From Chiloscyllium plagiosum (taxonomy: Eukaryota): a stretch of 64,000 nucleotides of DNA. Under the pieces are notes generated by a model. The model saw only the letters and a program-made list of their open reading frames with translations, ran no database searches and was not told where the DNA came from. Shown here one piece after another: positions 1 to 64,000 of the stretch. The stretch covers positions 35,154,137-35,218,136 of the forward strand of contig NC_057719.1 in assembly GCF_004010195.1 (NCBI RefSeq), read 5' to 3'. Position numbers and translations under genes: made by a program. Numbering within the stretch: position 1 is the first letter of the stretch; each line of letters starts with the position of its first letter.

Positions 1-98
1 GAATCTTCTGTTCCCTAGATGCTGCCTGACCTGCTGTGCTGTTCCAGCAATAAAGTTTCGGCTTTGATCTCCAGCGTCTGCAGACCTCACTTTCTACT
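1..98 (+). mobile_element. 3' terminus of a PLE family-1 element, cut by the window start
   Basis: gatgctgcctgacctgctg...ctgcagacctcactttct is the same terminus as in the copies at 736-858 and 7910-8022. Confidence 0.75.
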
Positions 99-560
99 CA
101 AGTGAAGTTCATTGCAAGCTGGACCTCATCATCCACAAAGATACCAATATGGAGTTTCACAATTTCAGAACATGAACATCTTCCTCCAGGTTTGCTGGCC
201 ACCCCCAACAAAGTTGATCCTGATTTGTATGGTTTGCTCCCAGCACAGCCAACCCATTTTCAAATATTCACAGTGCCCAGTTAGCATTTTGCTCTCTTAG
301 TTTATCATCAGCAATCCCTTTGTCTGCTTCTCTTTATTCTCTCTCTCAGCACGTCTCCATCAATTTGATTCACACTTTCCTCTCTCTCTTCCTTCTATCA
401 CCACTACACACCACACATTAAGTCATAAGCTAAATAACTATATTTCCCAACTGCTTTCAATTCTGACAAAAGGTCACAACATTCAGCATTAACTCTGTTT
501 TTCTCTTCACAAATGCTGCTGAGTTTCTCCAGCACTTTCTGTTTTTATGGCATCATTCAG

Positions 561-858
561 GCTTGAAAATGTGTTGCTGGAAAAGCGCAGCAGGTCAGGC
601 AGCATCCAGGGAACAGGAGAATCGACGTTTTGGGCATAAGCCCTTCTTCAGGAACCATACAAATCAGGTTCAACTTTGTTGGAGGTGGCCAGCAAACCTG
701 GAGGAACATGCTCATGTTCTGAAATTGTGAAACTCCTGAAGAAGGGCTTATGCCCAAAACGTCGATTCTCCCGTTCCCTGGATGCTGCCTGACCTGCTGC
801 GCTTTTCCAGCAACACATTTTCAGCTCTGATCGCCAGCATCTGCAGACCTCACTTTCT
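561..858. mobile_element. Fold-back PLE family-1 insertion with two hammerhead motifs and a captured 84-bp spacer
   Basis: Inverted arms ~565-654 and ~734-825; TSD CATCATTCAG at 551-560 and 859-868. Confidence 0.85.
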
Positions 859-1036
859 CATCATTCAGTCTATGACTGATACGTACAAACATTCACATCC
901 CCCACAAGGCAAGGGCATGTCCAGTATGAAAATCTTCCCTTGATATTGATCTTCATTCAAACAATATCTTGGTGCTACCCTCACTGAACCCCACACCAGG
1001 AGCCGGGGAATTAACAGTGACCATCAACTTAACTTG

Positions 1037-1230
1037 CTGAAAATGTGTTGCTGGAAAAGCGCAACAGGTCAGGCAGCATCCAGGGAACAGGAGAATCGAC
1101 GTTTCGGGCATAAGCCCTTCTTATGCCCGAACGTCGATTCTCCTGTTCCCTGGATGCTGCCTGACTTGTTGCGCTTTTCCAGCAACACATTTTCAGCTCT
1201 GATCTCCAGCATCAGCAGACCTCACTTTCT
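1037..1230. mobile_element. Fold-back PLE family-1 insertion, inverted within the hammerhead
   Basis: Near-perfect inverted arms joined at gcccttc|ttatgccc; TSD CATCAACTTAACTTG at 1022-1036 and 1231-1245. Confidence 0.85.
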
Positions 1231-2171
1231 CATCAACTTAACTTGACCAGCCATATAAATAGAATAGCTAGAAGAGCAAATCAGAGTCTCAGATTTCTGC
1301 AGCAAGTAACTCAATTCCTGAATTCCTAAAGCAGGAATATTCTCCATTTGCCTAGAAAACTGCAATTCCAACAACACTCAAAAAGTTCAATAAAATCCAG
1401 GATAGAACAGTCTGACTGAATGGCATTTATCCGCCATCTTAAACAGTTAATCCCTCAACTACGACCGCAGAGTCTGAGCAATGTATACTGTCTACCAAAC
1501 ATATTGCAGCAAGTCAACAAGCCTTCAAGGTTGCCTTGTGAAGTTACCAATTAAAATAAGAGCAGCATATTTTTCGGAAACCACTACCTGCAAATGCTCC
1601 CCAGAACTAGTCTGGGAAGGTCGGTACGGACGAGATGGACCGAAGGGTCCGTTCTGTGCTATATGACTCTGTATACTCAATAAGACCTATAAATATGTTG
1701 CCATTCCTTCACTGTTGCTCAGTCAAAAACCTGGAATTCACCCAAAAGAGAAGTACACTGCATGCATTACAACCCTGTATAATATAATTATTACTATCAT
1801 CTTAAAGGCAATTTGATGGCCAAAAAAATGTTGGTTTTGCTAGCTTTGTCAGCACCGTCCACAAGGGCAAATGTAAATAAAATCACTAAAACAAAACGTT
1901 ACAAAATCGAACAGCGGTTAAATAGGACAGGGCTAACTAGGAACCTTCTAAAACCCTACTTTCCACGAAGACACTTGGTTAGGTTTGGACTAAATCCCAC
2001 CCCCGCTCTCCTGATGCCTTGCAACGTTAAAGGCGCTTTACAAATACAACTTGGTGTCACTGACAGTTTACTGCGTGGCCCAGAAACTCGAACATGTTTC
2101 CGAATCATATGGCGTGATTTTCAGCAAGTTAATAGTCAAGCTTATACGGAGTAAGGAAAACCTTCCAGTAC

Positions 2172-2227
2172 CTCTGCAGTTCAGATACAATCGCTCGGAT
2201 ATCGATGGTGTTGAATCGCGACTTCAT
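2172..2227 (-). CDS. NEMF: NEMF (Rqc2/Caliban, ribosome quality control) coding exon 1; the gene continues leftwards beyond the window
   Basis: The minus strand reads ATG AAG TCG CGA TTC AAC ACC ATC GAT ATC CGA GCG ATT GTA TCT GAA CTG CAG AG|GTACTG = MKSRFNTIDIRAIVSELQ. This matches the recalled NEMF N-terminus (human MKSRFSTIDLRAVLAEL) and ends at a GT donor. No exon 2 was found in 1-2171. Confidence 0.9.
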
Positions 2228-2345
2228 TTCGCCGCCAGTTCAAGCCGAGGGTCCTGCCACCGTCTCCGCGGTTATCTGCGCAAGAACCAACTCCATACGG
2301 TAAGAAACAAAGGCCAAACCTCCATACTGCGACCGCGCAAGTCAA
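2228..2345 (-). promoter_or_regulatory. CpG-rich 5'UTR/promoter region of NEMF
   Basis: Local cluster of CpGs (cgccgcc, ctccgcgg, gaccgcgc) directly upstream of the NEMF ATG in an otherwise CpG-depleted window. Confidence 0.6.
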
Positions 2346-2479
2346 AATATTATAGGACAATACCTGAAATATTGAACATATCTGCCAACACTGAAGCTTT
2401 TAAGTAATACTCTCCTGTTTTAACTTAGTGAACAGTACTGGTTACTGGGAAACAGCATTATGCCATTGAAGTTATGCTT

Positions 2480-3250
2480 ATGTGGATTAAATTTGATTTC
2501 ATTGATTTATTGTCACGTACTGAAGTGTAGTGAAAAGTTTTGTTTACGGAAAGTACAAGTAGATCATAATAAGCAAATATGTACAAATCAAAAAGACATA
2601 CAAAGGCATACAAAGTTACATTGCACAGGGTCTGAGCTAGGTGAGATCAACATTAACAAGAGCAGTATTATTTGAGGCTAGAAAGTCCATTCATCAGTAT
2701 TACTATTGGCCGAATAGAAGCTGTTCGTGAATGTGCTCATGCCTGTATTCAGGCTTCTGTATTTTCTACCTGACAGAAGTGGTTATAGGAGATCATTATG
2801 AGGATGCAATGGGTCTTTGATGATGTTGGCAGCCTTTCCACAGTAACAAGCTGTATAAATGGAGTCCATGGATGGAAGGTTAGCTTCTGTGACAGTCTGG
2901 GCTATGCACACCATTTTAGATTAGATTAGATTACTTTAGATTATCTTAGATTAGATTAGATTACTTTAAATTACTCTGTAGTTTCTTATGGTCCTGGGTA
3001 AAGCTGTTGCCATACCAGGCTGTTATGCACTTGGACATTAAGCTTTCAATGGTGCATCTGTAGAAGTTGGTGAGGGTCCGTATTGACATGCCAAATATCC
3101 TGAGCCGCCAGAGGAAGAAAAGGTGTTGTTGTACCTTCTTGACTATCGCTCCAACGCGGTTGGTTATCGTCATTCTGAGGAACTTGATGGTCTCCACCCT
3201 CCCAACCTCAGTTTCATTGATGTAGATGGGGCTAGAGGTTACTCTCAATT
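2480..3250 (-). mobile_element. Rex1/Babar-type LINE 3' fragment, interrupted by (TTAGA)n
   Basis: ORF 2961-3248 reads VKKVQQHLFFLWRLRIFGMSIRTLTNFYRCTIESLMSKCITAWYGN, typical of the Rex1/Babar post-RT region. Confidence 0.7.
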
Positions 3251-4034
3251 CATGGTGATCAGTGATTCTTGGGATTTAAAATGTATGGTCAGGATCGTAA
3301 TGAAGCACAAGCTTATTCATAGCATTTTACACTGTAGATTATTTGCATAAATTCCATTTGTAAACTACTGGATTTTCTTTCCATCATTTTTTAAAGCAAT
3401 TATGTAGAAAATTGTAATAGTGTGTGCAATATCTGATCCTCTGCAGTACCTGTAAAGAACTATTCTCAACTGGTATCAAAAGACAGAGATATACTGTGTT
3501 TTCTTCATACCTTGCCCAAAACTCCAAACCTTGGAGTACTCAGGTTCTCTTCTTGATGCATGTTATCCTGCGGAAACATTTATCCAAAGAAAAAGGATCT
3601 CTCCAGTTGGCCACTGCCATCCAAATAAGACAATTCATAACCACCTTGTCAGACATTTGAACCAGAATTATTTAAGCCATGCTTGTGCTCAAATATGTAT
3701 CAATTGAACTTAAGGAAAACAGATAATGTTTCAGCTCCCACCAAAACTCCATAGTATTGCCTATGCCCCATTCATTCTTCAGCTTTTTGACATGCAGTTG
3801 AGTGAAAATACCAGTCATAACTTTGTTTAAAGGGCCAAATGGACTTTCAAAGCTAAACCAAGCACAGCACAACTTTGTGTTCAAAGAGAAAGGTTTATAT
3901 CTATATGACATTCTCTATGACCACCAGACATTATAAAGCATTTTGCAGCCAATGAAGTACTTTCTGAAGTCTGTTGTAATGTAGGAAATATGGTAACTAA
4001 TTTCTGTTCAGCAAACTCCTGCAAATATGATGAT

Positions 4035-6612
4035 GAACAGAGGAGCAGATTGGAAGGCAGATTTTGGAAAGGTGACTTTTGACATGGGTGACTTTTGAAT
4101 TCCCTAATATTGACTGGAACCTCCTTAATTCAAATACTTTGTCAGGTGTGTCCAGGAAGGATTCCTGACTCAATATGTAGATAGGCTGACTAGAAGGGAG
4201 GCCATATTGGATTTGGTGTTTGGCAACGAACCAGACCAGGTGTCAGATTTCTCAGTGGGAGAGCATTTCAGTGATCACAACTTCCTGACTTTGCTATAGT
4301 CACATACAGGGATAGGAGCAGATGATATGGGAAATTATTTAATTGGGGGAGTGGGAATTACAATGCTATTAGGCAGGAACTGTCTAAATTGGGAACACAT
4401 TCTCAGGAAAATGCATGATAGAAATGTGGAGGTTGTTTAGGGAGGACTGTCTGATAGAGCTGGAGAGGTTTGTCCCACTGAGGCAAGGAGGTCCAAAGTT
4501 AAAAATCACACAACACCAGGTTCTCATCCAACAGATATATTTGGAAGCACTAGGTTTCAGAGTGCTGCTCCTTCATCATGTGGCTTTTAACTTTGTACAC
4601 CCCTGTCCAAATCCGGCACCTCCAAATCATGAGGCAAGGAAGGGGTGGTAGGGTGAAGGAAGCTTAGGTGACAAGGGATGTAGAACATCTAGTCAAAAGG
4701 AAGAAGGAAGCTTACTTAAGGTTGATGAGGCAAGGATCAGACAAGGCTCTAGAGGGTTACAAGGTAGTCAGGAAGGAACTGAAGAATGGACTTAGGAGAG
4801 CCAGATGGGAGCATTAAAACGCTTTAGCGGGTAGGATTAAGGAAAATCCTAAGGCATTCTCTGCTGATGTGGGGAACAAGAAGATGGCCAATGTGAGGGT
4901 AGAGCCAATCAGGGTAGTGGAGGGAATATGTACCTGGAGTCGGAAGAGATGGGGAGGTCCTTAATGAATAATTTGCTTCAATATTCACTACTGAGAGGGA
5001 CTTTGTTGTTTATGAAGACCGCATAAAATAGGCTGATATGCTCGAACAAGTTGATGTTAAAAAAAGAGGATGTGCTCAAAATGTTGAAAAACTTGAGGAT
5101 AGATAAGTCTCCTGGGCAAGACGGGATATACCCAAGGTTACTATGGAAATGAGGGAAGAGATTATCAGCAATGATCTTTGCGTCCTCACTGAGTAGTGCC
5201 AGGTGATTGGAGGTTAGCAAATGTTATTCCCTTGTTCAAGAAAGGGAATAGGGATAATCCTGGGAATTACAGACCAGTCAGTCTCATGTCTGTGGTGGGC
5301 AAATTATTAGAAAGGATTTTGAGAGACTGGATATATGATTACTCAGAAAACCATAGTTTGATTCGAGATAGCCAGCATGGCTTTTCAAGGAGCAGGTCAT
5401 ACCTCACAAGCCTTATTGAGTTCTTTGAGAATGTGAAGAAACAAGTTGATGAAGATCAAGCAGTGGATGTGGTATACGTGGATTTTAGCAAGGCAATGGA
5501 TAAGGCTCCCCATGATAGGCTCATTCAAAAAGTAAGGAGGCAAGGGATACAGGGAAATTTGGCTGTCTGGATACAGAATTGGCTGGCCCATAGCGGACAG
5601 AGGGTGGTAGTAAAAGAAAAGTATTCAGCCTGGAGCTCGGTGATCAGTGGTGTTCTGCAGGGATCTAATCTGGGACCTCTGCTTGATGTGATTTTTATAA
5701 ATAACTTGGATGAAGAAGTGGAAGGGTGTATTAGCAAGTTTGCCAATGACATGAAGGTTGGTGGACTAATGGATAGTGCAGAGGGCTATTGGAGGCAACA
5801 ACGGGATATTGACAAGATGCAGAACTGGGCTGATAAGTGGCAGATGGAGTTCAACCTGGAAAAGTGTGAAGTGATTCATTTTGAAAGGTCAAATATGAAT
5901 ACAGAATACAGGGATAAAGGCAAGATTCTTGGCAGTGTGGAGAAACAGAGGGATCTTGGGGTCCATGTCTATAGATCCCTCAAAGTTGCCACCCAAGTTG
6001 GTAAGAAGGCATGTGGTGCTTTGGCTTTCATTAGTAGGGGGACTGAGTTTAAAAGCTGTGAAGTTATGCTGCAGCTTTATAGAGCACTGGTTCAACAACA
6101 CTTGGAATATAGTGTTCAGTTCTGGACACCTTATTATAACGAAGGATGACGAAGCTTTACAGAGGTTGCAGAGGAGATTTACCAGGATGCTGCCTGGACT
6201 GGAGGGCATGTCTTAGGTTGAGAGAGCTAAGGCTTTTCTCATTGGAGCAAAGGAGGCTGAGAGATGACTTGATAGAGGTGTACAAAATGATGAGAGGCAT
6301 AGATAGGATGAATAGTCAGAGACTTTTTCCCAGGGCAGAAATGGCTATCACAAGGGGGCATAAGTTTAAGGTGACTGGAGGAAGGTTTGGGGAGATGTCA
6401 GAGGTCGGTTCTTTACACAAAGAGTGGTAGGTGCGTGAAATGGACTGCCAGAGGTGGTAGTAAAGTCAGATACATTAGAACTCTTGGATAGGCACATGGA
6501 TGATAGTAAAAGAAGGGTATATACGTTAGTTTAATCTTTAGAGTAGGATAAAAAGTCAGCACAACATCAAGGGATGAAAGGCCTGAACTATGCTGTACTG
6601 TTCTTTGTTCTA
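4035..6612 (+). mobile_element. Degraded CR1/HER1-type LINE (end of endonuclease, RT, 3' tail)
   Basis: ORF 5196-6149 has WRLANVIPLFKKG, NYRPVSL, SQHGF, YVDFSKA and GVLQGSNLGP, with stops and frameshifts elsewhere. 3' tail ctgtactgttctttgttct. Confidence 0.9.
4490..4629. mobile_element. Short inverted PLE family-2 terminus inserted in the CR1
   Basis: Homologous to 35341-35460; TSD TGAGGCAAGGA at 4479-4489 and 4630-4640. Confidence 0.75.
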
Positions 6613-7259
6613 AATACTTTGAAATCTTCTTTCAGGTACCTGAATTCACAGGATTTGTTGAGCTGCATTGTTGTAGTCCCTTTTCCATCACTAAGTTATT
6701 TATGACTTTTAGCTTTAATGTTGAACACAAACCATTCATAAGTTACGTACAATTTAGGTGAAAGCATGTCTTCAATGTTTCAAAATCTCCACAGTTAATT
6801 TATTTTCTTGAGATCTATTTAGGGTGGAATACACTTTGCAATAATCTCTCCTCAACTGCGATAGAAGTGATGTCATTCATAGTTGCTCTGACTTGTTGAT
6901 TACATCTGCTGCAATTTCATAATTTTGCCTTAATAAGTGGAAAAGCAACTGCCTGTTCCACGACATATCACCTTACATTTTGACCAGTGCCAGGATAGGA
7001 AAATTTGCAGTCATTATGTCTTACTAATACTTTCATGTTGATTGACTTCTGTGTTTGAACTTGCATATTATCATGGTTAGACTTTCATCATGTTACTGAC
7101 AAGCAAGTGATCTGTATTAGAATTTGACTATCATAAGTGCAAATGTAAAGAGCGCTGGATGGATTGCATCTTATGATGATTATCAGGTCATGTTAGTGCC
7201 AGTGGCCTGTTGCTCACATGGTGCCATGACAATTTGTGCAAATGTCTTCTAATTTATAG

Positions 7260-7585
7260 AATTCCTACAGTGTGGAAGCAGGCCATTCAGTCCATCAAGT
7301 CCACACCAACTGTCCAAAGAGCATCCCACCCAGACCTAACACCCTACCCTATCCCTGTAGCCCTATATTTCCCAAGGCTAAACCACCTACCCTGCACATC
7401 CCTCAACGCAAGGAGGAACCTAGCGTGGCCAGTTCACCTAACCTGCTTAACTTTGGATGATGGGAGGAAACCCATGCAGACACGGGGAAAATGTGCAAAC
7501 TGCACACAGACAGTTGCTCAAGGGTGGAATTGAACGTGGGTCCCTGATGTTGTGGGGCTAACCACTGAGCCACCAGGTTGCCCTT
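7260..7585 (-). mobile_element. HE1-type tRNA-derived SINE, degraded
   Basis: The reverse complement has a tRNA-like head (GGTGGCTCAGTGGTTAG...GTTCAATTCC), the central GTGTGCAGTTTGCACATT region and the LINE-shared tail GGCCTGCTTCCACACTGTA. Confidence 0.8.
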
Positions 7586-7818
7586 AAGAATGAACAGGCA
7601 GCTATAAAAGAAGATAAAATAAAATAAACCAAAAGATTTAAATATAAATATATTTGGAAGATTTTAAAACACATAGTAAAACTACAACTCCATCTATCCC
7701 ACTTTATTGTGTTCAAACACCAAAGAGAATTTGCTTTTCTATCACATCTATCAGTTTAACTTAACTTTTTCTTTCAGTTTCCAATCTTGAGAGTTTGACA
7801 GACTCATCCTTAAAAGCA

Positions 7819-8022
7819 GCTGAAAATGTGTTGCTGGAAAAGCGCAGCAGGTCAGGCAGCATCCAGGGAACAGGAGAATCGACGTTTCGGGCATAAGCCC
7901 TTCCTCAGGCTTATGCCCGAAACGTCGATTCTCCTGTTCCCTGGATGCTGCCTGACCTGCTGCGCTTTTCCAGCAACACATTTTCAGCTCTGATCTCCAG
8001 CATCTGCAGACCTCACTTTCTC
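7819..8022. mobile_element. Fold-back PLE family-1 insertion, probably young
   Basis: Essentially perfect inverted arms; 16-bp TSD CTCATCCTTAAAAGCA at 7803-7818 and 8023-8038. Confidence 0.9.
7881..7908 (-). ncRNA. Minimal hammerhead ribozyme core (stem I disrupted by the inversion)
   Basis: Minus strand CUGAGGA-A-GGGC-UUAU-GCCC-GAAA-CG-UC. Confidence 0.6.
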
Positions 8023-8419
8023 CTCATCCTTAAAAGCACACAAGCTGAGCCTAGACTTTCTCAGTTTCAAATAATCCTTTCGGGGTTCTAACCAACAGTT
8101 CTTGTTGGGCTCAACAAAAATCATTATACTGGGGTAACCTATTTTCTAAATTAACACCTTTCTTTAGGAGAAACTTTTTAAATATTAAACTTAAAACAGG
8201 ATTTCTGCAAACTGGAAAAAAGCTTTCCAAATAACGAGGTCTTCTCCAAGCAAAAGAATCCTGATTTTTCTAAACTAATGCTCCCACTGTTGTTCTGCCC
8301 ACTCAAAATTCTCCCAATGCAAACAAAATCCCATTAGTATCCCAGAAACTGCTTCCCTCATATTGGTTTTAGAAAACGCATTATACCAAAAATAATGACA
8401 AGCTAATTATTAAACTCCT

Positions 8420-8750
8420 TAATACATTCACACCAAAACCCACATGACACAAGTTCAAAATCCAACTGTCAATGTTCTGTAAATGGTTTCAAAATGTACA
8501 CAAGGCCTGTATGTGCACTTCTATTATACTGCAGAGCTTGGATAACCTGTACCAACCGAGAAACAGGGCTCAATAATTTCCATTAACAAAATGTACAATA
8601 GACTCTCAATATCACACTAAGAGACAAAGTCACCAAAAATACAATAATTTCTAGGGTAAGTATGCCAAGCTTAGTGAGGCTAATCAAAAGGATAAGGTTT
8701 CTCTGGTTTGGACATGTACGCAGGGTGGACGACTATATTCCTATAGTCAC
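8420..8750 (+). mobile_element. Degraded RTE-type LINE fragment
   Basis: Translates to RIRFLWFGHVRRVDDYIP, resembling the RTE RWxGHVxRMxDxRIP motif. Confidence 0.45.
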
Positions 8751-8799
8751 TAAGAAAGAAAGTAGCGATGGAAGGGTGCTGATCCCTGCTGTTTTTTTT

Positions 8800-8950
8800 T
8801 TAAGATTACATTACAGCGTGGAAACAGGCCCTTCGGCCCAACAAGTCCACACCCATACCCCTACATTTACCCCTTACCTAACACTACGGGCAATGTACCT
8901 TGGCCAATTCACCTGACCTGCACATCTTTGGACTGTGGGAGGAAACCCTT
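8800..8950 (-). mobile_element. HE1-type SINE 3' fragment
   Basis: gtggaaacaggcccttcggcccaacaagtccacac...gcacatctttggactgtgggaggaaacc is shared with the full copies. Confidence 0.75.
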
Positions 8951-9399
8951 GTAATATATATGTGATTTGGAAGAGAATGTAGGTGACCTGATAAAGTAAG
9001 TTTATAGATGACCTCAGGAATGGGGGAGCTACAGATAGTGAGAAGGATTGCCAGAGGATACTTTAAGATATATAACATTCATCAGCAACTGCTGCAATTT
9101 ATTGACAGGAGCAGTTCACCAGGAAGACTTCAACAATGCCTCTCTCACTTCCACTATGGACCAGACTGTATACCCAGAATGCCAGGCACTTACTCACTTA
9201 TCAAAGCAAATCACCTACAGAGGTTTTGAGTCTCCAGTGTGCTCTCATGAGGCAGAGGAAGTGCTACAAGGACATTCCGAGAGGCTTGCCCGTAATCGCT
9301 GCACGTAACAGTAAACAACTAAAGCGACATGGCCTCTGTTGAAAACAAGAACCTGCCAGAAGCAGAGACAGAACCTGAAAAAAAGGAAATCTCAAGGCA

Positions 9400-12365
9400 G
9401 TAACTTGTCTGTGGACTGCCAGTTTTATTTGGATTAGGAGCTGTAGATCAGCAGTCACCTGGTCTGCAGATTGTGAAGGAGCAAAAATGGCCTTTAGTAC
9501 AGTGATATGTTCTTCTTGTTAGATGTGGAAGTTTAAAGAGTGTTTCAGGGTTACTGCGGATTATATCTGCTATAAATGCTGTTGGGTGCGAATCTTATCA
9601 GATCAAATGGATCGGTTGGAGAAACAGTTAGAAGCAATGAGGAATTTGCAACAGCAACAGTATGTGATGGAAGGGGGGGAAGTCTCAGATACAGTCACAT
9701 AGATGGGTTAACTCCAGGAAAGGTAAGACAGGTAGGTACCTAATGCAGGAGTCTTTTGTAGATATACCCATTTCAAACAGGTATGCTGTTTTGGAAAATG
9801 TAGGGGGTGATGGATTCTCAGGGGAACGTAGCACGAACAGTCAAGTTTCTGGTATGGAGACTGGCTCTAATGCAACGAGGGGTATGTCGGCTTCCAAGAG
9901 ATCAATTGTGTTAGGGGATTCTGTAGTCCGAGGTACAGAAAGACGTTTCTGTGGCCAGCAGCGAAAAAGCAGAATGGTGTGTTGCTTCCCCGGTGCCAGG
10001 ATCAAGGATGTCTCAGAGAGGGCGCAGAATGTTCTCACAGGGGAGAGTGGCCAGCAAGAGGTCATTGTCCACATTGGAACCAACGACATAGGATGGGAAA
10101 AGGTTGAGATTCTGAAGGGAGATTAAAAAGAATTAGGCAGAAATTTAAAAAGGAGGTCCTCGAGAGTAGTAATATCTGGATTACTCCCAGTGCTACGAGC
10201 TAGTGAGGGCAGGAATAGTAGGATAGAGCAGATGAATGCATGGCTGAGGAGCTGGTGTATGGGAGAAGGATTCACATTTTTGGATCATTGGAATCTCTTT
10301 TGGGGTAGAAGTGACGGATTGCACCTAAATTGGAAGGGGACTAATATACTGGCAGGGAAATTTGCTAGAACTGCTCGGGAGGATTTAAACTAGTAAGGAA
10401 AGAGATCAATCTGAGACTGGTACAGTTGAGAACAGAAGTGAGTCAAACAATCAGGGCAAGTAGGGAGAAGGTAGGACTAATAAATTAAACTTCAAAGCAA
10501 GGGGCCTAACAGGGAAGGCAGGTGAACTCAGGGCATGGTTAGGAACATGGGACTGGAATATCATAGCAATTACAGAAACATGGCTCAGGGATGGGCAGGA
10601 CTGGCAGCTTAATGTTCCAGGATACAAATACTACAGGAAGGATAGAAAGGGAGGCAAGATAGGAGGGGGAGTGGCATTTTTGATAAGGGATAGCATTACA
10701 CCTGTGCTGAGGGAGTATATTCCCAGAAATACCTCCAGGGAAGTTATTTGGATGGAACTGAGAAATAAGAAAGGGATGATTACCTTATTGGGAATGTATT
10801 TTGGAACCCCTAATAGTCAGAGGGAAATTGAGAAACAAACTTATAAGGAGATCTCAGCGATCTGTAAGAATAATAGGGTGGTTATGGTAGGGGATTTTAA
10901 CTTTACAAACGTAGACTGGGACTGCCGGAGTGTTAAAGATTTAGATGGAGAGGAATTTGTTCAGTGCGTACAAGACAATTTTCTGATTCAGTATGTGGAT
11001 GTACTCCTAGAGAAAGTGAAAAACTTGACCTACTCTTCGGAAATAAGGCAGGGCAGGTGACTGAGGTGTCAGTGGGGGAGCACTTTGGGGCCAGTGACCA
11101 TAATTCTATTAGATTTAAAATAGTGATGGAAAAGGATAGATCAGATCTAAAAGTTGAAGTTCTAAATCGGAGAAAGGCCAATTTTGACTGTATTAGGCAA
11201 GAACTTTCGAAAGCTGACTGGGGGCAGATTTTCACAGGTAAAGGCACGGCTGGAAAATGGGAAGCCTTCAGAAATGAGATAATGAGAATCGAGAGAAAGT
11301 ATATTCCTGTCAGGGTGAAAGGAAAGGCTGGTAGGTATAGGGAATGCTGGATGACTAAAGAAATTGAGGGTTTGGTTAAGAAAAAGAAGGAAGCATATGT
11401 CAGGTATAGACAGGATAGATCGAGTGAATCCTTAGAAGAGTATAAAGGCAGTAGGAGTATACTTAAAAGGGAAATCAGGAGGGCCAAAAGAGGACATGAG
11501 ATAGCTTTGGCAAATAGAATTAAGGAGAATCCAAAGGGTTTTTACAAATACATTAAGGACAAAAGGGTAATGAGGGAGAGAATAGGGCCCCTCAAAGATC
11601 AGTAAGGCGGCCTTTGTGTGGAGCTGCAGAAAATGGGGGAGATACTAAATGAGTATTTTGCATCAGTATTTACTGTGGAAAAGGATATGGAAGATATAGC
11701 CTGTAGGGAAATAGATGGTGACATCTTGCAAAATGTCCAGATTGCAGAGGAGGAAGTGCTGGATGTCTTGAAACGGTTAAAGGTGGATAAATCCCCAGGA
11801 CCTGATCAGGTGTACCCGAGAACTCTGTGGGAAGCCAGAGAACTGATAGCTGGGCCTCTTGCTGAGATATTTGTATCATCGATAGTCACAGGTGAGGTGC
11901 CGGAAGACTGGAGATTAGCAAACGTAGTGCCACTGTTTAAGAAGAGTGGTAAGGACAAGTCAGGGAACTATAGACTGGTGAGCCTGACCTCAGTGGTGAG
12001 CGAGTTGTTGGAGGGAATCCTGAGGGACAGGATGTACATGTATTTGGAAAGGCAAGAACTGATTAGGGATAGTCAACATGGCTTTGTACATGGGAAATCA
12101 TGTCTCACAAACTTGATTGAGTTTTTTGAAGAAGTAACAAAGAGGATTGATGATGGCAGAGCGGTAGATGTGATCTATATGGACTTCAGTAAGGCGGTCG
12201 AGAAGGTTCCTCATGGGAGACTGATTCGCAAGGTTAGATCTCATGGAATACAGGGAGAACTAGCCATTTGGATACAGAACTGGCTCAAAGGTAGAAAACA
12301 GAGGGTGGTGGTGGAGGGTCGTTTTTCAGACTGGAGGCCTGTGACCAGTGGAGTGCCACAAGGAT
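9400..12365 (+). mobile_element. CR1 LINE with ORF1 (zinc finger, coiled coil, SGNH esterase) and ORF2 (APE, RT N-terminal part); 3'-truncated
   Basis: ORF1 from ATG 9487 has CSSC...CYKC, IVLGDSVVR, CFPGARI, VHIGTND and DGLHLN. ORF2 has ITETW, GDFN, SDHN, SQHGF and YMDFSKA, and ends abruptly at SGVPQG. Confidence 0.9.
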
Positions 12366-12739
12366 GAGTTCAGCAACCATCAGAATTAATGGCACGGGAT
12401 TGTCACTAGGGGAGCTAACGCTGGAATGTGAGAGATCTGTTGGGATTCCTCTTGTGACCTCTTTGTTTAATATTTCGATAAATAATTAACAGCCAGGAAT
12501 CTCAAAACACAATGGCTGACTGTGCAGATGGTACAAAGTATATGGTAGATTTTACAATTGATTGGCAATAAATTGAAGATATCATAGTGGTGCTCCGTGG
12601 CAGTGTGTAAAGGGATATTACTGTGCAGAACTGAGCTGAAATAGTAAGCTAATGAAGTCATTTTTGAAATCATTCATGCAGCTGCATTTAGAGTACTGGA
12701 TGTAATTCTGGTCACCAGGATCCATAACATCTATCAAAA

Positions 12740-12932
12740 GCAAAATGCTATAAATGCCAGAAATCTGAAATGAAATCGGGGAATGCTGGAGAAATTCATA
12801 TGTCTGGAAATATCTTTCAAGAGAGAAACATTTTTGAGTCCAGGACAACTCCTATTCAGAACCAAGGAGGAATGAAAGTTAACTCTGTTCCTTTCCATAC
12901 ACGTGGCCAGACCTGCTGAGTTTTACCAGCAA
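12740..12932. mobile_element. Old inverted PLE family-3 terminus
   Basis: Degenerate match to 52439-52660 (aaagcaaaatgct...aatctgaaa...gccagacctgctgag). Confidence 0.5.
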
Positions 12933-13139
12933 TAATGACTGGAATAATTTTTAACACAATGAAGAGTAACTTGAATAATTGAAGGCTTGGAGGGATGGAA
13001 TACAAGGGGCAGTTTTATAAATTGGGCAGGTTTCCCACTGGAAAGGCAAAAGTTGGGAAATGATGTTGATATTTTAGGTTCTAGAATCAAAAAATCCCCA
13101 CAGTTGTGGAAGCTGGCTAATTGGCCCATCAAGTCTACA

Positions 13140-14330
13140 GTGACTGAGGCATATGGATAGGATGAATAGTCAAGGTTTTAACTGCAGGATAGGGGAGTCC
13201 AAAACTAGAGGGCATAGATTAACGGTGAGAGGGGAAAGATTTAAAAGCGATTTAGGGGCAACCTTTTCAAGCAGAGTGTGATGTGTGTATGGAATAAGCT
13301 ATCAGAGGAGTTGGTGGAACCTGGTACAGTTGTAACATTTAAAAGACATCTTGATGGTTACATGACTAGGAAGGATTTAGAACTATATGGGCCAAATGTT
13401 GGCAAATGGGACTAGATTAATTTAGGATATCTGGTCAGCATGGACGATTTGGACCCATGAGTCTGTTTCTGTGCTGTACATCTCTGAATCTATGACTATG
13501 ATTCTACATAGATAGGCTTGGACAAAGAAATGGCAGATGGAATTTATCTGGACAAATGCAAGGTGATGCATTTTGGAAGATTTAATGCTGGAGAGAATTG
13601 TACAGTAAATGGCAGAATTCTTTAAATAGATGCAACATACAGAGGAATCTAGGCATACAGGTCCACAGTTCCCTGAAAGTGGCAATACAAGTTGATGAGA
13701 TGGTCAAGAAGGCATATGGCATGCTTGCCTTCATCAGTCAGGGCATAAACTTTAAATATTTGCAAGTCATGTGGCAGCTGTTAGCTAGTCCACATTTTGG
13801 AATATTTTGTACAGTTCTGGTTGCCATGCTACCAGAAGGATCTGGAGCCTTTGGAGAGGGTACATAAAAGGTTTACTAGGATGTCGCCTGGTTTGGAGAG
13901 TATAAGAGATATTGGTTTGTTTTCACCTGAATGTTGAAAGGATGAAAGGTGACTTGACAATAGTTCACAAAATTATGAGGGACTTGATAGAATGGATAGT
14001 CAGGGCCTTTTTCCAAGGGTTGACACATCACTCACTTGGGGACGTAGGTTGAACGTAAAAGGGGGTAAGTTTAAAGGAGATCTGCGAGGTAATTTTTGTT
14101 TTACACAGAGGGTGATAAGGTCTTGAACGCACTGCCAGAAAAGGTGATGGAGGCAGATACAATACTTTGAGGCATCCTGACAGATATATAAATAGGCAGG
14201 AATTAAAGGGATACAGATCATTTAGAGGCAAAAGATTGTTAGTTTAGAAAGACATCATGTATCAGCATAGTCTTGGTGGGCCAAAGGGCCTGTTCCTATG
14301 TTGTATTTAGCTTTATTCTTTATATTCTCA
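13140..14330 (+). mobile_element. Two tandem CR1 3' fragments
   Basis: CR1 3' ends (ctgtacatctctgaatctatgactatgattct; gggcctgttcctatgttgta) and QVHSSLKVA..VKKAYGMLAFI coding remnants. Confidence 0.8.
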
Positions 14331-15419
14331 AGGATATATGGGAAGATGGCTAACGTGTTTCATCTGTGGTACTTGTAGCAGACCTTGCTTTTCCAGAATC
14401 AGTTTGTTCACTGATCAAAAGTAATACAGAAAACTACCTCAACTGAACTTATCAAAGTTCTGAGGCAATGTCTTAAACCTAAGTGGGACATTGGCAGTGA
14501 GGTCCCATCTTGTAAAGCTAACACCAAGCAGTGGAATCCATCAATTATTTGAGGTGATTCTCAACTCCTATCATCCTTCTTACCACAACATATTTTATGC
14601 ACAGATAAATGGATGTGCTGTGAACTTGTTTTTGTGCCTACTGAATTTGGGACCAGTATTCAGGGCACAAAGTCTACATAGCAGCTAAATCCCTTTTATA
14701 TTTAGCTGAATGTAAATTTCAAATGGAGTCTGCTAATCATGGTCCTAAAAATCAAATTCCTGCAACTCCATGTACTGACTTGATATTTGTGCTTGTTGTG
14801 CCCTTTTGTCCAGAGCTCTGTCTATTGATATTTGCTTGTGCACATTTGTCTCGTTCTCCTGACCCCAATCTGTATTATTGCCTATACCTCCCTCGAGAGA
14901 CAGACATTGAACCAAATTGCAGTTTTCTGTCAGCTTCTGCAAACAAAATATAGGGTACAGTCAATTCTCTATAGGGTAAGTGGACAATGTAAATAGCAAA
15001 CGGCATCGAACTGAACCTTTGAATTATGTACGTGAACCGGACAGAAAGTCGAAACTGAAAAAGTGTTCTCTTTGGGATTGTTTTCAGATTTCTTAGAACG
15101 GAGAACTTAAGTAACTTAAACAATAAATTCCTTTCAAGGAATATTTTAAATCAATTTGTAATGACATGGTTATTAGCAGATACTCTGTGAAATCTTTTTG
15201 AAATCCTCTAAAAGTTGCTTCGTATTCTATCTGTTTTGGCACAAAGCCATGTGTAAAACTAGCAATTAATAGTTTTGGATCAAATTACCCCGATCAATGT
15301 TCCTGGAGTTCAGGAGACGCAATGGAAATATAAATCTTTAAATATTAAAACGTCATTTCAATTATTATGCATTCCTTTAACTTGAAGTTTCAAATTTGGA
15401 ACCGAAGAGTTTCATTTTG

Positions 15420-15505
15420 TCGGGGGCGGGGGAGGACGTAGGGGTGGTGCGGTGCGCGGGGACTGTTGAAATCCAAAATCGCCTGGAAACCGGAGTAAAC
15501 AAACT
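15420..15505 (+). promoter_or_regulatory. GC-rich promoter-like island with GC box, X-box-like and forkhead motifs
   Basis: GGGGCGGGG (~15423-15431), ATCGCCTGGAAAC (15478-15490, imperfect RFX X-box) and GTAAACAAA (15495-15503, forkhead/FOXJ1-type). Confidence 0.5.
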
Positions 15506-15596
15506 CATGCAGGATCGGCGGACATTTCTCCTTTTTTTAGGACTTGCATGTAACTGATTTCCGTCAAGGTGGAGAACTACGACAATCTTATTCGAC

Positions 15597-15705
15597 ATGA
15601 CAAGTATGATAGACTTATTGAATGACGGAACTGTTAGAGAGAAACCTTGTTACAACCAAAAGGTGCTGGTTCATTTCACATTCAGCAAGTTACTCAGAGC
15701 TAAAG
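15597..15705 (+). CDS. Candidate distal first coding exon (MTSMIDLLNDGTVREKPCYNQKVLVHFTFSKLLRAK), possibly of MOK
   Basis: Open from ATG to a strong donor AAG|GTGAGT, phase 1, which is compatible with the MOK exon at 39179. It follows a GC-box promoter-like island. No homology recognised. Confidence 0.45.
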
Positions 15706-16029
15706 GTGAGTTGATATTTTACTGAATATTGAGAAAACAAAAGTAACTGTAAATTATTAAAGACGATAATTCGGTCTCTATTGTCGTTCTTAACAAAAAA
15801 TCATAACATTTTCTTAATGAGGAGGGACAAGAGACTGGAGGTACAAAGCGTTTTATTTTGTCCAGTACATAAAAAAAATCATGCACATGAAAAAAAATTA
15901 TAAAAATGGCATTCATTTCAAATGGACTGGAGTACAGAGGGGAAGAAATTATGTTTCATTTGCACAGAACCTTGATAGGTCTCCAGAGCATTCAGTGTTG
16001 AGCACCAAACATTGAGAAGCACATGTAGC

Positions 16030-16356
16030 AAAAAACTATGGATGCTGGAAATCTGAATTAAAAGCAGACAGCTGGAAATACTCAGCATGTTTGGCAGTGG
16101 ACAGAGTTAACGTTTTGAGTGCAATATGACGACTAGTATACAAACGCTGCCAAACATGCTAAGTATTTTCAACACATTCTGTTTTTATTAAGATGTAGAG
16201 GTGCCTTTGTTGGACTGGAGTGAATAAAGTCATAAGTCAGATGACACCAGGTCATAGTCCAACAGGTTAATTTGAAATCACAAGCTTTTGGAGTAGTGCC
16301 CCTTCATCAGGTGAAGTCCTGACAAAGGAGCAAAGCTTGTGATTTCAAATAAACCT
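16030..16356. mobile_element. Adjacent degenerate family-3 (~16030-16190) and family-2 (~16198-16356) inverted PLE termini
   Basis: Inverted arms tttgaaatcacaagcttt / aaagcttgtgatttcaaa surround cttcatcagg...cctgacaaagg; homologous to 35341-35460 and 52439-52660. Confidence 0.6.
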
Positions 16357-17539
16357 TTTTTTTATTTAAGGTAGGGACACAGAGGCCTTGGACCTCTTCA
16401 TTGCAGATTTACAAGAATATAAAATGTTAAAATATTAGGAAATATTCCATTACTTTTATTTCCTTTAAATTTAGCAGGAAAGAGCGTCTAGTCAAATGTT
16501 TACAATGATAGGAGATTTTATAAAATAGGTAAAGGAACATGATTTTCTTGCTGGGAAAATGGAGAACAATGAGATAATATTATGCTCGATGATTTCATAG
16601 TTGACTTCAGAGTTCAGATTTCACTTTCAAACAAAGGATCATGTAAACCTGGGCATTGTCAAGACTGAAGTCAGTGTTTTGTTAAGTAAAGCCAGATTAA
16701 TGATGCTGAGGTAGAGTTCAGCCATGACTTAACTCAATTGTAGAACACATCTGAAGGGATAAATGTTATATTCATACCTATGATTTGTTTAGAATTATAA
16801 CATTTAGAACTTGTAGCACAAGAGGAGGCTATTTGACATGTTGTGTCCATGCCAGCTCTGCTAGTCCTATTCCCTATCCTTTTTCAATAAGCTAGTAATT
16901 TTTTTGCTCTGGTTCTTTTCCAACTCTTCCTTTGAAAACCATGATTGAATTTGCCTCCTCCACATTCCTGATCCGAAGTAGTCACTGTGTTAAGAAAAAA
17001 ATCTTCCTTATGTTACTGTTTCTTCTTTTGCAATTTACTTTACATCCATGTCCTCTGGTTGTTGGCCCACCTGCCAACAGTTTCTCTCTTTCAGCTCTGT
17101 CTAGAGCCTGCAGAGAGTCTAAATACCATCATCAAACCTCCTCTGAACCTTCTATAAGAAGCCTTCCCAACTTATACTCATAACTGAAATCTCATTCTTA
17201 GATTCTTTCTTGTAAACCTTTGCTGCAGCTCCCTATAGCTTTCAAACCTTTCCTAAAGTATGATGCCCAGAATTTGTCACAAAACCTTTTTTTCTCATAA
17301 AGGTTCATCATAACTCCTTTACTTTTCTACTCTATTTCTCTATTTATAAAACTCAGGATCCTTTTTTTTCCACCACTTTCTCAGCCTGCTCTAAACCTGA
17401 AATCTTTCTGGTCCTGCACACCCCTTTGAATTGTACTATTTGTTTTGCCTTGTTTAATTCTTGCTAACAATTTGCATCACTTTACATTTCTCTCCATATC
17501 TTTGCCCATTCCACCAGCCTGCCCATGTTTTCTTTAAAG

Positions 17540-17699
17540 GCAGAAGTGGGAGATTAGAGTCAAGATTAGAGTGGTGTTGGAAAAGCACAGCAGGTCAGGC
17601 AGCATCCGATGAAGGGCTTTTGCCCAAAACGTCCATCTTTCTGGTCCTCGGATGCTGCCTGACTTGCTGTGCTTTTGTGGCACCACTCTAATCTTGGCT
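17540..17699. mobile_element. Fold-back PLE family-1-related insertion
   Basis: Inverted arms caagattagagtggtg / caccactctaatcttg; TSD CATGTTTTCTTTAAAG at 17524-17539 and 17700-17715. Confidence 0.8.
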
Positions 17700-20600
17700 C
17701 ATGTTTTCTTTAAAGTTTATCACAATCCTCCTCACATTTTTCAATGTTTCCAAGTTTTTGTGTTAGCTGGTTTAATAAACATCCATTCACATTACTCACA
17801 TTTCTGTCATTGACTCAACCAACTTCATAACCATGCTGCCACTTTCTCTATTGGCTGATGAGCTTCAGCTTTGCTGGTAAGCCAACAACTGAACGTTAGA
17901 AAATTTCCATTGTAAGTAAGACTACGTGTACAGTATCAACCACCTTGCTGTCATCAACCTCCTGCTATGTCACCAAAAAACTCAAAACAAGTCAGTTAAA
18001 CATGATTTGCCTTTAATCAGTTTGTACTGACATTCCTTAATTAAATCCACACTTGTCCAAGATGAGAGAGGGAATCAGCACCAATAATGTCATCAATGTA
18101 CTGAAGAAAGAGTTTTGGGAGAGACCCTAATATGACTGGAACAAGGTATATTCTATGTACCCCACAGAGACGGGCATGACTGGGAGCATGCGTGTGCCTG
18201 TAGCCACACCATTGACATGAAGAAAGCCTGGGAAGTTAATGGATAAGTTGCCTACTCCTGCTCCCAGTTCTTGCACTGTTATGTTCTTAGAAATGTGTTG
18301 AGTGTTTCCATACTCCATGCTACCAAATCTTTGTTTCACACGCCCTGTTTGTTGTTACTGCCAAGACTTTCATCTCACTGAGGTTCTCAACGTTTGCTTG
18401 TTCTCCACCAGTTCAGGACTCCTTTTATTACAAACTGTTTTTTCTGAGGGAAACAGAGAGTTATCTTTGAAAAGGACTGCGCAGATGTGTGGGGCATAAT
18501 CATGTAGTTTGCAGATATATGCAAGCAAGAAGAGGAGGTAATGTGGAAGAAACTACATGGGCACTTGAGAAATGAAAAAGCAATGTTTAGTAGTTGCTAC
18601 CAGGTGAAAAAACAAAGTGCAACAGGCACAAACAACAAAAACAACAAACAATATGAGTGTTTCATTAAAATAGGAGCATTAGTACATTTGAGAAGAAAGC
18701 TTGAAACAGGGGAGGATGGTACTCACCTTGTTAGGGATAATGACTGGAATTGGTTTGGGCAGGTGTCACACAGAAACGTTGAGCTCAAAGAGAGTGTGTT
18801 TGCTGTCAATTTAACTACAGGGGGCGTACTCACCACATTTGCAGATACATTGCTTGGTAAGTCATTGCAAGCCACTAAAAATTTTGAAATAAAAAGTTAT
18901 AGAATACCAAACATATTTAGTTTCAAAATCAGTATTGCTAAAGACATTGAGGCAACCAATCAATCTGAATCTCTACTCTTTAAAATGTTTAGATGGGTAG
19001 ACTGTGTAGGAATTACAAAGTTTAGCTGCAAGAGCTGGGATGTGTGATTTTGAACATATTTGGTTAATAAGGGAGTTAGCAGAAGAAGGAAAGGAGCTAC
19101 TCCTTTGTTCTTTCTAAGTTTTTTTCACCCTATAGGCATTGGTTCTTGTGTGTGTGTGTGTGTGTGTGTAGGTGCCAGGAGGTGGGGTTGGTGCAGAAGG
19201 CTAGCTATCTGCATAATACAGGATTTGGTGGTAAGATTATTCCAATATATACAAAAGAAAAATAAAACAAAGCTGAAATAAGTAATACATTAAAACAGAT
19301 TAAGGATGGCTGGGTAGGTGATGCATTCCATTTGCAGAATGTGGGAGCTCTGTGAAGCCACTGTGATCCAGGGCAAATGCATCTACAATATGAGCTGCAG
19401 TTCCACTATCTTCAGCTCTACAATCACTGTGAAACATTAGGGAGGGGAAATATCATCTGGATTCTTTATTCCAAGATGCGATCACATCCCTTAGGATAAG
19501 GTAATTTGATTAGGTTACCAGTCAAGAAAAGGAGAACATGTTGCAAGGCGGGCAGATAAAGGAACTGTCATGGAAAAGAGCATGAGATGAATTTTAAAGA
19601 TTTTATAATTTTGCTCTTCTGTCCAGAACAAAGGTGATTTTTATTTTTCTTTTCCCTTTCGAAATGTATTCCACCACATCATCTGTTTGTCAACACTAAT
19701 TTGAAAATGACCCACAACAAACTCTCTCTTTGAGTTTAAAAAAAAGATGGCTTATTCATGCAATCAAATATATTTGATTTGACATTACTTTCACTGCCTT
19801 GTGAGGAAGAGAGAGTTTCAGAGAGTCACCGCCCTCTGTGATGAAAAATACTCTCATCTCTATCTTCAATAGGCAACTCCTTTATTTTAGTTATTCCATC
19901 CCTCCTATTTCCTGATTTTTTTCCTGCTTCTGGAATGTTACTTCTTTATCCAGGGGACGGTTAATACAACATATTTACTTGATTCATCTCCTAATAATGA
20001 AAAAAATAAGTTCCAAAAACTCACTTTCCATAGGTGCTCTTTATCTTCTAAGGTAGTCCCAAAGGACTGAAGATGACTTTCTTCAACTCCAGAACTATAG
20101 GTCCTAAAATGATTAAACAATCTAATGCTGGATCTGAATATCCTAGCATAAGTGTTTAATAGGGTGAGTAAATAGGGTTCTCAAACTTTTACATGTTCCT
20201 TCTGCTGTTTTCACATGGGTCTCCAGCTGTTGGAGATGCTGAGAAATGGTTGGAACCTTCACAGATGCTTCTTTTCCAGATTGTGCTGTCTTGGGCAAGA
20301 TATTCCTATGAATTGTTGGGGAAGCTACAGTTTTTCAAGGATGCACTAAAGATATCCTTGAAGCATTTCCTTTGTCCTCTTGTAACAAATTGCTATTAGA
20401 AACTTCTCGGACAGCTCGTTTTACAGGACCAATGTTCACTTTGTTAACGTTTTTTTGTAAATATCTGAAGAAACTCTAACAGTCTTTTTATTTTTAGCTA
20501 AGTTGGATTCACAGAGCTATACAGCACAGAAACAGACTCTTCGGTCCAACTCATCTGCACCAACCAGACATCCCAATCTGACCTAGTCCCATTTGCCAGC

Positions 20601-20966
20601 ATTTGGCCCATATCCCACTAAACAATCCAGATGCCTTTTACATGTTGCACTTGTACCTGCCTCCACCACTTCCTCTGGCAACGTGTTCCAAACTTACACC
20701 ACCCTCTGCATGAAAAAGTGACCATTGAGGTCCTTTTTAAATCTTTGCCCTCTCACCTTAAAACTATGCTCTCTAATTTAGTACTCCCACACTCTAGAAA
20801 AAATACTTTGGCTGTGTACCCTATCCATCCTCCTCATGATTTATAAACCTCTGTAAAGTAATAACAGGATAAAAACAATGACTGCAGATGCTGGAAACCA
20901 GATCTGGATTAGAGTGGTGCTGGAAAAGCACAGCAGTTCAGGCAGCATCTGAGGAGCAGTAAAATC

Positions 20967-20994
20967 GACGTTTCGGGCAAAAGCCCTTCATCAG
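20967..20994 (-). ncRNA. Minimal type-I hammerhead ribozyme, intact core
   Basis: Minus strand AUUC-CUGAUGA-A-GGGC-UUUU-GCCC-GAAA-CG-UC-GAUU, with palindromic ACGU at stem III. Confidence 0.7.
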
Positions 20995-21000
20995 GAATAC

Positions 21001-21996
21001 NNNNNNNNNNNNNNNNNNNNNNNNNNNNNNNNNNNNNNNNNNNNNNNNNNNNNNNNNNNNNNNNNNNNNNNNNNNNNNNNNNNNNNNNNNNNNNNNNNNN
21101 NNNNNNNNNNNNNNNNNNNNNNNNNNNNNNNNNNNNNNNNNNNNNNNNNNNNNNNNNNNNNNNNNNNNNNNNNNNNNNNNNNNNNNNNNNNNNNNNNNNN
21201 NNNNNNNNNNNNNNNNNNNNNNNNNNNNNNNNNNNNNNNNNNNNNNNNNNNNNNNNNNNNNNNNNNNNNNNNNNNNNNNNNNNNNNNNNNNNNNNNNNNN
21301 NNNNNNNNNNNNNNNNNNNNNNNNNNNNNNNNNNNNNNNNNNNNNNNNNNNNNNNNNNNNNNNNNNNNNNNNNNNNNNNNNNNNNNNNNNNNNNNNNNNN
21401 NNNNNNNNNNNNNNNNNNNNNNNNNNNNNNNNNNNNNNNNNNNNNNNNNNNNNNNNNNNNNNNNNNNNNNNNNNNNNNNNNNNNNNNNNNNNNNNNNNNN
21501 NNNNNNNNNNNNNNNNNNNNNNNNNNNNNNNNNNNNNNNNNNNNNNNNNNNNNNNNNNNNNNNNNNNNNNNNNNNNNNNNNNNNNNNNNNNNNNNNNNNN
21601 NNNNNNNNNNNNNNNNNNNNNNNNNNNNNNNNNNNNNNNNNNNNNNNNNNNNNNNNNNNNNNNNNNNNNNNNNNNNNNNNNNNNNNNNNNNNNNNNNNNN
21701 NNNNNNNNNNNNNNNNNNNNNNNNNNNNNNNNNNNNNNNNNNNNNNNNNNNNNNNNNNNNNNNNNNNNNNNNNNNNNNNNNNNNNNNNNNNNNNNNNNNN
21801 NNNNNNNNNNNNNNNNNNNNNNNNNNNNNNNNNNNNNNNNNNNNNNNNNNNNNNNNNNNNNNNNNNNNNNNNNNNNNNNNNNNNNNNNNNNNNNNNNNNN
21901 NNNNNNNNNNNNNNNNNNNNNNNNNNNNNNNNNNNNNNNNNNNNNNNNNNNNNNNNNNNNNNNNNNNNNNNNNNNNNNNNNNNNNNNNNNNNNNNA
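21001..21996. other. Assembly gap (N run)
   Basis: Run of n. Confidence 0.99.
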
Positions 21997-23038
21997 TGCA
22001 GTCATCAATGTAGCAGAGGAAGAGGTGGGGAGTGGTGCCAACATAATTACGGAAGATGGACTGTTCTATGTAGCCAACAAAGAGACAAGCATAGCTGGGG
22101 CCCATACAGGTGCCCATGACTACCCCTTTGGTCTGGAGGAAGTGGGAGGATTAGAAGGAGAAATTGTTAAGGGTGAGGACCAGTTCAGCCAAACGAATGA
22201 AAGTGTCGGTGAAAGGGTACTGTTGGGGTCGTCAGTAGAAGAAGAAACGGAGAGCTTGGAGGCCCTGGTCATGGCGGATGGAGGTGTAGAGGGATTGAAT
22301 ATCCTTACCTCTATACCTATCCATACCTTACCTCTGTAAGGTAATCCCTTGGCCTCCTTAGGAAAAATGCCCCATCTTATTTAGCCTCTCCCTATAACTC
22401 AGACCAGTTACAGCAACATCTTTTGTGTACTCTCTCAAGTTTACCAACATTTTTCTTATGGCAGGGTGACAAGACTTAGATGCAGCATTCTGAACGTGGC
22501 CTCGCCAAGGTCCTATACAACCACAACATGACATCCCAACTCCTATACTCAATGCACTGACCAATGAAAGAAAGCATACCAAACATCATCTTCACCTGTC
22601 TGTCTGGTACTCCGCTTTCAAGGACCCATGTACCTGTACCCTTAGGTCTCTTTGTTCGGCAACATTCCCTAAGGCCCTACCAAAATGCAACACTAATTTA
22701 TCTTATCTAAATTAAACTCCATCCACCACTGCTCCGACAATTGACCTAACGAATAAAGGTCCCATAGTACTCAGATGATCTTTTTCACTGTCCACAACAG
22801 CACCTATTTTGATGTCATTTGCAAATTTACTAACAAATACCCATGATATTCGCATCCAAATCATTTATATAAATGACAAAAATCAATGAACCCAGGACAA
22901 ATCCTTTGGTCATAGGCCTCCAGTCTGAAAAGCAACCCTCCACCCTCCATCACCACTCTGTCTCCTATCTTCAAGCCAATTTTGTATCCAATTGGCTAGC
23001 TCCCCCATGTATACTATGTGACTTAACCTTACTAGCCA

Positions 23039-24567
23039 AAAGGGTGGTGTTGGCAAAAGCACAGCAGGTCAGGCACCATCCAAGGAGTGGGAGAATCAAC
23101 GTTTTGGGCATAAGCCCTTCATCAGGAATGAGGCTGTGGGCCGGGCAGGGTGAGGGGTGGCGTTGCTGAGAGATAAATGTGTGGGGTGGGGGGTGGGGAA
23201 GGTAGCTGAGAATGCGATAGGTCGATGAAGGTGAGGGAGAAGGTGATAGGTCGGAGAGGAGGTTGGAGTGGATAGATGATGGGTGATGGACAGGTCAGGA
23301 GGGCAATGCCAAGTTGGAGGCTTGGAATTGGGATAATGTGGGGGGAGGGGAAATGAGGAAACTGTTGAAATCCATGTTGATCCCATGTGGTTGCAGGGTC
23401 TCAAGGCGGAATATAAGGCATTCATCTTCCAGGCGTCAGGTGGTAAGGGTTTGGCAATGGAGGAGGCCCAGGACCTGCATGCCCTTGACGGTTTGGGAGG
23501 GGGTTGTTTGTTGCAGGTGCCCCAGAGATGTAATCTGAAATGATCTGCAAGTAGGTGTCCTGTCTCCCCAATGCAGAGGAGACGACATTGGGCGCAACGA
23601 TACAGTAGATGACATTGGTGGACATTACAGGTAAATTTCTGTTGGATGTGGAAGGGTCCTTTGGGGCCTTGGATGGAGGTGAGGGGAGTGGTGAGGGCAC
23701 AGATTTTGCACTTCCTGGACTGGCAGGGGACGGTGCCGGGAGTGGGATGTGGGCTGGTGAGGGTTTGGACCTGATGAGGGAGTTGTGGGGGGAATGGTCT
23801 CTCCGGAATGCTGATGGGGTGGGAAGGGAAAACATATCTCTGATGGTGGGGTCCATTTGTAGGTGGCAGAGGATGATGCGATATATGTGGAGGGGTGGAA
23901 GGTGAGGGCCAAAGGGGGTTCTGTCCTTGTTGCATTGGGAGGGGTGGGGTTTGTCCGTGGTCGTCTCCTCTACACCGGGGAGATAGGATGCCTACTTGCA
24001 GATCGTTACAGAGAACATCTCTGGGACACCCGCACCAACCAACCCCACCGCCCCGTGGCTGAATACCTCAACTTCCCTTCCACTCTACCAAAGACATGCA
24101 GGTCCTAGGGCCTCCTCCATCACCAAACCCTAACCACCCGACACTTGGAGGAAGAACGCCTCATATTCCACCTTGGGACCCTGATTTTGTGTGGTTGCAA
24201 TGTGGATTTCAAGAGTTTCCTCATTTCCCTTCTCCCCACATAATCCCAGTCCCAGGCCTCCAACTTGGAACTACCCTCCTCATCTGTCCATCATCTTTTC
24301 CATCTATCTGCCCCATCTTCCTCTCCAACCTATCACCTTCTCCCTCACCTTCATCTGCCCATCACATTCTCAGCTACCTTTCCTTCCCAACCCCACCTCC
24401 CTCCATTTATCTCTCAGCCCCCCCGGCCCACAAGCCCCATTCCTGATGAAGGGCTTATGTCTGAAACACCGATTCTCCTGCTCCTCGGATGTTGCCTGAC
24501 CCGCTGTGCTTTTCCAGCACCACACTCTCGACTTTGATTTCCAGCATCTGCAGTCCTCACTTTCTAC
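23039..24567. mobile_element. PLE insertion with an inverted structure: minus arm ~23039-23953, plus arm ~23954-24567; GIY-YIG remnants
   Basis: TNVIYCI, LLCIGETG and LLYTGEIGCLLADRYREHLWD motifs; both arms end in the family-1 hammerhead terminus; TSD TAACCTTACTAGCCA at 23024-23038 and 24568-24582. Confidence 0.85.
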
Positions 24568-26859
24568 TAACCTTACTAGCCAGTCTACGATCCAGAACCT
24601 TGTTGAACACTTTGATGAAATCCATATAGACAACGTTTATCACACTGCCTTCATCACTCTTCTTTGTCACCTCTTCAAAAATCTCAATCAAATTTGTGAC
24701 ACATAATTTCCCACACACAAAGTCATGTTGACTATTCCTAAACAGTCCATGCATTTCTAAATGCATGTAAAACCTGTCCCTCAGAATCCCCTCCAACAGC
24801 TTACCTACCACTGACCTAAGGCTCACTGGTCTATAGTTCCTAGCTTTTCCTTATAGCCTTTCTTAAATAATGGCACCATGTTTGCCAACCTCCAGTCTTC
24901 TGGTACCTCACCCGTAGCTGTGGATGATACAAATTTCTCAACAAGGGGCGCAGCAATCATTTCTCTAGCCTCCCACAAAGTCCTGGTACACACCTGATCA
25001 GGTCCTGTGAATTTATCTAATTCTATGTATTTAAAGATCTCCAGCACCTCCCCTTCTGTAACATGAACACTTTACAAGACACCCTTATTTTTTTCCTCAA
25101 GTTCCTTACCTTCCACGTCCTTGTCCACAGTAAATACTGACATGGTATATTTGTTTGGCATCTTGCCCATCTCCTGTGGTTCCACATATAGATAGCCACA
25201 TAGAGCTTTAAGAGGTCCTATTTTCTCCCTAGTTACTCTTTTGCCTGTAATGTAAGTAACGTGTGTAGAATCTCTTTGGATTCTCCTTTACTGTACAGCG
25301 AGCATTTCTGGTTCAGTGTTCCGATGTCTCAGTGTACCATTTTGTCCGTGGGTGGCGATCTTGCCCTGCCCCAGTGATCCGATGGCCCAGCATTTTTCTA
25401 AGTGGCATTCTTGGCGATGGTTTCTCTTTGGAGGCTTTTGGCCAACAGGAGCGGCATTTCGGCTTTCGTCCCATCATATCATTCTCGTTATGGATGTGGT
25501 TCTCAGCCCAGCTGTGTCTATTATTTCTTTGAGACCAGGAGCCTTTGAATAGATTTTGATGAACTTTGTCTTATATTACTTTTTGTAACTTATGATTTTA
25601 CCATGACTTTTGTCATTAATATAGGTGCCATGGTAGGGCGACAAAGAACACACTTTTTTTTTCTTGTAACATGACAGTAAATTCTAAATGCTAATTCTAA
25701 CTCAATTTGCCAAAGCTATCTCATGTCCCCTTTTTGATCTCCTGATTTCCCTCTTAAGAGTACTCATACTAACCTTATGCTCCTCTATGGATTCACTCGA
25801 TTCTGATACATTCCTCCTTACTTTTCTTGTTCAGAGCCTCAATTCCTCTAGTCATCCAGCATTCCCTGTACATACCAGCCTTGCCTTTCACACTATGGGA
25901 ACATAGTATCTCTGAACTCCTGTTATCTCATTTTTAAAGGCCTTCCACTTCCCAAACATCCCTTCACCTGCGAATCATCTCCCCAATCAACTTTTGTAAG
26001 TTCCTGTCTAATACTGTCAAAATTTACCTTACTCCAATTTAAACTTTAACTTTTTGATCAGTAACTATTTTAAAACTAATAGAATTATGATCACTTGCCG
26101 CAAAGTGCTCTCTCAGTGACACCTCAGTCACTTACCCTGCCTTATTTCCTAACAGAAGGTCACGTATTGTTCCTTCTCTAGTAAAAAAGGAAGTTATCTT
26201 GTACATACTTAACAAATTCTTCCCCAAGTCCTTAACACAATGGCAGTCCCAGTCTATGTTTGGAAAGTGAAAATTTCCTACCTTTATCCTCTTGTACACT
26301 GATTTTCTCTTCCATATTAAACCTTTAGTCATTCTTTGCTTTTTTTTAAATAGGAGATCTCATCGACATGTATAAACTTCTGACCATGCAGTATGTGGTG
26401 TTGCAGTAATAAAGATTCCCCTGATTAAATGGGATTGACACAGAACAAGAGGTCAGTGTCTCATGATATGAGGATAAGATAGGCCATTTCAAACTTAAAC
26501 AACTTACAATTTCTTGATTCAGAGGGGGGTGAACTTGTGGAATTCTCTACGACAGAGGGCGGTAGAGACCAAGTCACTGAATAGGTTTACAAAAAAAAGT
26601 TCTCTCTCTTGGGATGCAGGTGACACTGACTGGACCAGAACTTATTTCCGGTCCCTAGTTGCCCTTGAGATAGTGGTAGTGAGCTGCCTTCTTGAGCCTT
26701 GGCAATCCATGTGCTATAGGTAGACCCAGAATGTTACTAGGAAGCAAATTCAACTATTTTGTCCCAGCGACAGTGAAGGAATGGCGATATGTTTCCAAGT
26801 CAGTGGTTGGTGAGGTACTCGCAGATGATGGTGTTCCCATATATCTGCCTCAACTAATA

Positions 26860-29260
26860 AAAGCAAATGTGCCATATGCTTTCTTAATTATCTTATACAC
26901 CTGTGTTGTTGCCTTCAAGGATCGGTAGACATTGCACATCAAGGTCCCTCTGATCATTTGTACTTCCTGAGGCCCTGCCATTCATCATGTCTTGCTTTGT
27001 TAATCCTTCCAAAATGCATCACCTCAGATTTTTCTAGATTGAATTCCATTTGGCACTGTTGTGCTCATCTGACAAACCCATCTGTATCCTTCTGGATTTT
27101 AAAGCTCTCCTCCTTGCTGTTTACCACCATTTGCAAAGTTACTGAGCAAATGTCCTACAATTAGTGTCTAGACCATTAATGTACACTACAAATAGAAAGA
27201 GAGCCAGCACCAAATCTTGCGCTACACCAGTGGACACAAGCTTCTAATCACAAAACAACCTTCAACCATCACCCTCTGCCTTATCCACTAAACTAATTAT
27301 GGATCAATTTGCCAAATTGCCCTGGATCCTATGAGTTCATGACCTTGTTCATCAGTCTCCCATAATACCTTGTCAAAAGGTTTACGCAAGTCCATTTGGA
27401 CTACATCAACTACCTCATCTTACACATCTAATCACGTACCCACAAAACGTAATCACTATCTTCCCTTGACAAAGCCATGCTGACTATCCTTGATCAATCC
27501 TTGCCTCTCCAAGTGGAAATTAATTTTGTTTCAGAATTTTTTCCAAAAGTTTCCTGACCTTTAACATTTGACTCACTGGCCTAGAGTGCCCTGGTTTATC
27601 CCTACTACCTTCCCTGAATAATAGTACCACTTTAGTTGTTCTCCAGTCCCCTAACATCTTTACAATGATCAGGCAGAATTTGAAAAATTAATGTCAGGTC
27701 AATCGTTTTCTTGTCCCCCACTGTAGCCTAGGATACATCGCACCTGGGCATGGATACTTATCCAATTTTAATCATCTGAAAGTCGATAATATTTTCTCCC
27801 ACACATAGAATCATAAGTACAGAGGCCATTCAGCCCATCTAGTCTGTCCCACCAAAAATACACTATATATTGCCTACACTAGTCCCACAGCCTTGAATGT
27901 TATGACACTCAAGTGTTCATCCAATTACTTATTAAAGGTCGCCAGATTACCTGTCTCAACTACCCTCCCAGACAGTGCATTTCAGAGCCCCACCACCCTT
28001 TAGGTGAAAGGATTTTTATTTAAAAATCCCTCTAAACTTTCTACCTTTCACTTGAGAAGTGTGTCTCTTATTCTTGACCTTTGACCAAGCGAGCAGCTGC
28101 TTTCTATCCACACTGTAAATGTCACTCATAATCTTATACAACTCAACTTTCTGTGCTCCAAAGAAAACTATCCTAGCTTAGTTAGCCTTTCTTCATAGCT
28201 AAAACATTCCATCCAAAGGAACATCTTGGTGTATCTTCTCCGCAGCCCCTTCAGTACAATCACATCCTTCCTAGAATGAGGTAATTAGAAGTACACGCGG
28301 TATTCCAGTTGTGGCCTAACCAAAATTTTGTACAGCTCCAACGTAACCACCCGGCTCTTGTAATTTATGCCTTGACTGATAAAGGTAAGCATCCTGTATT
28401 TGTTAGATTCCTTATTAACTTGCGCTGCTACTTTCACTTGTATTTGAACACACCAACCACCCTTCGACCACCTGCTGCCATGCCCCTTGCCCCAAACCCC
28501 TCTTTTCCTTTTGAGCTTCCTGGTGTCCTGCCATTCATTGAGTACTTCCTTGGCTTGTTCCTTCTTCCAAAGTGCATCACATTTATCCACCTGCCACTGA
28601 TCTCCTCATCTGACTAATCCATTTATATGCTCCTGTAACCGAACACCTTCCTCCTCGTTGTCATCACACAGCCAATCTTCATGTTAACTGCAAGCTTAGT
28701 TATCATCCTCCCTTTGATTTCAATTACAACATTTATGAAGATCACAAACAATAAAGGACTCAGCACCAATCCCTGTGGTACACCACTACACATTGGACTC
28801 CAGTTACACAAATATCCTTCTACCACCTTCCTCTGTCTCCTGCCATTAAGCCAATTTTGGATCCAACTTGCCATGTTACCCTGCACCCCATGAACGTTTA
28901 CTCTTTTTATCAGTTTCATATATGGAGCCTTGTCAAAGGCCTTGCTGAAACCCATACAGAGTACATCAACTACCATACCTTCATCTACTTGGTCACCCTG
29001 TCAAAATTTGTCTAGATTTGTGGGGCATGACTTCTGTCTGACTATCCCTGAACAAACTCTCTAAATAGAGATTAATTTTCTCCTTCCCTACTTTTCCAAT
29101 ACATTCCCTACCACTTTTTAATGGGAATTTGCTGGTCTATAGTTCCTGGTCTATCCCTACCACCTTTCTTGTAAAGTGGAACCAAATTAGCTATTCTCCC
29201 AGTCCACTGGTACTTCCCTGTGGCCAGAGAAGATTTATAAAAAATTGGGTCAAGGCCTCT
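26860..29260 (-). mobile_element. Degraded CR1 LINE fragments (at least two)
   Basis: ORFs 28623-28976 (FSKAFDK..SGVPQGLVLSPLLFVIFIN) and 28285-28590 (LYKILVRPQLEY). Confidence 0.8.
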
Positions 29261-29721
29261 GTTGTTTCCTTTCTCATAGCTCTCTGGTAGAAAATTCCAC
29301 AGATTCACTACCTTCTGAGAGAAAAATTCCTAATCTCTGATTCCTGAGTTATCCAGGAAGGCAGCTTGGCAGTAATATGAGCAAGGATACTGTGAACATC
29401 CAGCTGAGTGCCGAATAAATGAGAGCTATGACAGCTAACAAAGGGCCTAGAGATGCAGCTTGCTCCAGTTCTTGAGTTGGTTATGTTTCCTGGAGTGTTC
29501 TTTCTACTGCATTACTTTGACGCTTGCTGGTGCTGCCCAAGTAACACTGAAGTGCAGAAATGACATGTTAGTGAATCAGACATTTGCGTTCTTAGAGGCT
29601 GGCGCATGTCAACTGTCACTCTCTGCAGACACTGGGTGTGTGAGGCTGGCACCCATGGAGCTGAAAATGTGTTGCTGGAAAAGCGCAGCTGGTCAGGCAG
29701 CATCCAGGGAACAGGAGAATC

Positions 29722-29749
29722 GACGTTTCGGGCATAAGCCCTTCTTCAG
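29722..29749 (-). ncRNA. Minimal type-I hammerhead ribozyme, intact core
   Basis: Minus strand AUUC-CUGAAGA-A-GGGC-UUAU-GCCC-GAAA-CG-UC-GAUU. Confidence 0.7.
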
Positions 29750-29769
29750 GAATGAGGAAAGTTTGTCCA

Positions 29770-30537
29770 NNNNNNNNNNNNNNNNNNNNNNNNNNNNNNN
29801 NNNNNNNNNNNNNNNNNNNNNNNNNNNNNNNNNNNNNNNNNNNNNNNNNNNNNNNNNNNNNNNNNNNNNNNNNNNNNNNNNNNNNNNNNNNNNNNNNNNN
29901 NNNNNNNNNNNNNNNNNNNNNNNNNNNNNNNNNNNNNNNNNNNNNNNNNNNNNNNNNNNNNNNNNNNNNNNNNNNNNNNNNNNNNNNNNNNNNNNNNNNN
30001 NNNNNNNNNNNNNNNNNNNNNNNNNNNNNNNNNNNNNNNNNNNNNNNNNNNNNNNNNNNNNNNNNNNNNNNNNNNNNNNNNNNNNNNNNNNNNNNNNNNN
30101 NNNNNNNNNNNNNNNNNNNNNNNNNNNNNNNNNNNNNNNNNNNNNNNNNNNNNNNNNNNNNNNNNNNNNNNNNNNNNNNNNNNNNNNNNNNNNNNNNNNN
30201 NNNNNNNNNNNNNNNNNNNNNNNNNNNNNNNNNNNNNNNNNNNNNNNNNNNNNNNNNNNNNNNNNNNNNNNNNNNNNNNNNNNNNNNNNNNNNNNNNNNN
30301 NNNNNNNNNNNNNNNNNNNNNNNNNNNNNNNNNNNNNNNNNNNNNNNNNNNNNNNNNNNNNNNNNNNNNNNNNNNNNNNNNNNNNNNNNNNNNNNNNNNN
30401 NNNNNNNNNNNNNNNNNNNNNNNNNNNNNNNNNNNNNNNNNNNNNNNNNNNNNNNNNNNNNNNNNNNNNNNNNNNNNNNNNNNNNNNNNNNNNNNNNNNN
30501 NNNNNNNNNNNNNNNNNNNNNNNNNNNNNNNNNNNNN
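29770..30537. other. Assembly gap (N run)
   Basis: Run of n. Confidence 0.99.
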
Positions 30538-31379
30538 ATATCCTACGAAGAGGCAGTCATAGCTGGGGCCCATGCGGGTGCCCATGGCTACTCCTTTTGT
30601 TTGGAGGAAGTGGGAGGATTGGAAAGAGATTCCGTGTTGATTCGGTCGCCTGAGATAGAAATAGAGAGGTCGAGGAAGGGGAGGGAGGAATGTGAGACTG
30701 TCCAGGTGAATTTGAGGTCGGGTTGGAAGGTGTTGGTGAAGTGGATGAACTGTTCAACCTCCTCGTGGGAGCACGAGGCGGCGCCGGTACAGTCATCGAT
30801 GTAGCGGAGGAAAAGGTGGGGGGTGGGGCCAGTGTAGTTGCGGAAGATGGACTGTTCCACATATCCTACGAAGAGGCAGGCATAGCTGGGGCCCATGCGG
30901 GTGCCCATGGCTACTCCTTTCGTTTGGAGGAAGTGGGAGGAATGGAAAGAGAAGTTGTTCAGGGTGAGGACCCATGGAGCATGTCCTAAGATGTTGGAGC
31001 CCAGTTTCCAAATTTTGGCATACCAGCGAGCTGAATCTGTCAGGTCTTCACTTTGACAAAACCTGACAAGAAATCCAATGTCTAGCTCATTTGGTGAGTT
31101 CGGAATTTTAGAAACCTGAATATTAAAAAGACGACTGTAATCACTGTTTTCAAGCAGCTTGGCATGTATTACTATACCAAAGGTACTCTATAAATGCAAG
31201 TTGTAATATTAGGTCATAAGAAATTAGAGTAGACTGGCCCAAACACATTCAAAAAGATATGCCTGATCTGACTGGAGCCTGAACTCCACATTCCTGCTGA
31301 GTTTACACCCCATAACTTTTGACTACTTTGTTGATATGAAATGTCTAGGAAGCCTTGAATGCATTCAATAACATAGATG

Positions 31380-32095
31380 AAGGAGCTTCATCCAAATTTA
31401 GTGATAATACTAAGATGAGAAGGAAAGCAAGTTGTGGGGAAGAGACAAATTGTCTGCAAATTTTGAATGACTGGGAAAAAGATGGCAGGTGGAGTTTGGT
31501 TTTATTGCAAGGGTGAATGGAATATAAAAGTAGGGAATTTGTTCTATGTGTGTACAGGTCATTGGTAAGGCCATACTTAGAATATTGTGTACAACTTTGG
31601 TCACCTTACATGAGGAGGGGCATACTTGCATTGGAAGCAATTTAGAAAAGATTCAGAGGGTTGATTTCTGATTCTGTGATGAAAGGTTAAGCAGCCAGGT
31701 CCTTTTTAATCCTTGAAATTTACCACAATTACAAGTGATCTCATTGAAACATAAAAGATTCTGAAGGTGGTTGACAGGGAGATAATACAGACAATATTTT
31801 TCTTCTAGGGGAATCTATAACTAGAGGGCACAGTTTCAAAATAAGAGACCTCCCATTAAAGATTATGAGGAATTTCTTCTCTCAGAGATTCCTTTTATTA
31901 TTTGGAATTTTCTTGCCCAGCAAGCAGTGAAGTTATATGTCATTGAATATATTTAAAGCTGTGTTAGAATTTGGTTGACCAGAAAGTTCAGAGTTATGGA
32001 GGAGCAGATAGGAAAGAGAAGTTAAGGGTGCAACCAGGTCAGCCAGATTTTATTGAATGAGTGAGCTTGAGTTGTCAAATAGTTTATTATACCAA
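31380..32095 (+). mobile_element. Highly degraded CR1 3' fragment
   Basis: CR1-like remnants (gcaggtggagttt, ttggtaaggccatacttagaatattgtg, aggaatttcttctctcagag). Confidence 0.55.
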
Positions 32096-32664
32096 AATGT
32101 TATTTCTAAACTGTGCCCCTTAGTTACAGATTCCCCCACGAGGAAAAAGTTATCTGTAAATATACTGTCACATGCTATTTAATTGAGAATTCCAAGATTT
32201 TGAAAGAACAAGGACATATCAAAGTTCTGGAAGATACGTTTGGAAATGGTAGTATTCTTTTGCACATGCTGCCCTTCTCCTAGATATTACAGTTTGAGAG
32301 GGGCTGCTGAAGAACACCAAATGACTTGGTGCAGTATACCATTACATGGGATACAACACATTTATCGTATTCTGGTGGTGGAGGGAGTGGATGTGTGTCC
32401 TGATCAAGGGAACTGCTTTGACCTGAATGGGTTGAGCTTATGTGTTAGAAGTGCATTCATTCAAGCAATTAGAGAATATTCCCTTACAGTCTTAAATTGT
32501 GGCTTGTACATATTCAAGATGTTTTGGAAGTAAACTACTGACCTGGTGAGCTATGGTATTTATGTGAGTGGTTCAGCTTTTATAAAAATCAGTTGTAAAT
32601 CCCAGATGTCGATAGTGTGGGATTTAGCATTGGTAATACCACTGAATGTCAAGGGGCCTTTTTA

Positions 32665-32788
32665 AAAGATTTTAACATATTTTCTAAATGACCTGCTCAA
32701 ATGTTATTGTACACCTCTGGAGCAGATAGGACTTGAACCCGGGCCTCCCAGAGCAGGAGTAGGAGCACTACCACTGTGCCACAACAGC
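32665..32788 (-). mobile_element. tRNA-derived SINE unit directly downstream of the 5S sequence; a second, degraded unit lies at ~32925-33022
   Basis: A box TGGCACAGTGG and B box GGTTCAAGTCC, followed by CTGCTCCAGAGGTGTACAATAAC. Confidence 0.7.
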
Positions 32789-32790
32789 TG

Positions 32791-32912
32791 AGCTGACAGT
32801 ACCTGACAGTATTCCTAGGCAGTATCCCATCCAAGTACTAACTAGGCATGAGCCTGCTTAGCTTCTGAGATCAAATGATATCGGGCATTTTCAGATCAGT
32901 ATGGGCATAGGC
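32791..32912 (-). pseudogene. 5S rRNA-derived sequence (pseudogene or SINE head)
   Basis: The reverse complement GCCTATGCCCATACTGATCTGAAAATGCCCGATATCATTTGATCTCAGAAGCTAAGCAGG...TTAGTACTTGGATGGGATACTGCCTAGGAATAC aligns along vertebrate 5S, with many CpG-type substitutions. Confidence 0.88.
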
Positions 32913-33049
32913 AACTTTTTAAAACATTTCTCTATTTTATTACTTGTTCAGAGAAGTTATTACACACCTTTGAAACAGATGAGACTTCAACACAGGCCTC
33001 CCAGTCCATGGATAGGGACACTTATAAAATCACTGAAGCATCATTGAAT

Positions 33050-33470
33050 TTCTAGCTCAGTTGTTAGCATGCTTGCTTCTGTGTCACAAGGCTCAGGGGT
33101 CAAGTCATACTCTAGGGCTGGAGTACAAGTGTCTATGCTTACACTTCACTGCAGAAATGTATGTGCTGCACTACAGGTAGATTGGGTAGCTGCTTGAGTA
33201 GATGTAAAAGATCCCATGGCACGACTTTGAGGTCGGGGGATTATCTCCAGTGTGTTGGTTAATATTTATTCTTCAAACAACGACACAAAAAAATTAGATT
33301 GTCTTTCATTATCTAAGATGTAATAATTTGGTGTGTGTTTCCTATGCACAAATTGCTTAACATATTTCCAACATTATGGCAGTGATGACAAAACACTACT
33401 ATAACATTCAAAATTTTTTATGACATTCATTGGATGAGAAAAGCCCCATATAAATGAAAGTTTTCTTTCT
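33050..33470 (+). mobile_element. Deu-domain SINE (SacSINE1/AmnSINE1-related), degraded
   Basis: tRNA-like head (tagctcagttgttagc...ggggtcaagtc), Deu-domain-like gatgtaaaagatcccatggcac...aatatttattcttcaaacaac and tail atataaatgaaagtt. Confidence 0.7.
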
Positions 33471-34074
33471 CTGGTATTCAGTTGCAAGGGTAACTATGTA
33501 CATTTAGCCTCCCACAGGCAAAAATTGGGAATTATTCACATGCTGTGTTCACTTAATAAAGATAGTTATTTTAGAAGATCAGCTACTATGTTCTTTAGAA
33601 ATAAGATCTCCTCACACATAGCAACAGTGATGTGGAACTTCTGAAGAGTATCTAAAGAAAATAATTAAAACTAACAACCAATACCTTCTTATTTTCTATG
33701 TACAGTAGTCTGCCTTTATTTTTACACAGAAAATCAATGGGCAGAATCTTATCTCCTTAGAATTTATATTTAGACCAGAACACTTCCAGGTCCAACTCCA
33801 ACAGTTTGAGATCTGCTTGCCTGCACAATCTTCCTGGAGGTGGCCACTTAACAGGCTGCCTTTAGTAGCCATGTCCAATTCAGATTGGCAAGAAGGCTAG
33901 AAATGTAGGAGGGCCAATCAAAGCTCCCAAGATCTGAGCAAAAGGCAGTCTCAACAGGAGAGGTGGACAAAGCTGCTAAAGACAGGTGAGAGACTGAAGG
34001 GTACCTCACAAAGGAAGTGACCTCTGAAACATTTTGAATGTATAACAAAAAAACAGTGGTCATGCTATCAAGCC

Positions 34075-34790
34075 AATGAAATAGAGGTAAATATCTTCAA
34101 CAATAAATCTACCAAGTTGATAAGATATCAAATCAACTTCACCACCAACAAATTTGTCATCCTCCTGCTGTCAAATGATATGTTCATTTTCATAATGTAG
34201 CAGATAATGTATGAAACATATATTACATGCATAATGTATGTATGTCACCACATGCTGACAAATTTGGAGATGGTGGGGTTTTATAATTTTGGAAAGGTGC
34301 ACATTGGTATGCAGCTACAGCTGTAGCCCTTTGGTCCACACTGAATGGAGGATGGAATTAAAGCAGGCATCATTGGACCCACCCTCTACTTACAACAGGA
34401 TGCTTTCTCCAGCCATCTACCAGATTTTTGGTGATGGTAGCCTATTGCACCATCATGGAGATGGTGGCATAACCATTCTGCCCTCCCAATTAGCATGTGA
34501 TTGCCAATAATTGACTACCAGCTTATTTTGGGCAGATATCTATTGCTGTTCCAAATTTATCTTCAATAAGATCACTTGGAGGCAAATCTTATTGTGTATA
34601 CAACCCAATGTGCACTTTTCCAAAATGACTCCCCTACCTCCAAAGCCATCTCCCTGTGGGTGATAAGATTTTGCACGTGACTTGCTAATATTATGGAAAA
34701 TAATATCATTTGACAGCAATGTGGTGAGGTTGACTTTATACTTTATTGTAGTAGATTTGCCGTTGAAAATATTTATTATATTTAGTGGAA
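34075..34790. repeat. Old fold-back element with degenerate inverted arms of ~200-250 bp
   Basis: taaatatcttcaac..aaatctac..tcaacttcaccac..tgctgtcaaatgatat..ttttggaaaggtgcacattgg recurs in reverse complement at ~34600-34785. Confidence 0.7.
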
Positions 34791-35167
34791 AATATATCCT
34801 GATCACTGTGGCTTGTACTGTTGAAAAATGATGTAATAATAAACTGATATGACTTCATGGACTGACAGTCTGAAAGGTTTGATGTGAATAAATTTAACAG
34901 ATTTGCCTTCTCAGAGATATTAAAAAAGTTATAACTAAACGCAATAGAGAAGCCAAAAGGGTCTACCACAGAACTGATAATGGACAGAGGTAGATTTAAA
35001 TACAGTAAAGAATAAGAATGAGAGAGTTCTGCACTTCAAAATACCTTTATTGACTTTTACAAAGCTACTATAAATGGATTTTTTAGGACAAGTGAATCAA
35101 AAAATTTTATGGAAGAATTACTTCAGGATCATATTAATAACTACTTTATATAATCTTTTAAATTTAG

Positions 35168-35200
35168 AGGACCAAAACACCAGGAAACATTGCTTCCCAG
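35168..35200 (+). CDS. Candidate 33-nt symmetric phase-1 exon (DQNTRKHCFP)
   Basis: T-rich tract plus TTAG acceptor, consensus CAG|GTAAGT donor, open in phase 1. Confidence 0.3.
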
Positions 35201-35340
35201 GTAAGTACACATATAAGCTTGCTTATGGAATAAAGACAGGGTGTATTTATTTTTAATTCACAACCTTTTTATGTGAATTTCTAACAGTTAAATCAGAGGA
35301 ATGAACAATATATTGTGCTAATATCGTACAGACTATCTAA

Positions 35341-35505
35341 TGATTTGGAGGTGCCAATGTTGGACTGGGGTGTACAAAGTTAAAAATCACACAACACCAG
35401 GTTATAGTGCAACAGGTTTATTTGGAAGCACTAGCTTTCGGAGCGCTACTCCTTCATCAGGTAGTTGTAGAAAATAAGACCGTAAGACACAGAATTTCTA
35501 GCAAA
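35341..35505 (-). mobile_element. PLE family-2 terminus
   Basis: Shares its terminus ggcacctccaaatca with 4615-4629; near-TSD AGACTATYTAA at 35330-35340 and 35506-35516. Confidence 0.75.
35432..35460 (-). ncRNA. Minimal hammerhead ribozyme, family 2, intact core
   Basis: Minus strand UAC-CUGAUGA-A-GGAG-UAGCG-CUCC-GAAA-GC-UA-GUG, with palindromic AGCU at stem III. Confidence 0.7.
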
Positions 35506-37793
35506 AGACTATTTAAGTGAGTGGAAATAATAATCTTAGCTTGTGCCTTGTGACCAGACTTTTCAAACTTCAGGAGAGGAATTACTTGTACGAGAATTTC
35601 CAACCTCTGTGTTCCTGTGGCTGTAGAGCTTATATCGCTGGTCCAGTTACATTTCTAATCAATATCAACTCCACGGTAATTGATAGTGGAGAGATTCAAC
35701 AAGTGAAGTAATGCTGAATCTCAAGAAGAGATGTTAGATTTTCTCTTGATGAAATGGTCATTGCTTTGTATATGGATGACACTAATGTTACTTGACACTT
35801 AACCAAAGTCTGAATGTTGCCCAGGTCTTACTGCATGCAGGTACAGTTTTAGTTTCTGAGGAGCTTCAAATGGTACTAATTACTATTCGATCATCAGTGA
35901 AAATACCCATTTCTGACATTAGATTGGTGGGAAGTAGCTGAAAATAGTTGTGGACATAGGATTGGGATGAGCGGCCTCCAACAATCTCAAACATGTTCTT
36001 TTGTGCCAAATATGACTTCAGTCAAAGGATTTTTTCCGCTCTTTATTCCAATTGTCTTCAATTATGCTATGGCTTCTTGGTACCAACTTCAGAAAAATGT
36101 TGTCCAGATGTCAAAGGCAGTCACTCTCAGGTCATTTTTGCAATTCAATTCTTTAGTCTGTGATGACCAAGGTTGACCTGAGTGGCCTTGGCAGAATTCT
36201 GACTGAGAATTACTGAGTTGGTTGTTGCTAAGTAATTATTTTGTGATAACAACTGACAACACTTTCACTCATTTTGCTAATAATTGAGAGTAGACTATTG
36301 GTTGTATTTTATTTAATGTGCTTTTCATGAGCAGGACCAATCTGGGAATGATTCAATATTGGGTTGATGCCTATGTTGTAGTTTTACAGGAACAGCTTGG
36401 CGAAGGGCACAGTTAGTCTGAAACACAAATATTTGAATCATACAGGCGTAAGGACACATGTGGTTGTTGTTGTTCTTGTGTACAGTGTTTTTTTTGGGTT
36501 TTTTGGTGATCTCACTTGGTTCTATCCATAGTATATTGTGTCTAAGTCGTCCTCTAAAACTTCACCGGGTTGCCACCTCATTTTAAGTGTGACTAGTGCT
36601 GCTCCTGCATGGTGTCCTTCACTCTTCATTGAACTAGGGTTGATCCAGTGACTTGATCACAATAGAGTAACAATACAGGTGTGTCATTAATTGTCAATTA
36701 TAGTAAAGAGAAATAAATTCTTTGAATATAATTTGCAGTCAGCAATATAGTGTTCATCGTCAGGGACAGATGATCCATTTATCCATAAAATATGCACTAA
36801 TGTGTCTATTGCAAACAATTTCATACACTGCAGGTTGTGAAAGCCAATTTGGTTAAAACCTACATACCATCACTAATGGGAAAAATATATTTGTTATTGA
36901 TTGTACTTTGTATTGTTATAACTGTAGAGGGCTATCGGATGGGAGCAAGCAAATCAATTCTACTCCAGGGTCTCTTATGTTGAAGTCTACATTTGAAAAT
37001 AATTCAGACTGGAATAAAAATTGCCATGTAATTACACCACCCCAAGTTATGAGCAACAGAAGTTGTTGTAAAGATTTGCCAAAGCTGAAAATTCCAAAAG
37101 CTGAATAAAGTAACTTCTACACTGTGCTTTCTGCTTTGATTCAAATGAAAGATTGTGAAAGAGTTTTTTTTTCAACACACTTATAGGGGAAACTTGAGTT
37201 ATATCCAAAAAAAATTAATATCTTCAAAAAATTTCCAGATCATATGTGCTCCATTTGATTTTTTTGAAACTAATCTTCTACATGCCTTTAAGATGTAATT
37301 GTTACATTGTAATATTGAATTTAACTTTGTTGAATGTTTTTAAGAGGTTAAACAAGTATAGGTTGCCTGCACCAGACCAATCTTGATTTTGTTGCTTCAT
37401 GCAATTAGCATAGCGGTCATAAACACTGCAAATTTACTTTTAAAATGGAATCAATGTATACAGATGAAAAGGGTATGGGGGGGGGGGGGGGGGGGGGGAT
37501 GTAGGACAGGGAAATTAGACTACCATAGACATTTCTTTTGATGCTGGTGCCAAGAATCAGATGATTTTTCTGTATTGTAAAATTGTATGATTTCCATTTT
37601 GGAGTCTTGATATTTTTCTTTTGTTCACACATTCCTGAGCAAGAGACTGCTTGAAGGCAAGACTGTGCAAGTTGTGCATTAGTTAAAACACCATTTAAAA
37701 CTGTATGCTCTAAGTTTAAAAGAGTGCTTTCACTTACATTATATCAATTGGAGTAATCCCATTTTGCGATTCTGTTGCTTTCTCACTCTCCAG

Positions 37794-37889
37794 GCAGAGA
37801 AAGCAAGAGAAACATCATGCGGGTGCCCACAAACCCCACTGATGAGCAGACTTTGAAGAGAGCTGATAAAAAGAGACAGAGAAAGCAAG
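37794..37889 (+). CDS. Candidate 96-nt symmetric phase-1 exon (RESKRNIMRVPTNPTDEQTLKRADKKRQRKQ)
   Basis: Strong acceptor ttctgttgctttctcactctccag|, donor AAG|GTAGAG, purine-rich, open in phase 1, 1.3 kb upstream of the first kinase exon. Confidence 0.45.
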
Positions 37890-38801
37890 GTAGAGAAAAT
37901 GAGGTCATAAGAAAATGCAGGATAGAAAAGGCATTTGAGATAAATAAATAAATGCCACTTTTACACTTTGATATGATCAAGGTTACCGTTTTGGTTCTGT
38001 TATCATAGAAAATTTACAACACAAGAAGCCATTTGACCATTCATATCTGTACAGTACTGGTGACAAAAAGCTACCCATCTTTATCAGTATTAGGTTTGAA
38101 GCTGACAGATACGGCAATTCAAGTAGACATTTTGAAATAAAGCGAGAGTGTCTGTCTCGACCACCCGTTCCGAATGAGAGTTCCAGGTTCCGAGCACAGT
38201 GATCTCAAACATTGAGAAGTTAGGGAAGCAAAGCGATGAAATTGCTCACTAGATCATTTTTGGTGTTAAAAGCTAGCCTTTCAGTTCGTGAAGCATCATT
38301 CCATGTGATTTTGGGTACCAAATGCTGTACAATCAGTGGAATGTGAAATCAACTTAACTATAAATAATTCCAGATAAGACGGCTGGATGCCAAAAGCACT
38401 AACTATCCAGCAGTAAAAAAAATCCGCTTTCTAAAGGCTGGGCCACTAACTGGAGTAATGGAATCAGTCACGATGCATCACCACATATATAATGAGGCTA
38501 TCTGAGATGGACTGCTGAACGCGGGGCCCGACCTAATGGTCATGAGGTTGCCGCTTTAAGCTGTGCCGATGCCCTCGGTGTAGGACGGGCGACCAAACCA
38601 CCCCGGCCATTGTCATTTTTAAAATATTGATCAGTTTTAGAGAAGAACACGTACAAAAGGTTGACTGCTATCCAGTATAAGGATTTAATTTTTGTAAAAA
38701 ATATGGCTTACAAATTAAGGGCACACTGTCCGTTCACAAAAGAAGGATTCTGCCCCCATCCAAAAGCGGCTCGAGCTGGCAGCAACGGGCAGCTGTGTCC
38801 G

Positions 38802-38815
38802 GTCTCCATGGCAAC
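38802..38815. promoter_or_regulatory. RFX X-box in a CpG-rich proximal MOK promoter region (~38500-38880)
   Basis: GTCTCCATGGCAAC fits the near-palindromic X-box consensus and lies about 365 bp upstream of the first kinase exon of a ciliary kinase gene. Confidence 0.7.
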
Positions 38816-39178
38816 GATGCGAGATTGCGGCACGCGGCCTGTGGTCAATGCTGCTCGAATTCCCTACCTTCGTTCGCGATGATGTTTCATACTGAAAACT
38901 AAATTAGGCATTTAACTTTTGGTTTGTGTCCCTAATTTAAAACCACGAATCGAGTAAGAATGATCACTTTTTAAAAAACTACAAAATTTAACAGTGAGAG
39001 CCTGCCATCTTATGCACACCTGGGTTTTTGTGCGAGCCTAATAGCGAGATATGTGAGCCTGGTGTTTGCGAATGGCATGCGATCTACCAGTGTAAATTTC
39101 AATCAAACATGGAGTCGTCCACGTCTGCTGTGAGCCAGTAATGCATTTTTTAATCAAGTACTCTTCTTTTGAAAAAAG

Positions 39179-39293
39179 ACTACCGACTAATATCTAAAAT
39201 AGGCGAAGGGACATTTTCGGAGGTCTGGAAGGCGCAAAGCTTAAAAGATGGAATCTACTACGCTTGTAAAAAGATGAAACAACATGTCGAAAG
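39179..39293 (+). CDS. MOK: MOK kinase exon with the Gly-rich loop and catalytic Lys (equivalent to mammalian exon 2)
   Basis: AG|AC TAC CGA...GAA AG|GTAAAT, 115 nt, encoding YRLISKIGEGTFSEVWKAQSLKDGIYYACKKMKQHVES versus recalled human MOK YKAIGKIGEGTFSEVMKMQSLRDGNYYACKQMKQRFES. Confidence 0.95.
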
Positions 39294-39726
39294 GTAAATT
39301 GATTTTATAATCACCTAATGAAATTACCTTTCTGAGATAACTTAATATGATGTTTTCTTTTAAATCCAAGGAGCTATTTTAGTCGAACTTACCAAGTGCA
39401 AGTTATTTGTACTACTTGTTAAAAGCGGTCATTGGAATTTATTCGAATATATTTTAATTACAATGGACCTTGGTTTATCAGCACGAGATTTTAAAAATAA
39501 TTTTTTTGATACTGACCATTTATGTAGTTCAATGTTGTCACTTTTAACTCGGAGAAAGCAAAAGCTTCCTAAAAACAACCAACTGTACTGTACCATTGGA
39601 ATTCTCAAGATCAGTCCCAGTATGTCTACCTTGATTCGAAATTTATTTAATCGGGTTGCTGCTGTAGTAAGAAGCTAAGTTAAAATATAACGAATAAAAA
39701 CCGAAAGAACTACAGATGCTGTGAAT

Positions 39727-40020
39727 CGCACGGTGGTTCAGTGGTTAGCACTGCTGCCTCACAGGTTCGATTCCAGCCTTGGGTGACTGTGTGGAGTTTG
39801 CACATTTTCTGCGTGGGTTTCCTCCCACAATCCAAAGATGTGCAGCTCAAGTGAATTGGCCTCGCTAAATTGCCTATAGTGATCACTATGATATCATAGT
39901 GATAGGTGCGTTAGTCAGAGGGAAGTCGGCCTGGGTTGGGTTACTTTTGGAGGGGTTGGTATGGACTGGTTGGGCTGAAGGGCCTGTTTCTATACTGTAG
40001 GGAGTCTAATCTAACCTAAA
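39727..40020 (+). mobile_element. HE1-type SINE
   Basis: gcacggtggttcagtggttagcactgctgcctcacag...gtggagtttgcaca...gggcctgtttctatactgtag plus ctaatctaa tail. Confidence 0.85.
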
Positions 40021-40576
40021 ATCAGACACATACAAAAAAGAAACTGCTGGAAAAGCTAGCAACATCAGTGGAGAGAAATCAGAGTTAACGTTTCGGTTCG
40101 GGTGACCCGTTCTCATAAAATATAACGTGCTATGTAACGACGTCTGTAATGTGACCCTTTTTTTAAAAACAGAAAAAACCCCAATGAACTGCGAATGCCG
40201 GAAATCCGAAACAAAAACAGAAAACGTGGCTGGATCCAAACCGTTAACTCTGCATTTTCCCCACGATGTTGACATTGAGTTTTTCCTAGCAGTTTCTATT
40301 TTTCTTTACTTTTTTAGTATTCATTGTGGGCTTCACTGGCTGGGCAAACATTTCTCACCCATCCCTAATTTCCCCAGAGGGCAGTTAAGAGTCAACCACC
40401 CTTGTGGTCAGATCAGGCAACTTCTTTGCCTAAAAAGAACAAAAACCAGATTCTTTTTCCCAACTATGGCAACAGTTTGATGGGAGCTAGGATCCTGGAA
40501 ACATGCACGGATTAACAACACGAGGAGCTGCTTTAGAATTTTGGGTTGAAACAGGGAACTAGGTTTTAAAAAATGT

Positions 40577-40670
40577 AATCCTCATGAAAGGCTCTTGCCT
40601 GAAACGTTGATTCCCCTGTTCCTCGGGTGCTGCCTGATCTGCTGTACCTTTCCAGCACCCCACTCTCGAC
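40577..40670 (+). mobile_element. Solo degenerate PLE family-1 terminus starting at the hammerhead
   Basis: atcctcatgaaaggctcttgcctgaaacgttgatt...tgctgcctga..ctgctg. Confidence 0.65.
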
Positions 40671-40744
40671 TTAAAACAAGTAGAAATGGAAATTAATATA
40701 TTGGACAAACTGGGGCTTCATTTGATATACATAATAGTTTAATT

Positions 40745-40930
40745 GGGCGGCACGGTGGGCGGCACGGTGGCACAGTGGTTAGCACTGCTGCCTCGCAGCG
40801 CCAGAGATCCGGGTTCAATTCCCGCCGTGGTTTGTGCTTCGGCGGGGCGGTGTGGACTTGTCGGGCCGAAGGGCCTGTTTCCACACTGTAAAGTAATCTA
40901 AAAAAAAAATCTAATCTAATCTAATCTAAT
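40745..40930 (+). mobile_element. Internally deleted HE1-type SINE with a 12-bp 5' tandem duplication
   Basis: (GGGCGGCACGGT)x2, tRNA head joined almost directly to the 3' tail, (ATCTA)n. Confidence 0.85.
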
Positions 40931-41299
40931 TCATCAACTATGTTATCTGCAAATTTAAACTTTTTTTCCCTTCTGAGAACTCAGGAAACAGTATTTGACA
41001 AGGGTGGGGAGTTCAATTCCAATGTGGATGAGATGTGGGTTGGGGAAGGGGGGAGGCAATGTGCAAACGTGATCTGGAGATATTGAGATGGTGCATAGTG
41101 CAGAATGAACTAACTAGAGATGGAAAATCAATATCAATGGTACAGTAGAGAGTGAATGACATGGTATGAGTAATTTTAGGTGAGTTAGATGTGGTAGACT
41201 CAGCATAGATGAACTGAAAAGGGCCTGTTAGTTCTGTCCTAAGCTCACAGCCTTGCTTTGAATGAATTCAGTCTAGTTACTTTTGATATGTTAAGTAAG

Positions 41300-42025
41300 G
41301 TGTTGACAAGGTTCCCCATGGAAGACTGATTAGCAAGGTTAGATCTCACGGAATACAGGGAGAAGTAGCCATTTGGATACAGAGCTAGCTCAAAGGTAGA
41401 AGACAGAGGGTAGTGGTGGAGGGTTGTTTTTCAGACTGGAGGCCTGTGACCAGTGGAGTGCCACAAGGATCGGTGCTGGGTCCTCTACTTTTTGTCATTT
41501 ACATAAATGATTTGGATGTGAGCATAAGAGGTACAGTTAGTAAGTTTGCAGATGACACCAAAATTGGAGGTGTAGTGGACAGCAAAGAGGGTTACCTCAG
41601 ATTACAACAGGATCTTGACCAGATGGGTCAATGGGCTGATTAGTAGCAGATGGAGTTTAATTCAGATAAATGCGAGGTGCTGCATTTTGGGAAAGCAAAT
41701 CTTAGCAGGACTTATACACTAAGGTCCTAGAGAGTGTTGCTGAACAAAGAGACCTTGGAGTGCAGGTTCATGCTCCTTGAAAGTGGAGTCACAGGTAGAT
41801 AGGATAATGAAGAAGGCGTTTGGTATGCTTTCCTTTATTGGTCAGAGTATTGAGTACAGGAGTTGGGAGGTCATGTTGCGGACATTGGTTAGGCCACTGT
41901 TGGAATATTGCATGCAATTCTGGTCTCCTTCCTATCAGAAAGATGTTGTGAAATGTGAAAGGATTCAGAAAAGATTTACAAGGGTGTTTCCAGGGTTGGA
42001 GGATTTGAGCTATAGGGAGAGGCTG
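41300..42025 (+). mobile_element. CR1 RT fragment
   Basis: SGVPQGSVLGPLLFVIYINDLD...KFADDTK; very similar to 12200-12365 where they overlap. Confidence 0.9.
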
Positions 42026-42329
42026 TACTTAATAGTAAAAATAAACTCCCACTCACCCAAAGCTTTTAAATCTCAAGTGTTAATTTCTTCTTAAAATTAA
42101 CAAGCCTCCACTCAAACCCCATACCAAAGACAGCTAATGTTTTTAGGTTTAAAATTGTTAATCAAGTTGTGAATTCTAAACCCCAGCTGAGATAATTGTA
42201 GCTTTTGAAACCCAGCCAAACATTTATAATGACACTATAATACTACTTGATCAATAAAGTGCTTTATTGAAACCTCATGATCAGATGTTAATGTTTTTCT
42301 AATCTCCAGCTGATGTCCCATCAGACCAT

Positions 42330-44370
42330 AGAGTCATAGCATGGAAAGAAACCTTTCAGTCTAACTCATCCACGCCAAGTTTCCCAAACTAAATTAGTCC
42401 CATTTATAGAGTTGTAAAGATGAACAACACGGAAAAAGATCTTTCGGTCCAACTCGTCCATGCCATCCAAAATATCCTAGCCTAATCTAGTCCCATTTGC
42501 AAGCACTTGGCCCATATTCCTCTAAACCCTTCCTATTCATATACCCATCCAGGTGCCTTTTAAATGTTGTAATTGTACATGCCTCCAATGTTTCCTCTGG
42601 CAGCTCATTCAATACACGTACCACCCTCTGTGTGAAAAAGTTGCCCATTGGGTCCCTTTTAAATCTTTCCCCTCTCACCCTCAACCTGTGCCTTTTAGTT
42701 CTGGACTCCCCCCACCCCAGGAAAAATATCTTGTCTATTTACCCTATTCATGCCCCTCATGATTTTGTAAACCTCTATAAGGTCACCCCTCAGCCTCCGA
42801 TGCTCCAGGAAAAACAGCCCCCAATCTACTCCCTATAGTTCAAAACCTCCAACCCTAGCAACATCCTTGTAAATCTTTTCTGAATCCTTTCAAGTTTCAG
42901 AACATCCTTCAGATAGGAAGGAGACCAGAAGTGTCCTAACCAATGTCCTGTACAGCCACAACATGACCTCCAACTCCTCCCAATGCTCTGACCAATAAAG
43001 GAAAGCATGCCAAATGCCTTCTTCACTATCCTATTCACCTGTGACTCCACTTTCAAGGAACTATAAACCTGTACTCCAAGGTCTGCATTTGGCCCATAAG
43101 CCTCAACTTTCTTATTCATGTATCTATCTAACTATCTTTCAAATGTTGTAACTATACCTGAATCTAACACTTCCTCTGGAAGTTCATTCCACATATGAAC
43201 CACCCTCTAGGTTGCTGTTCAGTTTCCTTTTAAATCCTTCTCCTTTCACCTTTCTTTAAAAAAAGACCCTCCAGTTTTTAATTCTCTCACCCTTGGGAAA
43301 AGACCTTTGCTGTTCTTGTCTGTGACCCTCATGATTTTATAAGCCTCTGTAAGGTCACTCCTTAACCTGCTACATTCCAGTGAAACTGGTCCCAGCCTAT
43401 CCAGCCTCTTCTTTATAACTCAAATTTTCTAGTCATGGCATCCTCCTGGTAAATCTTTTTGGAACCCTCTCCAATTTAATAATGTCCTTCTTATGTCAGG
43501 GAAACCTGCAAATGGAGAAAGACTGCGGAAAGTTACAAAATAGAATGATTTGGACATCCTTGTACATGCTGAGTAGGAAAGTCTTTCTGTAACTGTAACA
43601 GGTGCTGGAGAAATCCCATCTGGAATACTGTGAGCTGTGTTGGTCCCCTTAAGAAAATATATTATTTCACTAGAGTTAGTTCAGAGAAAGTTCACTAGGA
43701 TGATCCCTGGTGTCAGTGGATGGCTTGAAAAGCAAAGGTTATATACACTGGGACTCTACTCACTGTAGATTAGAAGAATGAGAAATTATCTAATTGAACC
43801 ATATAGGATTATTAAAGGGCTTGACAGGGTAAATGCTAAGAGGAGGTTTCCCTCATGGGAGAGTCTACGACCAGAGGGACACAGTTTGAGATGAGGAGGA
43901 ATTTCTTCTCTGAGGGTTGAGAGTCTTTGGGACTCCAGAAAACTGTGGGACAGAGTCCTTATTTATATTTAAAGCTGAAATAAATTCTCGATCATCCAGG
44001 GAATCAAATGTTGTGGGGAGCACACAGGAAAGTGGATGTGAAGAATTATCCATGATCCTATCAAATGGTGGAACAGGCTCAAGGTGCCGAACAGTCTACT
44101 CATGTTCTTATCTCTTATGTGGTCTTAAGGAATCACAAAAAGCCAAAACTCGAATACAGTGAACAGTAGGGAAAAGAAATGGAATGTTGGCCTTTATTTC
44201 AAAGGTGCTTAAGTTTAAAAGCAAGGAGGTTTTTGCTATAACTATTCAAGGCACAAGTCAGACCACAGCTGGAATACTGTGAATAGTTTTGGGCCCTTAT
44301 CTAAGGAATGATGTACTACCATTGGAGGAAGTCCAGAGAAGGCTCACTATGCTGATACTGGTATGAAAGG
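42330..44370. mobile_element. Cluster of nested CR1 3' fragments (minus ~42330-43500, plus ~43500-44370)
   Basis: ORFs 42487-42684 (NFFTQRVV) and 42826-43119 (KKAFGMLSFI), plus CR1 3' tails. Confidence 0.75.
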
Positions 44371-45174
44371 TACAGTATAAATGCAAGTCTTGCTTTAGCA
44401 GGGAAGGTTAATTCCAGGTTACCATTGATGGTAGTTTTTGGTACGTCACAGAAGCAGTTTAGTGGCATCAAGGTGGCCATGATTCTGAATTTGCTGTTTT
44501 AATATTGATTCAGTGCCCAGCTGGGGCTTTTCTTCAGTGTCTTAGTCTCTACTGCTGCTTAGACAATCTGACTAAACAAACAACAGCCACCAGCATCCTG
44601 TACATTCTCTCAACAACATCCCCTGCAAGGAAACTTAGAAACACAGTTTAAAGAGGGAGTAAATTCAGTCCTTCACTGATAACAGTCTGTGCTCAGTTAT
44701 GTTACAGCACAAGCTTCACAGATGTTGCTGAAATATAATTATGTCTAATATTTACAAAGTAAGAATATATTTCACTATAAATTAATTAAAGTTCCCTTTA
44801 ACAATCTCAGTAACTGTGGTATCTTTGCAGGGGAGAGGTAAAGGTCTATTTAGATTAACCATGACCATTAATGCTCACCAATTATTAATCTGGTTGACTT
44901 GAGGATATCTCTTGAAATCATCTTTCACCATTTTACATGATACTCTTGGGGTACCAGCATACTACAGTTGGAAAATTAGCTCTGACTATTGCTCTGCTAT
45001 TTCTTGTTTGTTATTTTTTCCATTTTGCTAAACAAATTTTAATTCTATTAACTTCATTGACACTATCACAATTTGAGTTGTGATGAATATTGTCAAATGG
45101 ATAAACAAGCATTTTAGTTCAAGTTGGCCAAGTATTTCTGTGGGTTAGAGGCCATTTGTGCACATATATGATTA

Positions 45175-46000
45175 TAAGAGTCATACAGCACAGAAACAGA
45201 CCTTCGGTCTAACTCATTCATGTTACCAGGTTTCCTAAATTAAACCCAGTCCCATTTCCTGTGTTTGGCCCATATCCCTCTAACCCTTTCCTATCCATCT
45301 ACCTGTCCAAATGTCTTTTAAATGCAGTAATTGCACCCTCCACTGCCACTTCCGTTGGCAGTTCATTCCATATATGTACGCCCCTCTCTGTGAAAAATGT
45401 TAGTAAGCTCCTCTCTTATATCTTGGCTAGTCACCTAATCTATGCCTCTCACGATTCTGTGAACTTCTGTAAGGTCAGCCCTTAGCCTCCAACAATCCAG
45501 GGAATAAAGTCCTAATCGTCCAGCCTCTCCTTATAATGCAAACCTTCCAGTTTGGTAACATATTTGTAAATCTTTTCTGCACCCTTTTCAGTTTAATAAC
45601 ATCCTTCCTATAGCAGGGTGATCAGAATTTTATACAATATTCTAAAAGTGGCCTCATGAATGCCCTGTATTGCTGCAATATGATGTCCCACCTCTTGTAC
45701 TTGGTAATGTGACGAATGAAGGTAATCATGTGAAATGCCTTTTTCACCAATTTACCTGCAACCTCCCTTTTAAGGAACAATGTACCTGTACCCTGGGTTT
45801 CTCTGTTTGACAACACTCCCGAGAGACTTACCATTAACAACGTAAGTCCTGCTGTGGTTTGTCTTATCAAAATACAACACCTTGCATTTATCTGCATTAA
45901 ACTCCATTTGCCACTCCACGGCCATTGGTCCAGCTGATCAGGATCTTATTGTACTCTTAGATAACCTTCTTCATTGTCCACCAATTTTGGAGTCACCTGC
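45175..46000 (-). mobile_element. CR1 3' fragment
   Basis: ORF 45622-45897 (VKKAFHMITFI..RPLLEYC) and a CR1 tail. Confidence 0.75.
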
Positions 46001-47196
46001 ATTCAAAGATCATATAGTGTGGAAAATGATCTGACTACACTGTCATCATAGCTCAATTGCTGCTTCATCAAATCATTTTCCTTTCACTGTTGCTTCACAT
46101 GATTTTCTCTGTTCATCGCCTATGTCCAACTTCCTCAAAATCACCAGTGTTACACTCAAAAGCAGTTACTGGACATGATGTACCAAACTCCAGGATTCAG
46201 TTTGCTAAAATTGCAGTTTTTAATCAAAACTACCTCACTTTCAAAATTCAGATACATGTGTTGCTTTGGGTGTGAGCCTTCTCTGTGTTATGTAGAGTCA
46301 AATGATATCCCCAGTCAAAGCCAGTCATTATCAGTTTGCATATCTGTGTGACCTTGTTCAGATCTACATTTAGTTTCAATACATTCCATCAGAAATATCT
46401 CTCAAACTCAACAATCAATTCTCTGCAGTCCTCCATCCCAAACTTCCAAAACACCTTGCTCCTAACCATGGGGCTCAAACTGTTTGGGACAAACAGTTCT
46501 ATCACCTCAAATGATTTGTTATGCACATCTAATTCTGCCTTGAAACAGCTTGTGCAGACAAATAAACAGGAATTGGCTTTTGATAGAAATCTGAAATGGG
46601 AACAGGGTCACTTCCAGAGAGTGGCAGGATTACATTGTGTAAGTGGGCAAGGTCAGTGACCTCAGAACCTGGAGAACAGTTCACACAGGGATCTGATTCA
46701 AGTTCGCAGCAGACAGCAGTCCGTTGTAGGAATGAATGTCAAAGACAGTCAAAGGTGGTTACATTTCCCTACTCCAATCTCCAGTTTGACCTTATTGTTG
46801 TTCACGCACAGGGACTAAAGGTCATTGTGGCCTTGACTGTTCCTGGAGAAGGAGATTGTATGCTTGATATTTATTAGATAGACTGTAACAGTGTTTGGGT
46901 CTCCCAAGAGAGGGGCAAAGAGCAAAGCAGCTCACCTTTCTCTGCTTCAATGTGGCTTTTGAATTTCGCTTTTGGATTTCATTTTCTTCAGCCCTAACAA
47001 TCAGAGGCAGCTCAGTGCCCTCCGTAAAGAGCCTGATTTGGACTTTCTTTTCCTTTGCAAAGCCGCCTTCGAGCCTGAGTGATTATCCATCAGAATAACC
47101 GAGCGGTTGCAGTGCTCCAAAAGTCGTTCCCTGATCTTGGTCCTGGAACCGCTGGAGTTTGGAGCTGAATGCTTCTCCTGAGTTCATTCGCTATCA

Positions 47197-47332
47197 GATT
47201 AGATTAGATTAGATTACTTAGATTAGATTAGATTACTTACAGTGTGGAAACAGGCCCTTCGGCCCAACAAGTTTGAACCCGGGTCTCAGGCGCTGTGAGG
47301 CAGCAGTGCTAACCACTGTGCCACCGTGCCGT
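47197..47332 (-). mobile_element. Internally deleted HE1-type SINE with (TTAGA)n tail
   Basis: tRNA head (GGCACGGTGGCACAGTGGTTAGCAC...CCGGGTTCAA) fused directly to the tail CTTGTTGGGCCGAAGGGCCTGTTTCCACACTGTAA. Confidence 0.85.
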
Positions 47333-47599
47333 CCAAATCAGTAGCTCTCTAAAACTAAAACTGAACTGCGAGTCCCAACAGTTTCCACACTGGATAAGTT
47401 TCTGAAAGCATCAACTTCAATCCCAAAACACAGCAAAACCACAAAGCATTTTCTAAACCAGAAACTATTTTTGTCCAGCTGTAGTCTATGAATTTTTTCC
47501 CTCAAGTTTAAAGAGCAAGGAATTGGGAAAACGTCAAATCATAAGATGTATGCAGGTTTATTCTTTAAATACACATTTATTCCATTAATGTGCATTTGC

Positions 47600-48360
47600 T
47601 ATACTAACTAGGAGCAGGAGTAGACAATTCAGCTCCTCTGGCTTGCTTCAGTATTCAATACAATTATTGCTAATCTCATCTCAGCCACAACTCCTAGTTA
47701 TGCCCCATAACCCATCAACCAGTTACTAATGCAAAAATCTGAGTAAATTTACTCAATGCCCTCGCATCCATCAAACTCTGGAATAATGAACACCAGAGGC
47801 ACAACCCTTTGACAGAAGGAATTTACACTTGTCTGTGTTTCAGATCTGCTATCCCTTATCTTAAAACTCTGACCGTTTATTTTTGATTGCCCCACTAGAG
47901 GAAACATCCTCTACATATACATGATCAATCCCCTATAGCATCATATACCTCAATTGGATCTCCTTTTATTCTTCCAAATTCCAGAAAGTGTACAATTAAA
48001 CCTTATAAAATATTCCCAAGACAAAATACCTTACCTCTAAATTCAACCTATTGAATCTCCTCCAGTACCTCAAATGCAACTACATCCTTCAAGGGGACCA
48101 AAGCTTCATGTAATCTTCCAGATACAGTCTCACTAATGCTTCATACAATTCCAGTAACATTTGTCTACTTTAACATCTATTCCTTTAGCAATGAATGCCA
48201 AAATTCTGTTTTCCTTTTATTACCTGCGTTCTAGTTTTTGGCAATTTGTGCATAAAGACATCCAGATCCCTCTGCACTTAAGCACCGATTTGTTTCTTTC
48301 CACTTAGATAATAAGTTTCCTTTCTATTCTTCTGACCAAAATGGGGAACCTCACTTATTG
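47600..48360 (-). mobile_element. Degraded CR1 3' fragment
   Basis: CR1-like 3' end (aggagcaggagtagacaattcagc) and coding remnants. Confidence 0.55.
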
Positions 48361-49556
48361 ACAGCAAGTCCCTTGCAAAAGCTAAAATAGGGTCTTCTGA
48401 ACTCCGAGTCAAAGTGCCTGCTGATCTTGGGTTTCCTACCTGTTGGAGTTGGGTACTGTCATATTTGCCTTGATGCTTTGTGGCATCTTTCCAACTCCAT
48501 GAAAATATACCTCCTAATGTCTAGGCTATGAGGTCAATGATGCAGTAGGTTTTCCATATGCTGAAATATGCAGCAACTAACTTGTTTTTCTGCGTTTTTG
48601 TTTTAACGCCTTCCACAGGTCAAGTCCCAAGCTCTTCTTACTAGCCTCCAGTTCCCTGCCTTTCAGTCCTGACTCCCTTCAAGTTGGAGAACCAGTGCTG
48701 AGTCACAACATCCTCTAGACCTTTCTAATCACACTTATGTTGGCTAACTTTGTAATGACAGGATTCAGTCAGAACTGATGCAAAATAAATTTACTCATTT
48801 ACTTCACTCCCAGTTGCTGTTGTGAGAAGTTGAATACAGCAGAGTAATGGAGGATGTTATCAAAACTGTGCTGATTTTACTAAATCTGGACTTTGACCGC
48901 CCTCATTGCCACCACTCTCATCAGTTCTTTGATTTATTTAGCTGGCAGTGGACTGGAGGATTTGTAATTTTCTTCCTAATCGGTATGGTTCAGTTTCAAA
49001 CCAGATCTTTAAAAAAAATCACAGAACCAATAATTAGAAAAAACAAAAATCAAGTCTTTTTTTCTGGGTGAATGGTTTCCAAATCTATAGAATATAATAC
49101 ACAAGAGTGTAGTGGACGCTGGGACGTTGCATAAATTTGAGGAGATAGATTTTTAATTAGTCATGGGTTGAAGAGTTATAGGAAGCAAGCACAAGAGTTG
49201 AGGTGAGATGAAACCAGCTATGATAGTATCAAGTGGCGTAGCAGGTGTGAGGGACTGCTGATTGGCTAACACCTGCTCCTAGTTCTTAAGTGAACATCTG
49301 TATCAAATTTTATTTAGTGGTATGCAGTACAGTAGGCAGTAGGTATGCTGTCACTTGTAACTAGTATAAAAAGTTTAAAGTGCAGTGATTGTTTTTCTTT
49401 TACAAAGGAAATGAGACATTGAAACTCTTTAAAAACATGAAAAAGTTCAAATAGAATTTGAGGTTCAGTTGAAACTTATAAACTGTAATTTCATGCTATC
49501 TGATGATTTAAAAAAAACACCCAGATAATCATGTCTTGTTCAAATTTTGTGATCAG

Positions 49557-49646
49557 CATGGAGCAAGTGAACAACCTACGTGAAATTCAAGCAATGCGCA
49601 GACTGAGTTTACATCCTAATATTCTTCAGTTACATGAAGTGGCCTA
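49557..49646 (+). CDS. MOK: MOK kinase exon (alphaC helix, HPNI motif)
   Basis: CAG|C ATG GAG CAA GTG...GCC TA|GTAAGT, 90 nt, encoding MEQVNNLREIQAMRRLSLHPNILQLHEVA. Its phase joins the previous exon, and it matches MOK IEQVNNLREIQALRRLNPHPNILMLHEVV. Confidence 0.95.
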
Positions 49647-49797
49647 GTAAGTGTTGCTTCATTGCATATTATAATTAAATATATTCATGAACAAGAATTA
49701 TATACCTTCCTTTGACCCGCTAAGCAAAAATGTCTGAACCTGAGGAATGTTTTGCATTTATGATTTATAGAATCAGTAAATAGCCTCTGTTTTAATG

Positions 49798-50406
49798 CTG
49801 TCGAAAAGCGTGGTGCTGGAAAAGCACAGCTGGTCAGGCAGGAGAGTTGATGTTTCAAGCATAAGCTCTTCATCAGGAAGGAAGGGTGGCCCAAGGGGAC
49901 TGAGAGATAAATGGAAGGGAGTGGGGCTTGGGGGAAGTAGCTGGGAATGCAATAAGGTAGATGGAAGTGGGATGTGATGGCGATAGGTCTGGAAGAGGAA
50001 TGGCTAATATTCTGCCTTGCGACCCTCCAACCACATGGGATCAATGTAGATTTCACCAGTTTCTACATTTCCACCCCCCTCCCCTTTTATCCCAGATCTA
50101 TCCTTCCAACTCAGCACCGCCCTCTTGAACTGTCCTACTTGTCCATCTTCCTTCCTACCTATCCACTCCACCCTCCTTTCCGACCTATCATCATCACCCC
50201 CCCACCTCCATCTACCTATTGCATTCCCAGCTCCATCCCCTTCCATTTATCTCTTAGCCATCTTGGCCAAACCCCTCATTCCTGATGAAGAGCTTTTGCT
50301 TGAAATGTCGACTCTCCTGCTTCTTGAATGCTACCTGACTGGCTGTGCTTTTCCAGCATCACACTTTTCAACTCTGATCTCCAGCATCTACAGTCCTCAC
50401 TTTCTC
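49798..50406. mobile_element. PLE family-1 insertion with an inverted structure in a MOK intron
   Basis: Minus arm ~49798-49990 and plus arm ~49990-50406, each with a hammerhead-like motif; TSD CCTCTGTTTTAATG at 49784-49797 and 50407-50420. Confidence 0.85.
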
Positions 50407-52438
50407 CCTCTGTTTTAATGTTGCACAATATTTAGAATATTTATGTGATGTGGCTGTTTGTTGTCAGTGTAAATGCAACTTTGTCTATTTCTAGTCAATG
50501 GATAGAGCAACTTGTCCACGTTTCCTGAGAATTATACTTTATGTAGTACAATTCTGACAAAGTTCTAACCTTATTTTTAAGCATTGTTTCAGGAAGTGTT
50601 TAAAATGCAACGGTCTCATTGGAATTACTCTTTCCACTGTGCTGTTTAATGAATGTTTCAAATTATGGCTACTTTTTTTTTTGCTCTCTGGTTTTTCTGC
50701 CCTCGTGAAAGCATTGACTGCCTGCTTCGTAGCAGAATTACCTCCAGTATCTTGCAAAATAATCTTGACTGGACACCAGCTGAGGAGAAAGAGTTAGTTG
50801 GGAAGAGAATAGTGAAACAGAACTGATTCTGTTTTATTATATTTATGATTTCTAAAGTTCAAAGTATGAGAACTTTCAGTTGTTTTCAGGCCTCACCACC
50901 CAGGTTGCTAAGTTGGGCCACTGCAATTTAAGCACCTGCTGAGTTAGCATGTCATTCATACTACATTAACGCGCCTATTACATGCATGACTTACCTTTGC
51001 CTTCTTGAAATTCTCCATAATCCATACCAAACCATAAGTTATAGTGTTTCCAGGTATAAACAGGTGAAATTGGAGTGAGCTTAGGCCATTTGGTTGGAAT
51101 TCCTTGTCATTCAACTGGAATAATCCTTCTTCAGAGTGTAAGGGCGTTTGTTTATGTTGGGAGAGTTTGAGCAAAAAAAAACACAATGTAGGTTTTTTAG
51201 GCCTTAAGATAGAAGATTCTGTAATTTTGGAGGCTTCCAAAGCAAAAAACTTTCTAGTTTCAGTTCAGAGCAGTTTGCAAAAGTCTTAGCTGAAGTTGAA
51301 TGTGTCAAGCAGTTGTTCCTAAGAAAGGAAAGTAGTAGTACTACTGTTAGAGATTATCTCCAAGTGAGGAGTTTAGTTTCAAAGTTCCAGATCAGGAGTG
51401 TTTGGTTAAAACCTTGGAAGGGTTATTTGAGCTGAAAAGATTGTAGTACTGTTGTATGAAAGCTCCAGGAAGAGGCTATCAGAATCTCACGAGAGGGAAT
51501 TGAAGCCAGAGTTAAGTTTGAACCCTGGACATGTGAAAGATAAGGAAATTCTATTTGGTATGAATATTATTTTTTTAAAATAAAAAGCGTGCCTTGATAT
51601 GTTATTACTAACAATGCTGGTCAATTCCTAAAGATGTGGCTGACAATTTGGACCTCTAGCAGGTGGTGAGCAAACCAACAAGATGGTAAAACGGTAGTGA
51701 TCTCATTCTTGTCAATCCTGTTTTTGCAGATGTATTCATCTGTCACAGTATTGCCACCTTAATCAGTCATTGTGGATAGAAAGTCCACCTTCTTCCTTTG
51801 TTTTGTGTGACATACCATTGTGTTAAATGTAGCAGACTTTGAACATTTCAAGTAGCTCATTACTGAGCATCCATGAGGAAGAATTATATTTAATACCAAT
51901 ATGTAATCTCATGTTCTGACATATTCACCATTATAACTGTGCTGAGAGATGAACCCTGTTGAACATCACTTGGCACACTTAAAAATGAGGTGCCCTTCTT
52001 ATGAAACTAAAAGTTGAGGTTACTGCAATCCAGATAGAAGAAACTGCATGTAATAGAGAGGCCTAAATGATCCCTTGACCAATGGATTAGATTGAAACTC
52101 TTCAGTACTGCCACATTCAGTGAGATTCATGATGGAGAACTAAACAAGTACAGGAAGAGGCAACTCCAGTGAAATCTCCATTCTTCATGGTCTGGAAGCC
52201 CAGCACAATGAAAAAAGACTGAAATATTTGTATCCACCTTCCACTAAACTGCTGATTGCGCGATTTATCTTGGCTTCATCCTGACGTCCTAGCATCACAG
52301 TTACTACTCTTCAGCCAATTTGACTTACTGCATGTGATCAAGAAACAGCTGAAGGCACTGAATACTTCAAAGATCCTGACAACAAACCAGAAATAGTATT
52401 GAAGACATAGTGCAGAACTAGCCATACCCCTAACCAAG

Positions 52439-52660
52439 GATAAAAGCAAATTACTACGGTTGCTGGAATCTGAAACCAAAAGAGAAAATGCTGGAAAATC
52501 TCAGCAGGTCTGGCAGCATCTGTAAGGAGAGAAAAGAGCTGATGTTTTGAGTCGAATTGACCCTTTGACAAAGGGTCAGTTAGACTCGAAACATCAGCTT
52601 TTTTCTCTCACAGATGCTGCCAGACCTGCTGAGATTTTCCAGCATTTTCTCTTTTGGTTT
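52439..52660. mobile_element. Fold-back PLE family-3 insertion
   Basis: Palindrome centred on ccctttg-a-caaaggg (52568); TSD CATACYCCTAACCAAG at 52423-52438 and 52661-52676. Confidence 0.8.
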
Positions 52661-53399
52661 CATACTCCTAACCAAGTTGTTTCATCCATCTGAGAATGTG
52701 AAAAATTGCTCATGAATGTTCTGTTCACAAAAAACAACTCCAAACCAGCTAATAACTGCCATCAGTCTTTTTTCAGTTTTCAGAAAATTGAAGGAAGGAA
52801 TCATCAATAACCCTATCAACTGGTACTTGCTAAGGAATAATCTGCTCTCTTGACATTCCAGTTGGGTTGTGCAGGAATACTCCTGACATCTGTTACTACC
52901 TTATGCAAACATGAATAAACAGGATGAACTCCAGAGGTGAGCTGAGTGATTGTCCTTGACATCAAGGCAGCACTTGATCAATATGTGAAGCTCTAGCAAA
53001 ACTGAGCTAGTGTCATTGTAGAAAACCTCCTGGAATGGCTCCAACTAGTGAAGAAAATGTTATAGGAAGTCGATCTCTCTGCCTCAGGATAGGAGTTCCT
53101 TTAGTAGTAGTGTTCTGTGCTGAACCATCTTCAATAGCTTTCCCTCCATCACAAGATCAGAGCCAAGGTAATCCCCATCATCACTGGAAACAAACTATAC
53201 CTTTCCTGTCACCGGGTCAAAATCCTTGATCTTTCTTCCTAATAACACTCTGGGTATCCATAGACTGCAGTAGTCCCTTAATGAACAAAACAGTTATGAA
53301 TAGCCAATAAATTCTGGCCTAGCCAGCAGCGCATGCTTCACATGAACAAACAGTGTGCAATTTGATTGTTTTCTTTCCCCTGCTTCTTCCTCCCATTTG

Positions 53400-53622
53400 T
53401 AGGGGGACCTTCACACAGAAGGTGGTATGTGTATGGAGTGGGCTGCCAGAGGAAGTGGTGGAGGCTGGTACAATTGCAACATTTAAGAGGCATTTGGAAG
53501 GGTTTGGAGGGATATGGGCCGGGTGCTGGCAGGTGAGACTAGATTGGGTTGGGATATCTGGTTGGCATGGACAGGTTGGACCGAAAGGTCTGTTTCCATG
53601 CTGTACATCTCTATGATTCTAT
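53400..53622 (+). mobile_element. CR1 3' end
   Basis: ttcacacagaaggtggt...ctgtttccatgctgtacatctctatgattctatg. Confidence 0.8.
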
Positions 53623-54924
53623 GCCTCTTAAAACAAGGCACAGTCTTTGAACATCAGAACTCCTTTCTGCCATTCTTTTGGTTGTATGTTTTATTTTTAA
53701 ACAAAGGCGAACTGTGAACATCAGTTGCAAGTGTAGTCCTGTGCTCCTGGATTCACTGCTGAAAGCTTTTTAATGGCTAATGCAGGGAACAAAAGATGAG
53801 TTCAATAGCATATTCACCTTTTTATTCTGATGTGCATTTCTTCTCCTGCCTCAAATTGCATCCAGTATATCACTCCTCACATTTAGCTTGCTGATACAGC
53901 TATGCTTCCGTCTGCCACTTCCTCATCCTTTATTTGATTATTCATTTATCCTCGTACTCATATTTATGCAATGCTATGCCACTCTCATAATAATCTTGAA
54001 TCCTTAGTCATTATTATTATCAACACTCATAAGTCCATTCTTGTTTTCCTGGCAGTAGAGGTAAGCACAGGGCAAGAAGAGACAGATTATGGTTGGACTT
54101 GCAACTGAGACATGGGAAGAATTGTTGGACATCAGTAGCCTTTGAAGACGAGGGCAACTGTCATCCATGTAGTGACTGAATTAAACATCAGTCCACAATA
54201 CTAACTAATGTGATCCTAATGTCAGCTGCTAATGATCATTTAAAATACATGTTTCTTAAGTTCTAATTCATGCCTTAATCTCCCATGGACCCTTTAATGT
54301 CTTACTGGAGCTGTTTCAGGATGAAAATGCCAATTCAAAGTAGGTCAGTCACCTGAGGGTTTGTCACAGACTTGTACAAATTAATGCACCAGCCCAGATA
54401 CTTACAACTCATTGAGGCAGTAAGTAGATGGTTGAATTTTCACTTGGTAACTTAAACATTACTGGTGATTAAGCACAGAAGACTAATGAAACATCCAACT
54501 TGGAGACGACTGTACACTTCTCACTCAGCTCAGCAGCATGCAGATATGCACCTAAGTGCTGTACTTTGGAAATCATTGAACAGGATTCTTCTGGAGTAAC
54601 AACCAAGAGCAAGCAATATACTAACTGGTGTCCAGCTGCACTATGCATGCTTCTTTGCAGAGAGATTGGAGAACTGCAATCTCTCTAGTTCTGCAGAAGT
54701 AGCATGATTTTGCAGACCTTTTATAAAGGTACCATTGCGTATAAAAGCACCACTACCAGCCTGAGGTAACAATGCCACAAACATACTTACAGTTTCAAGT
54801 GAGCTGTGGTTAGAACCTTGCACAGGTTAAATGATATTGTAATATTGACTATTCATCCAGGTAATCTGCAGCAATGTTCTTCAGCTCATTTTCAGAAGGG
54901 AATTTCAGCTGGGTCATGTGAAGG

Positions 54925-55618
54925 ATAGAACATAGAACATAGAAAAATACAGCGCAGTACAGGCCCTTTGGCCCTCGATGTTGCGCCGATCCAAGCCCAC
55001 CTAACCTATACTAACCCACTATCCTCCATATACCTATCCAATGCCCGCTTAAATGCCCATAAAGAGGGAGAGTCCACCACTGCTACTGGCAGGGCATTCC
55101 ATGAACTTACGACTCGCTGAGTGAAGAACCTACCCCTAACTTCAGTCCTATATCTACCCCCCCTTAATTTAAAGCTATGCCCCCTTGTAATACCCGACTC
55201 CATACGCGGGAAAAGGTTCACACTGTCAACCCTATCTAACCCCCTAATCATCTTGTACACCTCAATCAAGTCACCCCTAAACCTTCTTTTCTCTAATGAA
55301 AACAGCCCCAAGTGTCTCAGTCTTTCCTCATACGATCTTCCTTCCATACCAGGCAACATCCTGGTAAACCTCCTCTGCACCCGTTCCAGTGCCTCCACAT
55401 CCTTCCTATCGTATGGCGACCAAAACTGCACACAATATTCCAGATGCGGCCGCACCAGACTCTTATACAACTGCATCATGACCTCAGGACTCCGGAACTC
55501 AATTCCTCTACCAATAAAAGCCAGTACGCCATATGCCTTCCTCACTGCACTATTTACCTGGGTGGCAACTTTCAGAGATCTGTGTACATGGACACCAAGA
55601 TCCCTCTGCTCATCAATA
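54925..55618 (-). mobile_element. Young 5'-truncated CR1 LINE
   Basis: Uninterrupted ~200-aa ORF2 C-terminus (RDLGVHVHRSLK..LYKSLVRPHLEYCVQFWSP..FFTQRVV) with CpGs retained and a (TTCTATG)n tail. Confidence 0.9.
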
Positions 55619-57012
55619 GTATTGTATTGGCTCAAAGCACTGTCAGAACTGCAACAAGACTGCCTCTACATATGAGTGATGGACAGTATCACACCAGTGC
55701 CAGAGCAAGATGAGTTATTAAAGTTCTCTTATGTTTTAAAAAAAAAATTTAACATTGTGCAAAGAAGAAATAGCATTCTTTTCTGCATTGTGTATGATAG
55801 CAAGATCATTTTAACGCCTATGAAGTATATTTAAGTACAGTGTATTTAAGTACATATTTAAGTATTGCTTTTGAGCCAGTCACTATGAAGTGCACAAGAA
55901 CTGAACATCAAATTGCTCAACCAGGTTTCTTTCTAATGTAAAATAAATGTGTAAAATATTGCATGTATACCTATAATTCAAAAATCCTTATTATGTTCGG
56001 CTTTTGTTTCAGACATCTATATTTAAAAAAACATGTTTCAAATCTTGAAATCTCACTTTAGCACTGGGATATAGACAAGTAGCAGGCAGAAAGGTAATGA
56101 GTAAATCACATGGAAAATATCAAGAGAACAACTAATGAGAGAAATCAAATTTTATAGATATTTTTAATCCACCTGTTCAAACTTGTGACCACCTTCTAGT
56201 GTAAATGGGATTTGAACTTGGGACATCTCATGGTGCCACAACAGCTTACAAAGGCATATGCTATAAATAATATGTGAATAATTTGGGTGGGACAATCGGA
56301 GGGAAACATCAATTTACAAGGGTTCTCCAAGATTGCGCTGATATTGCTCTGATTGGGCTGGTCTGCACCCTTCATGGTGACCTGCATTTTTCCCTTCCAT
56401 TAGACACCAAGAACATAGTTTCATTTTTTATTTTCCAAGTATCTCTTTAGTTATTCACAAGCTGTATCTTGTCTGTTAACTCACTATGTTCTGTAGTCTC
56501 CTGCTTGTTTCGTATTTGCTACTTAATCCTTTTCTGTTCTCCATTCAAGGATTTCACCAATTTCTGTTTTTACTCATTCTCTTATCCAGATTTTTAAAAT
56601 GCTGTTCACCTGTATTTCAGTCCTCAGGACATGTCTTAAGATGTGAAATGTTGACTACCTTCTATTTTTCCAGTATTTTCATGTCTAACATTTCTTTCTA
56701 TAAACTTCTGTTTTCTTTTCCTGTTATGATATCTGTAGCCTTCTGAGATGTACAGGCATTGGTATTCTTTTTCCCTGTGCACTGGTTTATCTATCAGATT
56801 ACAGTTGGTTTGAGAATTGAAACTTAGGAAGTGATCCATGAAACTTTAAACACTCCACTGCTATCTAAACAAGTTGCATTTAAAATTAGAGTCAAAAATG
56901 GAACAGTGAGGAAAACATTTAAAAATAAGGTTAATAATTTTTCTCTTGAAAGTATTTTTCCATTACATCTAAACAAATGTAACTAGTTTTGTTTTTTTCT
57001 CTTTCTTTTCAG

Positions 57013-57083
57013 TGATAAGAAGTCTGGGTCTCTTGCTCTAATATGTGAACTAATGGACATGAATATCTATGAGCTCATACAAG
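57013..57083 (+). CDS. MOK: MOK kinase exon (hinge region); later exons lie beyond the window
   Basis: Long pyrimidine tract, then CAG|T GAT AAG...CAA G|GTCAGT, 71 nt, encoding DKKSGSLALICELMDMNIYELIQG versus MOK DRKSGSLALICELMDMNIYELIRG. Confidence 0.95.
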
Positions 57084-57446
57084 GTCAGTTCTATTAGATT
57101 GTTTGCCTTTTGACAAATTGTTTGCAACTTTATCAATAATTTTAAAAATCAACATTATTTTATATGCCACAACTATATTTAAATGATTCCTGGGACTATG
57201 TACACATTGAAGACAGCAGTTATTACCCATTCCTGATTTCATTTGAGAAGCTGATAGTGAACCACTTCGAACTGCAGTAGTTTTTATGGGCTATTTGCTC
57301 ACACGTGCTTCTAGGGAGGGAATTCCAGGATATTGGGTCAGTGACAGTAAAGAAATGATCATTTCCAGATCAGGTTTTTTTTTTCTTGGGAAAAGAAAGC
57401 GCTAAAGGCAATTTCCAACCTTTTAGGTAATAGAGGCGGTAGGTTT

Positions 57447-57775
57447 GATTAGATTAGATTAGATTCCATACAGTATGGAAACAGGCCCTTTGGCCCAACA
57501 TGTCCATACTTACCTTCTGAAGAGTAACTCACCCAGACCCATTCCCCAACCCTATATTTACCCCTGACTAATGCACCTAAGACTATGGGCAACATAGCAT
57601 GGCCAATTCACATGACCTGCACATCTTTGGACTGTGGGAAGAAACCGGAACACCTGGAGGAAACCCATGCAGACATTGGTAGAATGTGCAAACTCCACAC
57701 AGTCGCCTGAGGTGGGAATCAAATCCTGGTCCTTGGCGCTGTGAGACAACAATGCTAACCACTGAACCACCATAC
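57447..57775 (-). mobile_element. HE1-type SINE
   Basis: tRNA head, central domain, LINE-shared tail and (TTAGA)n. Confidence 0.85.
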
Positions 57776-59432
57776 CATTTGGAAAGTGTTGTGGCAGGAG
57801 CTCTGGCAAGTTGTAGGTGGTACACACTACTGCCAATCCACTACTGGTGGAATGAGTGAATATTTAAGGTGGTGGATAGGTTGCCAAGCAAGCTTTGTCC
57901 GCAATTGTGCCAAGCTTCTTTGGTGTTGTTTGGCGTTGCAATTCAGTGAGAGTATTTCCTCACTCCATCATGTATAAGGCACAAGTCAAGAAATTCTTTG
58001 GGAATTTAGAAAGTTTTACGTATTGTTGGACTTCCAAGGCTTAAATCTTCTTATAGAGTGTTTATATGGCTGGTCCATATAAATTTCTGCTCGTTGATAA
58101 TGCACTGGATATAATTGGAGGATTCAGCAACAGTAGTGCCATTGAATGTCATGGATTGGTAGTTAGATTCTTCATTGGAGGTGGTCATTGTTTGAGACTT
58201 GTGCAAATATACTTGCCACTCAGTCCAAGCCTGGATGCTGTATCCATGCATTGATAGCTTCAGTATCTGAGGCATTACAAAAAGATATTGAACACTGTGC
58301 AATCTGTAGTGAGCCTGTGACATCGAGTATAATTGAGAAGATTGAAAATTATATTGTGTTACTACTTTGCATCCCTTCTCAACACCCAACTCACCTTCCT
58401 GCTGCCCTCTCATGATTACCAAACTTTAATTTGAAGCGATCATAGTCCTGTTGCTTTTCATTGTGCTCCTGTTTTGCTTTGATCTCGTGCTTTTAGACTC
58501 CCAAAATACTATTGGCATTCTAGCCATAGCAGCCCCTAGTGGAACATTATAGCACTCAAGAAGGGGCCCCTTCACTTAAAGTGATATTCCCATCCGCCAT
58601 CTCAACAATGCATTTACCTGAAAGGTTTGTATAGAATTGGAATTTGTATGTGGCGGTGAATCACTGAATGCACATGAATGCAAGCAGTCCCTCCGAAGTG
58701 AGGTTGCAGGTAAGTTTTGCTTCATGGGTCTCTGAAGACAGTGGATCGCAAAGAGGAAAATGCTAATACAGATTTATTATGAAGTGTGGTGTCCTTTAAC
58801 TGACCTGGTGACTGTGTCACAGAATCATTGGACCTGACCCTTTAGTGTTTGTGCTGGGCTCCTCTCACAGCTGAACGTGTTCTTTGGTGAGTGTTATGGA
58901 AATATGTTGCATGATCTGTCCTGTTGTCTCACTTTAAAGACAAAGTGTAAAATCAATCAGTCAAATGACAACATCAGTGAGGAGGCTTCTGGGGCATGCA
59001 GGGATACTTGCACAGGATGTCAGCCAGGTCACACTGGAAGTAGCTGAGGACTTGAAGACCACTAAAGATCTCTGGTCTCCAGAGAGCTATCAGAAGCAGC
59101 GTTATTGTTAACTCCCCTTTAGTCTATAAAGACTGTCTGAACTATGTCGCCTCTTCCTCCCACCCCTTTCCAATAACAATTCAGTGTATTTGGCTTGGAA
59201 AGCAAAGGGAGATCCTGTTAGGCCATATCTACATTCCTGGGCAGTTTTCTAGGCATGGGTGGGAAGTATGCATGGGAGCCTGCTAGCTGGTAAAGAGCAT
59301 CCAGTTAAAAACGTTAAGAAGATCATTTAATGGAATTTCTTTTGACAGTTGAATTCTGTAGAAGGTGCAAAGGTCACGTGGAACTTTAGCAACTCACCAA
59401 CTTAAATAAGGCAAGAACACAACAAGTGATTA

Positions 59433-61350
59433 CATAGGAACCTCTATTATCTGAAGGTGATGGGTGGGCAGTTTTTCATTCGGATAATTGATTATTCGGA
59501 TAATTGATTTGATCTTAAAATGAAGCCATATTGCACATAATTATGTTAAAAAGCATGTTTACAGAGATTTTGTTTCATTCATTCATTAAATTTGTACAAT
59601 CACTGGATATCGCTTAAAAATTCATGATATTTTACAAACCAAATCACTTTTTGTGTAAATAAAATTCATTGGGATGGAGGTCGGTTATTATTTTTCGAAG
59701 AAAATATCCAGCCACTGTTGTTTGAGGTGCTGCTGTCTTTTATTTTGCAAACGATAACATTTGACAAAGATGCATCAACGTAATGGCATCAACTTCATCT
59801 TGTGTTTCATATCACTCCATGAAAAGTTGAAAACTGTCGATAGCTTTGTTCATCGGGACTGGAGGAGGTGTCAGTATCTGATTTTCCTTACCATCCACGG
59901 TGTCCATACTTTTCTGCTGTTTTTCCGCGACTATTGATTATCTGATCATTACTGAGTGTCTCTGTACCGATGTCATTGTCACAGTTTACCCAAACATCGA
60001 TCTCAGCCTCTACAAAGTCTCCTAATCCCAACTGTCTGCAGTTCTCGGTGATGTCAGTGGTTAGCCTTTGAGCTGGATGGGTGTCCTTTTCACTGACATG
60101 ACTACCAACATGCAAGCCACTCTACCAACACTCCACGACTATTGATGGCTTGATGCGGTCCCAAGGTTCAGCAATCATGAACAAAGCGTCCTTGACTGTG
60201 AATGCCTTCATAATTTCCTGCACTCCTTTGTCTGCACTGTCTTCACCAAGGGCAGCACGCAACATGTTAGGGCATTTTTTTTTCATTATTGCGATGATTC
60301 CCTGATCGAGCAGCTGTAACCTTGAAGTCATGTTTGGTGGTAAAAACAAGCACTTGATAGCTCCGTCTGGTGATTCTAATTGGCTGCCTTTCATAGTGTG
60401 TGCCCCTGCATTGTTAACAAGCAGAAGGCACATTGCTCAAGTCCAGCGCTTGCTTAATGTAACCTGATGACAGGTACAAATTCTTCCTGAAATCAGGATG
60501 ACGAAAGTGGATATGTCATCCATGCCTTGTTTTGTGCTCTGTACTTCATGGGAAACGAGTTCTTGAAGCAATGTGGATTAACATAACGCCCGATGCAGAC
60601 GAGTACTGGTGGAATTGACACAAGGGAAAATCGTAATGTAATTCTTTTGCATTTTATGTCCCGACACCTGCTTTTCTGCGGTGGATGCAAGTGTTTTGTC
60701 CAGCAGTGCACACCAAAACAATCCACTTTCATCAGCATTGTACAATTGCTCAGGTTCATAATTTCCTTCATGAATGATGGATTGTAGTTTCTGTCTGTAT
60801 CCTTCCACGGTGCTGTCATCCGCGGACTTCAGCTCTACCTAATGACGTGACGATGTTTGAAGCGCTGTAACCAGCCCAATGATACGCTGTGATCGGCCTC
60901 ACTGGTGTTGAGTTGTTCAGGGAACAACTGGCAGCTTTTTCTAGTATCATTGGGCCAGATTTAGGAATCACCATGCCTTGTTTTGTGCTCTGTGTTTCAT
61001 GGGAAATGAGTTCTTGAAGCAACGTGGATTAGCATAACGCCCGATGCAGACGAGTACTGGTGGCATTGACACAAGGGAAAATCGTAATGTGATTCTTCTG
61101 CTGTGAAAACCTCAAAACTACAGCTTGGTCGAGTTGCTCATCTTTTGCTGGCTTCATGGATTTTATTTTTAATGCACTTGAAGTATCACTTTGGTTGATA
61201 CATTTCTCAATCACTGGTCTTTCTTTCCTGATGTGGAACACTGTTGCTATTCCAATGTGAAATCTTTGCCTTTTCACCATGATCCAGGCACTTTTAAAAA
61301 CTTGCTTTTCTGTTAATTGTCACTGCTGTCCGCCTACTCTTCACAGACAT
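59433..61350 (-). mobile_element. Degraded Tigger/pogo-type DNA transposon (CENP-B-like HTH and DDE)
   Basis: Fragments DEQLDQAVVLRF, SGPMILEKA, LYNADESGLFW, LLLVNNAGAH and FLPPNMTSRLQLLDQGII; terminal-repeat-like TA-cataggaacctctattatctgaa at ~59431. Confidence 0.85.
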
Positions 61351-61974
61351 GGTAAGTACGTACAACATACTCGATCACTTATGATAGATACATACTCTGA
61401 ACAACGTCATGGAGGGAATGAAGACACCACTGACTTCTGAACTGTTGTTTCTTAAAATTACTTACAAAGTCAACTACCTATTAGGTAACTGATCACGAAT
61501 TACCTGAGATCAGCAGTTGTATTAGGCTAAATAAAAAGGCTTATAAAGTGACCAAAAGTAGTAATAAATGTGAGGATTGGCAAGTTTTAAAAATGCAGGA
61601 AAGGAGGAGTAAGAAACTGATGAGGAAATAGTCAATAGAACACAAGTGCAGTCTAGAAAAACAAGAACATTATAAAAGCTTCTGCAACTAAGTAAATATG
61701 ATTATAGGATTTAGCTATATATTTGACTAAGACACTGGTTATGGGATTAGACACTGTTCTCTGTAGCCAGGATTGATTTCTAAAGGCTGTTTTGCCTATC
61801 TGGTGCCAGGGTTAAGGATATTTTATTGGGGCTGCAAGGGCAAGGACTAAGGCTTCTGCAGTACTACCTTCTGCATCCCTCTACCTGTTTCACTCAGTCA
61901 CACCTTGCTGTCCCTAACCAATGACCAGATTGGAGGAGGTTAATCTAAGGGGTGTGACTAGCTCCAGAACGTTC

Positions 61975-62480
61975 CTGAACCCAACACCAGATGCTGAGCA
62001 GAGGTTGAGAGCCAAGTTCGGTAACCATGAGGACAGTCTCAACCAGAATCTTGACTTCATGTCGCCCTACAGCTGATCCCACCACACGATACACTCTCTC
62101 ATAGACACTCACACACACACAGTCTGTCACACAAAAACACTCACACAGTCTCTGTCTCGCTCTCACACACTCTCTCGAGCGCGCAAGCTCACTCAACACA
62201 TAAATCTACGGGGTAAATTCGCATTTGCAGATTTGTATTTACAGGTACATACTATTTTGTTCAAAAAGCACACTATTTGTAGAAAGTCAGTCAATGTGAC
62301 ATTTTATAAGTTCCTGCTTTAGAAATAAAACCAGTCTGACTCCCAAGTCGTGAAACTGACTCCAAACCAGACCTCACGCCTAAAATGCATTGTCTCACCT
62401 GAAATGTCACCTCTTTTATATTGATAAAGAGTTAAGTTATCTTGGGGCAGTGATTTGAAAGGAATTCTGGGATGTACATA
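61975..62480 (+). mobile_element. PLE fragment: endonuclease C-terminus and CA-rich 3' region
   Basis: gctgagcagaggttgagagccaagttcggtaaccatgaggacagtctcaaccagaatcttgacttcatg translates as AEQRLRAKFGNHEDSLNQNLDFM, resembling the PLE ExxLIxxFxTxxxGLNxDxGF end motif. Confidence 0.55.
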
Positions 62481-62704
62481 TTACACGTTTATACTCATGT
62501 ATAGGTCAAACTTTTAAGACTATTTTAAAGGTTCAGTTTAGAGGGTCGACTAATACACAGGCACAAGTTTTGAGGGGCTGAAATTCATGTTGCATTTTGG
62601 AATACTGTATTGGCAGAAGTTGATTTGATCGCACAACTAATTCTGAGTAAAGAAGAAAAACAATGAATTACAGTGAAGGTAATTACTGGTACAAAAAATT
62701 TATC

Positions 62705-63338
62705 ATTGAATCCCTACAGTGTGGAAACGGGCATTTCAGCCCAACAAGTCCACACCACCCCTCCAAAGAGTAAACCATCCAGACCCATTCCCCCTATCCT
62801 ATATTTACCCCTGACTAATACATCCCTGAACACTATGGGCAATTTAGCATGGCCAATTCACCTAATCTACACACCTTTGGATTGTGGGAGGAAACTGAAG
62901 CACCTGGAGGAAACCCATACAGGCACAGGGAGAATGTGCAAACTCCACACAGTTGTCTAAGGCTGGAATCGAACCCGGGTCCCTGGCGCTCTGAGGCAGC
63001 AGTGCTAACCACTTTACATTTTACATTACATTACATTACAGTGTGGAAACAGGCCCTTTGGCCCAACAAGTCCACACCGACCCACCGAAGCGCAACCCAC
63101 CCATACCCCTACATTTACCCCTTACCTAACACTACAGGCAATTTAGCATGGCCAATACACCTGACCTGCACATCTTTGGACTGTGGGAGGAAACCGGAGC
63201 ACCCGGAGGAAACCCACGCAGACACGAGGAGAACGTGCAAACTCCACACAGTTGTCCAAGGCAATTGAAGCGGGAATTGAACCTGGGTCTCTGGCGCTGT
63301 GAGGCAACAGTGCTAACCACTGGACCACCATGCTGCCC
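62705..63338 (-). mobile_element. Two tandem HE1-type SINEs (~62705-63012 and ~63015-63338)
   Basis: Each has the tRNA head, central domain and LINE-shared tail; the second has a (TTACA)n tail. Confidence 0.85.
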
Positions 63339-63397
63339 CAATATCAAACAGTCTTTGAAATCGTGCAAAATAACACTCTTCAACATTGTCATGGCCT

Positions 63398-64000
63398 GGG
63401 AGAAAGTGAGGACTGCAGATGCTGGAAACCAGAGTTGAAAAATGTGGTGCTGGAAAAACACAGCAGGTAAGGCAGCATCTGAGGAGCAGGAGAATCGATG
63501 TTTAAGGCATAAGCCCTTCTTCAGGAATGAGGCTGCTGTGCTAAGTGGGCTGAGATAAAGGGTAGAGGGGAGGGAATTTGGGGGAGGGGTGCTGGGAATA
63601 TAATAGGTGGAAGGAGGTGAGGGTGATAGGCCGGAGAGGGAGTGGGGACGGAGAGGTCGGGAAGAAGATTGCAGGTCAAGAGGCGGTGCTGAATCCAGGG
63701 GTTGGGACTGAGATAAGGTGGGGGGAGGGGAAATGAGGAAGCTGGAGGAATCTACATTCATCCCGTGTGTTTGGAGGGTTCCTAGGCGGAAGATGAGGCC
63801 CTCTTCCTCCAGACCTGCATGTCATTGGCAGGGTGGGAGGGGGAGTTAAAGTGTTCAGCCACAAGGTGGTTGGGTTGGTTGGTGCAGGTGTCCCAGAGAT
63901 GTTCCCTGAAACATTCCGCAAGTAGGCGGCATGTCTCCCCAATGTAGAGGAGACCACATCAGGTGCAACGGATACAGTAAATGATGTGTGTGGAGGTGCA
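63398..64000 (-). mobile_element. PLE family-1 element (GIY-YIG region to terminus), cut by the window end
   Basis: The minus strand encodes IIYCIRCT..GLLYIGET..RLLAE-type GIY-YIG residues, followed by a degenerate hammerhead (~63496-63524) and the common terminus. Confidence 0.85.

Follow-up and report, generated by a model that had tools for sequence, protein, structure and literature searches.

The left end of the 64-kb window (the whole stretch of DNA analyzed here) carries a young Penelope-like fold-back insertion whose two arms enclose a short foreign sequence, and the host gene at this position is NEMF. Exon 1 of NEMF was found on the minus strand, with its ATG at 2227 and its donor GT at 2171; a search with the 20-mer exon-1 peptide gave no match in Pfam, and no exon-2-like frame was seen in 1–2168. 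Because exon 1 occupies minus-strand positions 2227–2172, the whole insertion unit falls within NEMF intron 1, the location already proposed in a preliminary description made from the sequence letters. The features on which the analysis turns are as follows.

151..234, plus strand: donor of the captured piece, a 95% match to the spacer, in NEMF intron 1
461..549, plus strand: terminal remnant of a Penelope-like element, old and decayed, immediately to the left of the insertion site (nhmmer, matching 52476–52572 at E 0.0012 and 40034–40118 at E 0.0015)
551..560, plus strand: target-site duplication (TSD), left copy, 10 bp
561..654, minus strand: left inverted arm, without tail; 561–563 form an imperfect junction and the end is the AA microhomology (653–654)
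653..736, minus strand: captured spacer, an inverted copy of 151–234, of which 655–733 (79 nt) is unambiguously foreign
734..858, plus strand: right arm, beginning with the TCC microhomology, followed by the minimal hammerhead motif (GAAA changed to AAAA), the pLTR end and a tail of ~33–35 nt
859..868, plus strand: TSD, right copy, 10 bp
2172..2227, minus strand: coding part of NEMF exon 1 (peptide match to NEMF in PDB, E 0.0084)

Anatomy of the insertion unit

An inverted, truncated arm lies beside a direct arm (557–653 against 734–830, 96% complementary), and the two differ at 1 of 90 aligned positions. Their ends at the spacer fall within 1 nt of each other, and the tail is one-sided, with the right arm extending ~33–35 nt past the end of the left. 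As had been proposed, the spacer is the reverse complement of 151–234, with 4 mismatches in 84 nt and no gaps (blastn within the 64-kb window, E 1.2e-34); the mismatches, given as donor/spacer, are 176 A/G, 180 C/G, 204 C/T and 218 T/A. No other strong match to the 84-mer was found in the 64-kb window (next best E 0.55). The distance between source and insertion, first put at about 320–400 bp, was measured from the TSD as 316 bp to the near end of the donor and 400 bp to its far end.

The microhomologies claimed for the two junctions, AA (653–654) and TCC (734–736), held when the overlaps, of 2 and 3 nt, were fixed by the family's continuation past the arm end in longer copies from the window. 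Joins simulated under a null in which the cuts were free reached at least 2 nt of overlap at one end together with at least 3 nt at the other in ~0.8–1.4% of cases; a fixed-cut null (0.0006) was dropped as too lenient, and the free-cut null was used in its place. Judged by its sequence, the 84-bp event reads as a genuine, cleanly preserved record of a Penelope junction at which the template was switched locally.

Transcribed from the minus strand, the unit at 551–868 is predicted to form a 90-bp stem in NEMF intron-1 RNA (−216 kcal/mol, z −24.7), which makes this RNA a possible candidate substrate for editing, with no sign of function. The 84-bp event itself has no evident function, and its sole effect is the long hairpin added to the RNA of NEMF intron 1.

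Element family and other fold-back copies

The layout of the unit (inverted truncated copy, one-sided tail, TSD and minimal hammerhead) is that described for endonuclease-positive (EN+) Penelope-like elements, whose insertion units comprise, in the accessible parts of PMC8557442, PMC3846280 and PMC11167929, an inverted 5′-truncated copy, a one-sided tail of 30–40 bp and a TSD. The focal unit shares with them the head-to-head arms, the one-sided tail, the TSD (10 bp here) and the minimal hammerhead motif; it differs in its centre, a foreign sequence with an identified local donor, which is not described in those parts of the three papers. The hammerhead motif (extra base between 9 and 10.1, palindromic 15.2–16.2) was recognized by eye in the young arms by reference to the accessible part of PMC4209133; Rfam returned no hammerhead match at gathering score, and the GAAA is altered in the focal copy. 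Elements of this class are expected to encode a PLE-clade reverse transcriptase (RT) followed by a GIY-YIG endonuclease; a longer copy with a near-identical arm (29658–30975) contains an RT fragment, matched by Pfam RVT_1 at E 0.0024, below the curated cut-off, and three other frames gave no family match. TSDs of 14–16 bp were measured in 4 of 6 other copies tested, the remaining two being left unresolved by the script. Neither the arm nor the arm-spacer-arm pattern had a match in viral and metagenome contigs (0 matches).

As had been noticed beforehand, a G-to-A change at the CpG that precedes the hammerhead GAAA (GAAA to AAAA) is present in both focal arms. These two are the only changes among 28 CpG sites in seven young arms (chance ~0.016); the same G-to-A change at this CpG is present in two older copies in the window. 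In the neighbouring copy at 1036–1230, a private non-CpG change is likewise common to both arms. Changes shared between arms fit two cDNAs made from one source, or later conversion between arms.

The window holds 10 distinct head-to-head pairs, of which four are joined directly, and two further copies run into N gaps; the profile used for this survey was trained on window arms, so that its self-matches are circular. The survey of spacers in other fold-backs, envisaged in the preliminary description, thus covered pairs within the window: a local donor within 5 kb on each side was found for 1 of 6 centres tested, the focal one (score 140, against 16–27 for the others); of all 10 pairs, one carries such a patch. 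Among the other five centres, one matches long copies throughout, one does so over 53 nt only, and three are too decayed to assign. The joint 651 to 735 is made directly, with one letter between, in other family copies in three of the four public runs described below, and the arms of other copies ending at 651–654 and 733–737 show either direct joins or an 11-letter patch resembling the arm end.

Several further rearrangements were observed in the window. At the far junction of a gap-interrupted copy that starts at 20882, a short patch (22300–22335) reproduces 9 flanking letters and is in effect a small templated filler. Within a long copy of the young subfamily to which the focal insertion belongs lies a 92-bp direct repeat (30538–30629 and 30861–30952, 96.7%) beside an N gap, which from its sequence may be an RT slip or an assembly overlap. 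A 131-bp direct duplication (60520–60650 and 60971–61101, 94%) has no Penelope arm near it, 62715–63321 is a diverged tandem duplication of ~300 bp, and a decayed 5S rRNA-like sequence lies on the minus strand at 32791–32912 (Rfam RF00001, 55.5 bits).

Origin and age of the captured piece

Contigs from 4 of 24 listed public runs (organisms A and B, two runs each) were aligned to 100–1300 at 85% likeness. The donor 151–234 is identical to the window in both organism A runs, and its orthologue is present in both organism B runs, in which three pieces differ from the window at 17 of 622 positions. The donor region also has look-alikes: 9–12 contigs per run carry another letter at 151, with look-alikes at ~141–190, and one contig matches 145–272 with 17 substitutions and 2 gap letters (~86%). 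At 211–217 the depth is that of a single orthologous contig in three of the four runs, and mean depth at the spacer centre is 0.6–9.3, compared with hundreds of thousands to millions on the arms. Because of this single-contig depth and the low depth at the spacer, the 84-mer is neither a high-copy repeat nor a normal part of the young element, either of which would have undone the preliminary reading; the search of the window gave the same answer. Low cover counts here as a hole that proves nothing: in organism A it is seen at 674–714, and the unique stretch 879–1001 is also nearly uncovered in both runs; among the contigs listed, none spans the spacer, and depth there is 0.62 in one run (X1). 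By sequence, the local copy (95%) appears to be the best donor among the contigs listed, the best visible look-alike standing at ~86%.

The donor is probably not plain unique DNA and seems to lie within an old Penelope-like relic at ~96–549, which would include the terminal remnant at 461–549; near that remnant, at 516 and 548, hundreds of contigs have loose ends. A frame near ~140–180 in 96–549 presumably resembles the ORF end of an old Penelope copy; alignments of the donor frame to four in-window ORF ends were not significant, with 21, 50, 195 and 197 of 300 shuffles scoring as well. A relic with distant look-alikes leaves the local origin of the spacer standing. Young insertions lie at both edges of the relic (1–95 and 551–868). 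In a second run (X2), contigs break at 181–210, where depth rises from 10 to 19 as if two sequences converged at 181; the break may reflect heterozygosity at 180, which is among the four mismatch sites.

At the orthologous locus in the relative, the insertion is apparently absent. Both organism B runs contain a 1793-letter contig aligned at 874–1022, with 47 letters before the aligned part, which do not lie on the arm tail, and ~1600 after it. Counted from 519, an empty site would have a length of 47 letters; because this length fits, and because such a contig should not cross a high-copy arm, we infer from the contig layout that organism B apparently lacks both neighbouring insertions, the focal one and that at 1022–1245. 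The latter is a second young fold-back, with a 15-bp TSD and arms joined inside the hammerhead stem.

The divergence between spacer and donor (4/84) did not differ significantly from that between the arms (1/90; Fisher P = 0.20), from the divergence of the locus between organisms A and B (17/622; P = 0.20) or from the non-CpG rate of the arms (P = 0.07), and one date therefore suits all parts of the unit. An excess of mismatches as a mark of error-prone copying was rejected on the same comparisons (P = 0.07–0.20). The change at 218 belongs to the spacer side, because the organism B runs show no T-to-A there. Those at 176 and 180 together perfect a small hairpin in the spacer (predicted −3.6 versus −1.1 kcal/mol) and may represent a single event.

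Completion of the insertion and its precedents

The preliminary description attributed the spacer to a jump, during integration, of the element's RT or a repair polymerase onto local DNA or onto NEMF intron-1 pre-mRNA. Local copying is upheld by the close donor, the microhomologies, the intact TSD and the apparent absence from the relative. Timing during integration is likely, and later repair of a palindrome centre would give the same anatomy.

With slightly better than even confidence, we favor a model in which each nicked strand primed one cDNA and a patch copied from DNA nearby sealed the two together. A purified Penelope-like protein from anole nicks and extends both strands, and its reverse transcription starts at two sites separated by the tail, while the later steps of insertion are left open in vitro (accessible part of PMC11167929). 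Because this protein primes on both strands, two cDNA ends would come to face each other. In the reading favored here, the endonuclease would nick both strands ~10 bp apart, and each 3′ end would prime reverse transcription on the element RNA, the outer start giving the right arm with its tail and the inner start the tailless left arm, with both cDNAs halting at the hammerhead's upstream edge. Rather than being joined to its partner at once, one cDNA end would pair by 2–3 bases to DNA 316–400 bp to the left, be extended by ~80 nt, release and pair by 2–3 bases to the other cDNA end. In the simplest geometry, the left-arm cDNA would snap back on its own top strand, exposed by 5′ resection, which would explain why the copy is inverted and comes from the left side. 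A host end-joining polymerase and the element's own RT are the candidate enzymes. None of the four changes (0/4) is the minus-strand A-to-G expected from RNA editing, which supports a DNA template.

Several observations weigh against this favored reading. The donor is far, and the insert long, for patches of the L1 or Pol theta kind. A left-arm snap-back would have passed over three better pairing sites of 5 nt (181, 377 and 389) in favor of a common 2-nt site, present at 13% of positions. For the right-arm end, by contrast, 96–560 offers just two GGA sites, and the match falls on one of them, as would suit priming by the right arm on a minus-strand template. The TSD is intact, and in twin-primed L1 insertions an intact TSD is taken as protection from end processing (accessible part of PMC11702581). 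Finally, the event is single, the five other centres tested lacking a local donor, and the spacer is spanned by none of the contigs listed.

The minus-strand template leads to an alternative that we regard as unlikely, in which the element's RT ran off its RNA on the right arm and onto either the nascent RNA of NEMF intron 1 or the sense DNA strand that transcription displaces, copied ~80 nt and was joined to the left arm. NEMF lies on the minus strand, the strand that a right-arm cDNA needs as template, and no match in 96–560 is longer than the one used by the right-arm end. No resection would be needed, so that the intact TSD and the distance would pose no problem, and retroelement RTs are known to jump between RNAs (accessible parts of PMC11371274 and PMC13174262). 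Against this, snap-back on DNA fits the polarity equally well; the copy contains no spliced junction and no change of the editing type, and neither of its ends coincides with a splice site, the intron beginning at 2171. Moreover, most near-gene sequence is intronic, and a donor within an intron is therefore to be expected in any case. Orientation was considered as a means of telling an RNA from a DNA template and was rejected by reasoning, as both fit; because the inverted orientation suits both geometries, this one event does not distinguish polymerase or template.

Rather less likely still is a two-step history, in which a near-perfect palindrome formed first and later, in hairpin or cruciform form, broke at its centre; host end-joining would have filled the break with local DNA, and the spacer would then have stabilized the structure. 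The arms do end within 1 nt of each other at a point where other copies are joined directly, and, according to the accessible part of a review (PMC8701086), perfect palindromes suffer central breaks and are stabilized by short spacers; at least one of the four changes, that at 218, lies on the spacer side, as error-prone repair would give. Yet spacer and donor have diverged at least as much as the two arms, and so the spacer is not visibly younger. Products of centre breaks are mostly deletions (93% in a mouse line; same source), whereas no arm sequence has been lost here, and four copies in the window persist as direct joins.

It is improbable that the spacer derives from a different copy of the old repeat family, or was carried with the element from its source locus, the nearby match then being family resemblance. 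The look-alikes of the donor region would suit such a source, but at the 85% threshold single-contig depth at 211–217 and the low depth at the spacer centre speak against it, as does the gap between the best look-alike and the local copy; longer copies in the window, furthermore, carry other sequence past the arm end, and the spacer is thus not normal internal sequence. That a chimeric or mis-joined read made the inverted copy is very hard to credit: the want of a spanning contig among those listed and the low X1 depth would allow it, but holes in cover are uninformative, both junctions sit on microhomologies inside a TSD-bounded unit, and an artefact should be an exact copy of the donor, where four substitutions are seen while two runs match the donor exactly.

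Comparable events are on record in other systems. In the rotifer Adineta vaga, host sequences between Penelope pLTRs have been read as trans-mobilized, or as a spacer of 0.9–1.5 kb before the 3′ pLTR (accessible part of PMC3846280). The two cases share unrelated non-coding sequence between pLTRs within TSD bounds; they differ in that the accessible part of that paper names no donor beside the site, whereas the donor here is 316 bp away and the insert looks like a junction patch. Transduction or trans-mobilization moves cargo to a new locus, often in many copies, but the present donor adjoins the site, and depth at the spacer centre does not exceed that of a single copy. For L1, 22 templated insertions are described, typically <250 bp and copied from within 15 bp of the site (accessible part of 10.1101/2024.08.27.596794), and three insertions carry sequence templated near the site (accessible part of PMC11702581). 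The focal unit resembles these in using a nearby non-element template of <250 bp within TSD bounds, and twin-primed L1 in its two primed ends and microhomology join; in L1, by contrast, templates typically lie at most 15 bp away and twin priming copies two adjacent parts of the RNA, whereas both arms here copy the same part. At R2 5′ junctions, cDNA snaps back onto nearby rDNA (accessible part of PMC11371274), so that, as proposed here, additional synthesis starts from the 3′ end of a cDNA on genomic DNA nearby and yields an inverted piece; those insertions differ in being engineered, one-armed rDNA insertions in which the cDNA mostly snaps back on itself.

Inserts made by Pol theta are mostly <25 bp, lie near the break, are error-prone and are in some cases inverted (accessible parts of PMC5068794 and PMC13596132), and ~85% of those in worms prime within 10 bp (accessible part of PMC5068794). 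They share with the focal patch a short microhomology on either side, inverted copying from the same end of the break and possible copying errors. Since their typical size and distance do not extend to an insert of 79–84 nt from 316 bp away, we do not file the patch as a Pol theta insertion. The focal patch works like a templated junction insertion, an event of known kind, varied in its host element and above all unusual in its donor distance. The mechanism of local templated duplication put forward in the preliminary description is in this way partly supported and, given the L1, R2 and Pol theta precedents, not new in kind. Our literature search, which lay outside most subscription papers and the older Penelope reviews, turned up no paper in which the spacer of a Penelope fold-back is assigned a local donor.

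A broader proposal, that Penelope-type RT leaving its RNA at the hammerhead edge routinely jumps to the nascent transcript or to transcription-exposed DNA within ~0.3–1.5 kb, we consider doubtful. If it were true, this very abundant family would repeatedly generate local inverted duplications reaching well beyond L1 and Pol theta patches, and would preserve a natural, countable archive of the way in which Penelope insertions are finished. That completion is stated to be unresolved in the accessible part of PMC11167929, and a patch with a known donor bears on this step: a patch between cDNA ends implies that the ends were free and extendable before joining, which favors twin priming and end-joining over self-priming on antisense RNA. 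Arm depths of millions in public contigs make a genome-wide count of patches, with their distances and strands, feasible, and such a count would separate DNA from RNA templates; the main value of the focal event lies in the genome-wide count that it invites.

Follow-up and report, generated by a model that had tools for sequence, protein, structure and literature searches.

A fold-back insertion of two Penelope-like element termini and the 5' edge at which such termini end

Results

The insertion at 7803-8038

Our window, the whole 64,000-nt stretch of Chiloscyllium plagiosum DNA that was analysed, contains at 7803-8038 a 220-bp insertion with an exact 16-bp target-site duplication (TSD; 7803-7818 and 8023-8038). 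Element positions are numbered from the C of the CUGANGA core (+1); on this scale the predicted hammerhead cut falls after +28 and the tailed end is +124. The insertion consists of two termini of a Penelope-like element (PLE):

7803..7818, + strand: left target-site duplication, 16 bp; its last base is common with the inverted arm, and the empty site in X9 and X14 has a single copy
7818..7909, - strand: PLE terminus, inverted and tail-less, element positions 0 to +91
7881..7908, - strand: minimal hammerhead motif (CUGAGGA, stem II, GAAAC; predicted cut after 7881), features as in PMC4209133
7900..7909, no strand: inversion junction of type (0,+10), with an 8-nt loop and a 2-nt GG overlap; 10 exact copies, and 1,023 with A/T at +5
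7908..8022, + strand: PLE terminus, forward, element positions +10 to +124, without CUGANGA
7990..8022, + strand: one-sided 33-nt "tail", of the kind in PMC11167929 and PMC3846280
8023..8038, + strand: right target-site duplication (exact match)

This order of TSD, inverted terminus, forward terminus and TSD had been given in a preliminary description of the DNA and is confirmed here. The inverted terminus, described there as lacking its last ~35 nt, is 33 nt shorter than the forward arm, or 36 nt if the ctc common with the TSD is counted. The perfect hairpin of ~90 bp is indeed perfect but slightly shorter, the arms being 100% complementary over 82 bp around an 8-nt loop. The inversion point lies inside the hammerhead, as had been stated, and, compared with an estimate of ~15-30 nt upstream of the predicted cut, the GG overlap was measured 28 and 18 nt ahead of it. 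A read-through RNA is predicted to form a hairpin of about -180 kcal/mol in which the hammerhead motif would be buried. Taken by itself, the insertion is dead and unremarkable.

In a contig of organism B (X9 record 24), 7802 is joined straight to 8023, that is, the site is empty, and a contig of organism C (X14 record 10) fits one target copy at the site. Since the orthologous site is thus empty in two related organisms, 220 bp were inserted at 7803-8038. An X1 contig of organism A, possibly the source of the assembly, has 0 differences over 7500-7839 and 8001-8400, which takes in both flank joints, and an X5 contig of organism A from a separate study has 0 differences over 7520-7842, which takes in the left flank joint only.

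Among the 147 of 267 window frames of at least 62 aa that were scanned, no host gene was found, only LINE pieces and one sub-threshold match to TTC3/DZIP3. The match belongs to a candidate exon-like stretch about 1 kb upstream, at 6628-6762 (+), whose ends resemble an acceptor and a donor and which stays open in one frame for ~40 codons; the match is below the cut-off, with no support from the genome search (E 6.4) or PDB. If this exon is real, the insertion is intronic.

The parent element

The partial ORF of a parent copy (L170:3951-6197, 749 aa) matches RVT_1 (E 1e-8) and GIY-YIG (E 3e-4; 21.5 bits against a cut-off of 22.6), and the translations of the parents L167 and L170 carry a CX4CxxC linker before GIY-YIG and a CCHH motif. 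A CX2-5CxxC linker with CCHH is the definition of Neptune, and these motifs are common to Nematis too (PMC8557442). Judged by its translation, the parent is an EN+ PLE, Neptune-type by motifs which Nematis shares. The terminus stands ahead of the 5' body and also after the parent ORF, and a complete end-to-end copy was not seen. The RT core gave 59,438 first-look candidates in the genome, a figure that is not a copy number.

The locus has the make-up of an EN+ PLE insertion unit, an architecture already published (PMC3846280, PMC8557442): an adjacent inverted, 5'-truncated terminus standing head to head, a one-sided tail of 30-40 bp (33-36 nt here) and a TSD. Common to both are also a pseudo-LTR hammerhead motif, microhomology joints and captured DNA between termini. 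Unlike the units of those papers, ours consist of only two termini, of ~90 and 115 bp, and occur in thousands; the sharp 5' edge is mapped here, whereas the accessible text of the two papers gives no breakpoint distribution. The non-LTR retrozymes of bioRxiv 10.64898/2026.07.22.740005 likewise originate from PLE pseudo-LTRs and have a type I hammerhead, but they are arranged head to tail with a full ribozyme in each unit, whereas 7803-8038 has its termini head to head and a single, incomplete motif.

Related copies in the window

Five further copies lie in the window:

551..868, + strand: sister fold-back, TSD 10, arms beginning at -2 and -1, with an 84-bp insert between the arms
1022..1245, + strand: sister fold-back, TSD 15, arms beginning at +4 and +12
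17524..17715, - strand: older-subfamily fold-back, TSD 16, tailed left arm from ~+43 and tail-less arm from +3
40577..40672, + strand: solo older terminus beginning at -1 to -6, no clear TSD
52423..52676, - strand: fold-back of another family, TSD 16 with one mismatch, core not consensus CUGANGA

The same architecture had been ascribed to 1037-1230, 17540-17699 and 52439-52660, and a start at the core to the solo copy at 40577. All of these are real, and the first is of the same kind. The second is a fold-back with its TSD, but it belongs to an older subfamily, has its tail on the left arm and begins that arm outside the ribozyme; the third is also a fold-back with a TSD, but of a different family. 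The solo copy starts where it was said to, its TSD being unclear.

The 84-bp insert within 551-868 was templated locally: in inverted orientation it matches window 151-234, which lies 400 bp upstream, at 95% identity. Another fold-back pair, in the sampled blocks, has a 66-bp insert between its arms. At 23027-24581 and 49783-50422 the window has long-armed inverted pairs of older subfamilies with a one-sided tail and apparent TSDs of ~15 bp. Two assembly gaps of the window, 21001-21995 and 29770-30537, both abut the 5' side of a terminus; they may conceal longer copies, which would skew counts to short ones.

The 5' ends of arms cluster at a sharp edge

Breakpoints were collected from the window plus 1.2 Mb of position-chosen stretches (1.264 Mb in all); the first 30 genome matches, being biased towards the query, were left out of the statistics. 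Among 212 arms, 166 had a called 5' end, 35 ran past -100 and 11 were censored, the calls in old copies being uncertain by a few bases. Ninety of the 166 called ends fall at -6..+13, with a sharp edge at -3/-5, and the stop rate in this interval is 0.028 per nt vs 0.004-0.007 in neighbouring bins (four to seven times). Young (37/69) and old (53/97) copies cluster alike. The interval was picked after inspection of the data; in a scan test the best 20-nt window held 90 of 145 ends, whereas 2,000 uniform draws never gave more than 51, so that a uniform distribution along the element is contradicted. When the 64-kb window is left out, 82/157 ends remain at -6..+13, with 38 at -5..0 vs 5 at -11..-6. 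Another 44 of the 212 arms end earlier, at +14 to +90. The focus on the 5' half of the ribozyme proposed in the preliminary description is therefore real for single ends but overstated for pairs: at least one arm ends within -6..+13 in 30/43 pairs and both arms in only 14/43, as would be expected if joining trims one end.

A genome-wide pattern search found 8,258 head-to-head junctions with both arms reaching at least +12, and the control pattern found 0; the head-to-head architecture is thus not due to chance. With 41 junction types among 43 pairs, the copies are repeated, independent products, as had been supposed. Forty of the first 50 junctions listed were examined: one (0,+10) variant and 39 of the 42 junctions of other types, the three omitted ones all being of a single short type. 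At 33 of these 40 junctions the arm that reaches further has its end at -5..0 (one end call of -11 is an artefact of mismatch tolerance), the TSD is at least 9 bp in 28, and overlaps of 1-5 nt are present at 24. A literature search covering openly accessible main texts found no PLE breakpoint maps or clustering, twin-priming models or strong-stop jumps.

The edge is the 5' end of the element itself

When only the 5' body served as query, 30 loci were found, among them the query's own; two of the 30 are censored by gaps. Of the 28 uncensored copies that carry body, 27 begin at or after -5 (15 at -5..+8) and one at -30. Because body-carrying copies start at the edge where the short arms also end, we conclude that the sharp edge is the 5' end of the element itself; the suggestion that a "pseudo-LTR boundary" sets the end was thereby borne out. 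The edge is not absolute, for L184, one of five body-carrying copies in one set, is a partial tandem with a long native upstream, a structure in keeping with D. virilis Penelope, whose tandems regenerate the promoter (PMC2377424).

At 20 of the 30 body loci only 199-729 nt of body are present before a second terminus begins (L212-L237). This second terminus begins at -5..-2 in 17 of the 20 composites, and the position at which the body is joined differs from copy to copy. All eight composites with an inverted arm have a TSD of 10-16 bp around the whole and exactly one tailed outer end. Independent internal deletions are not expected to hit one common breakpoint, and for this reason the terminus-body-terminus units are likely products of run-off at the template end followed by a template jump. 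Such jump products are a minority, since none of the 90 block arms ending at -6..+13 has the first 900 nt of the young body in sense upstream.

Tails and junction classes

One arm is tailed in 39/43 short pairs; no pair has two tails, and four old pairs have none by the threshold chosen. A further 40 pairs gave 36 with one tail, two with two and two with none. Tail-less young ends lie mostly at +86..+97, in long copies as well, and some tail-less arms stop well short of +86.

The commonest junction type is the one at our locus, (0,+10), with 1,033 exact junctions (10 with G at +5 and 1,023 with A/T) and, by eye, eight of the first 50 listed. Of 20 consecutive (0,+10) loci (L240-L259), 19 carry the tail on the +10 arm (p 4e-5), compared with a tail polarity of 19 vs 17 in the other types; the two (0,+10) pairs of the position-chosen blocks both have the opposite polarity. 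A special master for the variant with G at +5 was considered and rejected, its 10/1,033 being like the frequency of this base elsewhere (1/79, 1/80). Two loci 114 kb apart (G000:C1:1800954 and C1:1914768; L295, L296) have the same 11-nt templated junction insert and different outer ends.

The hammerhead motif

The inverted arm at 7908-7881 contains the elements of a minimal type I hammerhead (PMC4209133): CUGANGA, an extra base before G10.1-C11.1, stem II, GAAA and a palindromic 15.2-16.2. The motif is on this arm only, and the forward arm is without it. Helix I is incomplete, for the arm begins at position 0 and leaves 1 bp, whereas the parents can pair 3 of 4. From these features, the ribozyme at 7803-8038 is probably inactive. 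An Rfam scan of the window returned no ribozyme at the gathering threshold, only a 5S rRNA-like copy at 32791-32912 (-), with 55.5 bits.

Discussion

Based on these findings we propose, with a probability of roughly 0.7, that 7803-8038 is one insertion of two Neptune-type PLE termini, one tailed and one tail-less, made by two-strand priming, run-off at the 5' end of the RNA and head-to-head sealing. Both strands of a staggered cut would prime reverse transcription (RT) at two internal start sites, in a form of twin priming. The templates may be the 5' pseudo-LTR of the full RNA, giving a strong-stop-like short cDNA of ~125 nt. Each cDNA would then run off the 5' end of the RNA, which we place at the edge where the hammerhead motif begins, and the two cDNA ends could be sealed head to head through a short overlap by microhomology-mediated repair. 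The ribozyme would stand at the breakpoint because it occupies, as we propose, the first 33 nt of the RNA, and not because it cuts or blocks.

Twin priming is known from LINE-1, in which both target strands prime cDNA, the inversion is sealed by short overlaps and a TSD results. The mechanism proposed here shares all three of these features. The inverted segment of a LINE-1 insertion comes from elsewhere in the RNA, further upstream, whereas here the arms copy the same sequence, which gives a perfect hairpin. For PLEs, in vitro work on PAc, a Poseidon element of the green anole, showed that both strands are cut and extended and that RT starts at two internal sites bracketing the tail (PMC11167929). 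Two-strand priming at these two published RT start sites would give one tail per pair, as is seen here. The PAc starts lie 111-118 nt into an ORF that begins at stem II, and our tailed end is ~115 nt past stem II. Unlike our element, PAc belongs to the Poseidon clade and not to Neptune, and PMC11167929 maps cDNA starts (3' ends), not stops; its main text gives no model of head-to-head joining or jumps.

Symmetric twin priming leaves the polarity bias of the (0,+10) type (19/20) unexplained. This bias leaves room for a self-priming snap-back, in which the second arm arises by extension of a nucleic-acid end that has folded onto itself at the junction: a one-sided reaction could yield such a polarity, the junction forms a small stem-loop, and the two arms of one insertion have a common haplotype. 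A snap-back on an antisense template has also been proposed for palindromic PLE junctions (PMC3846280). We nevertheless regard it as unlikely. A pure snap-back of either arm would be incomplete, since only one arm has the tail and only the other has positions 0 to +9; two templates or a strand transfer would be needed. In addition, most junction classes are symmetric, and some junctions contain inserts of 66-84 bp.

It is less probable still that RT stalls at the folded ribozyme or at a protein bound to it while the RNA continues upstream. The ends do cluster within the motif, and the anole ribozyme is protein-assisted (PMC11167929). The ends lie, however, beyond stem II on its 5' side and at a sharp edge, the 35 of 212 arms that pass -100 have read through, body-carrying copies begin at the same edge, and the terminus folds no better than its shuffles (z -0.06). 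RNA structure, which the preliminary description had offered as one possible cause of the stop, is not supported on these grounds.

A MITE- or SINE-like fold-back master that multiplied as a whole, if only to give the (0,+10) class, is very improbable. The 1,033 exact junctions, the share of this type among the first 50 listed and its strong polarity bias are what such a master would leave. Yet (0,+10) copies are not uniform: position +5 is occupied by any of three bases, the outer ends range between +44 and +98, the TSDs measure 6-17 bp, both polarities occur, and no common flank was seen in the 20 loci. Arms within one (0,+10) insertion agree at 38/40 diagnostic site comparisons, and the 20 loci have three haplotypes among insertions, the same three as among parents. 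The arm agreement, the parental haplotypes and the varying outer ends and TSDs favour recurrence of (0,+10) over a single master. Over the whole sample the fixed termini, fixed centre and fixed TSD length of a MITE are absent, outer ends and TSD lengths vary, and the diversity of junction types contradicts one MITE-like master with identical junctions.

Self-cleavage by the hammerhead as the source of the template 5' end is, in our judgement, highly improbable. Ten of the 38 ends between +14 and +53 do lie at +27..+31 (p 0.016), and genome-wide 97 arms start at G29 vs 53 at G26 and 35 at G38. When rows with GA microhomology or a mutated longer arm were removed by eye, G29 fell to 49 vs 38 and 35 (p 0.07), so the raw excess appears to be mostly explained by GA microhomology; the 97 are also few beside 8,258. 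The main peak lies ~30 nt upstream of the cut, in agreement with the earlier view that cleavage itself does not set the end, and in vitro cleavage is dispensable for the anole PLE (PMC11167929). The cut site (+28) is no clear breakpoint hotspot, and ribozyme cleavage is a minor route at most. As for the hairpin being an artefact of assembly, no public contig was found to span its centre and assembly gaps adjoin some terminus copies, but this is hardly credible given the TSD, the asymmetric arms and the empty sites, an independent contig crossing the joint of flank and inverted arm, and varied junctions in thousands genome-wide.

Whether the RNA end proposed above is a transcription start is, from the sequence around it, a matter of about even odds. 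Around the A at -3 the sequence fits YYANWYY, which we take to be initiator-like. A TTTATCT-like motif at -36 to -28 is kept across subfamilies ~30 nt before the 5' edge, and its position could fit a candidate core promoter element. A cap-derived G is not evident at the body junctions, where an untemplated G was seen by eye in 1 of 17 and C, native at -4, is commonest. A splice acceptor at -3 was rejected: AG is absent there, and the short copies have no upstream exon in common. In D. virilis Penelope an intron ends at the corresponding point of the ribozyme (PMC4209133). That element resembles ours in that promoter and start lie inside the pseudo-LTR and that its RNA has a fixed boundary where helix I begins on the 5' side. 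It differs in that the boundary there is formed by the end of an intron of 75 nt, 46 nt past the start, whereas here no AG immediately precedes -3 (PMC2377424, PMC4209133).

More tentatively, and at somewhat less than even odds, we suggest that PLEs have a strong-stop-like cDNA: priming in the 5' pseudo-LTR would be followed by run-off at the RNA start, which would coincide with the first strand of helix I, and then by end-joining to a sister cDNA, yielding fold-backs, or by a jump back into the RNA, yielding terminus-body-terminus units. If this is true, a telomerase-related RT would use an LTR-like strand transfer, and one intermediate would account for both pseudo-LTR tandems and inversions, readable from thousands of genomic junctions. 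The origin of the tandem and inverted structures of PLEs has been stated as an open question (PMC8557442, PMC2377424). This family offers at least 8,258 readable junctions and, should the density of 39 per 1.2 Mb apply throughout, ~115,000 short pairs. The rules that it suggests can be tested at the nucleotide level: each pair has a single tail, 5' ends stop at a sharp edge, jumps depart from this edge, and one junction type is biased in polarity. It also leaves thousands of near-perfect hairpins of 70-90 bp scattered through the genome. RNA editing of long perfect hairpins is well established.

Of additional note, two copies on different contigs, L119 (block B116) and L082 (block B81), have 461 bp of upstream sequence in common at 99.6%, partly not element-like; either the segment was duplicated, or it belongs to a composite that is mobile, or the assembly is in error.
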